Positions 1 through 64,000 of a stretch of DNA of 64,000 nt are shown here, piece after piece. The DNA comes from an uncultured Thermoprotei archaeon. Its GTDB lineage: Archaea; Thermoproteota; Thermoprotei; Thermofilales; B15-G2. The DNA is taken from positions 32,001-96,000 of the forward strand of contig CBDUKN010000001.1 in NCBI GenBank assembly GCA_965367815.1, read 5' to 3'. The notes beneath the pieces were generated by a model. It had not been told where the DNA came from. It searched no databases and saw only the letters and a list, made by a program, of their open reading frames with translations. Positions within the stretch are counted from its first letter, which is position 1. The number at the start of each line of letters is the position of its first letter. The translations under genes and the position numbers were made by a program.

Positions 1-420
1 CCTTATCTCCACCGTTCAGAGTAATTTCAAAAGATATTATTGAAGACTCTAAGGCATTCGAGTAAAATTATATCCTTATGTTAGAGACGCCCTAAAGGAA
101 CTTAAGTCTTTAGGCCTTATTCTAGCAATAGCTAGCTGGAACAAAGAAAATATCACACTAGAAGCTCTTGAAGCCTTTAACTTAATTGATTTTCTTTGAT
201 TACTACTGTATCGAATACCGCTCTGTGAAGAGAAAATAAATAAGAAAATCTTAGGAAAAATGAATATTGAAATATAAAATATCTTCTATTCAAATAATAT
301 ATATTGATGGCAGAAATATTCACTTTTCAGAATATTGTTAGAGAAATTGGTAATGTGTATTTTATACATATGTTGAAGAATGTGAAAAATTATAAAGAGC
401 TACTGAAACTAATAATGACA
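1..420 (+). pseudogene. Magnesium-dependent phosphatase-1 (HAD, MDP-1) remnant, 5'-truncated by window edge, frameshifted
   Basis: Manual translation across frames: LSPPFRVISKDIIEDSK / IRVKLYPYVRDALKELKSLGLILAIASWN...LEAFNLIDF; several shifts; end approximate. Confidence 0.6.
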
Positions 421-726
421 ATAATTTAAGTATCTTTAAGTAAAATCTATATGCTGCAGCTATTTCAATTAAACGACTATAGTATACTTATTTAATGCAT
501 TTATCTCATACTGATACTATTTATTTTAGGCAAAATTGCTGTGAAACTTATTTATCAACTAAAATTAGTATATTAAATAATATGAGATATATTCTAATAC
601 TTTACATTAGATAGAATCAATAAATCTATTTTTATTTTATTCTTTAAATTTTTATCCTATATTTAAATAAATGATGATAGAAAAAGTTAAATACTCGACT
701 TACTACGGCATACGGCTGCGAGTTGT

Positions 727-2286
727 ATGAAGAAGAATATTTTAATAAAGAAAAGCAAAAGATTCAAGCCTAGGAAAAAGTTTTACTTCTTTCTACTAGG
801 GCTGAGTCTAATATACACTACCAGCTTACTGACTTTATACAATGCTCTTCACATTAATTACGTTCTGTCTCTATCGCATCTCTTTCTTTTCGTTCACATA
901 ATATGGTTCATCATAGTACTCAACATAGCAGTCAATATGATAAGATTATACAGATATAAACCCCTTAATTGCAAAAACTCTACTTTAAAAGAATATCCTA
1001 CAGTCTCCTTAGTGACTATAGCCTATAATGAGCCTGAAGAAGTATCAGATTTATTTGTAGAAGCCGTCGCTAAAATAGACTATCCTAGAGACAAGTTAGA
1101 AGTAATAATTGTGGAAGACTTAAAGGATAGCGCTCCATCAAATGCTAATTCTTTTAATCGATTAAAAGAAAAGAATTTCGATGTAACCTATATAACGAGA
1201 AATAATAGAGACGGATTCAGAGGCGGGGCCCTTAACACTGCTTTGAAGAATATAAAATCAAAGTATGTTATTGTCTTAGACATAGACCACTTGCCCCTGC
1301 CTAATTTAATTAAAAAGCTTGTAGGCTATGTTGAAGCGAACCCTAAGTACGATGTAATAATGTTTCCTCAAAAATTCCGCAATAAGGGAGACAATGCTAT
1401 AACTTTAGCAGCTAACTTAGGCTATGAGCTAGACTACGGTGTCTTGAGAAAAGGATCCAGCACTCTTAATTCAGCTTTCTGTGTGGGGTCAAACTGGATT
1501 GGACGTACTGAAAAAATAGTTGAAGCTGGAGGATTCGATGAAACAACAATAGTCGAAGATTTAGCTACTAGTCTGAAAAAGTGGCATCCTAAAGGGCTTA
1601 AAATAGCAATGGTAGAAGATACTCTTGCTTACGGCTTAGTGCCAGATAAGTTAGAGTCGCTTAGAAAGCAGCAGCACCGCTGGGCTAAGGGCTCATTTGA
1701 TTTATTTAAAGACTTCATAAAAATGTTTGATAAACTCACTTGGACTCAAAGATTCAGTTACTTCTTCTCGATTATATGGTATCTTGTAGGTTTTGCTTCT
1801 ATTATTTCACAGCTCTTTCCGCTAGCCACACTTCTGGGATTCAATTTCTTAGTTGTAACTGATGTCATTGAGTATCTCGTCATAGTAGTTAACTTAACGT
1901 TTCTTCAGGTATTACTATTTGCTTTTCCACTTACTTTGCTAGGCTACGACATATTTTCGGCTTTCAAAGGACAGGCTATAGGGCTTCTTGTAGCTGAAAG
2001 TTATACTAACGCCCTCTTCTCTTCTATTTTAGGGAGAAAAATATCATTTGAAGTGACTAGTAAGATAAGAGAGAAAGAAAAGTTTCACAAGCTACTGTGG
2101 GAAAGTAAGCTACCGCTTTTTCTTGCCTTAATAAACTCGTTTGTTCTTGTCTATGGTTTGTTCAAATGGACCCCGCTTTTAATAATTACAGCCTTTTGGG
2201 CAGCTTACAATCTTGCATGGACTCTTACAGCGCTTTACTGTGCCGGAACAGTGGTTTTGACAGAAAGCAGCAAAGAAGCATTTTAG
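727..2286 (+). CDS. Processive membrane glycosyltransferase family 2 (cellulose-synthase-like)
   Basis: 2 N-terminal TMs, DID motif, IVED, QQHRW (QxxRW) motif, multiple C-terminal TMs. Confidence 0.85.
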   Translation: MKKNILIKKSKRFKPRKKFYFFLLGLSLIYTTSLLTLYNALHINYVLSLSHLFLFVHIIWFIIVLNIAVNMIRLYRYKPLNCKNSTLKEYPTVSLVTIAYNEPEEVSDLFVEAVAKIDYPRDKLEVIIVEDLKDSAPSNANSFNRLKEKNFDVTYITRNNRDGFRGGALNTALKNIKSKYVIVLDIDHLPLPNLIKKLVGYVEANPKYDVIMFPQKFRNKGDNAITLAANLGYELDYGVLRKGSSTLNSAFCVGSNWIGRTEKIVEAGGFDETTIVEDLATSLKKWHPKGLKIAMVEDTLAYGLVPDKLESLRKQQHRWAKGSFDLFKDFIKMFDKLTWTQRFSYFFSIIWYLVGFASIISQLFPLATLLGFNFLVVTDVIEYLVIVVNLTFLQVLLFAFPLTLLGYDIFSAFKGQAIGLLVAESYTNALFSSILGRKISFEVTSKIREKEKFHKLLWESKLPLFLALINSFVLVYGLFKWTPLLIITAFWAAYNLAWTLTALYCAGTVVLTESSKEAF

Positions 2287-2333
2287 CGTATCGAAAAACT
2301 TAATCATATATTTTATTTATTTTAAAATATTTT

Positions 2334-4526
2334 GTGAATAGAGTGGTTGACAAAAAGTATGATATTATTGTTGTAGGAGGAGGACTTGCAGGTGTATGCG
2401 CGGCAATTGCGGCATCAAGGCTGGGTGCTAAAACAGCACTAATACAAGATAGACCTGTTCTCGGAGGTAATTCTAGTTCTGAAATAAGAGTTCCTGTAGG
2501 CGGCGCAGACTATGGTGGAGCTTATAGGTATTCGCGAGAAACAGGCATTATAGACGAGCTACTTACAGAAAATGCTAAACGAAATCCGACAAACTGTAGG
2601 TCTATATGGGATCATATTCTCTGGGAAGCGTGTAAACGCGAACCAAACTTAGACCTCTACTTGAACACAGTAGGCAAAAGTCCTTACGTAGAAAACGGCT
2701 TCATTAAGTGGATTATCGGAGAGCAAATAACGACAGAGAAGATTTTCCGCTTTCATGCCTTCATCTTTATTGACGCAAGCGGAGATGGAAGAGTAGCGTA
2801 TGAAGCTGGTGCAGAGTACCGTAAAGGCCGTGAAGGAAGAAATGAGTTTAATGAGTCAATGGCTCCACCGAAACCAGACAACTATACTATGGGAAACACA
2901 ATAACATTTCTTCTAAAAGACGTAGGCAAACCTGTTCCTTTTGAAGCACCCGGCTGGGCTTACAAATTTCTCTCAGACAAAGACTTACTCTATAGACCTC
3001 ATGTACACTTCTATCGAAACGAAACTTTCTGGTGGATTGAATATGGTGGAACTAAAGACACTATAGCAGACGCCGAAGAAATACGCGACGAGCTAATCAA
3101 GATAGTTTACGGTGTAATAGACCATATTAAAAACAGAGGAGATCACGGAGCCGAAACATATGCAGTCGACTGGATAGGCGTAATACCAGGGAAAAGAGAA
3201 TCTAGAAGGTTTATAGGAGATTATATTCTGACGCAAAATGACGTTGTCTCACTTAAGCGTTTTCCGGATGCTATAGCTTATACAGGGTGGCCGATAGATA
3301 TTCACCCGCCAGAAGGCATTTGGAGTAAAGACCCGCCTGCCTTAATACTGCACTTAATGGGGCGGCCTACAGTACCCTTCCGGTGTATCTACTCAAAGAA
3401 CATTAAGAACCTGCTATTTGCTGGGAGGAACATTAGTGTAACACATGTAGCTTTAGGGACAACTAGACTCATGGCTACGTGTGCTATCATAGGGCAGGCT
3501 GCTGGAACTGCAGCTTATCTCTGCGTAAAATACAGAATTACGCCGAGAGAACTTTACCGGAAATATATCAAGGAGCTTCAACAACTTCTCCTGAAACAAG
3601 ACTGCTATATCCCTGGAGTCAAAAACGAAGATGAAAAAGATCTAGCTCTGAAAGCTAAAGTAAGAGCTTCCTCTCAAGCAACATTGTCTCCTCCCGAGAA
3701 GCTAGAAGAATACAAGCCGCTTGATAGAATTAGAGCGCAGTCATTTGTATTCTCAGAGAACTTCCTCGAAGTAGTCTACGTGCTCTTAAAGAATAACGCC
3801 TCTACGCCTAAGTTCATAGCGGCGCACTTAAGGAAAGGAGAATTTATAGATGATTTTAGAAGCAAGGAAGACATAAAATTGGTTAAAGTAGAAGTGCCTC
3901 CCGGCGAAAACTGGATTGAACTACCTTTTGAAGCAGAATTAGAGGCAAATAATCCTTATTGGATAATGCTCGAGCCATGTGAGTTAGTAAGCTGGGCTTT
4001 TAGCAGCGAAGAACCTTTAGGAACTCAGGCTGGAGCATGGGACAGATTAAACAACTTTGATCCCCCTATCTACGCTATAAAGCGGCACCGAGGAACATAC
4101 TTGTTTAAATTGAAGCCAGAGAGCCGTCCTTATGGACCAGAGCAAGTTATTTCAGGTCAAACTAGACCCGAAAAAGCGACAAATATATGGATAAGCGATC
4201 CCTCCAAGGGCTTTCCTCAGTGGATAGAGCTCTCATGGAGCCAGCTAGTAGAGTTTAACACAGTGTACTTGACTTTTGACAATAATCTCGATAGGCCGCT
4301 GTGGGGCTACTACGGTATTGCTCCTGAGCTAGTCAAAGACTACAGAATTCTCATTAGAGATAAGAGTGGAGGTTGGAGAGAAGTAATCCATGTAAAAAAC
4401 AATTATAAGAGAAGAAGAGTGCACAGATTTAGTAAAGTAAAAGCAACGGCTCTTCGTCTTGAAGTTCTTTCAACTAACGGCGATAAATCAGCCAGAGTAT
4501 ATGAGATACGAATATACAACGAATAA
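2334..4526 (+). CDS. FAD-dependent oxidoreductase (FAD_oxidored family) with C-terminal galactose-binding/F5-8-like domain
   Basis: GGGLAG dinucleotide motif, GGNSSSE, DASGDG, GKRESRR, AGRNIS; C-terminal LEVLSTNG...ARVYEIRIY. Confidence 0.8.
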   Translation: MNRVVDKKYDIIVVGGGLAGVCAAIAASRLGAKTALIQDRPVLGGNSSSEIRVPVGGADYGGAYRYSRETGIIDELLTENAKRNPTNCRSIWDHILWEACKREPNLDLYLNTVGKSPYVENGFIKWIIGEQITTEKIFRFHAFIFIDASGDGRVAYEAGAEYRKGREGRNEFNESMAPPKPDNYTMGNTITFLLKDVGKPVPFEAPGWAYKFLSDKDLLYRPHVHFYRNETFWWIEYGGTKDTIADAEEIRDELIKIVYGVIDHIKNRGDHGAETYAVDWIGVIPGKRESRRFIGDYILTQNDVVSLKRFPDAIAYTGWPIDIHPPEGIWSKDPPALILHLMGRPTVPFRCIYSKNIKNLLFAGRNISVTHVALGTTRLMATCAIIGQAAGTAAYLCVKYRITPRELYRKYIKELQQLLLKQDCYIPGVKNEDEKDLALKAKVRASSQATLSPPEKLEEYKPLDRIRAQSFVFSENFLEVVYVLLKNNASTPKFIAAHLRKGEFIDDFRSKEDIKLVKVEVPPGENWIELPFEAELEANNPYWIMLEPCELVSWAFSSEEPLGTQAGAWDRLNNFDPPIYAIKRHRGTYLFKLKPESRPYGPEQVISGQTRPEKATNIWISDPSKGFPQWIELSWSQLVEFNTVYLTFDNNLDRPLWGYYGIAPELVKDYRILIRDKSGGWREVIHVKNNYKRRRVHRFSKVKATALRLEVLSTNGDKSARVYEIRIYNE

Positions 4527-4808
4527 TAAAGTTTTCAATAAAATGAAAGTTTTATAAAACTCTCGTAGCTTAAAATTCTACAAACAATGTCTTTCTAAAT
4601 CGACTTTACTAGAAAATAAAAATAGTAAAAGTAATTATTTAAATCGCTTCATTAAAGTTTCTGAAAACAATGTCTAAAGAACGATATTTTTACATTTTAC
4701 TAGACAATTAACTTATTATTATTGATTTACTTTAATTACTGGAAAAGCTGAAGATGGTCTATTTCTTGCTCAGGTAAGAGAGAGTTTATTTTTAACTAGT
4801 ATTTTACT

Positions 4809-5993
4809 ATGTCAAGGAGGGTAAAGTTGAGTCTGAGGAAATATTGTCCTCTGGTTAGAATTGGGGGTGAAGCTGAGCTGGTAGTGGAGCATGATGGAGA
4901 GAAGCCTATTAAAGCATATTTTGTGACTCACGCGCCTGTCAGAGGATTCGAGAAAATGCTTGAAGGAAAGAACCCTCTTTTTGTTGTCGAGGCTGCGATG
5001 AGGATTTGTGGTATATGTCATGCTGCTCACGCTATAGCTGCGTGTGAGGCAATAGAGCATGCTGTTGGAATAATGCCCCCGCGAGACGGCCTTTTATTGA
5101 GAGAAGCTATAGGGCTTGTTAATAGAGCTCAAAGTCATATACTTCAAGAAGTAATGGTGCTTCCCGATATGCTTAAAAAACCTGTAAGAGAGAAGATTTA
5201 TCAAAAACTAGTTAGGCTCTTTAATGATGTATGTTCTCTCTTGCTCAAAATAGGCGGTTCTTCTACACATCCTTCTTTTCTAACTATTGGAGGTATTCTT
5301 AAAAAGCCTGCCGAAGCATCCTTTAACGAAGCAAGGAACTTAATTAAATGTATCATTAAAGATTATTTTGAAGTAAAAGAGATCCTATTAGATGAGTCTA
5401 ACTGGACCAAATTGTTTACTAGTTTAAATGAAATCGATGTAAACGTAGATAAGCTTGCTTCACACTTCTTCTATGGAGACCGATATAATATAGATGTAAA
5501 AGGTATAACTACTGTAAGACAAGCTGGAAGCGATGTTTATAGAGAATCCACATCAAATATAGCTTTCTATAAAGGGAAAGTTGTAGAAGTAGGTCCTAGA
5601 GCAAGATTAGAGACATACTTCCTAAAGAAGATGAAGGGATTAGCTGGCATACAAAAAGCTAGAATTATCGAAACAGATCTTGTTTTAAAGAGAGTAGAGG
5701 AGATATTAAGTGAAGTGGATATTTCGGCTCCCTTAAGAGCTAGAGAGCTTGTTTTTGGTAAAGGATTAGGTATAGGAGTATATGAGGCTCCTCGAGGCGT
5801 GCTTGTGCATAAAGTCGAGCTTAATGAAGAGGGCAGGGTGAGGAAGTACGAAATAGTTACTCCGACTATGTTTAATATCCCGGTTATGGAGAAAGCAGCT
5901 ACTCTGATCTCTCTAGATGCTGTTGAAATTATTCCACGTATTTTTGATCCATGTATACCTTGTTCAACGCACCTGGTTAAGGTGAGAAAATGA
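4809..5993 (+). CDS. frhA: [NiFe] hydrogenase large subunit, Frh-like (group 3a-type)
   Basis: L1 RICGIC, L2 DPCIPCSTH, EAPRG; followed by frhG/frhB-like genes. Confidence 0.85.
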   Translation: MSRRVKLSLRKYCPLVRIGGEAELVVEHDGEKPIKAYFVTHAPVRGFEKMLEGKNPLFVVEAAMRICGICHAAHAIAACEAIEHAVGIMPPRDGLLLREAIGLVNRAQSHILQEVMVLPDMLKKPVREKIYQKLVRLFNDVCSLLLKIGGSSTHPSFLTIGGILKKPAEASFNEARNLIKCIIKDYFEVKEILLDESNWTKLFTSLNEIDVNVDKLASHFFYGDRYNIDVKGITTVRQAGSDVYRESTSNIAFYKGKVVEVGPRARLETYFLKKMKGLAGIQKARIIETDLVLKRVEEILSEVDISAPLRARELVFGKGLGIGVYEAPRGVLVHKVELNEEGRVRKYEIVTPTMFNIPVMEKAATLISLDAVEIIPRIFDPCIPCSTHLVKVRK

Positions 5994-6679
5994 TAGTGCT
6001 TCATGTCGATATTGGGGGCTGCGAAGGATGTTCAATAAGCATTTTTAGAGCTTCATCCATGCTTAAAGACGTAGAGATAATTAATAAATGTACAGCAGAA
6101 AGGGAAGTAGACTTAAGCAGAAACTATGAAATAGTATTTGTAACAGGGTCTGTTTGTATCAATGATGAGGACGTAGTGGAAAAGCTGAAGTTAGTTAGGA
6201 AGAACTGTAAAGTGTTAATAGCTTTTGGGTCCTGTGCGAGCGTCGGAGGTATAACGAGGTTCTGTAGAGGTGGGCAGGAGCCGAAGCCAGAGCACAGGAC
6301 ATTTCTTCCCTTAAACACAGTAGTAAAAGTAGATTACGCTATTCCAGGATGTCCTCCTCCGCCACAACTAGTTAGAATGTTTTTGACGCTTTATAAAAGA
6401 AACATGTTGCAGCAGCTAGCCGTATTCAAGGCCTTGAGTACTATAAAGAAGTTGAGCGGGTTCGATTTATTAGACGATGTAGTGCTCACAGGGCTTTGTA
6501 TAGGGTGTGGCGTCTGTGAACTTTCGTGTCCGACGGGAGCAATAGAGCTGCTGGGAGGTAGACCAGACTTAATTGTAGAAAAGTGCATTAGATGCGGTAC
6601 ATGCTATGTGCGTTGCCCGCAGGGGTCTAAATTACTGTTTAGGTCTCTAGAAGCTAATGTAAATAAGCATAAAGTTTAA
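5990..6679 (+). CDS. frhG: Frh-like hydrogenase small subunit with 2x[4Fe-4S] ferredoxin domain
   Basis: GCEGC, GSCA, PGCPP, CIGCGVC...CP, CIRCGTC...CP. Confidence 0.85.
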   Translation: MIVLHVDIGGCEGCSISIFRASSMLKDVEIINKCTAEREVDLSRNYEIVFVTGSVCINDEDVVEKLKLVRKNCKVLIAFGSCASVGGITRFCRGGQEPKPEHRTFLPLNTVVKVDYAIPGCPPPPQLVRMFLTLYKRNMLQQLAVFKALSTIKKLSGFDLLDDVVLTGLCIGCGVCELSCPTGAIELLGGRPDLIVEKCIRCGTCYVRCPQGSKLLFRSLEANVNKHKV

Positions 6680-6696
6680 TTTAAAGTGGTGAGCAC

Positions 6697-7536
6697 GTGA
6701 GCTTTATACCAATTACACCTGAAAACCCTATTGGAAATGTGCGTAAAGTCTACTTAGCTCAGTCTATAGACGAACGTATAAGAAAAATGCGAGCAGGAAG
6801 CGGTGGTGCAGTAACCTCTATTCTATGCTATTTGGTTGAAAAGGGTCTAAGCGATGGAGTAGTAGTCGCTAAAAGAACTAAGGGCTTTGAAGGAGAAGCT
6901 ATAGTAGCTCATACTAGAGAAGAAATACTGAAGGCTGCGGGAAGCCGATGGAATATAGTTCCTTTCACAACTAGATTGAAAAGGACTATAGAAGAGAAGG
7001 GATTGAAGAGAGTAGCTATAGTAGGGCTTCCTTGCCAAGCACAGTTCTTGGGTCAAATGCGGTACCTTCCTCTCCTCGAAACAGATTTCGGGGAAAGAAT
7101 TTTTCTTATAGTAAGTCTATTCTGTATAGGAACTTTCGCTCACGAAGTATTCTTAAGTTTTCTTTACAGTAGATACGGAGTTAAAGCTAGTCAAATAAAG
7201 GACCTCAAACTAGTAGACAGCAAGTTTATAGTAGTTTTAGAGGAAGGAGAACTTGAAGTAGAGCTAAGAGAGGCTTTAGCATACTTACAGTCAGGCTGTT
7301 TGCTCTGTACAGATTACACAGGAGTACTTGCAGATATTTCAGCAGGGTCTGCGTCACAGTTTCCCGGATTTACTCTACTTTTAGTAAGAAGTGCTATTGG
7401 AGAGAAAGTTGTAGAAGAAGCTGTAAGCGAGAACTATATAATGGTGAGAGAGGAACCAGAAGTTCTGGCAGAGGTCAAGAAAAAGGCACTAGAAAAAATT
7501 ATGAGAGCAAGCAAGTACGCTACGCAACTACTTTAA
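6697..7536 (+). CDS. frhB: F420 hydrogenase/dehydrogenase beta subunit family (FrhB-like)
   Basis: SGGAVT, AAGS, VGLPCQ, LFC, GCLLC, DISAG motifs; SD GGTGA at 6688-6692. Confidence 0.85.
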   Translation: MSFIPITPENPIGNVRKVYLAQSIDERIRKMRAGSGGAVTSILCYLVEKGLSDGVVVAKRTKGFEGEAIVAHTREEILKAAGSRWNIVPFTTRLKRTIEEKGLKRVAIVGLPCQAQFLGQMRYLPLLETDFGERIFLIVSLFCIGTFAHEVFLSFLYSRYGVKASQIKDLKLVDSKFIVVLEEGELEVELREALAYLQSGCLLCTDYTGVLADISAGSASQFPGFTLLLVRSAIGEKVVEEAVSENYIMVREEPEVLAEVKKKALEKIMRASKYATQLL

Positions 7537-9081
7537 GGCGGTAACAAGCTCTACTAACGCTTTGAGACTAGGCGTAGTGAATTTTACTAAGGACAGCACT
7601 ATCCATGGAGCGAAGCCTATTAGCACTATGAACACTGCTAAGCCGAGCATACCAGCTAGCATCCACTTATTTGCTTCTTTTGCTTCAACTTCGATTTTCT
7701 CTTTGTACCAGAACACTTGCCAGAAGTATCTAAGTGAGTATGCTGCACTGATTAGAGTTGCTATAGCCATGAATACTGCTATGTAAAGAAAGCTCGGGTT
7801 TACTGAAGCTATTGATGCAATACCTGCTATGATCATGAACTCCGATATGAAACATGGAAGTGGAGGAGCTCCAGCTATACTGAATATCGAGATTATTCCA
7901 GCGATTCCGGTATACGGCATTTTGTCCATTAACCCGCTCATTTTAGTTATGTCTCTCATATGAGTCTGGTGCATTACTGAGCCGCCGACAAGGAAGAAGA
8001 GTCCTTTGCTCCAAGCATGTGCTACTAAGTGGAATGCTACACCAAAGAGAGCTAGAGGATTAGCTCCAGCTAGTAGCGCATATGTGCCTGCTGCTTCGCC
8101 TGCGAGAATGTAGCCCATGTGTGATATACTTGAGTAGGCGATAATTCTCTTGACATCTACTTCTTTAAGTGCCATGAATCCTCCGTAAAACGCAGTAATT
8201 ACGCCCAGTAGAGCCAGCGGTACCAGTATACTGGATGCCTCAGCCAAAGTGAGCGCAGGATTCTGCGCCAGTATAGTTAAGAAAGATATTCTTAGAATGG
8301 CATAAGCACCGGCCTCAATTATTATTCCGCTTAAGAGAGAAGACATAGGTGCAGGCGCCTCGCCGTGAGCATCTGGTAGCCATGTGTGCACGGGGAAGAT
8401 AGCCATTTTTACAGCAAAGCCGAACGTTAGGAAGGCGAAGATGTAGATCCAGAAGGCAGCTATTTTGTCGTATAGCTGTTTTATCATGAATAGCTCTAAT
8501 CCTTGGCCGCCGGTGAGCATCGCGAGCAGACCTAGGGCGACAATTATGAAGACTGCGCCCGCATGAGTGAATATGAAGAACTTAAACGCTACTTTAGCTG
8601 GATCTCGGTAGCCCCAGCGAGCTATGATGAAGTATGATGGTACTAGCATAAATTCCCAGAAAATGTAAAATGCAAGGAGGTTTGCTGAAATGAATACTCC
8701 GAGCAAGCCTGTGTATAGCAGTGACAGTAGCGCGTAGAAGACTGGTTTTTCTCTTGTGATATATCCGCAGGAGTACAGTGCGGAGAACAGGAAGAGTATT
8801 GAAGTTGTTACCACTAGAACATAGCTTAATCCATCGATAAACAGTGTGAATTTAATGTTTGCTGCCTGCGGAGTGATTAAGTTTATCCATGCGTAAGACT
8901 CAGTGTAGATATTTGAATATCCTAGGTTAAAGAAAGCGTAGCTGTATAGAATTACTTCGAATACACTTATTAGCAGTAGTAGCGCTAAGCCTATTTTTTC
9001 GGCTTTTTTCTCGGCTAAGTATATTATTGGAGCCGATACTACTGGAATTAAGAGACTTAACAAGAGGATCATATTATACAC
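7528..9081 (-). CDS. nuoM: Antiporter-like subunit NuoM-like
   Basis: FWE, VKMAIFPVHTWLPDAHGEAP, KRIIAYSSISHMG. Confidence 0.9.
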   Translation of the reverse strand: MYNMILLLSLLIPVVSAPIIYLAEKKAEKIGLALLLLISVFEVILYSYAFFNLGYSNIYTESYAWINLITPQAANIKFTLFIDGLSYVLVVTTSILFLFSALYSCGYITREKPVFYALLSLLYTGLLGVFISANLLAFYIFWEFMLVPSYFIIARWGYRDPAKVAFKFFIFTHAGAVFIIVALGLLAMLTGGQGLELFMIKQLYDKIAAFWIYIFAFLTFGFAVKMAIFPVHTWLPDAHGEAPAPMSSLLSGIIIEAGAYAILRISFLTILAQNPALTLAEASSILVPLALLGVITAFYGGFMALKEVDVKRIIAYSSISHMGYILAGEAAGTYALLAGANPLALFGVAFHLVAHAWSKGLFFLVGGSVMHQTHMRDITKMSGLMDKMPYTGIAGIISIFSIAGAPPLPCFISEFMIIAGIASIASVNPSFLYIAVFMAIATLISAAYSLRYFWQVFWYKEKIEVEAKEANKWMLAGMLGLAVFIVLIGFAPWIVLSLVKFTTPSLKALVELVTALK

Positions 9082-11110
9082 CCCATAGGACGAGAATTAC
9101 TACAGCTAGAAGAATTACTAAACCTAAAAACGTGTAGGTGAGGAAGGATGAGAGTCTTCCAGTGTGTGCTTTCCTAATGAATCCTCCTAATTTAACTGCT
9201 CCATCGGCTATGATGTAATTAAGAGCGTCGAGAGCTCTGTCTACCAAGTAAGTTAGCGATGAAATAGCTTTTGCTAAAAGAACACTTCCAGTGACCTGTA
9301 CAGCATTGAGTGCTCTTTCTACATACCAGCTGGCGGTACTACATACTTTAACGAAACCTCTTGCCAATATTTGTTCGTAAAGGTAATCGAAGTAGTATCC
9401 GTTGACGAGTACAGTATTAAGTTTTCTAACAAATCCATATTTGTAGAATAGTTCTGGCGGATATTTTCTAGCTCCGTACACTGAATGCACTATTCCTATT
9501 GCTATCAAGGCTAAGAGAGTAGACATTACTGGGGTTATTATGTTTTCTTCGCTATGAGCATGTTCAATTAAGTAGACTGTTATGAGAGATTTTTTGAGTG
9601 GTCCAAAGAAGTGTTCAAAGAGTCCTGAAATTATAGCACCTGCAGCTAATATTAAAAGGGGTATAAGCATTACTGGAGGCGACTCGTGTGGATGATGCTT
9701 TTTCACGTGTTCGCTTTCAGGTACGAGAAATGTTAGATAAATCATTCTGAAAGTGTAGAATGCTGTAAGGAAGGCTGTTATAGTTAAGAGTAGCGATATT
9801 ATGTATTGCCCCGATATGTTAGCTACTTCTAAGATAAGATCCTTGCTCCAGAATCCGTTAAATGGAGGTATTCCGGCTAAACCGAGGGCTCCGATAAGCA
9901 TTGTTGCGAAAGTTATCGGCATATATTTCCTAAGTCCACCCATCAGTCTCATGTCTCTGCTTTCAACTGCATGTATTACGCTAGCGGCAGATAGGAAGAG
10001 GAGGGCTTTAAATATTGCGTGGTTCTCTAAGTGGAAGATTCCAGCGTACCATCCTTCCCATTCCTCTGCAATGAATCCGGCTAAGCCCAGCGCTGAGAAC
10101 ATGTAACCTAGCTGCGAAATAGTGGAGTAAGCTAATACTCTCTTTATGTCATTAGCTACAACGGCCATAGTGGCTGAAAGGAATGCTGTAAGTGAGCCTA
10201 TCAGTGCTACGGCGAGGAAGAATTCGTGTATGGCGTGTGCTTCAATGGGGGTTGCGTAGAGAACTTTAGGGTAGAAAAGTGTCAGTGTTTCGAGCCTGGC
10301 TACTAAGTATACTCCGGCTTTGACCATTGTTGCTGCGTGAATTAGTGCCGAGACTGTAGTTGGGCCCTCCATGGCATCGGGGAGCCATACATGCAATGGA
10401 AGCTGAGCCGATTTTCCTATAGCGCCGCCCAGCGCTAAGAGTAGTATTAGAGGTAGAATATACTTTAATGCGTGCACGTGTTCCGAGAACACTAAATAGT
10501 CTAGTGAGCCTACATGGAGCATTATCAAGGCAATTCCAGCCAGTAGAAGAACGTCACCTAGCCTGGTGGTAATAAATGCTTTTATTCCGGCTTTAGATGC
10601 TTCTTTCCTTTCGTACCAGTGTCCTATAAGTATACAGGAGCATATTCCAACAATTTCCCAGCCGATGTAAAGTAGGAAGAAGTTTGCGCCAAGCACTAGT
10701 ATGAGCATACCTCCTACAAATAGCAGCAAGAAAACGTAGTAGCGAATGAGTCTTTTATCACCGTGCATGTAGCCCTTGGAGAACAAGAAGACCATGGATG
10801 ATATTAGTGAGACAACGAACACCATTACTATGCTCAATGGATCTAGTAAGAATTTCAACTCAAATAGTTCTGTCTTGAAAGGCGCGTATGTCAATGAACT
10901 TAAGTCTACCACTATGTATGCTCCTTTTTCGGCTACTTCAGTGAAGTACGTGTAGACTAAGGAGAGCGAGAACGCTAATACTATAAAGGAGACGGCTATC
11001 GCAAAAATCTCAGCGATTTTTCTTGAAGCGCGTGAAAGTAGTATTACCAGCGGTATAGCTGCAAACGGTATTATCAGTATTGATGCGGTCTCTAGACTCA
11101 ACGATAGCAT
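9074..11110 (-). CDS. nuoL: Antiporter-like subunit NuoL-like
   Basis: GKSAQLPLHVWLPDAMEGPTTVSALIHAATMV, AYSTISQLG, GFWSKD. Confidence 0.92.
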   Translation of the reverse strand: MLSLSLETASILIIPFAAIPLVILLSRASRKIAEIFAIAVSFIVLAFSLSLVYTYFTEVAEKGAYIVVDLSSLTYAPFKTELFELKFLLDPLSIVMVFVVSLISSMVFLFSKGYMHGDKRLIRYYVFLLLFVGGMLILVLGANFFLLYIGWEIVGICSCILIGHWYERKEASKAGIKAFITTRLGDVLLLAGIALIMLHVGSLDYLVFSEHVHALKYILPLILLLALGGAIGKSAQLPLHVWLPDAMEGPTTVSALIHAATMVKAGVYLVARLETLTLFYPKVLYATPIEAHAIHEFFLAVALIGSLTAFLSATMAVVANDIKRVLAYSTISQLGYMFSALGLAGFIAEEWEGWYAGIFHLENHAIFKALLFLSAASVIHAVESRDMRLMGGLRKYMPITFATMLIGALGLAGIPPFNGFWSKDLILEVANISGQYIISLLLTITAFLTAFYTFRMIYLTFLVPESEHVKKHHPHESPPVMLIPLLILAAGAIISGLFEHFFGPLKKSLITVYLIEHAHSEENIITPVMSTLLALIAIGIVHSVYGARKYPPELFYKYGFVRKLNTVLVNGYYFDYLYEQILARGFVKVCSTASWYVERALNAVQVTGSVLLAKAISSLTYLVDRALDALNYIIADGAVKLGGFIRKAHTGRLSSFLTYTFLGLVILLAVVILVLWGV

Positions 11111-11242
11111 GTAGTCACCCCTTTAGCACTCACAGTATCTTTCAATTATTTAAAAATCTAGCTATAGAGTAAGTATAATCTGATAAGGATCGCGCTCTCT
11201 AGTGTAAAGAGATCTATTAAACAAAAGTAAAGAATCGCTTAT

Positions 11243-12766
11243 TTATGTAAAGAAGCAGGCGAAGAGGTTCGGATACATTCCTGCAAGAACTAAAAGCGCT
11301 ACGAGTAGTATTAGTGGAGCCACTAGCTTAAGGTCGGTTTTTCCAAAGCTGGTTCCGGGGCTTTCGTAGACGCAGAAGTACTGTATTATACGTAGTCCAT
11401 AGGCAGCTGAAACCACGAATAGAAGCGCCGCTATAACAGCTACGTAGACTAGAATAGTGTTCGCAGTCGAAGCTACTGAGGATATCACGAAGAATTTCGC
11501 TACAAAGCCTGCAAGTGGCGGGACTCCAAAAACTGACATTATGCTTATCGCAGTCAACATAGTGATCAAGGGAGCTTTCTTAACTAAGCCCTTGGCTTCA
11601 TCTAAAGTATACACTCCTTTTTCTTCGACTAAGCCTATTAAGGCTACAGCTGTAGCTAGAGAAATATTGCTCACTGCAATAAAATAGGCTAATGGAAGAG
11701 CATAACTGGCCGTAGCGCCTACAGGTGGAGTTTTGGATGCAACGAAGAAGAGAGACAGCAGAACAACGTAGCCGGCGTCGGCTACAGCGCTGTAGCCGAG
11801 AATTCTTCGAAGCCTTCTTTGAGCCAGAGCGGAGGCTTCGCCTACGAGGATTGATAAAATAGAGAACACAATGAGTATTATCATCGGTAAGGTGAGTACC
11901 CCTAGTGAAACTGGAAGAAGACTGTATACTCCGATTATTCTTGCTACAGCATATGCGCCAGCAGTTTCCAGTGTTAAAACCATTAGCGGAACCGCGTACG
12001 GCTTAGAGCCTGTGTAAACGTCGGGTAGCCACATATAAAATGGTGGAAGACCTATTTCTATGCCTAATCCAGCTAAAATTAAAGCGAATGATAGAAGAAC
12101 TAAAGCTAGGCCTGTACCTTTAACTTTACTGATCAAGTTTACTACAGTATCGAAGTTAAGTATTTCAATAGACGGCCTAGCTAAAGAAGCTACAGCCATG
12201 TATACTAGTACTACCGCTACTAGCATGAATATTGACGAAACTACAGCCATGAAAATCATTTTTATCAAAGCTTCACCGCTTTCTTCACTAGTCTTATACG
12301 ACAGTACTCCTATTACGCTAGCTGTAGCAGCTTCCCACATGATCAAGAATATGAGGAAGTTATTAGATACCGTAACTAAGATAGACGTCGCTATAAGTGA
12401 CATAGCTAAAGCCACGAAATCTCCGCTTTCTTTTTTCTCGAGGTCTATTCTTTGTACTACATGGATTAGCATAAGGAAAGCTGCAGTGAGTATGATGAAG
12501 TTTATGAAGAGTGAGAGTGAGTCTACAGCAACGGCTGTGAAAATTCCTGCTCCGAAGTAAACTACTTTAGATGCACTTGAGGCGTATTGACTAAAAGCCT
12601 GATAGAAGAAAATTAGAGCCACAATGTATGTGGCAATAATCCATAAAGTGGAAAGCAGCTTTCTTCTGGCCTCAGTAAGCTTAGATGCTAACGCATATAT
12701 TATTGAAGAGGCGTATATGGAAGCTATTTCCAGGATTATACATGAAGGTATATTCATGTATATCAC
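11243..12766 (-). CDS. nuoN: Antiporter-like subunit NuoN-like
   Basis: PFYMWLPDVYTG, GVPPLAGFVAKF; position after nuoK. Confidence 0.8.
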   Translation of the reverse strand: MIYMNIPSCIILEIASIYASSIIYALASKLTEARRKLLSTLWIIATYIVALIFFYQAFSQYASSASKVVYFGAGIFTAVAVDSLSLFINFIILTAAFLMLIHVVQRIDLEKKESGDFVALAMSLIATSILVTVSNNFLIFLIMWEAATASVIGVLSYKTSEESGEALIKMIFMAVVSSIFMLVAVVLVYMAVASLARPSIEILNFDTVVNLISKVKGTGLALVLLSFALILAGLGIEIGLPPFYMWLPDVYTGSKPYAVPLMVLTLETAGAYAVARIIGVYSLLPVSLGVLTLPMIILIVFSILSILVGEASALAQRRLRRILGYSAVADAGYVVLLSLFFVASKTPPVGATASYALPLAYFIAVSNISLATAVALIGLVEEKGVYTLDEAKGLVKKAPLITMLTAISIMSVFGVPPLAGFVAKFFVISSVASTANTILVYVAVIAALLFVVSAAYGLRIIQYFCVYESPGTSFGKTDLKLVAPLILLVALLVLAGMYPNLFACFFT

Positions 12767-13074
12767 CCTTTAAGCTTACTCATTTCATCAGGAGATTTCA
12801 CCTTAAACTTCCTGTAAATAAGCATTATACATGCTAAAAGTATTCCAGTTATACTTGAGTCAAGGAATACCAGAAGCACGATGAATGTTTGACCTACTAC
12901 TATACCTAGATAGCTACTAGAGAAAAGCAATATTCCTAGTAAAACCATCGCTGAAAGCACTATAATTTCAAGTGAGATTAGTATTTTTGCCCAGTTTCTC
13001 TTGGATAGTAGTCCATAGATTCCTACGGCCATCAGTATTACGCTAAAGTATAGATACGTGTTTAAGTAATTCAT
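12763..13074 (-). CDS. nuoK: NuoK-like membrane subunit
   Basis: 3 TMs, GIYGLL..RN..KILISLE, C-terminal LKG. Confidence 0.85.
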   Translation of the reverse strand: MNYLNTYLYFSVILMAVGIYGLLSKRNWAKILISLEIIVLSAMVLLGILLFSSSYLGIVVGQTFIVLLVFLDSSITGILLACIMLIYRKFKVKSPDEMSKLKG

Positions 13075-13520
13075 TTCTTCTCACCCTCTTTAATGATTAC
13101 TCTAAGGCTTAAAGCTAAAGCTAAAATAAAGACTCCGTGAGCTAAGATAAGAGGAAGAGCGCTTTTATGTAAACCAAGTATCATTTCGGGAACTTCTCCT
13201 CTTAATTCAACTCTACTAAACACTGCTAGAAGTGTTAAAGCAAAGATAGAGGCTACTGTTAATCCTAGAGATTTTTTCTCTCTTTTTTCTTCTCTGGCAA
13301 GAGAGTATAGTGTAGCAATAAATGCGAAAGAGCCTAAGCTGAGAGCTAGAGCCATTAATGCTAATGCTAGAAGCTGAACATGAATCATGAATCCGGCTAA
13401 TGATATGCTGAAAACTACGAAATATAGTAGAGATCTAGGAGGTCTTTTCTCTTCAATTGCCATTACTGCTGAAAATAAGGCTGTTATTCCTAATATTATA
13501 GATACCGCGACATTTATCAT
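13071..13520 (-). CDS. nuoJ: NuoJ-like membrane subunit
   Basis: Hydrophobic ~5-TM protein between nuoI and nuoK. Confidence 0.65.
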   Translation of the reverse strand: MINVAVSIILGITALFSAVMAIEEKRPPRSLLYFVVFSISLAGFMIHVQLLALALMALALSLGSFAFIATLYSLAREEKREKKSLGLTVASIFALTLLAVFSRVELRGEVPEMILGLHKSALPLILAHGVFILALALSLRVIIKEGEKK

Positions 13521-13909
13521 CGTCTAACACCTCTTTTTAAAGGCTTGACCTTTTCTTTAGGAGTAACTATCTTTAGGGTATCTTTATTATATGTAGCTAG
13601 CTCAAATTCTCCTGAAGGCTTTATTGCACCGAACCTGCATGCTTCGATGCATTGGTGACAGAAAATGCAACGGTCTAAGTAGAATATGGGAATTCTTCTC
13701 TTTACTTCTTGAATTGTTATCATTTCAATTGCGCCGCTAGGACAGTAAATTGCACAGAGTCCGCAGCCTACACATTTATCTACATCGTAGACTATTTTCC
13801 CTCTTATATTATGTGAAGGCTTCGGAGGCTCGAATGGGTACTGCTCTGTTACAGGCTTCTTAAAAACTGATTTAATTACAGCCGGAATTAGTTTCGGGAC
13901 GACTCTCAT
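13517..13909 (-). CDS. nuoI: NuoI-like 2x[4Fe-4S] subunit
   Basis: T.QYP, CVGCGLC..YCP, CIFCHQC..AC. Confidence 0.9.
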   Translation of the reverse strand: MRVVPKLIPAVIKSVFKKPVTEQYPFEPPKPSHNIRGKIVYDVDKCVGCGLCAIYCPSGAIEMITIQEVKRRIPIFYLDRCIFCHQCIEACRFGAIKPSGEFELATYNKDTLKIVTPKEKVKPLKRGVRR

Positions 13910-14895
13910 AGTATTACACCCGGTAGAGCTTTAATAATAAATAAAATAGATAGAGAAAGGAATGATAGCGGTATTATGTATTTCCAGAAAATATCTAGCA
14001 GATTATATATTCTGATTCTAGTAGAGGCTGCTTCTATAGCGAAAAGCATAAAGAGAACGAGCATTGCTTTAATGAGCATTTCGATAGTGCTAAGCGGCAC
14101 AAATATAGCTGAAATCGGGGGTATGAGAACGCCGAAGAATAATGAAGCTGTGAAAAATGATACATAAACCATCTGAATATCTCTGAAAAGATCTAGGAAG
14201 GCTAGTTTTCTTCCCGAAATCTCTGTAATATAACCTGCTACTAGTTCTGTTTCAGCGTGAGGGATATCGAAGGGATCTTCTTCTAAGTCTGCCTGCTGAG
14301 AAAGCAAGAACAAGATGAATGCGAGTATATGAGGTGCTAGTAGAAGGGGATTTTTGAGAATTGTTGAGGGAAGTTTTTGAGCTATCGTCGCTATGCATAG
14401 ACTTTCTGCCTCAAATGCCGGTACAAGCGCTAATGTTATGGCAGCTATATCGAAGCCCACTATTTGTAATAAGAGTCTCACTGCGCCAGCTTTAGTGAAG
14501 GAGCTTCTGAAAGTCCATCCAACGAGATATAAGAGAAGAGAAGCCATGGATGATAAGAAGAGTACTAGTAGTAGGTCTCCTTCAAACGAGAAGATAGGTG
14601 TACCCATTACTGGGACGAAGAACAGGCTGAAAATGAAGAGCGTAGGTGCCACAAGTAGAACTACTGTAAGAAGTCTCTGGTCGCCTGTAGTGACTTCGAT
14701 GTCTTCCTTAAAGAGGAGCTTGAGGAAATCGGCTAAAGGCTGAAGAATTCCTCTAAAGCCAGTGTATGTAGGACCAAGCCTACTTTGCATTCTTGCTACT
14801 AGTTTTCTTTTGTACCATTCAAAAAATATTGCGAGCGCCACTAAGTAAGCGAGTCCGGGAAAAACTATTACCTGAATTAATTTAAAGTACTCCAT
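13906..14895 (-). CDS. nuoH: NuoH-like membrane subunit
   Basis: RKLVARMQSRLGP, QPLADFLKLLFKE, PFDIPHAETELVAG. Confidence 0.92.
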   Translation of the reverse strand: MEYFKLIQVIVFPGLAYLVALAIFFEWYKRKLVARMQSRLGPTYTGFRGILQPLADFLKLLFKEDIEVTTGDQRLLTVVLLVAPTLFIFSLFFVPVMGTPIFSFEGDLLLVLFLSSMASLLLYLVGWTFRSSFTKAGAVRLLLQIVGFDIAAITLALVPAFEAESLCIATIAQKLPSTILKNPLLLAPHILAFILFLLSQQADLEEDPFDIPHAETELVAGYITEISGRKLAFLDLFRDIQMVYVSFFTASLFFGVLIPPISAIFVPLSTIEMLIKAMLVLFMLFAIEAASTRIRIYNLLDIFWKYIIPLSFLSLSILFIIKALPGVIL

Positions 14896-14899
14896 TTTC

Positions 14900-16063
14900 T
14901 CACCTTCTCCAATATTTCTTCTTTATCTCCTCAAGAGATAGTTTCATTACTTTACCGGAAGAAACATCTATGAAAGTAAGTCTATCTGTACACGAGAAAC
15001 AGGGATCTATGGACACGAGTATAGCGGGGACATCCGCTATTGTATGGCCGATGAAGGTTGGAGCTATAGCCAGTATATTTGCGAAAGTAGGTGTCCTGAC
15101 TTTGAGCCTATAGGGCTTGACATCTCCTTTACAGAACACGTGGTGTAGGAGCTCTCCTCGAGGTGCCTCTACTCTACTTACTCCTTCTCCTGCAGGAAGT
15201 CTCGCTGGAACTCTAACTCTGATATCTCCTTGAGGAAGATGTTTTAGAGCATAGCGTATTATGTTAATAGACTCAAGGGTTTCATCAACTCTTACCATCA
15301 TGCGCGCCCATGAGTCACACTCCTTGTAAGTTATCACGTTGAATGGTATTTCATCAAAAGCTGCATAAGGATCATGTGCTCTCACATCGTAGTCTACACC
15401 CGATCCTCTTGCAGTAGGCCCGACGGCGCATCTTTCAATAGCGTCTCTCGGCTTCAGAATACCTATATCGACCATTCTTTCTCTGTAGAGAGGATCTTCC
15501 TCGAGCACTTTCTTATGGAACTTTGTGTCCTTCTCTACCTTATCCAGAATCTTCAATATTTTTTCTTTCTGAGTATCATTTATATCACGTCTAACTCCTC
15601 CAATCGTATTAAACGCGGAAGTCACTCTGTTTCCTGTGACATCTTCTATTATATCCATTATTGCTTCACGGTCTCTCCAAAGATACATGAACTCTGTCTC
15701 CCAGCCGAGAAGCTCTGCTGCGACTCCGAGAATTAAGAGGTGGCTGTGAATACGGTTTAGTTCATGCACTATTACTCTTAGGTACTTGGCTCTCTCGGGA
15801 ACTTCTATTCCGGCCATGTCTTCTACTGCCTGTACGTAGCATAGGGTATGTGCTACATTACAGATACCGCATATTCTTTCGGTTAAGTAAATATTCTGAA
15901 TAAAGTTCTTGGTTTCTGCAAGCTTCTCTATACCGCGGTGAATATAACCTATCTTAACGTCAACGTCTACAATTATTTCGCCGTCTACTTTAAATCTAAA
16001 TCTCTCAGGCTCGTGTAGAGCTGGGTGCTGAGGTCCGAAGAGCAAGTCTACAGCATACGACAT
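14900..16063 (-). CDS. Group 4 [NiFe] hydrogenase large subunit (NuoD homolog retaining Ni-binding cysteines)
   Basis: GPQHP, HRGIEK, L1 ERICGIC, L2 DPCFSCTDR plus C-terminal extension. Confidence 0.9.
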   Translation of the reverse strand: MSYAVDLLFGPQHPALHEPERFRFKVDGEIIVDVDVKIGYIHRGIEKLAETKNFIQNIYLTERICGICNVAHTLCYVQAVEDMAGIEVPERAKYLRVIVHELNRIHSHLLILGVAAELLGWETEFMYLWRDREAIMDIIEDVTGNRVTSAFNTIGGVRRDINDTQKEKILKILDKVEKDTKFHKKVLEEDPLYRERMVDIGILKPRDAIERCAVGPTARGSGVDYDVRAHDPYAAFDEIPFNVITYKECDSWARMMVRVDETLESINIIRYALKHLPQGDIRVRVPARLPAGEGVSRVEAPRGELLHHVFCKGDVKPYRLKVRTPTFANILAIAPTFIGHTIADVPAILVSIDPCFSCTDRLTFIDVSSGKVMKLSLEEIKKKYWRR

Positions 16064-16067
16064 GCCA

Positions 16068-16508
16068 TCACCTCTTCTTCCTTAAAGGGAAGTAGTCTTT
16101 CGGAAAATGTTCGGGCAAAATAAATGATTTTTTCAGCTTATCATTTCCTTTAAACACTATTCCAAATAGATCGTATACTTCACACTCATTGAAAAGTGCT
16201 CCTGGAATAACTCCGACTATTGAAGGCAGCTCGGGTTTACTTGGATTCACTTTGGCTTTAAGCACTAGTGCTACCTTTGGGCTGTACAGCCATAAATCGT
16301 AGAATACTTCAAGATAATCTATGTAATCAACAGCTGAAATCGTGGTTACATGTATATCTCCAAAAGAATCTTTAAGAGCCTTAACTGCCTTGTCCACCAC
16401 TTCAGCTTTAACTTCGACTATGTAAAGTCTATCTCTTTTCTTCTTTATGTCTACCAGGTACTCTCTTAGGCAGCCTTGCAGTTTTTCAAGGAAACTGTTT
16501 CTGCTCAT
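16068..16508 (-). CDS. nuoC: NuoC-like subunit
   Basis: E.EVYDLFGIVFKG, FPLRK. Confidence 0.88.
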   Translation of the reverse strand: MSRNSFLEKLQGCLREYLVDIKKKRDRLYIVEVKAEVVDKAVKALKDSFGDIHVTTISAVDYIDYLEVFYDLWLYSPKVALVLKAKVNPSKPELPSIVGVIPGALFNECEVYDLFGIVFKGNDKLKKSFILPEHFPKDYFPLRKKR

Positions 16509-16942
16509 TTAGCTTCACCCTTAAGCTTCTGAAGAAGTAAAACGACACCTTTTATAATAGCTTCAGGGCGTGGAGGGCATCCTGGCACGTAAACATCTAC
16601 AGGAATCACCGTGTCTACTCCTCCTTTAATGGTGTAGCCTCCTCTAAAGACTCCTCCGCTGCATGCGCATGTTCCAACAGCTATTACGAATTTGGGCTGT
16701 GGAACTTGCTCATATATTCTCTTGACTCTCTCGGCCATTTGCTCTGTTACAGGTCCTGTCACTAAGAGTACGTCTGCGTGACGCGGGGATCCGACGAGCT
16801 TTATTCCAAATCTCTCTACGTCAAATCGCGGAGTTAGCGCAGCCAGTATTTCTATGTCGCAGGCATTACAGCTACCTGTATTTATGTGATAGATCCAGGG
16901 GGACTTTATTCTAGACCATAGAGCTAGTCGATAGAGAGACAT
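16505..16942 (-). CDS. nuoB: NuoB-like / group 4 hydrogenase small subunit
   Basis: GSCNACDIE (CxxC, hydrogenase-type rather than CC), SPRHAD, GTCA, PGCPPRP. Confidence 0.9.
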   Translation of the reverse strand: MSLYRLALWSRIKSPWIYHINTGSCNACDIEILAALTPRFDVERFGIKLVGSPRHADVLLVTGPVTEQMAERVKRIYEQVPQPKFVIAVGTCACSGGVFRGGYTIKGGVDTVIPVDVYVPGCPPRPEAIIKGVVLLLQKLKGEAK

Positions 16943-16946
16943 AGCT

Positions 16947-17276
16947 TCACCTCAATATAATCAAGCATGCAATAAGCACAATCATCAAGTACAAAGATAG
17001 AATAGGGTAAAAGATAGGAGATGATCTCAAGAATATTAGAAGAAGGCCTGTTATTACAGGAACAGAATCAAAAATAGCGAAAACGAGAATATACTTAAAG
17101 TAGGTTATGGAGAAGTTATCTAAAGTAAACATTTCCCTCTCGCCGCAGGCGAAAATTCTTCTCTTGTCTCCTTCCTTAGGGTTCTTAGGAGCAAGTTTAC
17201 CTGCGGTAATATAAGTGAGAGCGAGCAGAACAAAGGTCAGTATCAAGGATATAACCATAATTAATCCTTCCTCCAT
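16947..17276 (-). CDS. nuoA: NuoA-like membrane subunit
   Basis: 3 TMs, FACGE loop, FAIFD. Confidence 0.8.
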   Translation of the reverse strand: MEEGLIMVISLILTFVLLALTYITAGKLAPKNPKEGDKRRIFACGEREMFTLDNFSITYFKYILVFAIFDSVPVITGLLLIFLRSSPIFYPILSLYLMIVLIACLIILR

Positions 17277-17415
17277 AGTCTTCCTCCACGGGGAAGAAGA
17301 GCTTAGAATACTAATAGTTAACGGTGGGTTATCTCAATAAAAGCTAAAGAATATTTACCTATAGTAAAATCTCAGCAAATATTTTGTCCAACGGTCCGCT
17401 GAATACTGTAAAACT

Positions 17416-18663
17416 CTACTTTAGCTCGATACCTTTTGTCTCTGGGAATAGCCAGATGAGAGCCGAGGCGATGTAAGCTGAAAGTGCCGCCCCCCAACTC
17501 CAGTGGAGCGAGAGCCAAGCCACTAGCACTGGACTAATGAAGTTTATTCCCCTGCCAGTGTTGAAGATAAAACCGAGAGCAGTACTTCTAACTTTTGTCG
17601 GGAAGAGTTCTGAAAGAACAGCGCCGAATCCGCTCCAGAAACCAGTGAAGAATCCTAAAAAGAGTCCTGCGGCTAGCATTAGTAAGGGGTCTTTTATTAA
17701 GAGGACGTATGCTAGGATCATAGTGGCTTCAGAGGCAGTAAATATTGTCTATGTTATTCTTCTGCCGAGCTTGTCTTGCAAATATCCGTAGGAGATGTAT
17801 CCGAGCCAAGCTCCTACTTGAGTTACTATCAACCACTCGGCGCTCCTTACTACGGTAAATCCTCTTTCTTTAGCTAAAAACACTGGAACCCAGCTCCAGA
17901 ACATCCAGTAAGAAAACATGGCTAAGACGTCTATCGCTAAACCAATCAGTGTTCTGAAGACAAGCTTCCTTGAAAAGAGATAGAGCAGGCTTATTCTATG
18001 CTTTTCTTTATCTTTACTCTGTAGCCATAGCGTAGACTCAGGCACCTTAGATCGAACATATATGACTAACAGTACAGGAATACTTGCCGCAGCAAAAGCA
18101 GCTCTCCAGCCGAATATTGGGTATATGAGAATAGTGTCTGCGATAGCTATGAGTACTCCGAGGGGCCAACCAGACTGCACTAAGCCCACTGCGAAGCCTC
18201 TTTTTTCAGCTGGGACAATTTCTGCTACTAAAGTCATGCCAGTGCTCCATTCTGCTCCCAGCCCTAATCCTACAATAAAGCGGAAGAGTATTAGCTCGTA
18301 AAAGGTTCTTGAGAGAGCTATCCCTATAGTTGCAGCACCATAAATAAGCAGTGATGTCATTAGCACTTTAACTCTGCCGAATTTATCAGCGAGTATGCCA
18401 GATCCTATTCCTCCTATAACTGTTCCTATTAGTCCCACCGATATAGCTAGCCCAAAGGCTATTCTGTCGATATTGAGCGTGGTCATTACTGGTATAGCTA
18501 ACATGGAAAATAGCATGAAGTCGAAGGCCTCAAAAGCCCACCCTAACATTACTGCTACTATAGTATGTAGTGCCTCGCCTTTTAGACTAGTTTCCTCACC
18601 GTATATCTGTGTGTCTTCTTCTCCAGAGTATAATGCATCGCCCTTAAGGCTACTTGAAAACAT
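17416..18663 (-). pseudogene. MFS transporter interrupted by one in-frame TAG at 17749-17751
   Basis: DKFGR and DKLGRR MFS motifs; the two ORFs are in one frame: ...LGRRIT*TIFTASEATMIL... Confidence 0.8.
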
Positions 18664-18768
18664 GGAACTAGTTTAGCTAAAGAAGTATAAATTCTCATTT
18701 TAAAAGTACTGTGAAAAAGAAGTTTACTGTAAGTATGCTTAAAGTATACTTTTGCCAAAAAATAGCTT

Positions 18769-20043
18769 TTACTTCTCAATTATTTGGAATATTCTTTTGA
18801 GTAACATCCAGCCATGGTCAATTAGCCCTAAACTTCCTTTGCAGAAACATTCTTTCTCTGAAAACAGAGATAATCCATCAGGAGTTATGTTAGGAGAGTA
18901 CACTATAAATGGTACTGGGTCGTCTGTATGTGCTTTTACGCTATAGGGAGTAGCGTGGTCTGAAGTTACTAGAATGGCTACTTTACTCAAGTCTATCTTC
19001 TCTATGAGAGGCTTAATGAAGCACTCGTCAATTAGTTCTATGGATTCTACTTTTCTCTCGAATTCTCCGTCATGTCCAGGTTCATCGGGTCCCTTGAGGT
19101 GTACATAGACTACATCATTTTCTCTCAGCAGGATTAGAGTTTTATCTAGCATGATGCTGTATTCTTTCCTCTTGTCCGGTAAGAGGTCTACTTCAGCTAC
19201 GCTCATTTGAGTTAGTCTTGCTATTCCTTTCTCTACAGGCATCTCAGCTATAGCGGAGAACTTTTTCCCTGAATATAGCTCAGAGATTGGAGGTACTTTA
19301 GGCAGCTTGTTTCCGGCGTCGCGAAGTAGTATCATGTTTGCGGGAAGAAGCCCTCTCTTTTTTCTCTCTATGTTTACTCTGTGATCTTTGAGCGCTTCAA
19401 ATACTTTCTTCGTGAAGATATTTGCTAGCTCAGCAGTTCTTTTGGCTTCAGGACTGTCGTCTAGTGGAGCACAGGGAGCAACTACTGGCTCATAGCTCTT
19501 GACGGCAACTGAAATAGGACCTTCTTTCCTATATGCAGGGTCGGTGTTACTCACGTTTCCAGAGAGCTTATATTTGTCGCTTCCTATGACAACGACTGCC
19601 CTATGACCCACCGTAGCTACGACTTTAGCGTATGCATCGTATTTTCCCAAGTTGATGTATTCTACCGACTTAGCCAGTTCCTTTGCTTCTTCTGATGTTA
19701 AAGTTCGTCCGCATCTTCTATTAATAATTCTTCTGCCGCTGTCATCAACTGTAGCAAAATTAGCCCTAAAAGCCACTTCGTACTCCTCCCTAATTCTTAT
19801 GCCCGCTCCTAGAGCCTCAATGGGTCCTCTTCCTGTATACTGCTTGTGCGGGTCGTAGCCTAGAATAGAAAGCACAGCTGCGTCGCTTTCAGGGGCTATT
19901 CCTCTAGCTATGGTGAAAACCATGCCTCCTTTCGATTTCTTGGCAAGAGAGTCTAGTGAAGGTTTTTTAGCTACTTCATAGGATGTAGGCTTGTCTACGA
20001 GTCTGTCAGCTGCCCCGTCCAATACTAGATATAGTAGTTTCAT
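18769..20043 (-). CDS. apgM: 2,3-bisphosphoglycerate-independent phosphoglycerate mutase (archaeal type)
   Basis: LDGAAD, PESD, GRGPIEALG, KGPDEPGHDG, SDHATP, HTDDPVP. Confidence 0.92.
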   Translation of the reverse strand: MKLLYLVLDGAADRLVDKPTSYEVAKKPSLDSLAKKSKGGMVFTIARGIAPESDAAVLSILGYDPHKQYTGRGPIEALGAGIRIREEYEVAFRANFATVDDSGRRIINRRCGRTLTSEEAKELAKSVEYINLGKYDAYAKVVATVGHRAVVVIGSDKYKLSGNVSNTDPAYRKEGPISVAVKSYEPVVAPCAPLDDSPEAKRTAELANIFTKKVFEALKDHRVNIERKKRGLLPANMILLRDAGNKLPKVPPISELYSGKKFSAIAEMPVEKGIARLTQMSVAEVDLLPDKRKEYSIMLDKTLILLRENDVVYVHLKGPDEPGHDGEFERKVESIELIDECFIKPLIEKIDLSKVAILVTSDHATPYSVKAHTDDPVPFIVYSPNITPDGLSLFSEKECFCKGSLGLIDHGWMLLKRIFQIIEK

Positions 20044-20180
20044 TGAGAAGAAAATAGGGAATTAGTAATTAAACTTAGTGTTTTCGATAAGGCATGTTTT
20101 AGACGGTTTACCCTAGTCCTATTGAAAGGTATTGTTTATTAAGCGGTATTTTTCTAAAAAATGGAGTAAGGTGGACTTAA

Positions 20181-21983
20181 ATGAGTGTTGAACGCCGAGG
20201 AGTCATAAGAAAGGTTAGCGGGCCTGTAGTTGTTGCTGAAGGTATTCCCGATATCAAGTTAGGAGAAGTAGTCGATGTTGGTAGAGAAAGACTTATCGGT
20301 GAAGTCGTTAGAATTTCTGAAAACTTCTTCACAATACAAGTCTACGAGTCCACCAGTGGAATTAAGCCTGGAGAGCCAGTTTATGCCACCGGTAAGTTAC
20401 TTGTAGCCGAGCTTGGCCCTGGCTTAATGAGCACTATTTTCGATGGAGTCCAGAGACCCTTAGAGGAAATACTCAGAAGGGCTGGAAGCTTTATCAAAAG
20501 AGGAATAAAGGTAAATGCGCTTCCAAGAAATAAAAAGTGGTATTTCAAGCCTACTGTCTCTAAGGGAGAGAAAGTGGAAGGAGGAGATGTTCTAGGTATA
20601 GTAAAGGAAACACCGTTAATAGAGCACAAAGTAATGGTTCCTCCAGGTATTAGTGGAGAAGTAACGAAAATTGAGGAAGGAGAATTTACTATAGAAGAGC
20701 CTGTAGCGGTGCTTGAGAAAAACGGCAGAGAAATAGAAGTTAAAATGTATCACGAGTGGCCTGTGAGAGTTCCTAGACCCTATAAGAGGAGATTGCCTTT
20801 AATAGTGCCACTCGTTACAGGCCAAAGAGTACTAGACACGTTCTTCCCAATAGCTAAAGGTGGCGCAGCTTGTATACCAGGAGGCTTCGGCACCGGAAAA
20901 ACTGTCACTTTACATAAAGTAAGCATGTATAGTGACGCTGATATAGTTGTCTACATTGGATGTGGAGAAAGAGGTAATGAGATGTGTGAGCTGTTAACAG
21001 AGTTTCCGAAGCTAATAGACCATAGAAGCAAGCGTCCGCTAATCGAAAAGAGTATAATGATAGCCAATACATCTAACATGCCTGTCTCGGCCCGTGAGGC
21101 GAGCATCTACATGGGAGTAACTATGGCTGAGTACTACAGAGACATGGGCTACGACGTCGCCTTAATAGCCGACTCTACTTCCAGATGGGCTGAAGCTCTC
21201 AGAGAGATATCGGGTAGACTTGGAGAAATGCCTGTAGAAAGAGGATTTCCTGCCTACCTGCCTGACAGAATAGCCGAATTCTATGAGCGAGCCGGCCGAG
21301 TAGAGTGCTTAGGCAGACCAGATAGAGTAGGCTCGCTTACAATAATGGGTGCAGTTTCTCCTCCAGGCGGCGACTTCAATGAGCCTGTTACAATACATAC
21401 TCTGAGGTTCGTTGGAGCAATGTGGGCTCTGTCGACAGATCTAGCTTACAGAAGACACTTCCCTGCAGTAGACTGGCTCAAGAGCTTCAGTCAGTACGCT
21501 GATATAGTTGAAGAGTGGTGGAGAAAAGAAGTAGCAGAAGACTTCGCGCAATACAGACGCAGAGCGCTTAACCTGCTCACAGTGGCTTCTGAAATAGAAG
21601 CTATAGCCTCTATAGTCGGTGAAGGAGCCTTACCAGACGACCAGAGGCTAATTCTCCTCGCAGCAGAAATAATTAGGGAAGGTTTCCTTGTACAGACAGC
21701 GCTCGAAGGAGTAGACGTCAGGTGCTCGCCGGTAAAACAGTACTGGATGCTGAAAATGATGATGGATTTCTATGATAAAGCCTATGTATTGATCAAGAAC
21801 AGAGTACCTATCGACGAAATAGCCGAGCTGCCCGAAGTCTTCGAGATGATGAGAGTCAAAGATGATGAAAGAGATCTAGAGGCAGTAAAAGACCTCTACG
21901 AAAGAGTTATGAAGGCTCTAGAAAATATTGCTAAGAAGTATAATATTTCACTAGAAGCTTTCAAAGAGGTGGGTTTAAGGTGA
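20181..21983 (+). CDS. atpA: A-type ATP synthase subunit A
   Basis: [36 protein letters not shown]. Confidence 0.97.
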
Positions 21984-23389
21984 GTGAGGAGTTTAGGTAT
22001 ATTAAAGAATATCAAGGTAAGTGGTATAAAGGAGCACGAGAGATCAGAGGCTCATTGATGTTTGTAGAAAAAGTGGGAAATGTAGGATACGATGAAGAAG
22101 TTAAAATAATAGGAACAGATGGCAGAGAAAGAGTAGGAAGGGTTCTTGAAACCAGTCAAGACGAAGTAGTAATCCAGATACTAGGCGATAGGGCTGGTCT
22201 GACAACAGACTGTCTTATTCACTTCACAGGAACTACGTTCAAAATAAGGGTTTCTGAAGAAGTTCTTGGAAGGATGTTTAATGGACGCTTTGAGCCAATA
22301 GACGGCTTGCCTCCAGTAATGTTTGGTGAGAAAAGAGAGATAACAGGAGAGCCGATAAACCCTGTCGCAAGAGAGTATCCACATGATTTTATTCAGACAG
22401 GAATATCTGCCATAGACGGAAGCCTAAGTCTCGTAAGAGGACAAAAGCTGCCAATATTCAGTGTATCTGGTCTTCCTCACAATATGCTTGCAGCACAAAT
22501 AGCTAGACAGGCTACTGTAAGAGGAAAAGAGGAAGAATTCGCAGTAGTCTTCGCGGGAATCGGTCTAAGAAGCGCTGAAGCAGAGTTCTTCGTAAAAGAG
22601 TTCACAGAATCCGGCGCCATCGAGAGATCAGTAGTAATCCTAAATCTGGCAGAAGATCCTGCAGTAGAAAGACTCATGACTCCAAGAATAGCTCTTACAG
22701 TAGCCGAGTACCTTGCTTTCGAGTTAGAAATGCATGTACTAGTCATATTGACTGATATGACAAACTACTGTGAAGCTCTACGCGAAATGAGCGCAGCAAG
22801 AGGAGAAATTCCAGGCAGAATGGGCTACCCAGGATACATGTATTCTGACCTAGCCACAATATACGAGAGAGCAGGAATAATTAAAGGCAAGAAAGGCAGC
22901 ATAACGTTGCTCCCGATTCTTACAATGCCCGGCGGAGATTTAAGACATCCAATACCAGACCTTACAGGATATATTACTGAGGGACAGATAATACTTAGCC
23001 AGGAGCTTCATGCTCGCGGAATATATCCACCTATAAACGTTCTGCCGAGCCTAAGCAGATTAATGAAAGCTGGCATAGGTCCTGACAAAACAAGAGAAGA
23101 CCACAAGTATGTTGCAGAGCAGCTCTACGATGCTTATTCCAGAGGAGTAAAAGCAAGAGATTTGGCAAGAATCGTAGGAGAAGTTGGACTAAGCCCGAGA
23201 ATGAGAAGATTCCTCAAATTTGCTGATGAGTTCGAAAACAGGTACGTTAAACAAGGAGTAAGAGAAAATAGAAGTATTGAAGAGACCTTAGATATCGCCT
23301 GGGAAGTCCTATCACTACTACCCGAAGAAGAGCTAGTAAGAATACCGAAACACATCATATCAAAGTACCATCCTGCACATAGTGGATAG
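21980..23389 (+). CDS. atpB: A-type ATP synthase subunit B
   Basis: [38 protein letters not shown]. Confidence 0.97.
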
Positions 23390-23391
23390 CC

Positions 23392-24000
23392 ATGAGTACT
23401 ACTTCTTTAAGATACTTACCTGCATCAAGGGGAACGCTCCTTAGACTGCGCCAGCAGCTAGAGCTAGCGAGAAGAGGGAAAAGTGTTCTCGAGATGAGGA
23501 GAGATCAGCTCATTAAGGAGATATTTGCTATGCTAGATAAGCTGAAGATGAGAGCTAAAGTAGAGGAAAAGTACATTAAGGCCTTAGAGGAAGTTAATCA
23601 TCTCAGGTTAAACAGAAGAGAACCCGAGTTTTCTTCGATAGCTTCGCTTGTGAAGCCTCCAATTATAGACGCGCTTATGGTCAGCGTGCAGGGCGTACCT
23701 GTACCTCAGGTGAGAATATTAAAAGAACCTGATTTTTCTCAAGTAAGGGATCCTGAGTACCGTTCAGCGCTTGTAGCGCTATGGGAAGCTATTAAAAATC
23801 TTATTGAGATAACAAATATAGAGATGGCTGTAGAAAGGCTCTGTGCCCAATTAAGCTACATTAATAGAGTAGTAAATAGTCTTGAAGAAAACTTCATACC
23901 TACTCTAGAAGAAACTATAAGGTACATTGAGGAAAAAATTGAAGAAGAAATGCTCGAAGAATTTGTTAGACTAAAGAGGTATAGTAGGGTGGGAGTATAG
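23392..24000 (+). CDS. atpD: A-type ATP synthase subunit D
   Basis: L..ARRG..LE.RRD, RVVNSLE...IP, EEFVRLK. Confidence 0.9.
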   Translation: MSTTSLRYLPASRGTLLRLRQQLELARRGKSVLEMRRDQLIKEIFAMLDKLKMRAKVEEKYIKALEEVNHLRLNRREPEFSSIASLVKPPIIDALMVSVQGVPVPQVRILKEPDFSQVRDPEYRSALVALWEAIKNLIEITNIEMAVERLCAQLSYINRVVNSLEENFIPTLEETIRYIEEKIEEEMLEEFVRLKRYSRVGV

Positions 24001-24938
24001 AGGATTATTTAGCTATTCGGGCTCATGGCCTTAAATTGCATCTTCTTAGAGAAAGAGACTACGAAGACCTAGCTTATGGTAGAAGAAGCTTAAGAGATAT
24101 AGGTTACTTGGAAGCTCCAGAGGAACAGTATGAAATAAGCGAAATTTTAGGTAAAATTGCCTTAAAGTATATTGAACGCATAAATTTCTTGTCAAAAATA
24201 CCTAGTATATACTCTACTTTCTTTAAAGCCTTCTTAGAGGAACTTGAAGTGGAGAACATTAAGGCTAAAATAAGATTCATTTACGGCGAAGAAAAGGAAA
24301 TAGAATTCTTTTACCCATACTACAATTTCGTATCGGCTGAGAAGTTAACTAAAGTTAAATCTCTAAAGGAAATAGAGAATCTTCTCAAGAAAACTCCTCT
24401 TCAATTGCCCTTAACCAAAATAAGCAGACACGGGCTTGATGCTGTTCTCATGTCTCTTGAGTCAAAGTACTTCTCATATTTAAGAAAAGAAATTAAAGCG
24501 AATTTTCTAAAGAAAATGAAGATAGTAGATTTAATAGACTATGAAGGTCTATCAAGACTACTCTATTGGCTAATGATACTCGGCGAGAATGCTGTTAAAA
24601 ACCTTGACAAACTATTTATTCAAGGCTTCTATTCAAAAGATGTAACTTACTTTCTCTCACTAGAGCGTTTATCTAAAAAACTCGGACTAAAGTATGAAGA
24701 AGTAGTCGAGTGCAAAAAATCTGGAAGAATATCAAAAGTGCTAGCTAGCTTAGATAAGATGCTTTTAGCCAGAGCCAGAACAAAAGCTCTATTTAACCCG
24801 ATATCGATACTCTATGTCTACTACTATATGCTGCTCTGTAGAAACGAGCGTAAAAATCTCGAAAAAATAGTTATTGGCCGCGAGCTTAAGCTTCCGCCAC
24901 AGATAGTACTATCTTCGCTTACCCTGTTTTCGCTTTAG
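23997..24938 (+). CDS. atpC: A-type ATP synthase subunit C (start proposed at AUA 23997; ORF track starts at 24036)
   Basis: Upstream in-frame DYLAIRAHGLKLHLL resembles the subunit C N-terminus; C-terminal E.KNL..I.IG; operon context. Confidence 0.7.
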   Translation: MEDYLAIRAHGLKLHLLRERDYEDLAYGRRSLRDIGYLEAPEEQYEISEILGKIALKYIERINFLSKIPSIYSTFFKAFLEELEVENIKAKIRFIYGEEKEIEFFYPYYNFVSAEKLTKVKSLKEIENLLKKTPLQLPLTKISRHGLDAVLMSLESKYFSYLRKEIKANFLKKMKIVDLIDYEGLSRLLYWLMILGENAVKNLDKLFIQGFYSKDVTYFLSLERLSKKLGLKYEEVVECKKSGRISKVLASLDKMLLARARTKALFNPISILYVYYYMLLCRNERKNLEKIVIGRELKLPPQIVLSSLTLFSL

Positions 24939-25303
24939 ATTTTTCCTAGTATCATTATAGCTACTAGTAGCCCGTATATCGCTATACCCTCGGCTAGACC
25001 TCCTAGAATCAAAATGTATGTTTTTAGTTCAGGACGTTCAGCTGAAGCAGCGAAACCGGCTTTAGCTACAGCTGCTAAAGCTATTCCTGAGGCTAAACAG
25101 CTCATCGAGACAGCTACTGCCGCTGCAAGGAAGGGGAATGTTTCGGCTGTAATTATTGCTGACTTAGCAGTAGTCTTTACTGGCGCTGGAGGAGGGGTTT
25201 TGCTCGCATACGCGTGAAGGGTTACTACTGCTAGTGTTGCTATTAGGTTTATGATGATTAGTAGCTTGACTACTGTTTTCTCGGAAATTTTCATATCAAT
25301 CAC
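24935..25303 (-). CDS. atpK: A-type ATP synthase proteolipid (subunit K/c) with N-terminal signal-like extension
   Basis: AERPE loop, GLAEGIAIYGLLVAIMILGKI. Confidence 0.92.
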   Translation of the reverse strand: MIDMKISEKTVVKLLIIINLIATLAVVTLHAYASKTPPPAPVKTTAKSAIITAETFPFLAAAVAVSMSCLASGIALAAVAKAGFAASAERPELKTYILILGGLAEGIAIYGLLVAIMILGKI

Positions 25304-25437
25304 GCAGAAGACTAGCTCTTTTCATTTATAAACATTGCCTTGTAGTTCTAAACATCTAGTCAAGAGGAAATAATACTAGAGTAATAAAAGAGAAAAGAAT
25401 TATTTAACTAACGGAAATTGCCTTAAGAAAACTATAG

Positions 25438-27954
25438 TTACTTAGTTTTAATTTCAGGTGCTATTTCTAGTGGCTCGTAGAGCATACCTCCTCCTTCAAA
25501 GAATTTCGTTGAGAATTCATAGTATACTAGTCTTAGTGCTTGTATTCCCACAGCGAAGCCTTCTATTCCCAATACTATTACGTTTGCGAAGAGAAAGCTT
25601 GCAAGCGGGTTTATCATATGCGCCATTGTTTCTGCTAGTACTCCGAATATTTCGTGTGCTATAGCAAAGGCAGCTAACCTAATATAAGATAGAGAGTTAG
25701 CTGGATAAGCTATAATCATTTCCATTAGCTCTACTATACTATGCATTAAACCTTCTTCTTTCTTTTCAATTATCTTCTCTAAGAAACCTGAAGCAAGTAC
25801 TAGGAATATTGATAGCACTGCTACAATTGTTGCTGGCAGAACTTCGGGCAGCAGAGCTGCTGATAAATCGAATCCATGTTCAATTATATTGTAGGCTATA
25901 TATACTCCAGCCGAGTAGTACATTATCCCAGCGACTCCTGTTCCTCCAAGTAAAGCGCCAATATAGTCATGTGATAGAATCTTATTTACTACACTCAAGG
26001 CCATTGCTAGCAAAAGCTGTATTACTCCGAATATCAGCGCAGTAGCTATTATACCTTCTAGGTCGTGAATAGGGCTCAGAAAGATGGGCTCCCAGACCTC
26101 CTTTAAGAATGCTACTCCGTAAAGAACTCCAAAGAATACTGCTGACAGACCGCAAAACATCATTAAAACCCCTAGAACCGCTACTTGCTCCTTATTCATA
26201 CCTAGGACTTCTTTACGTGTAATGTAAAGATAGGCTCCAAGACCAGCTATTATTGCTCCTAAGCCTACGTCGCCGAACATCAGTCCATACATTAGCGTGA
26301 AAAGTATAGTAAAGAAGAGCGTTGGGTCTATCTCCCAGTAACTCGGTATTCCTCTAGCCAAGGTTAGTGCAGCGAAGTACTTTAATGGACCTTTATGTCT
26401 CAAGTATACTGGAGGCTTGTCTTCAACGCGAGGTTTTCTTGTCTTTAAGTAAATTATTCGAGGAACTCTGCTTTTAATAGTAGTTTCGAGCATAGAGGCA
26501 TATTTCTTTGGGATCCAGCCGATTGCATAGATAACTCTTTTTTGTCTAAATATTCTAAGCTCACCTACGAGGCTTTCTGCCTTAATACAGGCTTCTAGGA
26601 AGGATTCTCTCGAAATCAATTCTTCTGCTAGCTCAGTGAAGTTTGCTAAAACTTCTTTAGCTTCCACAATAATCTTTGGGAGATCCTTTTCTTCAACTAA
26701 CTTAGCAAAATCTACTTTTGATGAAATTTCGGCTAATTTCTTTAAACATTCTTCAGCTTCTTCGGTCACTTCACTTAACTCCATTAATTCTTCTCTAAGT
26801 GAGATTTTCTTCGCCGGAATTTCTCTTTTTTCAATAGCGGATATTTTTTGAGTAATTTTACCGTAATTTAAGGCCTCGGCTACTTCAAGGTATCTGTTGT
26901 CCACTTCTCTCTTAATAATCGTAGCTAATGAGAGAATTTTAAGAAGATCATAGCGATCTTTTAACCTTTCTTTAAGTTCCTCTTCTTTGAGCAGCTCTAC
27001 ATCGCCTATAAACTGGCTTAAGAAAATAGTACGTTCTTTTTCTTCGAGTGCTATAAGACCTTTTTCTATAATTTCTCTTACTTTGTCGACAGTACTTTGA
27101 GGGAAATTCAGTTTAGCAAGTAAGTCTATATTCTTACTAGAGGATAGTCTCATAACTAAATCCAAGGACATTACTGTTGTTAACAAGTTTCGGGCTGTGT
27201 TCAACTCTTCGTGGAGTCGGCGACATACATTATAGGCTTTTTCGAGAATTTCTAGTCTAGTGGCATATTCGAGTTCTATTGAAGACTTAATTAAACTCGC
27301 TATTTCTTTAAGTACATCGAAGGCCCTAGCCTTTATTTTCACTAGCTCTTTTTCAATATTTTCTAGGGCATTTTCAGAAGTAGTATAGCAGTACTCAGGT
27401 AACTTATATACGCTGAAGCCTTGCTTACTCAACTCGTTTTCAACTTCCTTTTCTAAGGCTCTCCTATAGGCTACAATGAGTAGAGTAGAAGTGTTTACCT
27501 TAACAGCATTAATTACGGCCTTAAGTTTTTTAAGAGATTCTATATCCTCTAGCTCTTTTTCACCTATGTAGAGTTTTAACACTACAGGTTTCTCTTTAAT
27601 AGAAAATACCCTGGGTTCTATTTTTAGAGTTTTCAGTACTTCTACTACTTTTTTCAAAAATAGTTTATCAGAGTACTCTTTGCACAACTTAGCTAACTCG
27701 ACTACGAGAGGATCGTCTCTAGGCAAGTATCTTCTTGCTTCTTCCAATGCTTTTTCTATGTTTATTTCATCTATGCTAACTCTTTTCTTAAGTATATCTG
27801 AGAAAAGCTTGGGCATTGATAGTTCGAGTCTATAGGCATGAGGGTCTAAGTGCACTGCTCCAACGCTTATTAAGGCATCGATAAGTTTATCTTTGTATTC
27901 TGATGGTACTAATACTCTGAAATGAACCATTTCCTCGGGTCTGATAACTGTCAT
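25438..27954 (-). CDS. atpI: A-type ATP synthase subunit I (a)
   Basis: P.YWEIDPT, MFGDVG, SYIRL.AF..AH, IQALRL.YYEF..KFF. Confidence 0.93.
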   Translation of the reverse strand: MTVIRPEEMVHFRVLVPSEYKDKLIDALISVGAVHLDPHAYRLELSMPKLFSDILKKRVSIDEINIEKALEEARRYLPRDDPLVVELAKLCKEYSDKLFLKKVVEVLKTLKIEPRVFSIKEKPVVLKLYIGEKELEDIESLKKLKAVINAVKVNTSTLLIVAYRRALEKEVENELSKQGFSVYKLPEYCYTTSENALENIEKELVKIKARAFDVLKEIASLIKSSIELEYATRLEILEKAYNVCRRLHEELNTARNLLTTVMSLDLVMRLSSSKNIDLLAKLNFPQSTVDKVREIIEKGLIALEEKERTIFLSQFIGDVELLKEEELKERLKDRYDLLKILSLATIIKREVDNRYLEVAEALNYGKITQKISAIEKREIPAKKISLREELMELSEVTEEAEECLKKLAEISSKVDFAKLVEEKDLPKIIVEAKEVLANFTELAEELISRESFLEACIKAESLVGELRIFRQKRVIYAIGWIPKKYASMLETTIKSRVPRIIYLKTRKPRVEDKPPVYLRHKGPLKYFAALTLARGIPSYWEIDPTLFFTILFTLMYGLMFGDVGLGAIIAGLGAYLYITRKEVLGMNKEQVAVLGVLMMFCGLSAVFFGVLYGVAFLKEVWEPIFLSPIHDLEGIIATALIFGVIQLLLAMALSVVNKILSHDYIGALLGGTGVAGIMYYSAGVYIAYNIIEHGFDLSAALLPEVLPATIVAVLSIFLVLASGFLEKIIEKKEEGLMHSIVELMEMIIAYPANSLSYIRLAAFAIAHEIFGVLAETMAHMINPLASFLFANVIVLGIEGFAVGIQALRLVYYEFSTKFFEGGGMLYEPLEIAPEIKTK

Positions 27955-28078
27955 TAATGATCACATTAAAGTAAAGAGGGAGCTTTATAAGTTTTAACTA
28001 TGTTCTCCTACATATAAAAGTCTCAGCTAATTACTAAAATTTAAATTTAGGTAGTTAATCCATTAAAGGGGATAAAAT

Positions 28079-28399
28079 TTGAATATTATCGCTGTCGGTA
28101 AAGGACATGCTGTTGAGAGCTTGAAGTTACTTGGCTTTGATGTATGTAAGGTTAGGGAGCTAAGTGAAGAAGAAGCCATGAAGGTATGTGAAAAAGCATT
28201 AGAAGCAAAAGCAATAGTTATAGAAGAAGAAGTATACAAAGCCTTTAAACATAAAATAAATCCCGTGACATCTGGGATGAAAAATCCTCCAGTGCTTATT
28301 GTGGTGCCAAGTATTGAAATCAGGGAGACTAGCAGATTAAAAGAACTTTATTCACTTTTATCGCAAGCTGTAGGGGTGAAGTTGAGATGGGTGAAGTAG
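28079..28399 (+). CDS. atpF: A-type ATP synthase subunit F
   Basis: I.AVG...L.LLG, P.LIVVP, QAVGV. Confidence 0.8.
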   Translation: MNIIAVGKGHAVESLKLLGFDVCKVRELSEEEAMKVCEKALEAKAIVIEEEVYKAFKHKINPVTSGMKNPPVLIVVPSIEIRETSRLKELYSLLSQAVGVKLRWVK

Positions 28400-28698
28400 G
28401 CTTTATATCAATTCTAATTGAAGAAGAGAGAAAGGCTGAACTTATCATTGAAAACGCTAAAAAGAAAGCCGAGGAAATAATTGAAGAGGCTAAAAGAAAG
28501 GCTAAAGCATTAATAGAGGAAAGAACTAAAATAAACGAAGATGAAATAATAGAGAAAGAATTAAAGTATATTGAAAAGGAAGTAGAGGAACTAAAAAAGA
28601 AGCTAGATACTGATATAAGCAATCTACGTGAGCAAATAAATAAAAAGAAAGCTGATATAGTAAACATGCTTTTGCAACATATTCTTTTCTTAGGGTGA
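28387..28698 (+). CDS. A-type ATP synthase subunit H/G (peripheral stalk)
   Basis: EEERKAE.IIE.AK..AEEIIEEAK coiled coil between atpF and atpE. Confidence 0.75.
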   Translation: MGEVGFISILIEEERKAELIIENAKKKAEEIIEEAKRKAKALIEERTKINEDEIIEKELKYIEKEVEELKKKLDTDISNLREQINKKKADIVNMLLQHILFLG

Positions 28699-28704
28699 AA
28701 AAAT

Positions 28705-29355
28705 ATGAGTGAGCAAGTTAGTATAGAAGAAAAAGAAATAGTTGAAGCTCTTTTAAAAGAAGTACGCGAGTCTGCTCAAAAAGAAGCTGAGAAAATACTT
28801 AAGGAAGCAGAAGAAAAAGCTAAAGAAATATTAAAAGAAGCTGAGGCTAGAGCTGAAGAAGAGCTTAAAAAGAAAATAGAGAGAATAAAGAAGAGGGTGC
28901 GCAGCGAAGTTTCCAGTAAAATCGCTTTAGAAAAAATGAGAATTAGAAGAGAGTATCTAATGGAAAAAGAACGCATAATAGAAGACTTACTTAGTGAAGT
29001 ATCGGAGAAAATAAGAAGACTTATTGAAAAAGATCGTGAGAAGTACAAGTTATGCCTACTGAATCTGATAATTGAAGCTACTCTAAATATGCAAAATGAA
29101 AAACTATTCGTAGTTACTACAAAAAGAGACACCAAATTAGTGGAGGAAATACTTCCTGAGGCAGAAAAGCTTCTTTTAAAGAAATACTCTCGTAAAGTTA
29201 GGCTCAGACTAGCTGAAGAGAAGATAGAGGCTTTAGGTGGAGTAATCCTCAGAGACAAGGATAGTAAAGAAATATACAATAACACGATTGAAGCACGAAT
29301 TAATAGAGTAAAAACGGAAGTACTGCCTAAAATACTTTCAGAAATAGTTAAGTAG
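28705..29355 (+). CDS. atpE: A-type ATP synthase subunit E
   Basis: Coiled coil then GGVIL...YNNTIEARI. Confidence 0.88.
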   Translation: MSEQVSIEEKEIVEALLKEVRESAQKEAEKILKEAEEKAKEILKEAEARAEEELKKKIERIKKRVRSEVSSKIALEKMRIRREYLMEKERIIEDLLSEVSEKIRRLIEKDREKYKLCLLNLIIEATLNMQNEKLFVVTTKRDTKLVEEILPEAEKLLLKKYSRKVRLRLAEEKIEALGGVILRDKDSKEIYNNTIEARINRVKTEVLPKILSEIVK

Positions 29356-29466
29356 TTCCCCCTCACCTTAAAGTTTCACAACTATTTCTCTGAAATAATT
29401 TAAGTAAAATAAAGCTTTATTCAAGCCTCTAGCACTAAACTATAATAGCTAAGTAATTTAATTAAA

Positions 29467-30489
29467 GTGTGTAGTATGACGCTAAAGGTTGCTCTATCAT
29501 TGGTACTTAATGCTCATTACAGAGGATATATTTACGAAAAGATAGATGAGTTAATTGAAGTTTATAAAAGTGTATTAAGACTTATTGATAAGTATGGATT
29601 TAAGGCTACTCTCTTTATTAGTGGTGCTACTGCTGAAGCTATTGGAGGAGACGAAGAGCTGTTGAAGATAATCAAAGATGGTCTTAAGAAAGGACATATT
29701 GAAGTCTGCAATACTACTTTTAGTTATGCTATTTTAGCGAAGCTCCCGTTGAAAGAAGCTAGAGAACAAGTAAAATTGGCTAATGAGACCTTAGCTCAAG
29801 TCTTTGAAGAAGTTTCTAAGGGATTCTATCCACCTGAGTCTTTTTTCGATCCTCTTCTTCCAATGATCTTGAGAGAGCTAGATTTCTCATGGATTCTGTT
29901 AGACCCCGAAAAGTGTAGACATGAATATGGTGAGGTAATTCCTCATGTTCCTTTAGAATTCAGAGGTGTAAATGAAAGTAAGATACGTGGAGTCTTTTTA
30001 TGCAATAAATGGAGCGACTTAAAGCATTTAATGATGCTAGACGAGCTTCCTCCTCCCCCACGCTTAGTAACCGTTATGTTTTCTGAAAAAGATATATTTA
30101 CTCTAGGAGAAGCCGAGAAGAAACTTGTTTTGCTTAAAGCATTATCTGAGCGAATTGAAGCAGAGTTCGTACTTGTGTCAGAATATATTGAGGAGGTTCC
30201 TCCAGCAGAAGAGGCTGTTGTAGGAAGTCTGAATCCTCTATGGAGGCTTGAGGAACTGTGGAATGAAGCGAGGGAAAGTATTAGAATTCTAGAAAGCTTA
30301 GCTAGAACTAAGCAGAGTGTAGATGCATTTACACTACTTAATAAAGCTATTAGAAGTCTCTACTTATCTGAGACTTCGAGTACTTACTACGAGTCGAGAA
30401 ATAAAACAGGATTGCTGGAGCTATACTCATGTGAAAAAGCTTTGGAAGCAATTAGCTTGGCTAGACAAGCTCTGAAAATACTATCATAA
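29467..30489 (+). CDS. GH57-like / polysaccharide deacetylase-fold protein
   Basis: LNAH, ATLFISG, IEV...YAIL, GFYPPE (GH57 nucleophile region). Confidence 0.65.
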   Translation: MCSMTLKVALSLVLNAHYRGYIYEKIDELIEVYKSVLRLIDKYGFKATLFISGATAEAIGGDEELLKIIKDGLKKGHIEVCNTTFSYAILAKLPLKEAREQVKLANETLAQVFEEVSKGFYPPESFFDPLLPMILRELDFSWILLDPEKCRHEYGEVIPHVPLEFRGVNESKIRGVFLCNKWSDLKHLMMLDELPPPPRLVTVMFSEKDIFTLGEAEKKLVLLKALSERIEAEFVLVSEYIEEVPPAEEAVVGSLNPLWRLEELWNEARESIRILESLARTKQSVDAFTLLNKAIRSLYLSETSSTYYESRNKTGLLELYSCEKALEAISLARQALKILS

Positions 30490-30527
30490 TACTCGAAAAC
30501 AATAATAGAAATGTATATATACTCCCT

Positions 30528-30956
30528 TTGAGAGAGGCTGTGGCGATAGACAGCATGAGTGAGGGATCAGACAGTAACAGTAGTAGTATAAAGTTTAAGA
30601 AAACTCTTACACATACACAAGTAACTCCAGTATTCTTAGGAACAATTCTTCTATTGCTCACTGCAGCAATACTCTACACATCAGAGCCATTTAAAACACT
30701 CTCAGCTTTTTTCGCAACATTCATTCTAGCGGCTTTATTCTCACTTACGGGAAAAGAGAGCTATATTGCTAGAAGAGGAGGGCTCAGGAAGTACTTGATC
30801 TGGCCATGGACAATAACAATGGTAGCTGCATTGAGTTACAGAAGTTTAGCCATGTTCTTCATTCCAGCTGAAATCTATATAAAGGAATTTCTATCAGCTT
30901 TACTAGCTGGAATAGTTGCTTTAGGACTTTTAAAAACATATAAACAGCAGAGATAA
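30528..30956 (+). CDS. Hypothetical 4-TM membrane protein
   Basis: Four hydrophobic segments; start uncertain. Confidence 0.55.
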   Translation: MREAVAIDSMSEGSDSNSSSIKFKKTLTHTQVTPVFLGTILLLLTAAILYTSEPFKTLSAFFATFILAALFSLTGKESYIARRGGLRKYLIWPWTITMVAALSYRSLAMFFIPAEIYIKEFLSALLAGIVALGLLKTYKQQR

Positions 30957-31009
30957 AATTAATTTATTTGCTTTTAAACTATTTCTGATTCTGATATTTT
31001 AAGATAGTG

Positions 31010-31960
31010 TTATAGTATTGGCAATAGATCCTCTATATCTAGTACCTTATTGTAAAGCATTTTTATAAGTGACCCTATTTCCATTAAATCTAGTGCATTT
31101 TCTTTAGTGCATTCACTCATGATTGAATTTAACTGTTCCCTAATATTCATTAAGTTTTTGCGGAAGCTCTTTGGCTGAGGCTTATTAGACAAGACACTGT
31201 TGACTATTTTTTCCTGTACATCTGATAATTTTTTAGCTACAGATTCAAGCTTTAAACATATTGTTTCACTGTAGCTCTTATCTAGAAGTTTAAGAGAAGT
31301 TTTAGCTATTTCCTCTGAAATATCGGCTATTTCCTCTAAGTCTCGTGCAAGTAGCCTCATGTCCATTAACAGGAGTCTCTCTTTGCTCGAAAGAGATCCC
31401 TTAAGGAGAGAAGTTCTTATGACTCTTACTGTCAGAAAGTACAGCCTGTCTACTCTATTATCTCTCTCGATAACAGATTCTGCTAGCTTACTATCTTTTT
31501 CAAGTAAAGACTTCAGTGCATCAAGGTACATTCCTCGAGAGAGCTTGTCCATGAGTTTGAGCAGCTGAACTACACTGTAATTACTTCTAATAAAGCACTG
31601 AAGCGATATCTTGTTGCTATCTTCTTCAACTACTTCAAGACCTGTGAGAATAGAAAGCAGGGGTTTTATTTTTCCCAGTACCTCGTTTAAAGGACACATT
31701 CCTAAGGCTACTTCAATTACATCGTAGCCGTGTAGATACGCCGAAACGATCTTTCTGTTCAAGTCTTCTTTGCAGTCGACAACAAGTTTTCGAGGGACAT
31801 CACTTGTTGAAAGAGGTAAAATTTCTAGAACTCCGTCTTCTCGCAAAGAAACATCGACCAGCTCTCCGTCGCTAATGCCCCATCTGCGAATCCAGCTCTT
31901 AGGCAAAGACACGTAGTAGGAGTTTCCTATCTTAATTACCTTTCTTAAATTCTTTTCCAC
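31010..31960 (-). CDS. phoU: Archaeal phosphate uptake regulator (AbrB-type N-terminus + PhoU domains)
   Basis: RKV..IG.SY.VSLPK.W, SAYL.GYD, D..VDRLYF, LE.IAD. Confidence 0.85.
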   Translation of the reverse strand: MEKNLRKVIKIGNSYYVSLPKSWIRRWGISDGELVDVSLREDGVLEILPLSTSDVPRKLVVDCKEDLNRKIVSAYLHGYDVIEVALGMCPLNEVLGKIKPLLSILTGLEVVEEDSNKISLQCFIRSNYSVVQLLKLMDKLSRGMYLDALKSLLEKDSKLAESVIERDNRVDRLYFLTVRVIRTSLLKGSLSSKERLLLMDMRLLARDLEEIADISEEIAKTSLKLLDKSYSETICLKLESVAKKLSDVQEKIVNSVLSNKPQPKSFRKNLMNIREQLNSIMSECTKENALDLMEIGSLIKMLYNKVLDIEDLLPIL

Positions 31961-32191
31961 AAATTAAACTACTTTTATACAAGTTAAACTTAAACTTTAT
32001 TCCCTAAACATACTTGTATTTGTCGATAGAGAGGCTTCAAATTATGAGGTATGCACGCAGCGTCCTGAGTATATTGCCTTTTAGTGTGAAGTATTTTCAG
32101 AAACATCAGGTATGCAGTCTACTATATGCTATTTACTCTAGCGCTAATCTTTGATACTTATGCTAAAATACTTCGTTCAGGAAAATAAGCC

Positions 32192-33393
32192 GTGGAAGAA
32201 AAGAGCTTACTAGAAGTCTATGAGAGTAAGTCAGCCTTAAGAGGTTTCATAACTCCTCTTTTTGAAGAAGGATTTACTATAGCAAATATAGCTGCATCTA
32301 TTCTTGCTGGCGCTGAATGTGATGTGTCTTTACCCCCGCTTTCTGGTGAAGTACTAGAGCCTGAAGTGTTTAATAAAAATAAAATAGCATTAATTATAGT
32401 AGATTCCCTTAGATATGATTATGCAGTAAAATATTCAAGTAAAATACCTCGCATAGAAGTTAGATCCATTCTATCTACAGCGCCTTCAACAACAGTCACT
32501 GCTCTAACAAGTATATCTTATGCTTCATCACCTTTTCTACACGCTATGCTAGGCTATAAAATGTTTTTAAAAGAGTACGGTGGAGTAGTAAGAATACTTG
32601 ACTTTACTTCAGCGGCTGTTTCTCAAAAAGAGTCTCTTAAAGACTCACTTGTAGATCTTTCAAAATTAGTAGACGAAAAAACAATTTTTGAGAAACTCTC
32701 TGAGAAAATTATAAAACATTCTTTCTAGTAAGAAAAGGACTCTGCGATACGAGTTTTACGAGGTTGCTGTCTAAAGGTGCCATTTGTCAAGAATATTTCA
32801 CTTTACCTCAAATGTTTGTTAAAATAGCTAAGCTCCTAAGAGACCACGAAAAAGTGTTTATTTACGCATATTATGGGGCTCTAGACGCTATTAGCCACGA
32901 AAACGGTCCTTTCTCAGAGGAATACAGAAGAGAAGCAGAAAACGTCTTTTATTGGATAAAAGTATTCATAGAAGAATTGGCGCCAGAAAAAGACTATACA
33001 TTGCTAATTACGGCTGACCATGGGCAGATATCGATTTCAGAGCATCATATAATTGATATTCGCGCGCTGAATCTATATAAAGAGCTTAAAGTGCCTCCTT
33101 TCGGCGAAAGCCGCTTCACATACTTTATTGCTGAAAAAGAGTTTCTGTTCGAAGGCCTAGAGAATATAGCTGAAGTATACACTATAAAGGAGCTTGCAGA
33201 GAAAAAAGTATTTGGAGAAAAGTTCTCCGAGAAATTCTGGGAAAGAGCAGGGACTTATGTTGCTTTAGCTCTCGAAGACTATTGTCTAGTACATCCTTTT
33301 ACTAAAAAGGACTTGGAGTTTAAGCCAAAAGGACACCACGGGGGATTAAGTAAAGAAGAAATGATAGTACCATTAATGAGTCTAGTAGCTTAA
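32192..33393 (+). pseudogene. Alkaline phosphatase-superfamily phosphodiesterase/nucleotide pyrophosphatase, one frameshift near 32713
   Basis: VDSL, PSTTVTALTS, LDAISH..GP, TADHG, GHHGG; halves in different frames joined at ATAAAAC. Confidence 0.75.
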
Positions 33394-34383
33394 AGGCAGT
33401 TTAACTGGCTCTCCTTTCTTATGCGACTCGTAGGCAGCGAGAGCAATTTCTAGTGCTTGGCGTCCATCCCAGCCGCTAGCTTTGGGTTCTTTGTCTTCTT
33501 CTATGCACTTAATGAAGTCTTTTATCATTTCTTTGTCACAGTCGGGGCCGAAGTAAATCCACTTCAGTGTTTCGCCTTTAGAAGCCAAAGTTATACATGA
33601 ACGGAAAGCATCTACGAGAATGTATCCTTCTGTACCGAATATGCCTAAGTAGACGTCACCCCATATAGGCCAGTTGTCAGGTCTGCTCCAGCTGCAGTCA
33701 ATGCTTCCGAGAACACCTTTTCTGAACTTCAGTAGAATGAGAGCATTATCTTCTGAGAGTAGTTCGGGCCTAATGTTTACTCCTATTTTAGCATAAACTG
33801 TATCAACTTCATCTCCAGTATACCAGCGCATGAGGTCAGCTGTATGTACAGTGTGATCCATTACTGCTCCGCCGCCAGCAAGCTTAGGGTCAGCGAACCA
33901 GAGTCCAGGGTATTTGCCGTGGTTAGTAGTAGTTATAGCCAGTATTTCGCCTATTTCGCCTCTATCAATTAGTCTCTTAACTTCAACTGTTGTCTCGTGG
34001 TAGCGCATAACGAAGGCTGTCTGAAGCTTAACTCCATGCTTTCTAGCTGCTTCAATCATTTCGTCGGCATCCTTCAGTGTTGTAGCGAGAGGCTTTTCAC
34101 ATATAATGTGTTTTCCGTGTTCGGCTGCCGCGATGACTAAGTCGTGGTGCTTAGCATTTTCTGAAGCAACTATTACTGCATCTATATTTTCTTTCTCTAA
34201 GAGCTTATAGTAGTCACTATACTTTTTATCAACCTTATATGTTTCGGCAGCTTTCGCTAATCTATCAGGGTCGTCATCATATATGGCGGCTAGCTCTGCA
34301 TTAGGTAGTTCTTTAAGTACCCTGGCGTAGCTCCAAGCATGAATATGTGCAAAAGACAATATAGCGAACTTATGCACTTTCAT
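33382..34383 (-). CDS. Gfo/Idh/MocA family oxidoreductase
   Basis: H..CEKP, GGGAVMDHTVH. Confidence 0.9.
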   Translation of the reverse strand: MKVHKFAILSFAHIHAWSYARVLKELPNAELAAIYDDDPDRLAKAAETYKVDKKYSDYYKLLEKENIDAVIVASENAKHHDLVIAAAEHGKHIICEKPLATTLKDADEMIEAARKHGVKLQTAFVMRYHETTVEVKRLIDRGEIGEILAITTTNHGKYPGLWFADPKLAGGGAVMDHTVHTADLMRWYTGDEVDTVYAKIGVNIRPELLSEDNALILLKFRKGVLGSIDCSWSRPDNWPIWGDVYLGIFGTEGYILVDAFRSCITLASKGETLKWIYFGPDCDKEMIKDFIKCIEEDKEPKASGWDGRQALEIALAAYESHKKGEPVKLPLSY

Positions 34384-35390
34384 GGTATCACCTCTTCAGA
34401 TAGAGGGAGTTTGACAGGTTTACCTTCTTTCAAAGACTTTAAAGCAGCTAAAACTACTTCAAGAGTCTTTTTGGCTTCTTCGCCTGACACTAGAGGCTCT
34501 TTATCTTCTTTAACACATTCAATGAAGTGTTTTAACTCAAGGAAGTAGGCATCTTCGGTCTGAGGAATAAAGTCTACACACGAGTTTTTCTTGAATACTT
34601 TAAGTGAAGCTGTATAATGGTTGTCTACTGTAAGAAGTCCCTCTGTTCCAGCGATCTCAAAATATGTTGTGAATGGAAAGCCTTCAGGCATAATCCAGCT
34701 TCCTTCGACATAAGCAATTGCACCCGACTTGAACTTAAGTAGCGCGTGAACATAGTCTGGGGCAGTAGAGTCCTTATATAGAAGAACTCCTCCCTGCGCG
34801 TAAATCTCTTCTACTTCTCCTAAAAGCCAGCGCAGGAAATCAACGTCGTGTATGCTCATGTCAACAAACACTCCTCCACCTAATTCGAGTTTCTTGTGCC
34901 ATGGAGCCCACATAGGAAAACTGGACTGCCTATAGGCTCTCGCTATTCTAGGCTCACCTATAGCACCTGATTCAACAAGCTCTTTTACTCTAACATACTC
35001 GGGCCAGAATCTAAGACAGTGAGCTACCATAAACTTTAAGCCCTTTTTCTTAGCAGTATTAATCATTTCATCTGCATCCTTCAGCCTCAAGGCAATAGGT
35101 TTCTCGCATACAACATGTTTGCTGGACTTCAGTGCTGCGACAGCAATCTCGCAGTGAGTATATGTTGGAGTACATATATCAACTACATCAATATCCTTCA
35201 TCTCAATGACTTTAGTGTAGTCAGTGTACCATTTATCTACCTTAAAGGTTTCAGCAGCTTTACGTGCTCTCTCCTCAATAATGTCGACGACAGCCGCGAC
35301 CTCAACATCTTTTATCTGCTTAAGCGAAGGAAGATGTTCTGCATTCGCTATAAAACCACAGCCAATCACGGCTACTCTGATTTTACTCAT
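34380..35390 (-). CDS. Gfo/Idh/MocA family oxidoreductase (start likely ATG 35390)
   Basis: GCGFIA, CEKP, GGGVFVDMSIHD. Confidence 0.9.
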   Translation of the reverse strand: MSKIRVAVIGCGFIANAEHLPSLKQIKDVEVAAVVDIIEERARKAAETFKVDKWYTDYTKVIEMKDIDVVDICTPTYTHCEIAVAALKSSKHVVCEKPIALRLKDADEMINTAKKKGLKFMVAHCLRFWPEYVRVKELVESGAIGEPRIARAYRQSSFPMWAPWHKKLELGGGVFVDMSIHDVDFLRWLLGEVEEIYAQGGVLLYKDSTAPDYVHALLKFKSGAIAYVEGSWIMPEGFPFTTYFEIAGTEGLLTVDNHYTASLKVFKKNSCVDFIPQTEDAYFLELKHFIECVKEDKEPLVSGEEAKKTLEVVLAALKSLKEGKPVKLPLSEEVIP

Positions 35391-35619
35391 TCTCTCTATA
35401 GAAAAATCAGCATTAAGTAAAATAAAACTTATCACATTATAAGAGAAAGCACACAAGCCTATCTTTAATCAATGTCTTCCCAACTAAGACAAATTAAAGC
35501 TAAATATTTGTCAATACTGCTATCCTCTTATTTAGTACTTTCGCTAAAATATAATAGGCGTCTAAAGAGTAGAGTAAGACAATACTACAGCAGCAAACGC
35601 GATACAAATCTAAAAAACA

Positions 35620-35668
35620 TCAGTCGGTTTGGTGCTCTTCACAAATCCGTTCGTCGCAGGGTCATCAT
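35620..35668 (-). ncRNA. C/D box guide sRNA
   Basis: Minus strand: AUGAUGA (C) CCCUGCGACGAA CGGA (D') UUU GUGAAGA (C') GCACCAAACCGA CUGA (D), then a T-run; BRE/TATA-like GAAAAATTAATTAT upstream. Confidence 0.85.
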
Positions 35669-35867
35669 CTAGTAGTCTAAATCTAAATCGAGGATAATTA
35701 ATTTTTCAGCAAGTTCTGTCATAGTGTTCTAGGCAGAAGACAATATAGCTAAAGGCTGCAGTCCAATACACTAAAGACTAGGTAAGTTCTCTGAATGAAA
35801 AATACATTTGCCTAATATACTAATACAATGGTCAAATCAACTTAGATAATACGTAAAAATGCCCGTA

Positions 35868-35881
35868 GAAAGCTATATATA
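35868..35881 (+). promoter_or_regulatory. BRE-TATA promoter of the structured RNA
   Basis: GAAAGC-TATATATA at -30 to -23 relative to G35904. Confidence 0.7.
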
Positions 35882-35903
35882 TTTTGGAAACAAGTATAAT
35901 AAC

Positions 35904-36054
35904 GCCGGGCGCGGGAGCACGCCCCGCCTAAACCCACTAAGTCCCGCGGCTCCGGTACCACGCCGAGACCCCTCCCTTCGGGGAGGAGTCCCGGCAAGGT
36001 ACCGAAGCACGCAGGGACTCAGTGGGGAACGGTGGGGCTTAAACCGCGCCCGGC
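35904..36054 (+). ncRNA. Unidentified 151-nt rod-like structured RNA
   Basis: 108/151 G+C; 11-bp terminal stem, near-continuous nested helices, C(UUCG)G apex; promoter upstream, T6 downstream. Confidence 0.75.
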
Positions 36055-36060
36055 TTTTTT
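36055..36060 (+). terminator. Oligo-T terminator directly after the RNA terminal stem
   Basis: TTTTTT immediately 3' of CCGCGCCCGGC. Confidence 0.6.
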
Positions 36061-36070
36061 ATTAACGGAA

Positions 36071-36721
36071 TTAAAGTTCAGAAGAGAATATGTTTTTGAC
36101 ATATTTGCAATAATAACTAACAGCGTCTACTTCTATTATCTTTAATTCATCTACGTTAATTATGTAAATGTAGTCTATTTTTGCTTTTATTAGTTCGTCA
36201 AGCGATATAGGTGGAGACTTATAGTAATTATCTAGTAGCATTTTTATTTTCTTTAATTCTTCTACATTTCTCTGCGAACTAGGTAAAGTGAATTCATAGG
36301 GTATTTGAAGAATATGATAAGGTGGAGTTGCTAGAATGAATATGTCTGCATATTTACTGTACCTAGCTATTTTGCTTATTTCGCGTGCGCGCCTATAGTT
36401 AACTGGGTCTACCGAATTAGATGGAGGTACAAATCCCGTTTCTATTTCAACAATATATTTGAGGCCGTCTTTTTCGGCGTAAATATCGCAAACAAGGCTT
36501 TCTTCAAGCTCCTTTTCGACTTCAACATTCATTCCTTTGTTCAAGAGATATTTAGCTATAATAAACTCCATAACTGAATGATTCGATTTAACGAAGCCTT
36601 TCATCCACATTTCAACGAGCTTAGTTTTGATTTCTTCAAGTTTCTCGACTACTTTATGGTCAAGCTGACCATCGAGTTTAGTCATTATTAAGTCAAGGTC
36701 GTCGGCTAAGGTCTTAGGCAT
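36071..36721 (-). CDS. Conserved archaeal hypothetical protein with PD-(D/E)XK-like motif
   Basis: VEVEK...CDIYA...IVEIETGF.PP...SKIARYS; I recall similar uncharacterised Cren-/Thaumarchaeal proteins. Confidence 0.7.
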   Translation of the reverse strand: MPKTLADDLDLIMTKLDGQLDHKVVEKLEEIKTKLVEMWMKGFVKSNHSVMEFIIAKYLLNKGMNVEVEKELEESLVCDIYAEKDGLKYIVEIETGFVPPSNSVDPVNYRRAREISKIARYSKYADIFILATPPYHILQIPYEFTLPSSQRNVEELKKIKMLLDNYYKSPPISLDELIKAKIDYIYIINVDELKIIEVDAVSYYCKYVKNIFSSEL

Positions 36722-36999
36722 TCAGAAGGAACTAAGTCTTATTTAAAGAAAAATGTATCAGATAAAATACGAATCCCACATAGTTCGACAGTTGTAGAAA
36801 CTCGAGAATTCATGGGCGAGAACCACTGTCCTCACCTAGCTTCGCAGAGGAGAACATTAGACGAGCTATAGAGATTATTGAATTTAAAATTTGGTACTAA
36901 AGGCTTCTAGCTTTAGTCTCAAGTCTATGTAGCTACTCACAAATGTTTAGCAGACATTATGAAAACTTATTAACTGCTAGCTAGTACAATTACAGGAAA

Positions 37000-37599
37000 A
37001 TGCAGACAGAGACTCTAGTGAGCTTAATCAGCATAATTGTTACCATTATAGGGTCAACAGCATCAATAGCCTACTGGCTAGGCAAAAAATTTGCTGAAAT
37101 AGATAAAAAGTTTTTTGATGAAATAAATAGGAAATTTGGTGAGATAGATAAGAAATTTAATGAAATAGATAAAAAGTTCAGTGAAATAGATAAGAGGTTT
37201 GCCGAGATAAATGAAGAGTTCAGTAAGGTTCATGAAGAAATAAAAGCTATTGATAGGAAAGTAGAGAGCATTACTAAAGCTACTCGAGACCAACTAGAAT
37301 TCTTCTCAGAATTCCTAGGATTCAGAGGTATCTTTACAGACAAAGACGTAGCCTTCGTTAAAAGCGAACTACAAAGACTCTCAGCTCGAGCAGTAAACCC
37401 TCTAACTAAAGAAGAATTAAAGAGAATTAGAGAGCTCATCGAAAAAGACGAGCTAACATTCGAGGAAGCAGATGAGCTCAGAGAACTAGCGAGAAAATTC
37501 GTCGACGAATACTGGCACATACCAGGTGCACACAAACTACTCATATATGCATCAATAATGAGAGGAATAGCCATGAGAAAACAGAAAACAACCAAGTAG
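37000..37599 (+). CDS. Membrane-anchored coiled-coil heptad-repeat protein
   Basis: N-terminal TM, (K/R)(K/R)F.EI(D/N) repeats, NPLTKEE helical C-domain. Confidence 0.75.
   Translation: MQTETLVSLISIIVTIIGSTASIAYWLGKKFAEIDKKFFDEINRKFGEIDKKFNEIDKKFSEIDKRFAEINEEFSKVHEEIKAIDRKVESITKATRDQLEFFSEFLGFRGIFTDKDVAFVKSELQRLSARAVNPLTKEELKRIRELIEKDELTFEEADELRELARKFVDEYWHIPGAHKLLIYASIMRGIAMRKQKTTK
37084..37212 (+). repeat. Six imperfect 21-bp tandem repeats (one unit 24 bp)
   Basis: Units of the form AARARRTTY.NNGARATARAT encoding KKFAEID etc. Confidence 0.8.
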
Positions 37600-37800
37600 C
37601 TCTAATCACCTGCTCTTTTACGAACATAAGCACACTCCTATCGCTTTAATCTCCTTTAAACAGTCTCTGTAACAAAAATGCTTGAAACCAAGAATATCTT
37701 AAATTTACTGAAGTGAACAGTTCTGAAACTCAACTCGACTACACAGCTTTACTTACTTAACCACAAATATATACTATTTAAACTTGTTATTAACATAGTT

Positions 37801-39166
37801 ATGAGCTCAGAGTGGACCAAGCTAACTGTAGAGGATCTGGGACCCATATCCCATGCAGAAATCACAATTAGGCCGGTAACAGTTATAATAGGCAAAACTG
37901 TTTCGGAAAATCGCTTCTAATAAATCTAGCATACTTACTCTCCGATACACTACCCGATCTCTCCCAATTAAGAAGAGAAGTCGGCCAAGAGGCCGATAGA
38001 CTTGCTGAACAGGCTTACAGCGCAATTAAGGCAGAGAATGCTCATGAATTAGCTAAAGCTCTTTCCAAAATGCTCTACGTTTACTTTAGAAAACTCGACC
38101 CCGCTATAAAGGAGAATCTCACTAGTCGATTTAAAGAGTTTTTCAATGTTAGAGAAATAGCCGATCTATTTAGAGGACATATAATAGTCAAGAATTCTCC
38201 TCTCTCATACTTTATTAAAGCAGAGAAAAGTAAGCTTGCAGTAAAGTTCAGCGGATACGAGGAGCTTGAAGTATATGTGAAAAATATTGAGCAAGAGCGT
38301 TTAGAGACTTTTCTCCTAGACGTAGGATTACGATGCGAGAAAAGCGGTGAAGAGCTTAGGTCTTTTCCCTATAGAGTCGAGGATCCAGCAGATATTCATT
38401 CACTAGTTGGTGTACACTTACTTCCCTATGCATTACTTTATTTATATCCACTTAGCTTTGGAGTCAGTAAACCGTTCCTCCTTACCGATAGTAGAGCTGG
38501 AATTCTGAGGCTAGCCAGAACCGCTGTAGCAACTACACTTGAATATGGTCGGCTACTTGTGCCAGCTAGAGAATCTGCTTTTTTAGCAGCTTATAACAGA
38601 TTAGCAGTAAGGTTCAGAGAGAAAGGACCTTTAAAAGAACTTGAAAAACCATTCAAGAAGTTTCTAGCTGAAATAGGATTAAAGAACATCGAGGTCAGAC
38701 TAATAGGCGGGTACCCCGAAATATACGTTGAAGATATATGGGGTAAGAAGCTTCCACTAGAGGAGTGCCCAGGCGGAGTCAGAGAATCTTTGTCTGCTGC
38801 ACTAGCCCTTGTTACAGAAGATAAAGGCTTAGAAGCACTTTTCATTGAGGAAATAGAGTCTCATATACATCCTAGGGCATAAAATTACTTGATAGAGCTT
38901 GCTTGGAAAGCGGTGTTGAGTAGAATGAATAAAAAATTGATGTTTCTCATAATGACTACTCATAACCCTATAGCCTTGTCGAAGCTCAATAACTTGATAC
39001 TGAAAACTGGTGAAAAAGGTTATGATCTAGTAACTATAGTTCACTTGAGAGAAGTCAACGGTGCTGTAGAGTCAGAGGAGCTGGAAGTAAGCGAGAAAGG
39101 GTTTGATGAAAGCGGCTAAGTGAGATATTTGTGGAGCTTTTAGAGGAGAGAGGCGAACTAGTGTGA
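37801..39166 (+). pseudogene. ABC/AAA-type ATPase (AAA_15/AAA_21-like), multiply disrupted
   Basis: LGPISHAEI.I.P.TVIIGK / CFGKS broken Walker A; signature-like PGGVRE, FIEEIESHIHP, TTHNP; in-frame TAA 38880 and frameshifts. Confidence 0.75.
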
Positions 39167-39554
39167 TTTTGAGGCCTATTAAACGCGAAATCAGAGTCAA
39201 GCAAATAGTATTAGATAAGTGCAATGAAGAGCCTTACACAGAGCTAAAGAAAAGTGGTAAATACGTAGACGAGCTAGTAGTACTACCCGACGAAAGCGTA
39301 GTCGTCGAGCACACCGAGTGGCCTACAGCACACGAAGGAGCCCAAGCACTAGCAAGCTTCAGAAAACTCGTAGAAATAGGAATAAAAGTAGCTGCAATCG
39401 TAGTCGTAGGAAAAAGAGGCTTCGACAAGAGAGACAAAGGACTCATAGCATAGGCACTGAGTCAGTAAGCTTAAAGCATCACATACCCGTTTTCCTTAAA
39501 AGAGCAGGACAAACTCTAAGCATTAAATCAATTAAGTTCATCATACTAAATTGA
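39163..39554 (+). pseudogene. Small partner gene of the ATPase, frameshifted near 39450
   Basis: GTG overlaps the ATPase TGA; VDE...VVEH motif; frame continues as ...LKHHIPVFLKRAG. Confidence 0.45.
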
Positions 39555-39769
39555 ATTCATTTAAAAGCATTTAAATACATTAATCTCTATTTATAGTTTA
39601 GTTAAGCATAACACTTTTCGAAATAGCCCAGTAAAGTATTCTACTAAGCTTAGTTTTACTAGGATAAAAATTGCTCTTATTAGAATTAATGCAAGTTATT
39701 TCTCGTAAAATGGAGTATTTTTGAGTTAGATAAATTAGATTGTTTGCTATATCTAAATGTACTCAAAGT

Positions 39770-40099
39770 TTATTTTATGATTTCGACATTGAGTGTTGAT
39801 ATTTCAGCTATATCTAGGAAATCTTCGTCTTTTGTTACTAGTTTTTCTTGTCTGTTTACGCATATAGCTGCTATCAGTAGATCCGCGAAGCTTTTCGGTT
39901 TTCCTAGCTTAAGTAGTTTTTCTTGCAGCTTATAGGCTGTGAAGAAGTCCTTGATCTTTGGAAATATAACATCCCCAGTGAAGTGCCTGTACTCCAAGAT
40001 TTTTGGGAATTCCACCATCGTTACGGCGGTAATTGACTCTCTTATTTTTTCTCCCTTTTTTACTTTCTCTATCGCTACGCTTGTGTCGAGTACAACCAT
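39770..40099 (-). CDS. vapC: VapC PIN-domain toxin
   Basis: VLDTSV, E, DLLIAA, LVTKD.DF. Confidence 0.9.
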   Translation of the reverse strand: MVVLDTSVAIEKVKKGEKIRESITAVTMVEFPKILEYRHFTGDVIFPKIKDFFTAYKLQEKLLKLGKPKSFADLLIAAICVNRQEKLVTKDEDFLDIAEISTLNVEIIK

Positions 40100-40293
40100 T
40101 TTATCCTATCCCTTTCTCTCTTTCTTATGCTTTCAAATAATTCTGCTTCTATGTGTTCTCTTGTCTCAATTCCTAGAATTTCTCTAATTTCATCTGCACT
40201 AATTCTATCTCTCATACCGAAAATAATTAGCAAAGTTTTCTTTACTTCTTCTTCACTCACCCATTCCGGTACTTCAATCGTTATTTTCTTCAC
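40075..40293 (-). CDS. Antitoxin (VapB-like), leaderless GTG start
   Basis: Small gene overlapping vapC start; TTTAAATA ~25 nt upstream; beta-strand-helix N-terminus. Confidence 0.75.
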   Translation of the reverse strand: MKKITIEVPEWVSEEEVKKTLLIIFGMRDRISADEIREILGIETREHIEAELFESIRKRERDRIKWLYSTQA

Positions 40294-40308
40294 GCATAAA
40301 GTATCATA

Positions 40309-40329
40309 GCTGCCGTATTTAAAGACAGC
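40309..40329. promoter_or_regulatory. Inverted repeat bracketing the vapBC TATA box (candidate autorepression operator)
   Basis: GCTGCC-GTATTTAAA-GACAGC. Confidence 0.45.
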
Positions 40330-40369
40330 GATAGATAATGAAACAATATACTTAAGCTTGACCATTACC

Positions 40370-40390
40370 TGCTCCCTTAATCTTGGGCTA
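40370..40390. repeat. TA-module boundary motif, copy A
   Basis: TGCTCCCTTAATCTTGGGCTA. Confidence 0.6.
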
Positions 40391-40396
40391 TTAAAG

Positions 40397-40729
40397 CTAG
40401 ATTGTGAGGAGAGTTTTTATTTTCTTGTTGACTTTTTCTCTAAAGTGTTGGGGGAGGGTCCCTATTTTCCCTGCTACTAGGCTTTTGTGTATTGTTGCTA
40501 TTTTGTCTAGCCTTATGATTGATGAGACTTTAAGCCCTGTTTCTTCGAATCCAGGGTCTTCTTTTCTTATGATTACCGATGTTTTAGGATCATATTTTTC
40601 GAGTCTCGATGAGATGAATGCTAGAACGATGTCTCTTTTACCTTCGTAGAGCACTAGTGCTGGTCTAAGTTTTCTGCCTTTGAGGTCTGTAAAAGGAAAG
40701 TATACTAAAACTATGTCACCTTTTGACAT
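40397..40729 (-). CDS. mazF: MazF/PemK family toxin
   Basis: KGDIVLV.FPFTD...K.RPALV, GL...S.IR.DKIATI. Confidence 0.9.
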   Translation of the reverse strand: MSKGDIVLVYFPFTDLKGRKLRPALVLYEGKRDIVLAFISSRLEKYDPKTSVIIRKEDPGFEETGLKVSSIIRLDKIATIHKSLVAGKIGTLPQHFREKVNKKIKTLLTI

Positions 40730-40916
40730 CTTCTTCACTATAGAGGTCTGGCTCAGATTCTAGGAATTCTTTAAGCGATTCTTCTTGTAGTTTTAGCAAT
40801 CCATATTCTTCTAAAATATCTCTTAAAATCTCCTTTCTTGTTGCAAGAACTCGGCAAACTAGCTCGACTTCTTCTTCACTTACCCATTCTGGCACTTCAA
40901 TTGTAATCTTCTTCAT
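40716..40916 (-). CDS. Antitoxin of mazF
   Basis: Overlaps mazF start; acidic C-terminus SL.EFLE.EPDLY. Confidence 0.75.
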   Translation of the reverse strand: MKKITIEVPEWVSEEEVELVCRVLATRKEILRDILEEYGLLKLQEESLKEFLESEPDLYSEEDVKR

Positions 40917-40972
40917 AAGGTATAACTGCTAGTCTTGGTTTAAAAGCGTTGCTGTAATCAAGGTGCTTAACC

Positions 40973-40990
40973 GCTCCTTTAATCCCGCTA
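40973..40990. repeat. TA-module boundary motif, copy B
   Basis: GCTCCTTTAATCCCGCTA. Confidence 0.55.
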
Positions 40991-41200
40991 TATTTCTTTG
41001 CATGCCTTTCCTCTTTCAGCAATTACCAATATTACTACTTCTTTTCTGCCCATTTGACTTAACATATTATCCTTAGCTTTCCTATTCTGATTCCGTAGAG
41101 GTTCCAATAGCCTTCAGCTTGACTGTGCCGTATTCTCTAAAAGATATTGGATTTCTTTTTAGTATTTGAAAAATTTCGAGAAGTTTACTTCTATACTGTT
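40990..41200 (-). pseudogene. RelE/ParE toxin remnant
   Basis: Fragments KLLEIFQILK..NP, VKLK, LYGIRIGKLRII, VVILVIAERE with stops/shifts. Confidence 0.65.
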
Positions 41201-41373
41201 GATTTTGAGTCTAAAGCTTTCCATACTTCCTCCTCATCTAGTGTTTCATCGTCTAAGGCTTCTTCAATAAGCTTCTTCTCCCACTCTTCCGGCTCCTCTA
41301 CTCTAATAACCTGCTCTATAATGAATTCAAGCATACTTCTAATTGCCCTAACTTCTTCTAGAACAGCTTCCAT
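41191..41373 (-). CDS. Acidic antitoxin-like protein upstream of relE remnant
   Basis: VEEPEEWEKKLIEEAL...LDEEEV..AL; TA gene order. Confidence 0.55.
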   Translation of the reverse strand: MEAVLEEVRAIRSMLEFIIEQVIRVEEPEEWEKKLIEEALDDETLDEEEVWKALDSKSTV

Positions 41374-41831
41374 AACGGAATAAATATTAATAAGAACTAT
41401 CAAATCTATTGCTTTAGTTAACTCTTGTTAAAGAAATAATTACTATTCTGAATTGGTTACATTACTTTAGCTCCATATTTCCTTGATTTATAAATTAATA
41501 CATGGGATTACTCAGGAAGCTGAGGAGAAGCTTTATCAAGCTGATATTAAGGAAATATGTTAGATCCTTTAAAGTCGATCCACCTGGAACTCCTATTAGA
41601 GAGCTTGCTATATCCTTATCTGTATACATTGTGAAAGGTTTAGTGATTCAATACTCGTTGGTCCTGGTAATATTTTTGCTTTCTATGCGTGTAAAGATGG
41701 CTTGATAAATGATGAAGTAGGAGAGACTCTTATAATATTTCTCAGACTACTAAGAGAATTTACCTTATGAGAAAACTTTAAAGAAGTATTCAAGGACTGC
41801 GCTTTAGTAGGCTGGCTTTGTTGCTTTGGCT

Positions 41832-41850
41832 TGCTCCCTTAATCCCGGCT
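41832..41850. repeat. TA-module boundary motif, copy C
   Basis: TGCTCCCTTAATCCCGGCT; 13-mer identical to copy A. Confidence 0.6.
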
Positions 41851-41884
41851 TAAACCTTATTTTCCCACAGACACTTATTAAAAT

Positions 41885-43332
41885 GTGGCAGAACACGAAA
41901 AGCCGTCAAAGAAGACAAAAACAAGAACATTAATAATAGGATTAATCGCAATTATACTAATTCTAGGAGCCACAACTACATAATACTAAACCTAGCTAAT
42001 AAACCCAAATTTGAACTAAAAAGCATCAGTATTCAGAAAACCGATACCACAATAACCATAAACATTAAAGGATACAATAACACCAGATTACCCGAAATCC
42101 CGATTAAACTAATCTTCTCAGATGGAACATCTTACTCCATTAAAGCTAAAGCTGTAAACAAGAAGTCTTGGCAAGCCGATTTACCGATTACTAGAGAAGG
42201 TGTCTACAGGATTCAAGTAATACATCCTTACACAGGTAAAGTGATTAAGGAAAAGTCTTTTGTGTTCTACGATAAGCCTTCGGTTAAAGCCGTTTTGAGC
42301 TTAAAAGGTAATTTGCTCAGCATTAAGGTTAATGCTAGCGATTTGAGCGGAATTGAAAAAATTTTGTTTGAGGCTTTCGGCAAGAACTATACTCTGGCTC
42401 CAGTTAATGTTGATGAGAGGGGTAATGGTGTCTATTCTTTGAAGATTAAGCTGAACTCTACTGAAGACTTTAATTACAGGATAATTGCTCTTGACAGGAG
42501 TGATAGGCATTTGACGAGCGTTAGTAAGGGTTTGTTTGAGTTGAGCGATTACGAGAAGTTTGTGGTCTACTGTTCGAACAAGGGTTTGGGTTTTGGGGAT
42601 GTTGAGAAGCTTTGGGATGTTGGGCTTGCTAGATACTTGTTTAGAGCTGATAGAAAGCTTTTCGATAAGCTTTTGGATTTGGTTAAGGTGAATAAGCTCG
42701 CTTTACTTGTTTTGGATCAGATTGTTAGGGATAAGAGGGTTGGGGATAAGGTTGGTGTCTTGTCTAGGGCTTTGGATTTGGTTGAGGGGATTGGGGTTGA
42801 GCCTTGTGTTCAGGTTGCTTGGCTTGTTGGTAATTGCTCTAATTACGGCTTTTATTCTGATAGTGGTGTTGTTAAGGCGGCTAAATTTATTTCATCTCAT
42901 CTTGAAATGAACTGGAATTACAGTAGACCTGTATGCTTTAGTGCTTTAAGCGACGCATACTACTTCTTCCCAGAAATATTCGATAAGTATCCTTGGGAAG
43001 CCTACTACTTTGTTTTGCAAGTAGGAGACACATTCTACTACTATAAGATAATTGAAATAAACGGTACAAAGTATGCTTGGAATAAAGCTATTTTGCCTTA
43101 CGCTAAATGGAGGTACGGTAAATTAATTAAAGGAGAGTTTGTTCCTATTGGTGTTAGGCTTGTTAATGGTGATTTAGCTAAGTTGGCTAAGTGGGCTGAT
43201 AAAAAAGTTGTTGAAGCTGCTACTGAGGAAGCGTACTCGGCTTGTTTATCGAAGCTAGGCACTAAAGTTTATTCAATAAATAGTCTTGGAGAATTAGTAA
43301 AGGAGATTAAAGGAGTTCTAGGCGTTAACTGA
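41885..43332 (+). pseudogene. Membrane-anchored/secreted protein, frameshift near 41975
   Basis: GTG 41885 gives basic N-terminus + TM (TLIIGLIAIILILG) ending at TAA 41981; another frame is open from ~41977 into ORF 42241..43332. Confidence 0.55.
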
Positions 43333-43597
43333 TTTTCTGACTTATTATCTGTAGGGTTTGTGTAGTTGGCGTTGTAGTAGATAATAAGTATGAGGCTTGT
43401 TAGCGGTATTAATGTCTAGCAGGGAAGTGAAGCTCTGCTGTTTTGATTTATTTTTATTATATTATATAGGTTTAATGTTATTTAATTGTAAAAATGACAT
43501 AATATTATAATATTTTTTAAATATATGTTGTTTCTTTCAATATTATTTGAGTATCTTTTATTAAAGTTTATTTAGTGGGTGTGTTCAGTAGTAGTGA

Positions 43598-44653
43598 ATG
43601 ACAGAAGTCAATCGTAGGCATGTTGCTATAGCTCTTTCGGCTGGAATAATAGTGTACTTAGTGTTTCTCCTGGTAATTAACGTGAATTTCGCTGATGTCT
43701 ATAGGCTTATAGTTAATATGGATCAGCGTTTTCTTCTGATGGCTCTTTTCTTTGACACTAATTTTATTATTTTTTATGGACTGGCTTGGTATGTTTTAGT
43801 TAAAATTGTTTTAAAAGAAATAAAAGTGAAGGATGCGCTTTTAGCTGTTATAATGGGTTGGCTTGGAGACATGATTGTACCAGCTGCTTTTATTACAGGC
43901 GAGGTCATTAGGCTACTCTACTTGAATAAAAAATATAAGTTTGAGTATAGTAAAGGGTTGGCGACAGTAATTGTTCACAGGCTTTTGAGTGCTGTAACTT
44001 TCGTGTTTTTTATAACATGTGGAGCAGTTTTTCTCACTATTGAGCGTATGGCTGTTTCGAAAGACGTTTTCAGAGAAATGACTTTGACAGCTGTTCTTGC
44101 AGGAGGCTTTGCTGCTTTTCTCTTTTTCATATTTTTTAACGAGAAGGCTTTGAACACGGTTTTAGGTAAAGCATCTGCATTAGGTAAAAAACTTTTAGTT
44201 AGATTTAAAAGAACAGAAAAATATATCACTAAAATTGACGAAGAAATATCTATGTTCAAAACATCTATATTTGAAATCAAGAGAAGCAAAATCTTAGTGC
44301 TCTTTGGTTTCGGTCTGCTTTTAATTCAGTGGACTGCGGGAATACTTGTGCCCTACTGTGTTTTTAGAGCACTTAAGTCGCCTGTTAGTTTCTGGGTTTT
44401 AGCTCTCGCTTACCCGCTTTACGGTGTTATAGACAATATTCCAGCGGGTATACCAGTTAATGCAGGTGTTCTCGATACAGCTATGGTCACTACATTCATT
44501 CTGCTTGGAGTAAGTAGAGATGTCGCTGTAGCAGCTACTCTCATAACTAGAACTATTACTGTAGTCTATGAAGCTGTTCTAACAGGAACTATTTCGCTTA
44601 GCTTTGGAATAAAGGAAATATGGAGAGAGTACAAGGAAACAGAGTTTTTATAG
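43598..44653 (+). CDS. Flippase-like / lysylphosphatidylglycerol synthase TM-domain protein (UPF0104)
   Basis: P...GE..R, P...G..D, LITR; multi-TM. Confidence 0.8.
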   Translation: MTEVNRRHVAIALSAGIIVYLVFLLVINVNFADVYRLIVNMDQRFLLMALFFDTNFIIFYGLAWYVLVKIVLKEIKVKDALLAVIMGWLGDMIVPAAFITGEVIRLLYLNKKYKFEYSKGLATVIVHRLLSAVTFVFFITCGAVFLTIERMAVSKDVFREMTLTAVLAGGFAAFLFFIFFNEKALNTVLGKASALGKKLLVRFKRTEKYITKIDEEISMFKTSIFEIKRSKILVLFGFGLLLIQWTAGILVPYCVFRALKSPVSFWVLALAYPLYGVIDNIPAGIPVNAGVLDTAMVTTFILLGVSRDVAVAATLITRTITVVYEAVLTGTISLSFGIKEIWREYKETEFL

Positions 44654-45012
44654 TTAGAGCACTTTTAGCGGTATCTGCTACTATACCTGGCTTATTTTTC
44701 CTCCTATAGGAGGATATCTGCTCAATACGATGGGCTTAAACGGACTTAGGCACTGTTATACTATTTCGGGAGTCGCTTGTTACTTGGCTGCGGGCTGAGA
44801 ATATTTATGCTTAAGAAACTCGTAAGGTGTTAGAGAGGCCTAGATTAAGTGCAGTAGAGGCTTAGAGGCTTCAGTATGTCTCTAAGCATATTGCTCGCTG
44901 GTATAATGTACTCAGTTAGTGCTTTGTTTTCCTTTAAAATATCATGTGTTATTGCTCTTCTAGATGCTTTTTGTGTAATCGCTTTTATTAGAGAACCCGA
45001 GGTAAAGAAACT

Positions 45013-47013
45013 TTAACTGAGTTCTACTTCAAGTACTTCGTAGACATGTATTTCATCTAGAGTAATGCTAGTATGCTTGTTTACTTCAACGTGCATATCT
45101 TTTCCTAATAGTCTCCTTACATGTTTTGCTTTTAGTTGGGGTAGAACTACTTTGATGTTCTTTAATGGGGCTATATACTCTATTGGACGCTTTAAATCCG
45201 ATGTAAAGTTTACTAAATGTATGTATAGTTTGTTGTCTTTTTTACGGAGAGTTATTTCGAGGCTAGAGGGAGCGTTTTCTACTAGAACTTGTCTTCTAAA
45301 TCCAAGCTCATCGAGCAGTGAATTGAAGAGTTTCAAGTACTTTGCGAACTTAAAGTCACTATATGTTTGGAAGAAGTTTCCGCAGAAGTAGAGTGCTCGC
45401 CCTTTCCCGTAATCATTTAGCGTAATAGATGGATATTCAGTGAGCTTTATTGGCTGGTAGTAGCCTTGAGTGTTCTCTGAAACTACGCCGAGTGCTCTAG
45501 CCGTAGTGAGCGTTGTCTTAATGACGTAGGTGTAGCAAGGATGCCATTCTCTGCGGTAAGTGAAGTAGTTTTCGTAGCGCCCGTACTCCTCTAGACCCAA
45601 ATACTTTACTCCAAGTAGATCTGCTATCCTGAAGTTTTCTAGCTTCCTGCCTACCTCGTAGAGAGATGTCTCGAAGGAAGCTATAAGTAGACCACCTTTT
45701 TCGACAAATTTTCTTAGAGCTTCTGCTTCTTCCTCAGTTAAGTGAGCCACATTAGGTAAAACTACTAAATCTAAGTCTGCTAGCTGATTGTAATCGCATA
45801 CTACTTTAAAGGGTACATGTGACCTCAAGAGAACTTCGTACGCACCCACGAAGCTTTTCATGTAGTCTCTAACGAACTTAATAGTGTGTCCAGTAAAGTC
45901 GCTTACAGGAACTGTTCCTCCATATAAATTGGCTGTAAACTGAGACCAGTAAAGGCCGACTTTAGATGCGTCTCGAGTACCGAAAAATGCGTCTTCATTT
46001 TCTTCAACCCACTTATTTACTTCTTTCAGAGCCTCCTCCATCTCTGGGTCTCTGTAAGTAATGCCTATCCAGTAGAAAGCGCCGTTAGCTATAGTCTCAA
46101 GGCACCTGATCATGATTTCTTCGGGTGTAGTAGGCTCTCTGTTCCATGGACTGTGTTTAGCTGCATTAAATATTACTCGAGGTTTATCTGGAGCCTGTGC
46201 TTCAAGAAGTTTAGCAGTCATCCCTGGCTTAAATATCGGCGTCTGGATTAACTCAAAGTACTCAAAGCCTCCTTCAGCACCTACTAAGTCCTGGTACTTA
46301 GCTAGCTTTCTATTTTCACGGCCAGTAGCCCAGTTAGGGCGCAGTGTCTCGCCATTCAAGTATATAGCAATATTCTCGTCAACTTCTTTCACAGCGTTAT
46401 AGGCATCCCTCATGTAGCTCGCCATAGAGTCCTGCTGAAACTCTATTAGAAGAAGATGCCGCGGATCATCTAAGTCTCCTTTCCTAGGCATGGGAGGCCC
46501 ATACTTCTCTTCGAAAAGTTTTCTACAGTACTTGCAGTAACATCCTCTCCTGTGGAAAACAGGACCGTCTAGGAAAATTCCGTCGGGTTTATACTCAGCT
46601 ATCTTCTTTATTAGCTTAATAGACTCTTGTCTCCAAGGAGTATTTACGCAAGGCATTAGTCCTCTTCCGTAAACATCGTCTATGATTTTCCCCTCGTAAT
46701 CTACTTGATACCAGTCAGGATGCTTGCTTAAGGCCGAGACATCGTGCCAGTGAACATTAATGTAAACGAAAACTCTGAAGTTTTCTTCTCGTGCTACAGC
46801 TAGATACACCGGAAGTAATTTGAGGAATTCTTTAAGTCTCTTTTCTGCTTCCTCAACAGGCCCCTTAATGGGAAGAGAGAAGTGTTCGGCATTAAACCCT
46901 AAAGACTTCTTCCATCTGATACTTTTCCTAGGGTCAAACTCGCCTTTCTCGTATGCTTCCCTGTTAATTAAAATAGCGTCTATTATTCTGAGAGGATACT
47001 TAATCCAGGTCAC
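45013..47013 (-). CDS. Putative glycoside hydrolase (GHL6/GH42-like) with trimerisation-type domain
   Basis: HPDW, C.N, DGIFLD, CYC..C, LRKFVEKGG, IHLVN. Confidence 0.75.
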   Translation of the reverse strand: MTWIKYPLRIIDAILINREAYEKGEFDPRKSIRWKKSLGFNAEHFSLPIKGPVEEAEKRLKEFLKLLPVYLAVAREENFRVFVYINVHWHDVSALSKHPDWYQVDYEGKIIDDVYGRGLMPCVNTPWRQESIKLIKKIAEYKPDGIFLDGPVFHRRGCYCKYCRKLFEEKYGPPMPRKGDLDDPRHLLLIEFQQDSMASYMRDAYNAVKEVDENIAIYLNGETLRPNWATGRENRKLAKYQDLVGAEGGFEYFELIQTPIFKPGMTAKLLEAQAPDKPRVIFNAAKHSPWNREPTTPEEIMIRCLETIANGAFYWIGITYRDPEMEEALKEVNKWVEENEDAFFGTRDASKVGLYWSQFTANLYGGTVPVSDFTGHTIKFVRDYMKSFVGAYEVLLRSHVPFKVVCDYNQLADLDLVVLPNVAHLTEEEAEALRKFVEKGGLLIASFETSLYEVGRKLENFRIADLLGVKYLGLEEYGRYENYFTYRREWHPCYTYVIKTTLTTARALGVVSENTQGYYQPIKLTEYPSITLNDYGKGRALYFCGNFFQTYSDFKFAKYLKLFNSLLDELGFRRQVLVENAPSSLEITLRKKDNKLYIHLVNFTSDLKRPIEYIAPLKNIKVVLPQLKAKHVRRLLGKDMHVEVNKHTSITLDEIHVYEVLEVELS

Positions 47014-47152
47014 AGTAACTACGCGTGAATAAAATATATATGAGTGAGCCTTCTAGAATGAAGCACCATGAAGCTGAACTGTCGGAAAAGAAAAAGACTG
47101 TAAAGCCCAGAGACTCGCATGGCTTTTTGGAGAGAAGCTTTCGTATGAAGTA

Positions 47153-47476
47153 GTGCAGGGAGGAGCGGGAGGCCTAGCCTACTATTACACTTACTACACG
47201 AAACCAGAAACAGTATCAATTATAGTAGAGCTGTACCGAGTCAACAGCGACTACTGGTTCACAAGATACAATCCTTCTACAAAAGGAGAACTAGAAAACA
47301 TTTGCTTGAAGTTCTATAGAGCTCTATCAGCCCTCATACAAAACCCTGAGCTAAAAACAAGTTCAAGCGAATATCTGCCACTATATCTAACACTATTTCC
47401 AGCACTAGTGGTGACAATATACATCATCGTCAGGATCCGCAGAAAACACCGTAGCTCTTCATTAAAGTCACCTTAG
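47153..47476 (+). pseudogene. Probable C-terminal fragment of a surface protein (possibly M14 peptidase-like) with TM anchor
   Basis: GG...YY...SIIVELY, C-terminal TM + basic tail; no convincing N-terminus. Confidence 0.35.
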
Positions 47477-47515
47477 TTTTCTCCGAAAAGGTATCTCGAA
47501 AAGCTTATAAGAGTA

Positions 47516-50512
47516 TTGACATGTTTATGTGAGGGGGTGCCTATTGATTTGCTATTTAGCCTAAAGTCCTATAATGCCGTCGAAGTAGAAAAAATAGTTA
47601 AAGAATTCTGGGAGAAGAACAAAATTGAGGAGAAATGGTTTAAGCCTCCTGAATCCGAAGAAAAAATTTTCAGAATGCTTGAAGGCCCACCAACGACTAA
47701 CGGCTTTATGCACGTTGGCCACATGAGGGGCAGAACTTACAAGGACATTGTTCTCAGATACATGAGGCTTAAAGGCTACTGGACATGGTCTCCAGGAGGC
47801 TGGGATGAGCACGGACTTCCAGTAGAGTGGGAAGTTGAGAAGAAGCTAGGTTTTAAAACAAAGAAGGATGTAGAGAAGTACGGCTACGAGAACTTTTCTA
47901 ATAAGTGTAATGAGCTAGTAGACTACTACCTCAAGTTCTGGGTAGAGGACTCGAAGAGGCTTGCTCTGTGGCTAGACTACGAGAGAGCATACGAGACCAG
48001 GAAGCCTTGGTACATAAACCACGTCTGGGCATTCCTCAAGTATGCTTATGAGAAAGGATGGCTAGTAGAAGACTACCGTGTAGTGCCTTTCTGTCCACGG
48101 TGTGAAACATCGCTTTCAGACGCAGAAGTAGCTCAAGGATACGCTACTGTAAAGGATCCATCGATATTCGTGAAGTTCCCTCTAGTAGATGAAGAGAACA
48201 CGTACATAGTGATATGGACTACTACGCCGTGGACTCTCATAGACAACGAAGCAGTAGCAGTTAACCCTGAGTTCAAGTATGCTAAAGTCAAGGTAGGCGA
48301 CGAGTACTGGATAGTTGCACGAGACCTAGTTACAGCACTAATGGGAGCTTTCGATATTCAAGAATATGAAATAGTTGAAGAGTTCTATGGAGAAAAGCTC
48401 AAAGGCTTAAAGTACAAGCATCCTCTCGAAGAAGAAGTTCCCGCACACAAGGAGCATGGGAAACCTAACCACACTATAGTGCTCGCAGACTTCGTTACAC
48501 TAGAGCAGGGTACGGGATGTGTTCACATGGCGCCAGCACACGGACCCGAAGACTTCGAAGTAGGCAAAAAGTACGGTTTACTGATATTCAATACTCTTAA
48601 GCCGGACGGACACTTCGACGAGAAAGCCGGCAAGTACAGTGGACTGTACTTCAAAGATGCATCCGAGAAAGTACTAGAGGATCTCGAAAAGAAGAGACTT
48701 CTAGTTCTTAGAGGCGAAATAGAGCACGAGTATCCGCTCTGCTGGAGATGCGATACTCCGCTAGTCTACCGAGCAGATAAGCAGTGGTTCCTTAAAGTAG
48801 AGCCTATTAAGAAGAAGCTTGTCGAAGAGAACTCTAAAGTCAAGTGGTATCCAGCATGGGCTCAGAAGAGGTTTCACGACTGGCTTGAAAACGCTATAGA
48901 CTGGTGTATATCAAGGTCAAGAGTCTGGGGCACACCTATACCAATATGGAGGTGTAAGTCCTGCAACCATATACTAGTAGTCGGTAGCATAGAGGAGCTA
49001 GAAAAGCTCTCTGGAACAAAAATAAGCAATCCACATAGACCGTGGATTGACAGAATTATCTTAAAGTGCCCTAAGTGCGGCGGAGAAATGAGAAGAGAGC
49101 CTTACGTACTAGACTGCTGGCTTGACTCCGGTTTAGCCTGGATAGCTAGCATAAACGGCTTAGTCAATAAAGAAGAGTTTGAGAGAAGATATCCCTATGA
49201 CTGGATAACAGAGGCAGTCGACCAGACTCGAGGATGGTTCTACACGCTTCTCTTCACAAGCGTTATGTGGAAAGGAGTATCTCCATACAAGTCTGTTCTG
49301 TGCCAAGGACACGTATTAGACAAATACAGGAGGAAAATGTCTAAGTCAAGAGGAAACGTAATATGGGCTAGAGACCTCTTCGAGAAATGGGGCGCAGACA
49401 TACCTAGATTTTATATAACATTTAAGGCTGCTCCATGGGACTCTGTAGCCTTCGACGTAGATGAGTTAAAAGAAGTCAGAAGAACATTTACTGTCCTCTG
49501 GAACTCAATTAAGTTCGCAGATACGTACATGGAGTTAGACAAGTTTAATCCAGAAAAACACAGCTTAGAGAAACTCGAGCACAGCCTTGCTATTGAAGAC
49601 AAGTGGCTACTTTCTAGAGTAAACTCGATAATAAAAGAGATGGAGGAAGAACTTAATAAAATGAATCTTCACTTAGCGGCCAGAAAGCTCTCCGACTTTA
49701 TAGTTGAAGACCTCAGCCACCGGTATATCAGGCTTGTTAGAAGAAGAGTATGGATTGAAGAAGAAGCGACAATAAAGTATGCTTGCTACGCAGTCTTATT
49801 CTACGTACTGAAGAGACTTCTCATAGTAGCCTCAATATTCATACCATACTTAACTGAGTATCTCTACCAGGCGTTTGTAAGAAAGTACGATAAAAACGTG
49901 GCTGAAAGTGTTCACTTAGAGAAATGGCCTAAAGTAGACGAGAAGTATGTCAACAAGGAGCTCGAGGAAACAATGGACTTAGTATTCAAGATATTCGCCG
50001 ACGTAGCCGAAGTAAGACAAAAAGTCGGAGTCAAGCTGAGGTGGCCTCTAAGAGAAGTAGCAGTAGCTGTTAAAGACAAAGCTGAAGTTCTCAGGAATTT
50101 CGAAGGAATACTGGCACAGCTTCTCAACGTAAAAAACATAGTGATTGCAAGCGAGCTTGAAGAGAAATACAGAAAAGAGCCGTTTACAGTAGTTACAGCA
50201 CCCTACGGCGAAGTAGCTGTAAACACTAAGATAGACGAAGACTTGCTAAAAGAAGCCTATGCGAGAGAGCTTGTGCGAAGAATACAGGCTATGAGAGCAG
50301 AACTAGATTTGAGAGTAGAAGAGTTTATCGAAGTATACTTAGAGACAAGCGACGACAAAATAGTAGCTGCCGTAAAAGAACACGAAGACTACATTAAAGG
50401 AGAGGTGAGAGCAGAGAAACTAGCTCTAGGCAAAGGCCCTGAAACAGCATACAACAAAGAATGGAATATAGAGGGATCTAAAGTAAAAATATACATTGTT
50501 AGAAAAAGTTAG
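47516..50512 (+). CDS. ileS: Isoleucine--tRNA ligase
   Basis: GPP..NG.MHVGH, GWDEHGLPVE, WTTTPWTL, DWCISR, DQTRGWF, KMSKS; exact start uncertain. Confidence 0.97.
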   Translation: MTCLCEGVPIDLLFSLKSYNAVEVEKIVKEFWEKNKIEEKWFKPPESEEKIFRMLEGPPTTNGFMHVGHMRGRTYKDIVLRYMRLKGYWTWSPGGWDEHGLPVEWEVEKKLGFKTKKDVEKYGYENFSNKCNELVDYYLKFWVEDSKRLALWLDYERAYETRKPWYINHVWAFLKYAYEKGWLVEDYRVVPFCPRCETSLSDAEVAQGYATVKDPSIFVKFPLVDEENTYIVIWTTTPWTLIDNEAVAVNPEFKYAKVKVGDEYWIVARDLVTALMGAFDIQEYEIVEEFYGEKLKGLKYKHPLEEEVPAHKEHGKPNHTIVLADFVTLEQGTGCVHMAPAHGPEDFEVGKKYGLLIFNTLKPDGHFDEKAGKYSGLYFKDASEKVLEDLEKKRLLVLRGEIEHEYPLCWRCDTPLVYRADKQWFLKVEPIKKKLVEENSKVKWYPAWAQKRFHDWLENAIDWCISRSRVWGTPIPIWRCKSCNHILVVGSIEELEKLSGTKISNPHRPWIDRIILKCPKCGGEMRREPYVLDCWLDSGLAWIASINGLVNKEEFERRYPYDWITEAVDQTRGWFYTLLFTSVMWKGVSPYKSVLCQGHVLDKYRRKMSKSRGNVIWARDLFEKWGADIPRFYITFKAAPWDSVAFDVDELKEVRRTFTVLWNSIKFADTYMELDKFNPEKHSLEKLEHSLAIEDKWLLSRVNSIIKEMEEELNKMNLHLAARKLSDFIVEDLSHRYIRLVRRRVWIEEEATIKYACYAVLFYVLKRLLIVASIFIPYLTEYLYQAFVRKYDKNVAESVHLEKWPKVDEKYVNKELEETMDLVFKIFADVAEVRQKVGVKLRWPLREVAVAVKDKAEVLRNFEGILAQLLNVKNIVIASELEEKYRKEPFTVVTAPYGEVAVNTKIDEDLLKEAYARELVRRIQAMRAELDLRVEEFIEVYLETSDDKIVAAVKEHEDYIKGEVRAEKLALGKGPETAYNKEWNIEGSKVKIYIVRKS

Positions 50513-51309
50513 CAGAAACCAACTGTTCTAAATACTTTTATTAAATCTTCTCCTCTAACAACAATAGTTCTCGAATCTATTCTTTCTACACCAGGCTTAC
50601 TCTCCATTGAGTCAGCGTATTTGCTCAAGGTATACTCTATTTTGAGCTCAATAGGAGGCTCTACTTTAAATGGCTTAAATTCCCTCCTTAAAGTTCTCTC
50701 AACAGCTCTCCGAGAAGCTTCTCTAATAAGCTTCCTCGCCTTCTTCGGTGCAATAGTCATAGCGAACGACCTCCCAAAACCCCACTTAACCACAACTATC
50801 TCTATGTCCCCTAGAAGACTTCGGGCTTCTTCACATGCTTTGGCACATCCAGTTACAAGGCCTACAGGAACACCGTAGTAGCCGGCGATGGCAGCTTCTA
50901 TGCCTATCTCGCCTATAGGCTTTTTATTCAAGTATACATTTTGAATAGATTGACTAGACATAGTGTGGTCAAGAACTCCTCGAAGGGTTCCGGCTCGAGA
51001 ATGATAGCCTAGAAGAAATACTACATCTACAGAAGAGTCTAGTCCGGCGAGAGCAAATGGTCTAGGAGCGCCATGGACAAGCTTCGCTTCCTCATGTAGT
51101 TCCTCTAAAACAATATTGAAGCCGCCATCGTGTCCATCATTAACTATTACTTCTGTAGCTCCTCCCTCAAGAGCGCCTTCAACAGCTGCATTGACTTCTC
51201 GAGTCAAAAGCAGCCTTGCTTCATCGTAGTAGCGTCTTCCGGGAAAAACTTGTTCTTCAGAAACAACTCCAGTTACTCCCTCTAAATCAGTGACAATGTA
51301 TACTTTCAT
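50509..51309 (-). CDS. dppA: D-aminopeptidase, peptidase M55
   Basis: DLEG, NDGH, GYHS.AG, HT, GE. Confidence 0.9.
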   Translation of the reverse strand: MKVYIVTDLEGVTGVVSEEQVFPGRRYYDEARLLLTREVNAAVEGALEGGATEVIVNDGHDGGFNIVLEELHEEAKLVHGAPRPFALAGLDSSVDVVFLLGYHSRAGTLRGVLDHTMSSQSIQNVYLNKKPIGEIGIEAAIAGYYGVPVGLVTGCAKACEEARSLLGDIEIVVVKWGFGRSFAMTIAPKKARKLIREASRRAVERTLRREFKPFKVEPPIELKIEYTLSKYADSMESKPGVERIDSRTIVVRGEDLIKVFRTVGFC

Positions 51310-51375
51310 ATGTACCAGAACATAATTCTACTTGAAACTATTTAAGCCTAAACTAGATAGCATAGTAAATAGCTG

Positions 51376-52659
51376 TTAAAGACGTATTTTAGGCATTTTT
51401 AGAACATCTTTGAGCAGGCTTGGCGGATAGTCTCCTAGACCTATTATCTTTACTTTAGAGATGGGCCACACAATATCGGCTTCAAGACAGATTTCGTAGT
51501 CGATTTTTATTGAAGGCTCCTCAGATGCTGCTTGAGCTTCAACACTTACTTCTTGACCTGGTTCAAGCACTTTATCTACCTTTACTTCATTTCCGTCAAC
51601 AGTAAGTTTTTCTACTTTAATGAAATTATCGTGAATATTCTTTAAGGTTACTGAGACTTTCACTTTATCGTCTACTTTGCCTTTAGGCTCTACCTTTACT
51701 CTAATATGTTGCTTAAAGTCAAATTTCCAGCCCTCAATCTTTATTGAAGCCCTAGGATAGCCTGGCTGAATTCTGTTTCCCTTATATACTGCCTCTACTT
51801 GAACTCTGTAGTCAACATCGTATACTGCAATATAGTTACCCGAGTACTCGCGTAGAATACCTTGATAGAGCTTTTTCTCGCCGTCGATATCAGTTACTTC
51901 AATTGTAAGGAGATGGCCTATACTGTTTTCAAGCAAGGGGTTATAGCTTACGGAGCCTATTGTAGACTTAGTTATGTCTTCTAGAGACCTCTTTATTTCT
52001 GGAGAAAAGTAAGCGACCATAGATATTCCTCCGGCTAGTGTTGCTGTTAGCTTGTCTTTAACGAAGATGAGGGAGTTGTAAATTCTGCGTCCAAGTCTTT
52101 TTATTAGTGGTGGATGATAAATAGACCTTAGTTCTTTCCACTTCTCTTTAAGTTCTTCTTCAGATAGTAAGTCTTTAAATATTATGATAGCGTTTAAGTT
52201 CTTAATATCAGATGGAAATATTTTCTTAGAGATCAGTGAAGGAGGAGCCCAAGGATTCCACTTAACTTGGTCTAAAGTAAAGTTTTCTGGAATAAGTTTC
52301 ATTTTCTTAAACTCTTTGAGAAGCTCTTCTGCTTCCTCAAGAAACTTCTTATCTTTAGTTTCTCTATAGTTTTCTACTAGAAAAGCTAAAAGCGATACTG
52401 GATTCTCTATTTTTTCGCTAGGAAAGTATATTTCAAAGCCGCCTCCACTTCTAGGAGGAGTGACTATTTTACCATAATACGCTTCGTTTCCCAAGAAAAC
52501 AAAGGCTCTTTTACCTACAACCACTTTCAGCACTCTATCTCTCGTAAGAACGTCTGCTATAGCGTAAATTATTGAAAGCACTAAACCTATTGCAAGTAAG
52601 TATAAGATGAGCTGAGTATAGTATTCTATTAAGCCGAGTGTTGCGTTTACGTCTACCAT
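51376..52659 (-). CDS. Hypothetical membrane-anchored protein
   Basis: Long ORF, N-terminal TM, YNPLLE..IG, G.LREYS..YI; Ig-like C-terminal part. Confidence 0.7.
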   Translation of the reverse strand: MVDVNATLGLIEYYTQLILYLLAIGLVLSIIYAIADVLTRDRVLKVVVGKRAFVFLGNEAYYGKIVTPPRSGGGFEIYFPSEKIENPVSLLAFLVENYRETKDKKFLEEAEELLKEFKKMKLIPENFTLDQVKWNPWAPPSLISKKIFPSDIKNLNAIIIFKDLLSEEELKEKWKELRSIYHPPLIKRLGRRIYNSLIFVKDKLTATLAGGISMVAYFSPEIKRSLEDITKSTIGSVSYNPLLENSIGHLLTIEVTDIDGEKKLYQGILREYSGNYIAVYDVDYRVQVEAVYKGNRIQPGYPRASIKIEGWKFDFKQHIRVKVEPKGKVDDKVKVSVTLKNIHDNFIKVEKLTVDGNEVKVDKVLEPGQEVSVEAQAASEEPSIKIDYEICLEADIVWPISKVKIIGLGDYPPSLLKDVLKMPKIRL

Positions 52660-52741
52660 CGTAGAGTTTTGGTGGAAATATTTAAATCCGTTTTTATTTG
52701 GTTCACGTAAAGTAAAATAGCCCTAAAGAAACTATATTCAT

Positions 52742-53134
52742 GTGAATTTGATAGTAAAATACAAAGTTTGGTTTGAATCAGAGAAAGGAGACTTTGTTCT
52801 GGGACCAGGAGGCATAGAATTGCTTAAAGCAATACATGAAACAGGAAGTATTAGAAAAGCCTGCGAGAAATGCGGGTGGTCCTATAAGCGCGCATTAAAC
52901 TACCTTAATTCACTAGAAGAAACTCTAGGAACTAAGATTACTGTAAGGAAAAGAGGAGGAAGGAGAGGTGGAGGAACGGTTCTAACAGATGAAGCTCTCA
53001 GACTAGTCAATGTATATAGTGAAGTATGTAGGAAAATAGAAGAAGGGATACATGAAGTAAAGTTTAAGAACATCAGAGGCTCAGGTTCTCATCACAGTGG
53101 GGAGTCAGAACCCCACCGTTTCACTCACCTGTAG
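52742..53134 (+). CDS. ModE-family winged-helix regulator (DNA-binding domain only)
   Basis: LG.G..ELL.AI.ETGSI.KA....SYKRA, RGG..GG.T.LT. Confidence 0.85.
   Translation: MNLIVKYKVWFESEKGDFVLGPGGIELLKAIHETGSIRKACEKCGWSYKRALNYLNSLEETLGTKITVRKRGGRRGGGTVLTDEALRLVNVYSEVCRKIEEGIHEVKFKNIRGSGSHHSGESEPHRFTHL
53073..53128 (-). ncRNA. C/D box guide sRNA (antisense to modE 3' end, 3' of acdA)
   Basis: Minus: GUGAGUGA (C-like) AACGGUGGGGUU CUGA (D') CUCCCCACU GUGAUGA (C') GAACCUGAGCCU CUGA (D). Confidence 0.75.
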
Positions 53135-53136
53135 TA

Positions 53137-54540
53137 CTATTCCTGCTTTGAGCTAGATATTTGTTGCTGTATAGCGCCGTAGTCCACTAGTGCTTTTACC
53201 GCTACGGCTGCGTCTTCTGGCGTCTTATATATCGGTATACCAGCCTCTACTTCGATTTCACTTGAGTGCTTTTCAGTGTAACTTCCTCCTGGAGCGACCA
53301 TTACTATAGGCTTGTCTGTCTCAGAGACTATTCGCTTTAAGTAGTCTTTAAGAGTCTTCGGGTTCAGTGCTGGAGACTGCATTAAGGTAATTACTACTAC
53401 TACGTCTACGTTAGGGTCTTTTAGCACTAAGTTTACGGCATCGCGATATCTCTCGGCAGGAGCATCTCCAAGAATATCTACAGGGTTTGCTGTTGAAGCT
53501 GATGAAGGAAGAACTTTTTCAAGCTCGGCTACTGTGCTCGGAGACAGCGAGGGTATTTCTAGGCCTTTTGATTCTAGCTCGTCTGCCATTAAGACTCCTG
53601 CTCCGCCGCCATTAGTTACTATGCCTACTCTCGGCCCCTTAGCTGGAGGCTGGAGAGCTAGCGCCTTTGAGGCGTTTAGAAGGCTTTTTAGGTCTTCTAC
53701 TACTATTGCTCCATGTTGCTTGAGGGCGCCCTCATATACTTTATAGGAGCCGGCCATACTTCCTGTATGTGATGCTACTGCTGCTGCTCCTCGAGTGGTT
53801 TTTCCTGCTTTCAGCACTACTACTGGCTTCTTAGCTGAAGCCTTTTTAATCGCTTTTAGAAACTCTCTTCCTCTTCTGACTCCCTCGATGTAGCAGGCTA
53901 TTACTTTAGTTTCAGGGTCTTCTGCAAGGAACTCTATTAGCTCTGTTTCATCTACATCGGCTGCGTTGCCATAGCTGATGAAGTGGCTCATTCCTATGTT
54001 TGTGGCAGCAATCCAGTCAAGTAGTGCTGCGCCTAAGGCACCGCTCTGGCTTACGAAAGCGATAGGCCCTGGCTCGGGTTTAGCCTGTCTGTCACTAGGA
54101 TTGAATATTGTGTCGAGGCCACTGTGAGCAGAATACACGCCGAGGCAGTTAGGGCCTATGATTTTTACTTCGTGTTCTCGAGCTAAAGAAACTAATTTTT
54201 CTTCAAGCTCAGCCCCCTCTTTTCCTGATTCTCTGAAGCCTGCGCTTATCACTATGGCTCCTTTTACTTCCTTCTCTCCACAGTCCTTTATTACGCTTAG
54301 AACAGCTTCTGCCGGAACAGCTATTACTGCTAAATCTACTTGGCCCGGAATATCTTTCACAGATTTATAGCACTTTAAGTTGAAGACTTTATCGTACTTT
54401 ATGTTAACTGGGTAGATAGAGCCTTTGAATGAGGAAAGAAGGTTTTCCATTATAGCTCTACCAATACTACCCTTTTTCTCAGAGGCTCCCACTACAGCTA
54501 CACTTCTAGCTCTGAAAATTTTCTCGAGACTACTGACCAT
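53137..54540 (-). CDS. acdA: Acetate/acyl-CoA ligase (ADP-forming) alpha subunit
   Basis: VAVVGAS, IGPNCLG, SQSGA, ASHTG, TNGGGAG, NPVD. Confidence 0.92.
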   Translation of the reverse strand: MVSSLEKIFRARSVAVVGASEKKGSIGRAIMENLLSSFKGSIYPVNIKYDKVFNLKCYKSVKDIPGQVDLAVIAVPAEAVLSVIKDCGEKEVKGAIVISAGFRESGKEGAELEEKLVSLAREHEVKIIGPNCLGVYSAHSGLDTIFNPSDRQAKPEPGPIAFVSQSGALGAALLDWIAATNIGMSHFISYGNAADVDETELIEFLAEDPETKVIACYIEGVRRGREFLKAIKKASAKKPVVVLKAGKTTRGAAAVASHTGSMAGSYKVYEGALKQHGAIVVEDLKSLLNASKALALQPPAKGPRVGIVTNGGGAGVLMADELESKGLEIPSLSPSTVAELEKVLPSSASTANPVDILGDAPAERYRDAVNLVLKDPNVDVVVVITLMQSPALNPKTLKDYLKRIVSETDKPIVMVAPGGSYTEKHSSEIEVEAGIPIYKTPEDAAVAVKALVDYGAIQQQISSSKQE

Positions 54541-54665
54541 AATTGGGTATCAGTGGTTCCTCTTATTAATTTAGTTATGCGACTTAAATAATTAGATCTA
54601 AAGCCTTGGTAAATATCTAGTAGAATAAAGAAAGTATTTGAATTAAAGAAGTCAAAAACTGTTAC

Positions 54666-55691
54666 TTAGCTTCCCGAAGATGGAGAGGACTTAGTGGATT
54701 GCTGTGGAGGCGTAATTAGTACTGGGACTCCCTGACCCTGAGGAACTACTATTATGAGGCCTCCTTTTTCAGCTACTTTCTCGAGTGCTGCTATGTACTG
54801 CTGTATTAGCGCATATTCAGTTGAATTATACGCTGAGATAATGAGTATTATGGCTTTCTTCTGGGCTTCTGCTCTAATGAGTGTAGCGTTGGCTTCAGCT
54901 AGAGCAGCTATTATCCTTGCCTCTGCTTCAGCTTTAGCGGCTATAATCTTAGCTAATGCTGTGGCATTAGCTTCAATTAGTAGCTTCTTTTTACGGTATT
55001 CTGCTGCTAGTGCTTCCTGCTGTGCTGCTAGCTTTTCTTCGATAGCTTTCTTCACGTCAGACGGTATATCAATGTTCCTTACAGCTACATCTATTATCTT
55101 GATACAGCCTTTGAGTGTAGGATCGCTTATGAGTCTACTTTCAGTCGCATTAATTATCTCTAGCCTAACTTTTTCCCTCTTCTCGATGATTTCTGTTAAA
55201 GTATATTTCGCGATGATGTTTCTCACATCTTCTCGTATAATAGGAACTATAGCGTTTTCTTCGAACATTAAGTCAGGGTACCTTTTAACAAGCTCTTTGA
55301 TAGCTGTATCGCTTTGGACTACTTGATACCTGACGGTAATATCTACCTGTACTTCAGCGCCGTCTTTAGTGAGCGCCATTACCGCAGGATAATCTCGTGG
55401 AGGATTCTTGAACATGTCGACTGCTTCTACTTTGAGCCAGACTACTTTCTTGAACTGCCAAGGCATTTTAATGAAGTAGGCTGGGCCGTAGACTACTGAA
55501 ATTATTTCATGTGAAAGTGGGTCGTAGATTACGGCGGCGTAGCCTAAATCAACATAATCTATTGTAGCTGCGAGCAAAATTATGAGCACAATGCCCAGTA
55601 TGAGTCCTACTACAAGTAGTTTAGTGTACTTAATGCTTTTCTTCATTTTTCTTCGGGAAGGAAAACCTACATCGACGGGAACCTCGGTCAT
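54666..55691 (-). CDS. SPFH/prohibitin (band 7) family membrane protein
   Basis: N-terminal TM, TKDG, AIEEK..AQQE, AEAEA coiled coil. Confidence 0.88.
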   Translation of the reverse strand: MTEVPVDVGFPSRRKMKKSIKYTKLLVVGLILGIVLIILLAATIDYVDLGYAAVIYDPLSHEIISVVYGPAYFIKMPWQFKKVVWLKVEAVDMFKNPPRDYPAVMALTKDGAEVQVDITVRYQVVQSDTAIKELVKRYPDLMFEENAIVPIIREDVRNIIAKYTLTEIIEKREKVRLEIINATESRLISDPTLKGCIKIIDVAVRNIDIPSDVKKAIEEKLAAQQEALAAEYRKKKLLIEANATALAKIIAAKAEAEARIIAALAEANATLIRAEAQKKAIILIISAYNSTEYALIQQYIAALEKVAEKGGLIIVVPQGQGVPVLITPPQQSTKSSPSSGS

Positions 55692-55746
55692 CGTGAAGAT
55701 AGTAGGAAAAACATCTCATAAATTTTTCAGTCATCAGGTTTTGAGG

Positions 55747-58248
55747 CTATAGTTTGACTGTAAACACTTTTTCAGGAGCATTGAGAGATCCGTATTTCAG
55801 TTCAACTGCATCGATATACTTGCTTCTAATGGTTATTTTTAGAGGCCTAGGCTCTCCGGGAACTATATTGAAGTAGTTATCGCTGTAAGTAACGTATTTG
55901 GGGTCTACTCCTGTCACTTTAACATAAGTGAAGTAAGAGTACTTGCTAGAAGATAATGTAAGCTTAACTACAGTATTTTCTTCAATTCTCTTAGCTTCCT
56001 CTACTTTAATCTCTATGCTTGTTTCAGGCAGCTTCAGGTCAAAGTGCTTAGCGAAGAACAGTGTATTTTCATGTACTTTCTTTTCATTTACGTAGAGTTT
56101 TCCTATTAGAACTCTATCATCTACTCTGTCTAGCGGAAGATCTTTTAACATGACTTCATGTACTTTCTTCGCGGAGTTCTCTTCAACACTAAAGTCTACT
56201 TCTCTGCTGAAGAGTGTTTTTCCGTTGAAGTCTATTAGTCTTAAAGCTACTTTGCCGCTAATCTTCTTCAGAGCATCGTTAACTACATAGACTTCGACAG
56301 CTTCTTTTTTCTTCTTGAAGACTAATATTATTGGGCTATAGGCTTTCTTAACGTAGAAGTAAGCTGCCTTGGGGTTAAAGAAGTAGTCTACTACTTCCCA
56401 GCAGATATTGGGCCAAGGAGCATTAAAGTTCCAGTACATGCAGCCTCCACACGCGAATTTCCTCGACCGGTAGTGCTCTATAGCTATTTTAAGAGCATAT
56501 GCCTGTACCAGCTGCGAAAGTAGAACATAGTCTCTTAGAGTAAGTGGCTTCCCGAACTCCCGAATATAGTAGGCCATTTTCCATGGAGTGTGGTAATGGT
56601 ATATCCATGTCTCGCTTATAGGCCAGAGATTCTCCTCTTTAATGAACTTCTTCAAAGTATCTATATCGGGAGCAGCCTGGAAGCCGAACTCTGTTATGAA
56701 TCGTCCTTCGTCTTCTAAGTATTTTTCAATAGGCTCGTAGCGGTGCCAAACATACCAGTTGTGCCTATTGCCTTCTTCCATAGAATTAGGGTGCTTTCCT
56801 CCCCAAGGACTGCTTGGCCAGTAAGGCCTGCCGGGATCATATTTCTGAATAACTTCGGGAAGTATTTTGTAGAATATCGGGTGGTCATCGTGCTTTATTC
56901 CCATATTGTACATCATCCAGTCTATCTCATTGTTACCACACCACAGAATTATTGACGGGTGGTTTCTAAGTCTCTTGACAATACTCTCAGTCTCCTTCTT
57001 GACTAGTTCGAGGAACTCTTCGTGAGTAGGGTAATAGGCTGTACTGTAGGGGAAGTCTTGCCAGACCATTATTCCCAGCTCATCGCATAGATCGTAGAAC
57101 ATATCATGTTCAATTAAGCCTCCGCCCCATACTCTAACAGCGTTGTGGTTTGCTTCAGCCATCATCCTTAAAGCGCGCTCATACTTATCGGAGGTTATTC
57201 TGCCTATAAGGAGGTCTAGTGGAATCCAGTTGGCGCCCTTGACGAATACTTTTACTCCATTTATCTTAAAGTAGAAGACTTTACCGTTAGGTGTCTCAGG
57301 TCCCTCAGTTACAAGCTCTATAGTCCTTATACCGAATCGAGTGAAATACTCGTCTACTTTGCTTACACCCAAATAGAGCTCGGCCGTGAGCTCGTAGAGG
57401 TTTTGCTCACCGTAGCCTCTAGGCCACCACAAGTAAGGCTTCTCTACAGAATACTCTTTTTTGATAATGTTAAGTCCTTTCTTCAGCTCTACTTCTAAAG
57501 AATCCTTTAAAAGACTGTCTTTACACGTTGCCTTTAGCACAAGCCTGTACTTATCTTCTTTAAACGCCTCTACTTCAGCTTCAATAAGAATCTTAGCGGA
57601 AGCATTACTGATCTCAAGGGTCCTAACGTAAATACTCCTTATTTTAGCTGAGTTTATGAAAACAAGCTTAACGTCGCGCCAAATACCTACAGTAAGCAGT
57701 CTCGTAGCCCAGTCCCACCCATAAGCATACTGAGCTTTCCTAGCCCAAGCCCTCAGCAAGTTAACAGGAAGTCCGCCCTTATTTCTCTTGCGCGTCCCAA
57801 GAAGCGGTGAACCGAGCTTAACTACAAGAATATTCTTTTCACCAAACCTAATTTTGTCGGTAACATCTACAACAAGCGGTAGAAACATGTCCTCATGTTC
57901 AGCTATCTTTATGCCATTAAGCCATACTGTAGCAAAAGTATCTAGTCCTTCAAATACTAGCTCAACTCTACTAGCCTTTAAGTCTTCTGAAACATAGAAG
58001 ACCTTCTTAAACCACCAGTCAACTTCTTCAACCCACCTACATTTCTCTGCATTTTTCTCGAAAAACGGGTCTTCAATAAGTCCTTTCTCTAAAAGATAGG
58101 TGTGAACATCGCCTGGCACGTTGCACTCAAGCCACGCTGAATCATCATAGTCCTCTTCGTATGGCTTTTTTCTCAGTCGCCAATACTCATCTGGCTCAAA
58201 CCATTTAAACTTCCACTTACCATTTAGTAAAAGCACTTTAGCCATCAG
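55747..58248 (-). CDS. Beta-mannosidase-like glycoside hydrolase, GH2 (start likely ATG 58248)
   Basis: GLDT, RKAQ..YGWDW, KGANWIP, RVWGGG, WCGNNE, TEFG. Confidence 0.9.
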   Translation of the reverse strand: MMAKVLLLNGKWKFKWFEPDEYWRLRKKPYEEDYDDSAWLECNVPGDVHTYLLEKGLIEDPFFEKNAEKCRWVEEVDWWFKKVFYVSEDLKASRVELVFEGLDTFATVWLNGIKIAEHEDMFLPLVVDVTDKIRFGEKNILVVKLGSPLLGTRKRNKGGLPVNLLRAWARKAQYAYGWDWATRLLTVGIWRDVKLVFINSAKIRSIYVRTLEISNASAKILIEAEVEAFKEDKYRLVLKATCKDSLLKDSLEVELKKGLNIIKKEYSVEKPYLWWPRGYGEQNLYELTAELYLGVSKVDEYFTRFGIRTIELVTEGPETPNGKVFYFKINGVKVFVKGANWIPLDLLIGRITSDKYERALRMMAEANHNAVRVWGGGLIEHDMFYDLCDELGIMVWQDFPYSTAYYPTHEEFLELVKKETESIVKRLRNHPSIILWCGNNEIDWMMYNMGIKHDDHPIFYKILPEVIQKYDPGRPYWPSSPWGGKHPNSMEEGNRHNWYVWHRYEPIEKYLEDEGRFITEFGFQAAPDIDTLKKFIKEENLWPISETWIYHYHTPWKMAYYIREFGKPLTLRDYVLLSQLVQAYALKIAIEHYRSRKFACGGCMYWNFNAPWPNICWEVVDYFFNPKAAYFYVKKAYSPIILVFKKKKEAVEVYVVNDALKKISGKVALRLIDFNGKTLFSREVDFSVEENSAKKVHEVMLKDLPLDRVDDRVLIGKLYVNEKKVHENTLFFAKHFDLKLPETSIEIKVEEAKRIEENTVVKLTLSSSKYSYFTYVKVTGVDPKYVTYSDNYFNIVPGEPRPLKITIRSKYIDAVELKYGSLNAPEKVFTVKL

Positions 58249-58318
58249 TAAAATATAATCAACGCCTGATTTAAACATTAAAAGTAAAGCAAAAATATTA
58301 CCCAGTAAATATCTACGT

Positions 58319-58374
58319 GTGATGAATCAGCGGCCTCTGCCGCTCTCCACGTGAGGAAAGGGGGTTTCAGCTGA
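58319..58374 (+). ncRNA. C/D box guide sRNA with atypical D' half
   Basis: GUGAUGA (C) ... GUGAGGA (C') AAGGGGGUUUCAG CUGA (D) CUUUU; AAAAATATTA upstream. Confidence 0.7.
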
Positions 58375-58813
58375 CTTTTCTTCTAATGCATATTTCTTTG
58401 ATAACTACTAGTAGAGGCACTAATACTAGCTCTATCTCTTTACCTAAATCAGTCAAACTATAGTATGCTCTAATGGGCCTTGAAGTCAAGTCAATTTCCT
58501 TAAATACAATGCCGTACTTCTCAAGGAACTTCAGCTTATCGGAGAGAACTTGAGAGCTCACTCCGAAAGCCATCTTCAACTCATTAGAACACATTCTACC
58601 TCTTAAGTAGAGAGCATATACTATTCCAGGAGTCCATCTTAAAAGCACTGGCCTCAAAAAGGGGCTCTATTTTTGCTATTTCTTCCTAATACTATCTGTA
58701 CTTGCTCTGCTACATATTTTTCTCAAGAATTCTTCTATTTTAGCTAAAAATCTGTGAATATTTTCATGAAGGTTTTCGCTAGAATACTCAGTTTCTTCAC
58801 ACATACCTTTCAT
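58367..58813 (-). pseudogene. HxlR-family winged-helix regulator with disrupted N-terminus
   Basis: RW...I.YAL, NEL, LSDKLK.LE..G.V, YSLTD.G; upstream part from ATG 58813 has two TAGs consistent with compensating frameshifts. Confidence 0.65.
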
Positions 58814-58849
58814 TTTATTACTTAGTGCTATAAACTTACCTAGATGTAG

Positions 58850-59190
58850 GCGACGTGGTTTTGTAGGCAGTTATCTTGCCGAACAACTAGTAGAAAAAGA
58901 AGCGGAAATAAGAGTACTGACAAGAATGCCCAGTAATCTCAAGCAAATAGAGCATTTGAGACAGAAAATCGAAGTAATTAAAGGCGATATCACAGTAAAA
59001 AGCGACGTCAGCCGAGCAATAGGGGGAGTAGAAATAGTCTTTCACTTAGCTGCCATATTTAGCCACACCGTATCCAAAACTGTATGGAAAGTAGGTCATC
59101 AAGGTACAGTAAATGTAGCAGAGGAAGCTCTTTTGAGGAATGTAGACTAATACACTTAAGTACAGTCGAAGTTCTCGGGCCAGCAGACGT
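58850..59190 (+). pseudogene. NAD-dependent epimerase/dehydratase fragment
   Basis: GFVGSYL, GDIT, VFHLAA, GT.NV.E then stop; bounds approximate. Confidence 0.7.
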
Positions 59191-59217
59191 AGCGGAGCAA
59201 CTAAAACCTAAAGTTTG

Positions 59218-60495
59218 CTAAACTACTACTGCCTTAAGGCGTATTGGCGGTGCTATTTCTGCTATAGGGAATCCTTTTTCACTAGATATTCTCATCGACA
59301 GCGAACGCCCTACATCAATTTGCTCTCTTAGCAGTGTTCTTGGCGAAAGCCGTACTTCTGTAGCATTTACAGCATACTTTATTTCTCCCTTCTCAATGTA
59401 GTAAAATGCTTCAGGAACTACTGTAACTATATTATCTTTTAGTTCTGCTTTAACTAGCCCCTCTATGTAGAATCCTTCTCTTGTTTCCTCAATTAACTCT
59501 GATGTCTTCCAGTCTCTAGGCTTCACTACGAGGTTGCTTTGCATTGCTTTAGGCTGTATAAAGAGTCCTCTAGCACTTGCATTAGGAGGAGCTTTCATGA
59601 TATATGCGGTCCAACGTGTATGCAGAAGCGAGACTATTGTACCATTTTCCACTAATGTTTTTCTACTAGCGTAGACTCCTTCGTCGTCGAAAAAGTAGCT
59701 CGCGTAGCCTTCAGGTACAAGAGGGTCGTCTACTACAGTTATATTGGATTTAAACAGTTTTGCTCCAGGTCTTATTCCGAGATTTCTCTCTACAACTACG
59801 TCTGCTTCAAGAAGATGCCCTACTACTTCGTGGAATAGTGCTCCCGAGCACTCTGAGCTAAAGACTACTGTGTACTTTAAGCCTCTCCTAAAAATGTCTA
59901 AAGGCCTTGCTTTTAACATAGCCAGCAGTCTTGAAGAAATTTTCTTTGCGATTAGAGAAGGATCTGGCAAGTACTTCAAGTTACCGGTAAACCCTACTAT
60001 AGTGCTTGCTGTCTTACTTGAGTAAGTAGCAGAAGCAATAAGCTCTACTATGGTTTTCTCTTCAGAAGCATTTGCGCCGTCGCTTGTAATAATATTTCTT
60101 TCGGTAGTGTAAGCTGTTAAAATTACTTCTGGAATTACTTCAAGAGGATGAAGGAAGTCTCTAATATTGTCTGAAAGTGAAACAACGTAGTCTACTGCTT
60201 CCTCTGCATCAATTTCATATGAGGCTTTATAGGAGCCTTTAGCTAATTTCGCTTCAGCAAGTCCCTCAATTTTCTTAGTAGTTCTTCTGCTCATTGACAC
60301 CGCTTTCAAAGCTTTCTCCTTGAGTGTCTTAAAGTCTTCTTTATTGCTCGACGCAATGCCGTAGACTCCGTCTTTAAGTATCCTTACACCCTTGACTCTA
60401 GACTTATTCTCGTTTATTTCAAGTGAACGCCCGCGGAAAGCTATCTCGAGAATAGAAGATTTGAGAGAAATGTAAGTGGTCTGTTCGACTACCAT
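59218..60495 (-). CDS. tldD: TldD/PmbA family metalloprotease (start likely ATG 60495)
   Basis: FHEVVGH.LEAD, DDP, DDEG, LVENG. Confidence 0.85.
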   Translation of the reverse strand: MVVEQTTYISLKSSILEIAFRGRSLEINENKSRVKGVRILKDGVYGIASSNKEDFKTLKEKALKAVSMSRRTTKKIEGLAEAKLAKGSYKASYEIDAEEAVDYVVSLSDNIRDFLHPLEVIPEVILTAYTTERNIITSDGANASEEKTIVELIASATYSSKTASTIVGFTGNLKYLPDPSLIAKKISSRLLAMLKARPLDIFRRGLKYTVVFSSECSGALFHEVVGHLLEADVVVERNLGIRPGAKLFKSNITVVDDPLVPEGYASYFFDDEGVYASRKTLVENGTIVSLLHTRWTAYIMKAPPNASARGLFIQPKAMQSNLVVKPRDWKTSELIEETREGFYIEGLVKAELKDNIVTVVPEAFYYIEKGEIKYAVNATEVRLSPRTLLREQIDVGRSLSMRISSEKGFPIAEIAPPIRLKAVVV

Positions 60496-60536
60496 TTCAA
60501 GTAAGTAGATATAGCGGAACGACATATAAAGTTACA

Positions 60537-60586
60537 GTGATGACCGGGTAAGGTTTCGGAGCAGTGACGAACGGGCTATAGTCTGA
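60537..60586 (+). ncRNA. C/D box guide sRNA
   Basis: GUGAUGA (C) CCGGGUAAGGUUU CGGA (D') GCA GUGACGA (C') ACGGGCUAUAGU CUGA (D). Confidence 0.85.
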
Positions 60587-60588
60587 TT

Positions 60589-62436
60589 TCAATTTACTGG
60601 AGAATATTTATCGAGAACTTCAGTTAATTCAGGATATTTGACTACTTTTACTCCGTTAGTGAAGTAGTCTGGTAGAAGGTTCAAGTATCTCAAGTAGCGT
60701 TCGTCTCCAGCTATTAGGACTGCTCGGTCTTCACGCGATCTCAGTGCTCTGCCTAGAGCCTGTGAAGCTCTGCGCAGGGCTGGGATTATGTAGGCGTAGT
60801 ACCTGCCTTTGCCTTCCCCGTAGACTTGTGTATAATACTCTATGTATTTCTTTGTTCTAGCGGTCACTCTATCAAAGGGTATTCCGACGAGGAATACTGC
60901 CTCTAGTTCTCGTCCGGGGAAGTCTGCTCCTTCCGCGAACCTGCCTGAGGCAGGGCCTATTAGTACACCGTATTCTCCGCTAGAGGGTAGTTCCTTGAAC
61001 TTGGTGAGTATTTTTCTTGCCTCATCGCCTTTCATGTCTTTTCGCTCAACGAAGACTTTCGCTCCAAGAGTCTTCAGTTCTTCGATTAAGCCATGTTTAA
61101 TCAGTTCTCTTTGAATTCTATAGCTGGCTGTAAAAACAGCTGTATTTACTTTCAGCTTGTCTACAAGCACCTTAACTAAGTTAATGTACCTTAAGCACAT
61201 TTCTTCAGGTAGCTCTTCTCCTCTAGTAGTCACTCCCTTCAAGATAATAGGCAGGACTCTGCGAGGATCGTAGTCTGACGCTATTATTTTGCCCGAGTAT
61301 TTTTCTAAGCCTACTGTTTCGGCGAAAGCATCTATCGGCGCCAGCGTACCTGACATGAGCACTACTCTAGCAAACTGTCTCCACACGCTACCCAGTATTT
61401 CCCTCGATCTCATGTCCCATAGCTCTAATATGATATTGTCTCTATCTCTTGTAGCAATGTACGCGAAGCCTTCTATACCAATTGTCTCGAAAACACTTAG
61501 CCAGAAGTTGGCTAAATGATAGAGTGAGGAATGGGGCCTTTTCTTCATTTTTATTTGCTGTTCTCTTATCTTTTGACCATAAGTTCTCATTTTCTTTAAA
61601 AGAGGCTCTGTTAAAATGTCTTTGAAGTCGCTTGGATCAAATAGCATGTCTTCTTCGTCTTTAAGTAACTTTTTGTACCCAGATACCTTAGTATGCAGCT
61701 TTTTCAGTACTTTGACTATATTAGCTAATCCTCTTTCCTGAGCTTCTCTCGCAGCGTTAACTATAGTGTTGAGTGTTATTTTGTCTGAATAGAGGTTTAA
61801 GTGCTGTAAATTATGGGCTTCGTCTACAACTAGTATCGTATCGCTGAAGGGGACTATGCGTTTAATGCTCCAGCTTATACTCTCCATGAAAATATAGTTG
61901 TAGCTCAGCGACACTACGTCTGCCTCCTCTAAGAGAACATACTGGGCGAAGTAGGGGCACACTCCCAGACGAGAACACTTCTCTAAGACCTCGGTATACA
62001 TCATTGGGTCATTAAATATATCTAGTATAGTGTCTTCTCTTCTAATCAAAGTCAAGTAGTACTTGCATGTTTTCCTGTAGGTTCTGCAGAGAACACTTGC
62101 ATCTTCATGGCTTATAGGCCCGCTGAGCATTTCTCTAGCCAGTAAACACATGTCTCTTTTTCCTCTAAATGAGAGCCCCTTTACGTCAAGGCCATATTTC
62201 TCGACAATTACTTTAAGTTCTTCTATGGGTCTATCTGTCTCGTTTCCTGTTCTAACAGCCCAGAGAACTCTATAGCCTCCTAGTATATACGGCATTAGAG
62301 CTGTTAACACAACAACTGTTTTACCGAAGCCTGTTGGCGCCTGCAGGAGAGCAGCTCTTCTAGCTCTGATTTGTCTTCTAATAAACTCGATTGCTTCTTC
62401 TTGTCCTCTGCGAGGAGTGTAAGGAAAGTATTTAAC
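60589..62436 (-). CDS. xpd: XPD/Rad3-family Fe-S DNA helicase (N-terminus extended beyond ORF track)
   Basis: Q motif FPY.PR.GQ, APTGFGKT, four Fe-S cysteines, DEAHN, SGT, EGADF, QALGR.LR. Confidence 0.9.
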   Translation of the reverse strand, partial: VKYFPYTPRRGQEEAIEFIRRQIRARRAALLQAPTGFGKTVVVLTALMPYILGGYRVLWAVRTGNETDRPIEELKVIVEKYGLDVKGLSFRGKRDMCLLAREMLSGPISHEDASVLCRTYRKTCKYYLTLIRREDTILDIFNDPMMYTEVLEKCSRLGVCPYFAQYVLLEEADVVSLSYNYIFMESISWSIKRIVPFSDTILVVDEAHNLQHLNLYSDKITLNTIVNAAREAQERGLANIVKVLKKLHTKVSGYKKLLKDEEDMLFDPSDFKDILTEPLLKKMRTYGQKIREQQIKMKKRPHSSLYHLANFWLSVFETIGIEGFAYIATRDRDNIILELWDMRSREILGSVWRQFARVVLMSGTLAPIDAFAETVGLEKYSGKIIASDYDPRRVLPIILKGVTTRGEELPEEMCLRYINLVKVLVDKLKVNTAVFTASYRIQRELIKHGLIEELKTLGAKVFVERKDMKGDEARKILTKFKELPSSGEYGVLIGPASGRFAEGADFPGRELEAVFLVGIPFDRVTARTKKYIEYYTQVYGEGKGRYYAYIIPALRRASQALGRALRSREDRAVLIAGDERYLRYLNLLPDYFTNGVKVVKYPELTEVLDKYSPVN

Positions 62437-62528
62437 TGCGGGTCACCGGCTAACTTGTTCTCGAGAAGTATTTATCGTTGAGGATTCTCGAGGAAAAGCA
62501 TTTATCGGGAGACTATTAAATGTGAATT

Positions 62529-62795
62529 ATGATAATCGAGTTAACTGGCAGAAGCGGGCTAGCGCCCCAAGATGTGGCACAGATACTAGGCAAGCTAGGC
62601 GAAGTAATCGAAATCGGATATTCTTCATACGCGGTTATCTCGGAAGGAAAAGTAGTTTTGGTAGTTTCTTGCCAGAGAATAGAAGACGGCTTAACAAACA
62701 TTAAGATATACGTAGAGGAGGCAGAAGTGCTCAAGAAGCTGGTCGAAGTATACGAAGAGCTAGAAGCAGAAATAGATGAAGTTACTGTTCATTAA
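62529..62795 (+). CDS. Small hypothetical protein
   Basis: 88-aa ORF divergent from xpd with plausible codon usage and upstream TATA-like sites. Confidence 0.55.
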   Translation: MIIELTGRSGLAPQDVAQILGKLGEVIEIGYSSYAVISEGKVVLVVSCQRIEDGLTNIKIYVEEAEVLKKLVEVYEELEAEIDEVTVH

Positions 62796-63895
62796 ATCAT
62801 TTCTCTTTCTCTAAAGTACTCTATTAGCTCGTCTACTGACTTGAATATTTTTGTAGTGTAGTATTTCAGGAACGGGCTTACGCTGTGTGGGAATATTGCG
62901 TAGACTTCCTTGTTGTGTGTAAATCCGTAGTTTATTTCGCTTAGAACTCCTGCGCTCAAGTATGTTACAGGGTAGTAGACTATGATTATGTCTGACTGGT
63001 TTATCAGCTTGTAGTCTCTCGCTACAACTTGGTCTACTATATCTTCTTTAGCGTCCTCTATTTCTCTTAAAGGTATTTTGAACTCTTTTCCTTCTACTTC
63101 AAAAACTACTTCTTTTTTTCCTTCTCTAGCAGCTGCTTCAGCTGCTCCTATTATATCCATTTCTTCTACACTTATGGGGTCGAAAACAATTATGCCTGAT
63201 TCTCTGAGCTTTTCTTTAACTTCGTTTTTCTCTTTAATAAACTCGTCTCTGCTTTTAACATATGTAATAGGATAGCTTAAGTAAGCTTTAATCGCTGGCT
63301 TTTCTCCACGTTTTTTCTTTTTTTCGACATTATATATAATGTTGTAGAGTACATCGGGGGGTTCTGAGTAGGCAATAATGTAGTGTGGTTTCTGCTGGTA
63401 CTGTGCAAGCATTTCACTTATGAAGACTTCTTCGTCTCTCCAAATTAATATATCTTTAAGAGTAAGTCTGCCTCGCCAGTGAGGATTTGATTCGAGGCGA
63501 GCTTTAATGTAGTGAACGTTGTCTATGATTGTCACGTAGACATCGGGGTTCAGTTGATTTAAATAGTAGAAATTGAATCCTGGAACAAGGTGTTTCTTCC
63601 ACCTGAAGCATGTGTGAGTACTTATTATTAGGTCTTTGTCTTTCTCACTGTAACTCTCGAATTCTTTTTTCTCTTTCAATAGCTCTTCAAAAATAGCTGC
63701 TCTCAAGTAGTTTAATGCAAAGGGGTCGAGGTCTAGTATTTTTCCTTCAGGGATCTCTATACCTAGTTGCCTCGATTTCTCGAACATCATTGAGCCTATG
63801 TCTCTTACTTCAAGCTTGTCTCCCGCTAATTTCTGTACTCTTTTTATGTAATCCAGTCTTCCGCTACCACTTATTGCTGTAACGAATATTATCAA
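62792..63895 (-). CDS. Nucleotide-kinase-like P-loop domain fused to nucleoside 2-deoxyribosyltransferase-like domain
   Basis: ISGSGR P-loop variant, STH, WRDEE; C-terminal YLSYP, VFDP, RD..LI..SD, S.G...E..Y. Confidence 0.7.
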   Translation of the reverse strand: MIIFVTAISGSGRLDYIKRVQKLAGDKLEVRDIGSMMFEKSRQLGIEIPEGKILDLDPFALNYLRAAIFEELLKEKKEFESYSEKDKDLIISTHTCFRWKKHLVPGFNFYYLNQLNPDVYVTIIDNVHYIKARLESNPHWRGRLTLKDILIWRDEEVFISEMLAQYQQKPHYIIAYSEPPDVLYNIIYNVEKKKKRGEKPAIKAYLSYPITYVKSRDEFIKEKNEVKEKLRESGIIVFDPISVEEMDIIGAAEAAAREGKKEVVFEVEGKEFKIPLREIEDAKEDIVDQVVARDYKLINQSDIIIVYYPVTYLSAGVLSEINYGFTHNKEVYAIFPHSVSPFLKYYTTKIFKSVDELIEYFREREMI

Positions 63896-64000
63896 ATTGC
63901 TTCACCTCACTAGCCTATTCTATTTAACTTAATAAGCCTTTTGAAGGAGAGCAGTTTCGGTAATCTCTTGCACAGAGTATTAGTAGCAAGATATTCTGAT

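Follow-up and report, generated by a model that had tools for sequence, protein, structure and literature searches.

A conserved rod-shaped RNA gene beside a nuclease-fold protein gene in Thermoproteota as a candidate component of a new archaeal ribonucleoprotein

To our knowledge, apart from the guide sRNAs and the universal RNAs, few non-coding RNAs have been recognized in archaea. The gene of a Y RNA lies beside that of its protein partner, as for YrlA and Rsr, the bacterial versions of Y RNA and Ro60. HEARO, the omega-RNA of IscB, and the RNAs of TnpB are structured non-coding RNAs that are constantly associated with a nuclease ORF; the IscB and TnpB RNAs are encoded on the ORF's own strand as parts of multi-copy mobile elements and include a single-stranded guide. 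For 6S RNA, we know of no link to a nuclease gene.

The RNA reported here, which we have named class A, is encoded next to the gene of a protein with a predicted PD-(D/E)xK fold. It is like a Y RNA (for Y RNA and Ro60/Rsr, see PMC4201824) in being a non-coding RNA of about 100-150 nt with its two ends paired in a conserved stem, an asymmetric loop (the protein-binding site in Y RNA) and a variable distal module. By analogy, the class A RNA and its adjoining protein resemble a Y RNA bound by Ro via its terminal stem. However, the partner would have a PD-(D/E)xK fold rather than the Ro ring, and the distal part of class A is a plain rod rather than a tRNA-like module. In contrast to the IscB and TnpB RNAs, class A lies on the strand opposite the ORF, has no evident single-stranded extension, is single-copy and is apparently inherited vertically. 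Being a long, mostly double-stranded rod, it is also a potential decoy like 6S RNA, but the rod has no large central bubble and gave no Rfam 6S match. Archaeal SRP RNA and bacterial 4.5S RNA are likewise GC-rich hairpins in which the ends pair and asymmetric loops are conserved; however, no SRP match was found at the rod, and the SRP RNA of the source genome is encoded elsewhere.

The RNA gene lies in a 64,000-nt stretch of the genome of an uncultured Thermoprotei archaeon, referred to below as the window. Its features, in window coordinates, are as follows.

35868..35881, + strand: BRE-like GAAAGC followed by the TATA box TATATATA, at -36 to -23 of the RNA; read from the sequence
35874-35881, + strand: TATA box TATATATA, at -30 to -23
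35904..36054, + strand: class A rod RNA gene, 151 nt; evidence from folding energy and z-score, single copy, a homologue in a second species of the genus and a covariance-model score
35904..35914, + strand: 5' arm of P1, the terminal stem; partner 36044-36054
35915..35920, + strand: 5' internal loop GAGCAC, conserved; family consensus RRGYAN
35921..35928, + strand: 5' arm of P2; partner 36031-36038; opening pairs G-C, C-G, C-G
36039..36043, + strand: 3' internal loop UUAAA, conserved; family consensus UUAGA (UUARA)
36044..36054, + strand: 3' arm of P1; pairing checked base by base
36055..36060, + strand: T6 run, likely archaeal terminator, abutting the last paired base; read from the sequence
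36071..36721, - strand: ORF of the 216-aa PD-(D/E)xK-fold protein, convergent with the RNA; stop codon 16 nt from the RNA 3' end

The GC content of 35904-36054 is 71.5%, compared to 39.9% across the window. The minimum free energy of the + strand is -117.1 kcal/mol, whereas dinucleotide shuffles gave -67.2 ± 4.2 kcal/mol (z = -11.9, with none of 200 shuffles as stable as the native sequence). The genome (2.45 Mb, 99.4% complete) contains the rod only once. An earlier note on this stretch of DNA had drawn the rod as a series of nested helices, and a base-by-base check agrees with that drawing throughout. P1 (35904-14/36044-54) has 11 Watson-Crick pairs out of 11, P2 (35921-28/36031-38) has eight pairs including one G.U, and the helices 35933-38/36021-26 and 35953-59/35998-36004 have six and seven pairs, respectively. 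In the distal helix 35962-76/35981-95, 13 of the 15 positions are paired beneath the cap C(UUCG)G. The arms of helix 35940-51/36006-19 are unequal, with 12 and 14 nt, which is compatible with the bulges assigned to it. The box TATATATA at -30 to -23 and the T6 run directly 3' of the rod are both present, as is an alternative 10-bp helix, 35938-47/36032-41, formed by eight Watson-Crick and two G.U pairs, which had been noted as a possible switch.

The rod does not correspond to a known class of RNA in the databases searched. With Rfam 15 at gathering scores there were no matches in the entire window, and ARAGORN detected no tRNA or tmRNA genes in it. When Rfam was searched in E-value mode, the best matches at the rod were mir-1294, with 28.6 bits against a cut-off of 90, and mraW, with 28.0 bits against one of 50; each is a match of the generic hairpin type and lies on the - strand. 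No Rfam match was found at the related loci either, including those of the class B RNA described below. The comparison with Rfam had been proposed earlier, along with the view, reached from the sequence, that the rod fits neither tRNA, C/D, H/ACA, SRP nor RNase P RNA; with Rfam and ARAGORN negative at the rod, these exclusions stand.

Individual candidates were considered separately. Archaeal SRP RNA (RF01857) has no match at the rod locus, and the genuine SRP RNA of the source genome was found on a different contig (G000:C34:3661-3993, 164.8 bits). RNase P RNA (RF00373, RF02357) has no match at the locus, and a role as a substitute for RNase P RNA was ruled out, a normal RNase P RNA being encoded elsewhere in four of four other class A genomes. 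For C/D or H/ACA sRNA there is no Rfam snoRNA match, and the 3' end runs directly into T6 without an ACA. Y RNA was also rejected, there being no Rfam Y RNA match at the rod and no TROVE/Ro60 domain in the source genome. A MITE or IS-derived repeat would be expected in several places, but the rod is single-copy, with no dispersed copies in the genome, and is thus not a MITE.

Judged by sequence and pairing pattern, the rod is a member of a conserved RNA family, class A, which is undescribed until now and occurs in several family-level lineages of Thermoproteota. The conservation of class A is confined to the base of the rod. The two ends form the terminal stem P1 of about 6-14 bp, which is followed on the 5' side by a 6-nt loop, RRGYAN, and then by the opening of P2 with the pairs G-C, C-G and U.G. 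On the return strand, GGC is followed by a 5-nt loop, UUAGA (UUARA in its general form). The distal rod is variable in sequence and in length (108-233 nt) and is still paired, frequently with a UUCG cap. P2 opens with two invariant pairs, and its third position holds U.G in 14 of the 16 sequences of one alignment (A7) and in all 18 of another (A9); the other two A7 sequences have C-G at this position, which is also the third pair of the window RNA. The window RNA conforms to this design, with P1, the loops GAGCAC and UUAAA in the expected places and the protein gene adjoining on the opposite strand.

Two attempts to describe the basal loop by a known motif failed. A canonical K-turn was judged by eye and does not fit, because the G.A/A.G tandem is absent beside the C stem in either orientation, and a sarcin-ricin-like AGUA/GAA reading suits only part of the members.

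Among 60 relatives, the sole BLAST-level homologue of the window RNA is found in another species of the same genus, G001 (74% identity, E = 1e-12). The two RNAs form the same rod, with five double compensatory changes in 36 common pairs, and share an A/T-rich upstream box. For the wider family, a MAFFT alignment of 12 rods (A4) was found to be misaligned in the middle and at one 5' end, so a 9-sequence subset (A5) was used instead. A covariance model, R1, was built from nine members, with the window RNA excluded from training. With filters off, R1 scores the window RNA at 19.6 bits (E of 0.003-0.006) on the + strand; with default filters this RNA is missed. Its homologue in G001 reaches only 16.5 bits (E of 0.078). 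The models are weak for divergent members: loci L034, L035 and L053 were detected neither by R1 nor by a further model, R2, and their placement in class A is by eye. In the sister families f5 and f8, five genomes were searched with R2 and gave no match. A descriptor of the class A base, scanned over the genome loci, matched only beside the protein gene, with the exception of weak matches and one match that was rejected. The rejected match, at locus L041, overlaps an ABC-transporter ORF; the gap at this locus holds a C/D-box-like sRNA instead, and R1 and R2 are also without a match there. In about six more of the metagenome loci, a very stable structure adjoins the protein gene that R2 does not recognize.

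The building of a covariance model from homologues had been suggested in the earlier note, and the basal helices of the resulting family covary strongly. RNAalifold on the nine members gives 18 pairs in the base, and compensatory double changes are seen in 15 of these. In A7, a model-guided alignment of 16 sequences that includes the window RNA, 97.5% of the cells are paired and 15 of the 18 pairs show double changes; the covariation score is 0.728, compared to 0.238 for shuffled alignments, with none of 500 shuffles as high and with values of at most 0.176 when the partner columns are slid. A9 consists of 18 sequences from metagenome loci chosen via the protein, at least two of which are identical to training sequences. 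Here 94.8% of the cells are paired, double changes are seen in 14 of 18 pairs, and the score is 0.615 against 0.246 for shuffled alignments (none of 500 as high; at most 0.156 when slid). Every pair of the class A P1 shows double compensatory changes. It should be mentioned that A7 and A9 were both fitted to the model, which biases them toward the model structure; nevertheless, the low values on sliding and the variety of pair types argue for a real covariation signal. The rod had been proposed as an unannotated, novel archaeal non-coding RNA gene on the + strand, and this proposal is now strengthened by the lack of an Rfam family, the single copy, the compensatory changes in G001 and the membership in a family.

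The class A RNA is tied to the neighboring protein gene. In both the source genome (G000) and G001, the same protein gene, encoding 216 and 224 aa, respectively, adjoins the RNA on the other strand, and a long hairpin lies directly beside it in three other MAGs, one assigned to Thermofilaceae and two to Thermoproteota. The linkage was tested in both directions. Starting from the RNA, R1 was run over 151 whole Thermoproteota genomes and gave one match in each of 12 genomes, seven of them outside the training set; in all 12 the match and the protein gene are 96-347 nt apart and on opposite strands. No R1 match was found in the protein-less genomes among the 151, at a sensitivity so low that the source genome itself was missed. 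Starting from the protein in metagenomes, which contain at least 576 loci of it, 19 of 80 loci were positive with R2 (E ≤ 0.01), all 19 on the strand opposite the protein; 18 of these RNAs are upstream of the gene, and the one downstream is the window's own sequence. Starting from the protein in genomes, 49 loci outside the source genome were collected, 29 from a search of 401 genomes and 20 picked by hand. Class A was recognized in 11 of them (L046, L047, L049, L051, L053, L054, L060, L076, L077, L080 and L081) and class B in eight (L052, L056-L058, L061, L062, L078 and L079), leaving 30 without a recognized RNA. In all positive genome loci the RNA is opposite the protein strand, diverging from the gene when upstream of it and converging on it when downstream. 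Both arrangements occur, and the other neighbors of the RNA-protein pair differ between lineages.

The same counts bear on whether the RNA might be independent of the protein, as a 6S-like or other decoy or as the partner of some other protein, with its adjacency a matter of inherited gene order. The protein genes without a recognizable adjoining RNA, namely those at the 30 genome loci above, among them all 12 loci inspected in family f15, are what such an RNA would predict. In f15, the downstream gap was folded at ten loci, namely eight of the ten in L066-L075 together with L059 and L065, and at these it holds a small Cys-rich ORF and not an RNA. However, the pairing persists through divergent and convergent arrangements while other neighbors change, and the genome-wide RNA matches, low as their sensitivity is, adjoin the gene in 12 of 12 cases. 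We thus regard an independent RNA as unlikely. Among the functions offered in the earlier note, that of a ribonucleoprotein scaffold fits best, since the RNA is tied to a neighboring protein gene; that gene was absent from the note.

Class B is a branched RNA of 180-215 nt that occupies the same position beside the protein gene in two other families. It has conserved stems of its own, with compensatory changes between the two families, and its loci belong to no Rfam family. What points to homology between class A and class B is their position and a loosely similar base only.

Several features bear on the strand that is transcribed. By eye, a BRE/TATA-like A/T-rich box precedes the rod by 20-45 nt in 22 of 23 members, the exception being L041, and a T-run of at least five occurs in the first 15 nt after the rod in 8 of 23. 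The RNA strand of the 23 rods contains 148 G.U pairs and 25 A.C 1x1 mismatches, as compared to 76 G.U and 56 A.C on the opposite strand, and the RNA strand gives the better fold in 19 of 23 members. The exceptions are G000, G001, L033 (slightly) and the rejected member L041. The basal loop of class A is asymmetric and in a single orientation throughout. In addition, the U.G pair at the third position of P2 would become a C.A mismatch on the other strand, which favors the RNA strand. These observations favor transcription of the strand that is antisense to the protein gene, here the + strand. From the promoter, the terminator and the strand bias, we infer that the RNA is transcribed independently, from its own BRE/TATA promoter to the T-run. 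The sequencing datasets listed for window positions 35700-36800 number 19, all of them DNA metagenomes and none an RNA run.

It is noted that in G000 and G001, contrary to most of the family, the rod is 14-17 kcal/mol more stable on the strand of the protein. For the window RNA, the - strand folds at -130.6 kcal/mol, as compared to -117.1 kcal/mol for the + strand, in line with the earlier remark that an A.C opposition on the + strand would be a G.U pair on the - strand. An antisense or single-stranded DNA role had been kept in play on this ground; it is disfavored for the family by the G.U and A.C counts and by the better folding of the RNA strand. Among the rods compared, the A.C oppositions are a peculiarity of this genus. 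Selection on the convergent mRNA 3' end, deliberate weakening of a very GC-rich helix or base modification are possible causes.

The convergent arrangement in this genus raises the question of a role in cis on the neighboring mRNA, in which the rod would be a stabilizer or terminator hairpin of the 3' UTR or would exert convergent antisense control. Such a role would account for the position of the hairpin, which starts 16 nt past the stop codon in G000 and 63 nt past it in G001, for its greater stability on the mRNA strand in both, and for L034 and L035, which are also convergent with the hairpin a few bases from the stop codon. It does not account for the 12 of 12 R1 genomes and the 18 of 19 R2 metagenome loci in which the RNA is upstream and divergent, and hence neither part of a 3' UTR nor overlapping the mRNA. 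The constant orientation of the asymmetric loop, together with the promoter box and the strand bias on the RNA strand, also argues against it. Furthermore, archaeal termination requires T-runs and not hairpins. A cis role is for these reasons considered quite unlikely.

A near-perfect 150-bp inverted repeat beside a nuclease-fold gene, both strands of which fold well in this genus, could also be an element that acts as DNA: a palindromic or cruciform nuclease site, an origin-like element or a MITE. However, it is single-copy, G.U pairs exceed A.C mismatches on one strand, and the U.G pair of P2 is a C.A mismatch on the other. A promoter and a T-run flank the rod, and the loop is non-palindromic and occurs in one orientation. 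We find a DNA-level element scarcely credible.

The putative partner protein was detected in 178 of 401 Thermoproteota genomes (about 44%), nearly always in one copy. It is frequent in some families (f15, 42/56; f29, 22/24; f30, 8/8; f20, 14/17) and was not found among the genomes searched in others (f10, 0/23; f22, 0/32; f14, 0/12; f17, 0/16; g5, 0/6). There are 1194 homologues at E ≤ 1e-3, all unnamed and none with a Pfam domain; their source names and atlas taxa point to Thermoprotei, Nitrososphaera, Bathyarchaeota and Thermoproteota. The 216-aa protein belongs to no family in Pfam, NCBIfam or PADLOC, a profile search against PDB sequences gave nothing, and the protein atlas returned only clusters of 'hypothetical protein'. 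Viral contigs yielded no relative. A search for fused or longer forms of the protein was also negative, which is weak evidence. Besides the RNA, the neighbors of the gene are ordinary chromosomal genes, including those for PCNA, DNA ligase, Nre, ThiI, PAC2, HypD, a radical SAM protein and others. A possible correspondence of the protein with DNA polymerase D was rejected, since the occurrence of PF03833 and of the protein disagrees in f5 (0/13 vs 7/13), f22 (18/32 vs 0/32) and f23 (8/8 vs 0/8).

An AlphaFold (AF2) model of the protein has a pLDDT of 92.8 and a pTM of 0.89. Its structure matches include 3dnx (Z = 9.2, rmsd 2.2, 103 residues aligned), XisH (2okf, Z = 9.1), AF1548 (1y88, Z = 7.9), NucS (2vld, Z = 6.9) and many restriction enzymes. 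On the basis of the model, we are confident that the core has the PD-(D/E)xK (restriction-endonuclease-like) fold, with the topology alpha-beta-beta-beta-alpha-beta, preceded by an N-terminal two-helix hairpin (residues 1-44). The core fold is thus in common with PD-(D/E)xK proteins of the XisH, SPO1766, AF1548 and NucS type, but the identity to these is only 14-17%, and the partner protein has the extra N-terminal hairpin and E-x-E in place of E-x-K. Among 30 diverse members, 32 columns are invariant, including N47, H48, E69, D79, E92, E94, R113 and K117. The motif residues D79, E92 and E94 are thus all conserved without exception, with the triplet ending in E rather than K. The invariant K117 could be a substitute for the motif lysine. 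From its invariant acidic residues the protein is likely to be catalytically competent, although a glutamate occupies the classical lysine position.

A two-gene module of a nuclease and a structured RNA, tightly linked and with a promoter of its own, is reminiscent of a toxin-antitoxin system, in which the PD-(D/E)xK nuclease would be the toxin and the RNA its antitoxin or inhibitor. However, the pair is single-copy, its presence follows family lines as given by the frequencies above, and the protein retains 40-50% identity across classes among housekeeping neighbors. There is also no PADLOC match, no viral copy and no repeats, and we consider a toxin-antitoxin module very improbable. The single copy, the presence by family and a protein identity that reaches a plateau of 40-50% between classes suggest that the inheritance is old and vertical, and speak against a mobile or defense element.

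We rather favor, as the probable reading, that the rod is a stand-alone non-coding RNA that partners the adjoining nuclease-like protein. The RNA would be the product of a single-copy gene, a stable rod of about 150 nt made from its own BRE/TATA promoter and ending at the T-run. Its conserved basal loop, RRGYAN opposite UUARA, would be the putative docking site for the PD-(D/E)xK protein. The two would form a ribonucleoprotein in which the RNA may scaffold, gate or sequester the nuclease-like protein, or inhibit or direct it. Physical binding of RNA and protein is proposed from the linkage of their genes, and the role of the complex is likewise putative. A bolder version, which we put forward tentatively and think somewhat unlikely, is that of an ancient, vertically inherited ribonucleoprotein enzyme, in which a housekeeping nuclease would depend on the RNA as an obligatory cofactor for its targeting or gating, and classes A and B would be lineage-specific versions of this cofactor. 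If this were true, the RNA-dependent nucleases would gain a new class with no relation to CRISPR, IscB/TnpB, Argonaute, RNase P or Ro/Y RNA.

No description of the RNA or of its pairing with the protein was found in a full-text literature search that included two 2026 preprints on prokaryotic intergenic elements, with subscription journals and preprint supplements outside its scope. The RNA treated in one further paper (PMC5069720) is an unrelated euryarchaeal RNA. Given the absence of both a fitting Rfam family and a literature description, the RNA family and its protein pairing are treated here as new. The RNA may have escaped notice because several groups with complete genomes either lack the protein (f10, g5) or have the protein without a recognizable RNA (f15). 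The significance of the finding lies in an RNA that is conserved, supported by covariation and genetically tied to an unannotated protein family, with its many homologues and no Pfam model. The pair is a candidate for a new archaeal ribonucleoprotein and may offer the first functional handle on this orphan nuclease-fold family.

A separate observation concerns RNase P in this genus. RNase P RNA and the p29 protein were undetected in both of its genomes, G000 and G001, and p30 was also undetected in G000. RNase P RNA is present in all four comparison genomes (G044, G047, G121 and G100) and p29 in the first three of these, and none of the four has a HARP match above cut-off. Both genomes of the genus carry a full-length homologue of the HARP-type protein-only RNase P.

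On the RNA strand, i.e. the strand opposite the gene of the PD-(D/E)xK-fold protein, several A.C oppositions are present in the distal part of the class A rod RNA, both in the window member (35904-36054, + strand) and at locus L002 (971-1124). Such distal-rod oppositions on this strand are restricted to the window's genus, g1. Because of them, the strand opposite the RNA strand folds better in the genus g1 rods, by 14-17 kcal/mol. The reverse is seen in 19 of the 23 family members, in which the RNA strand gives the better fold.

A second type of RNA, class B, branched and 180-215 nt in length, lies beside the orthologous protein gene in two families (f40: loci L052, L056, L057, L058, L061 and L062; f29: L078 and L079), placed and oriented with respect to that gene just as class A is. 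Its fold consists, in order, of an 8-bp P1, a CGGRANA loop facing GAAA, a 6-bp P2 and three hairpins. Compensatory changes between f40 and f29 preserve the pairing of both P1 and P2, and the class B loci matched no Rfam family.

Elements of other kinds are also found downstream of the protein gene. The gap in genus g14 (L041, L042 and L043) holds a conserved element at approximately 2240-2300, on the strand opposite the protein, with C-box-like and D-box-like motifs; the element probably represents a C/D box sRNA, not a class A RNA. In family f15, a conserved, zinc-ribbon-like, Cys-rich small ORF of about 50 codons occupies the site of the RNA of other lineages in a 160-190-nt gap, and is encoded on the protein's strand (loci L066-L071, L074, L075, L059 and L065).

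In genus g1, RNase P activity may depend on a protein-only enzyme. Full-length HARP-type genes (TIGR03875, cut-off 95.3 bits) were identified in the genome holding the window (G000) and in another species of the genus (G001):

G000, contig C2, 69693-70223, - strand: HARP-type gene, 184.8 bits, outside the window
G001, contig C36, 13083-13619, - strand: HARP-type gene, 162.4 bits

RNase P RNA was not found in G000 (RF00373 top score of 13.6 bits; no RF02357 match) or in G001 (no RF00373 match). The p29 protein is absent from both genomes, and p30 from G000. Among four comparison genomes, RNase P RNA was found together with p29 in G044, G047 and G121, and RNase P RNA also in G100; HARP exceeded the cut-off in none of the four.

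Four further genes are located near the rod RNA in the window:

33382-34383, - strand: GFO/IDH/MocA oxidoreductase, one of a tandem paralogous pair
34380-35456, - strand: GFO/IDH/MocA oxidoreductase, the other member of the pair
37000-37599, + strand: coiled-coil protein of 199 aa with a hydrophobic stretch at the N-terminus
38070-38882, + strand: 270-aa protein whose C-terminal region is a weak match for AAA_21 and, in PADLOC, for the AriA model (E 3.8e-6)

The last of these, the 270-aa protein, may represent a remnant of a defence system. The two oxidoreductase genes overlap by 4 nt.
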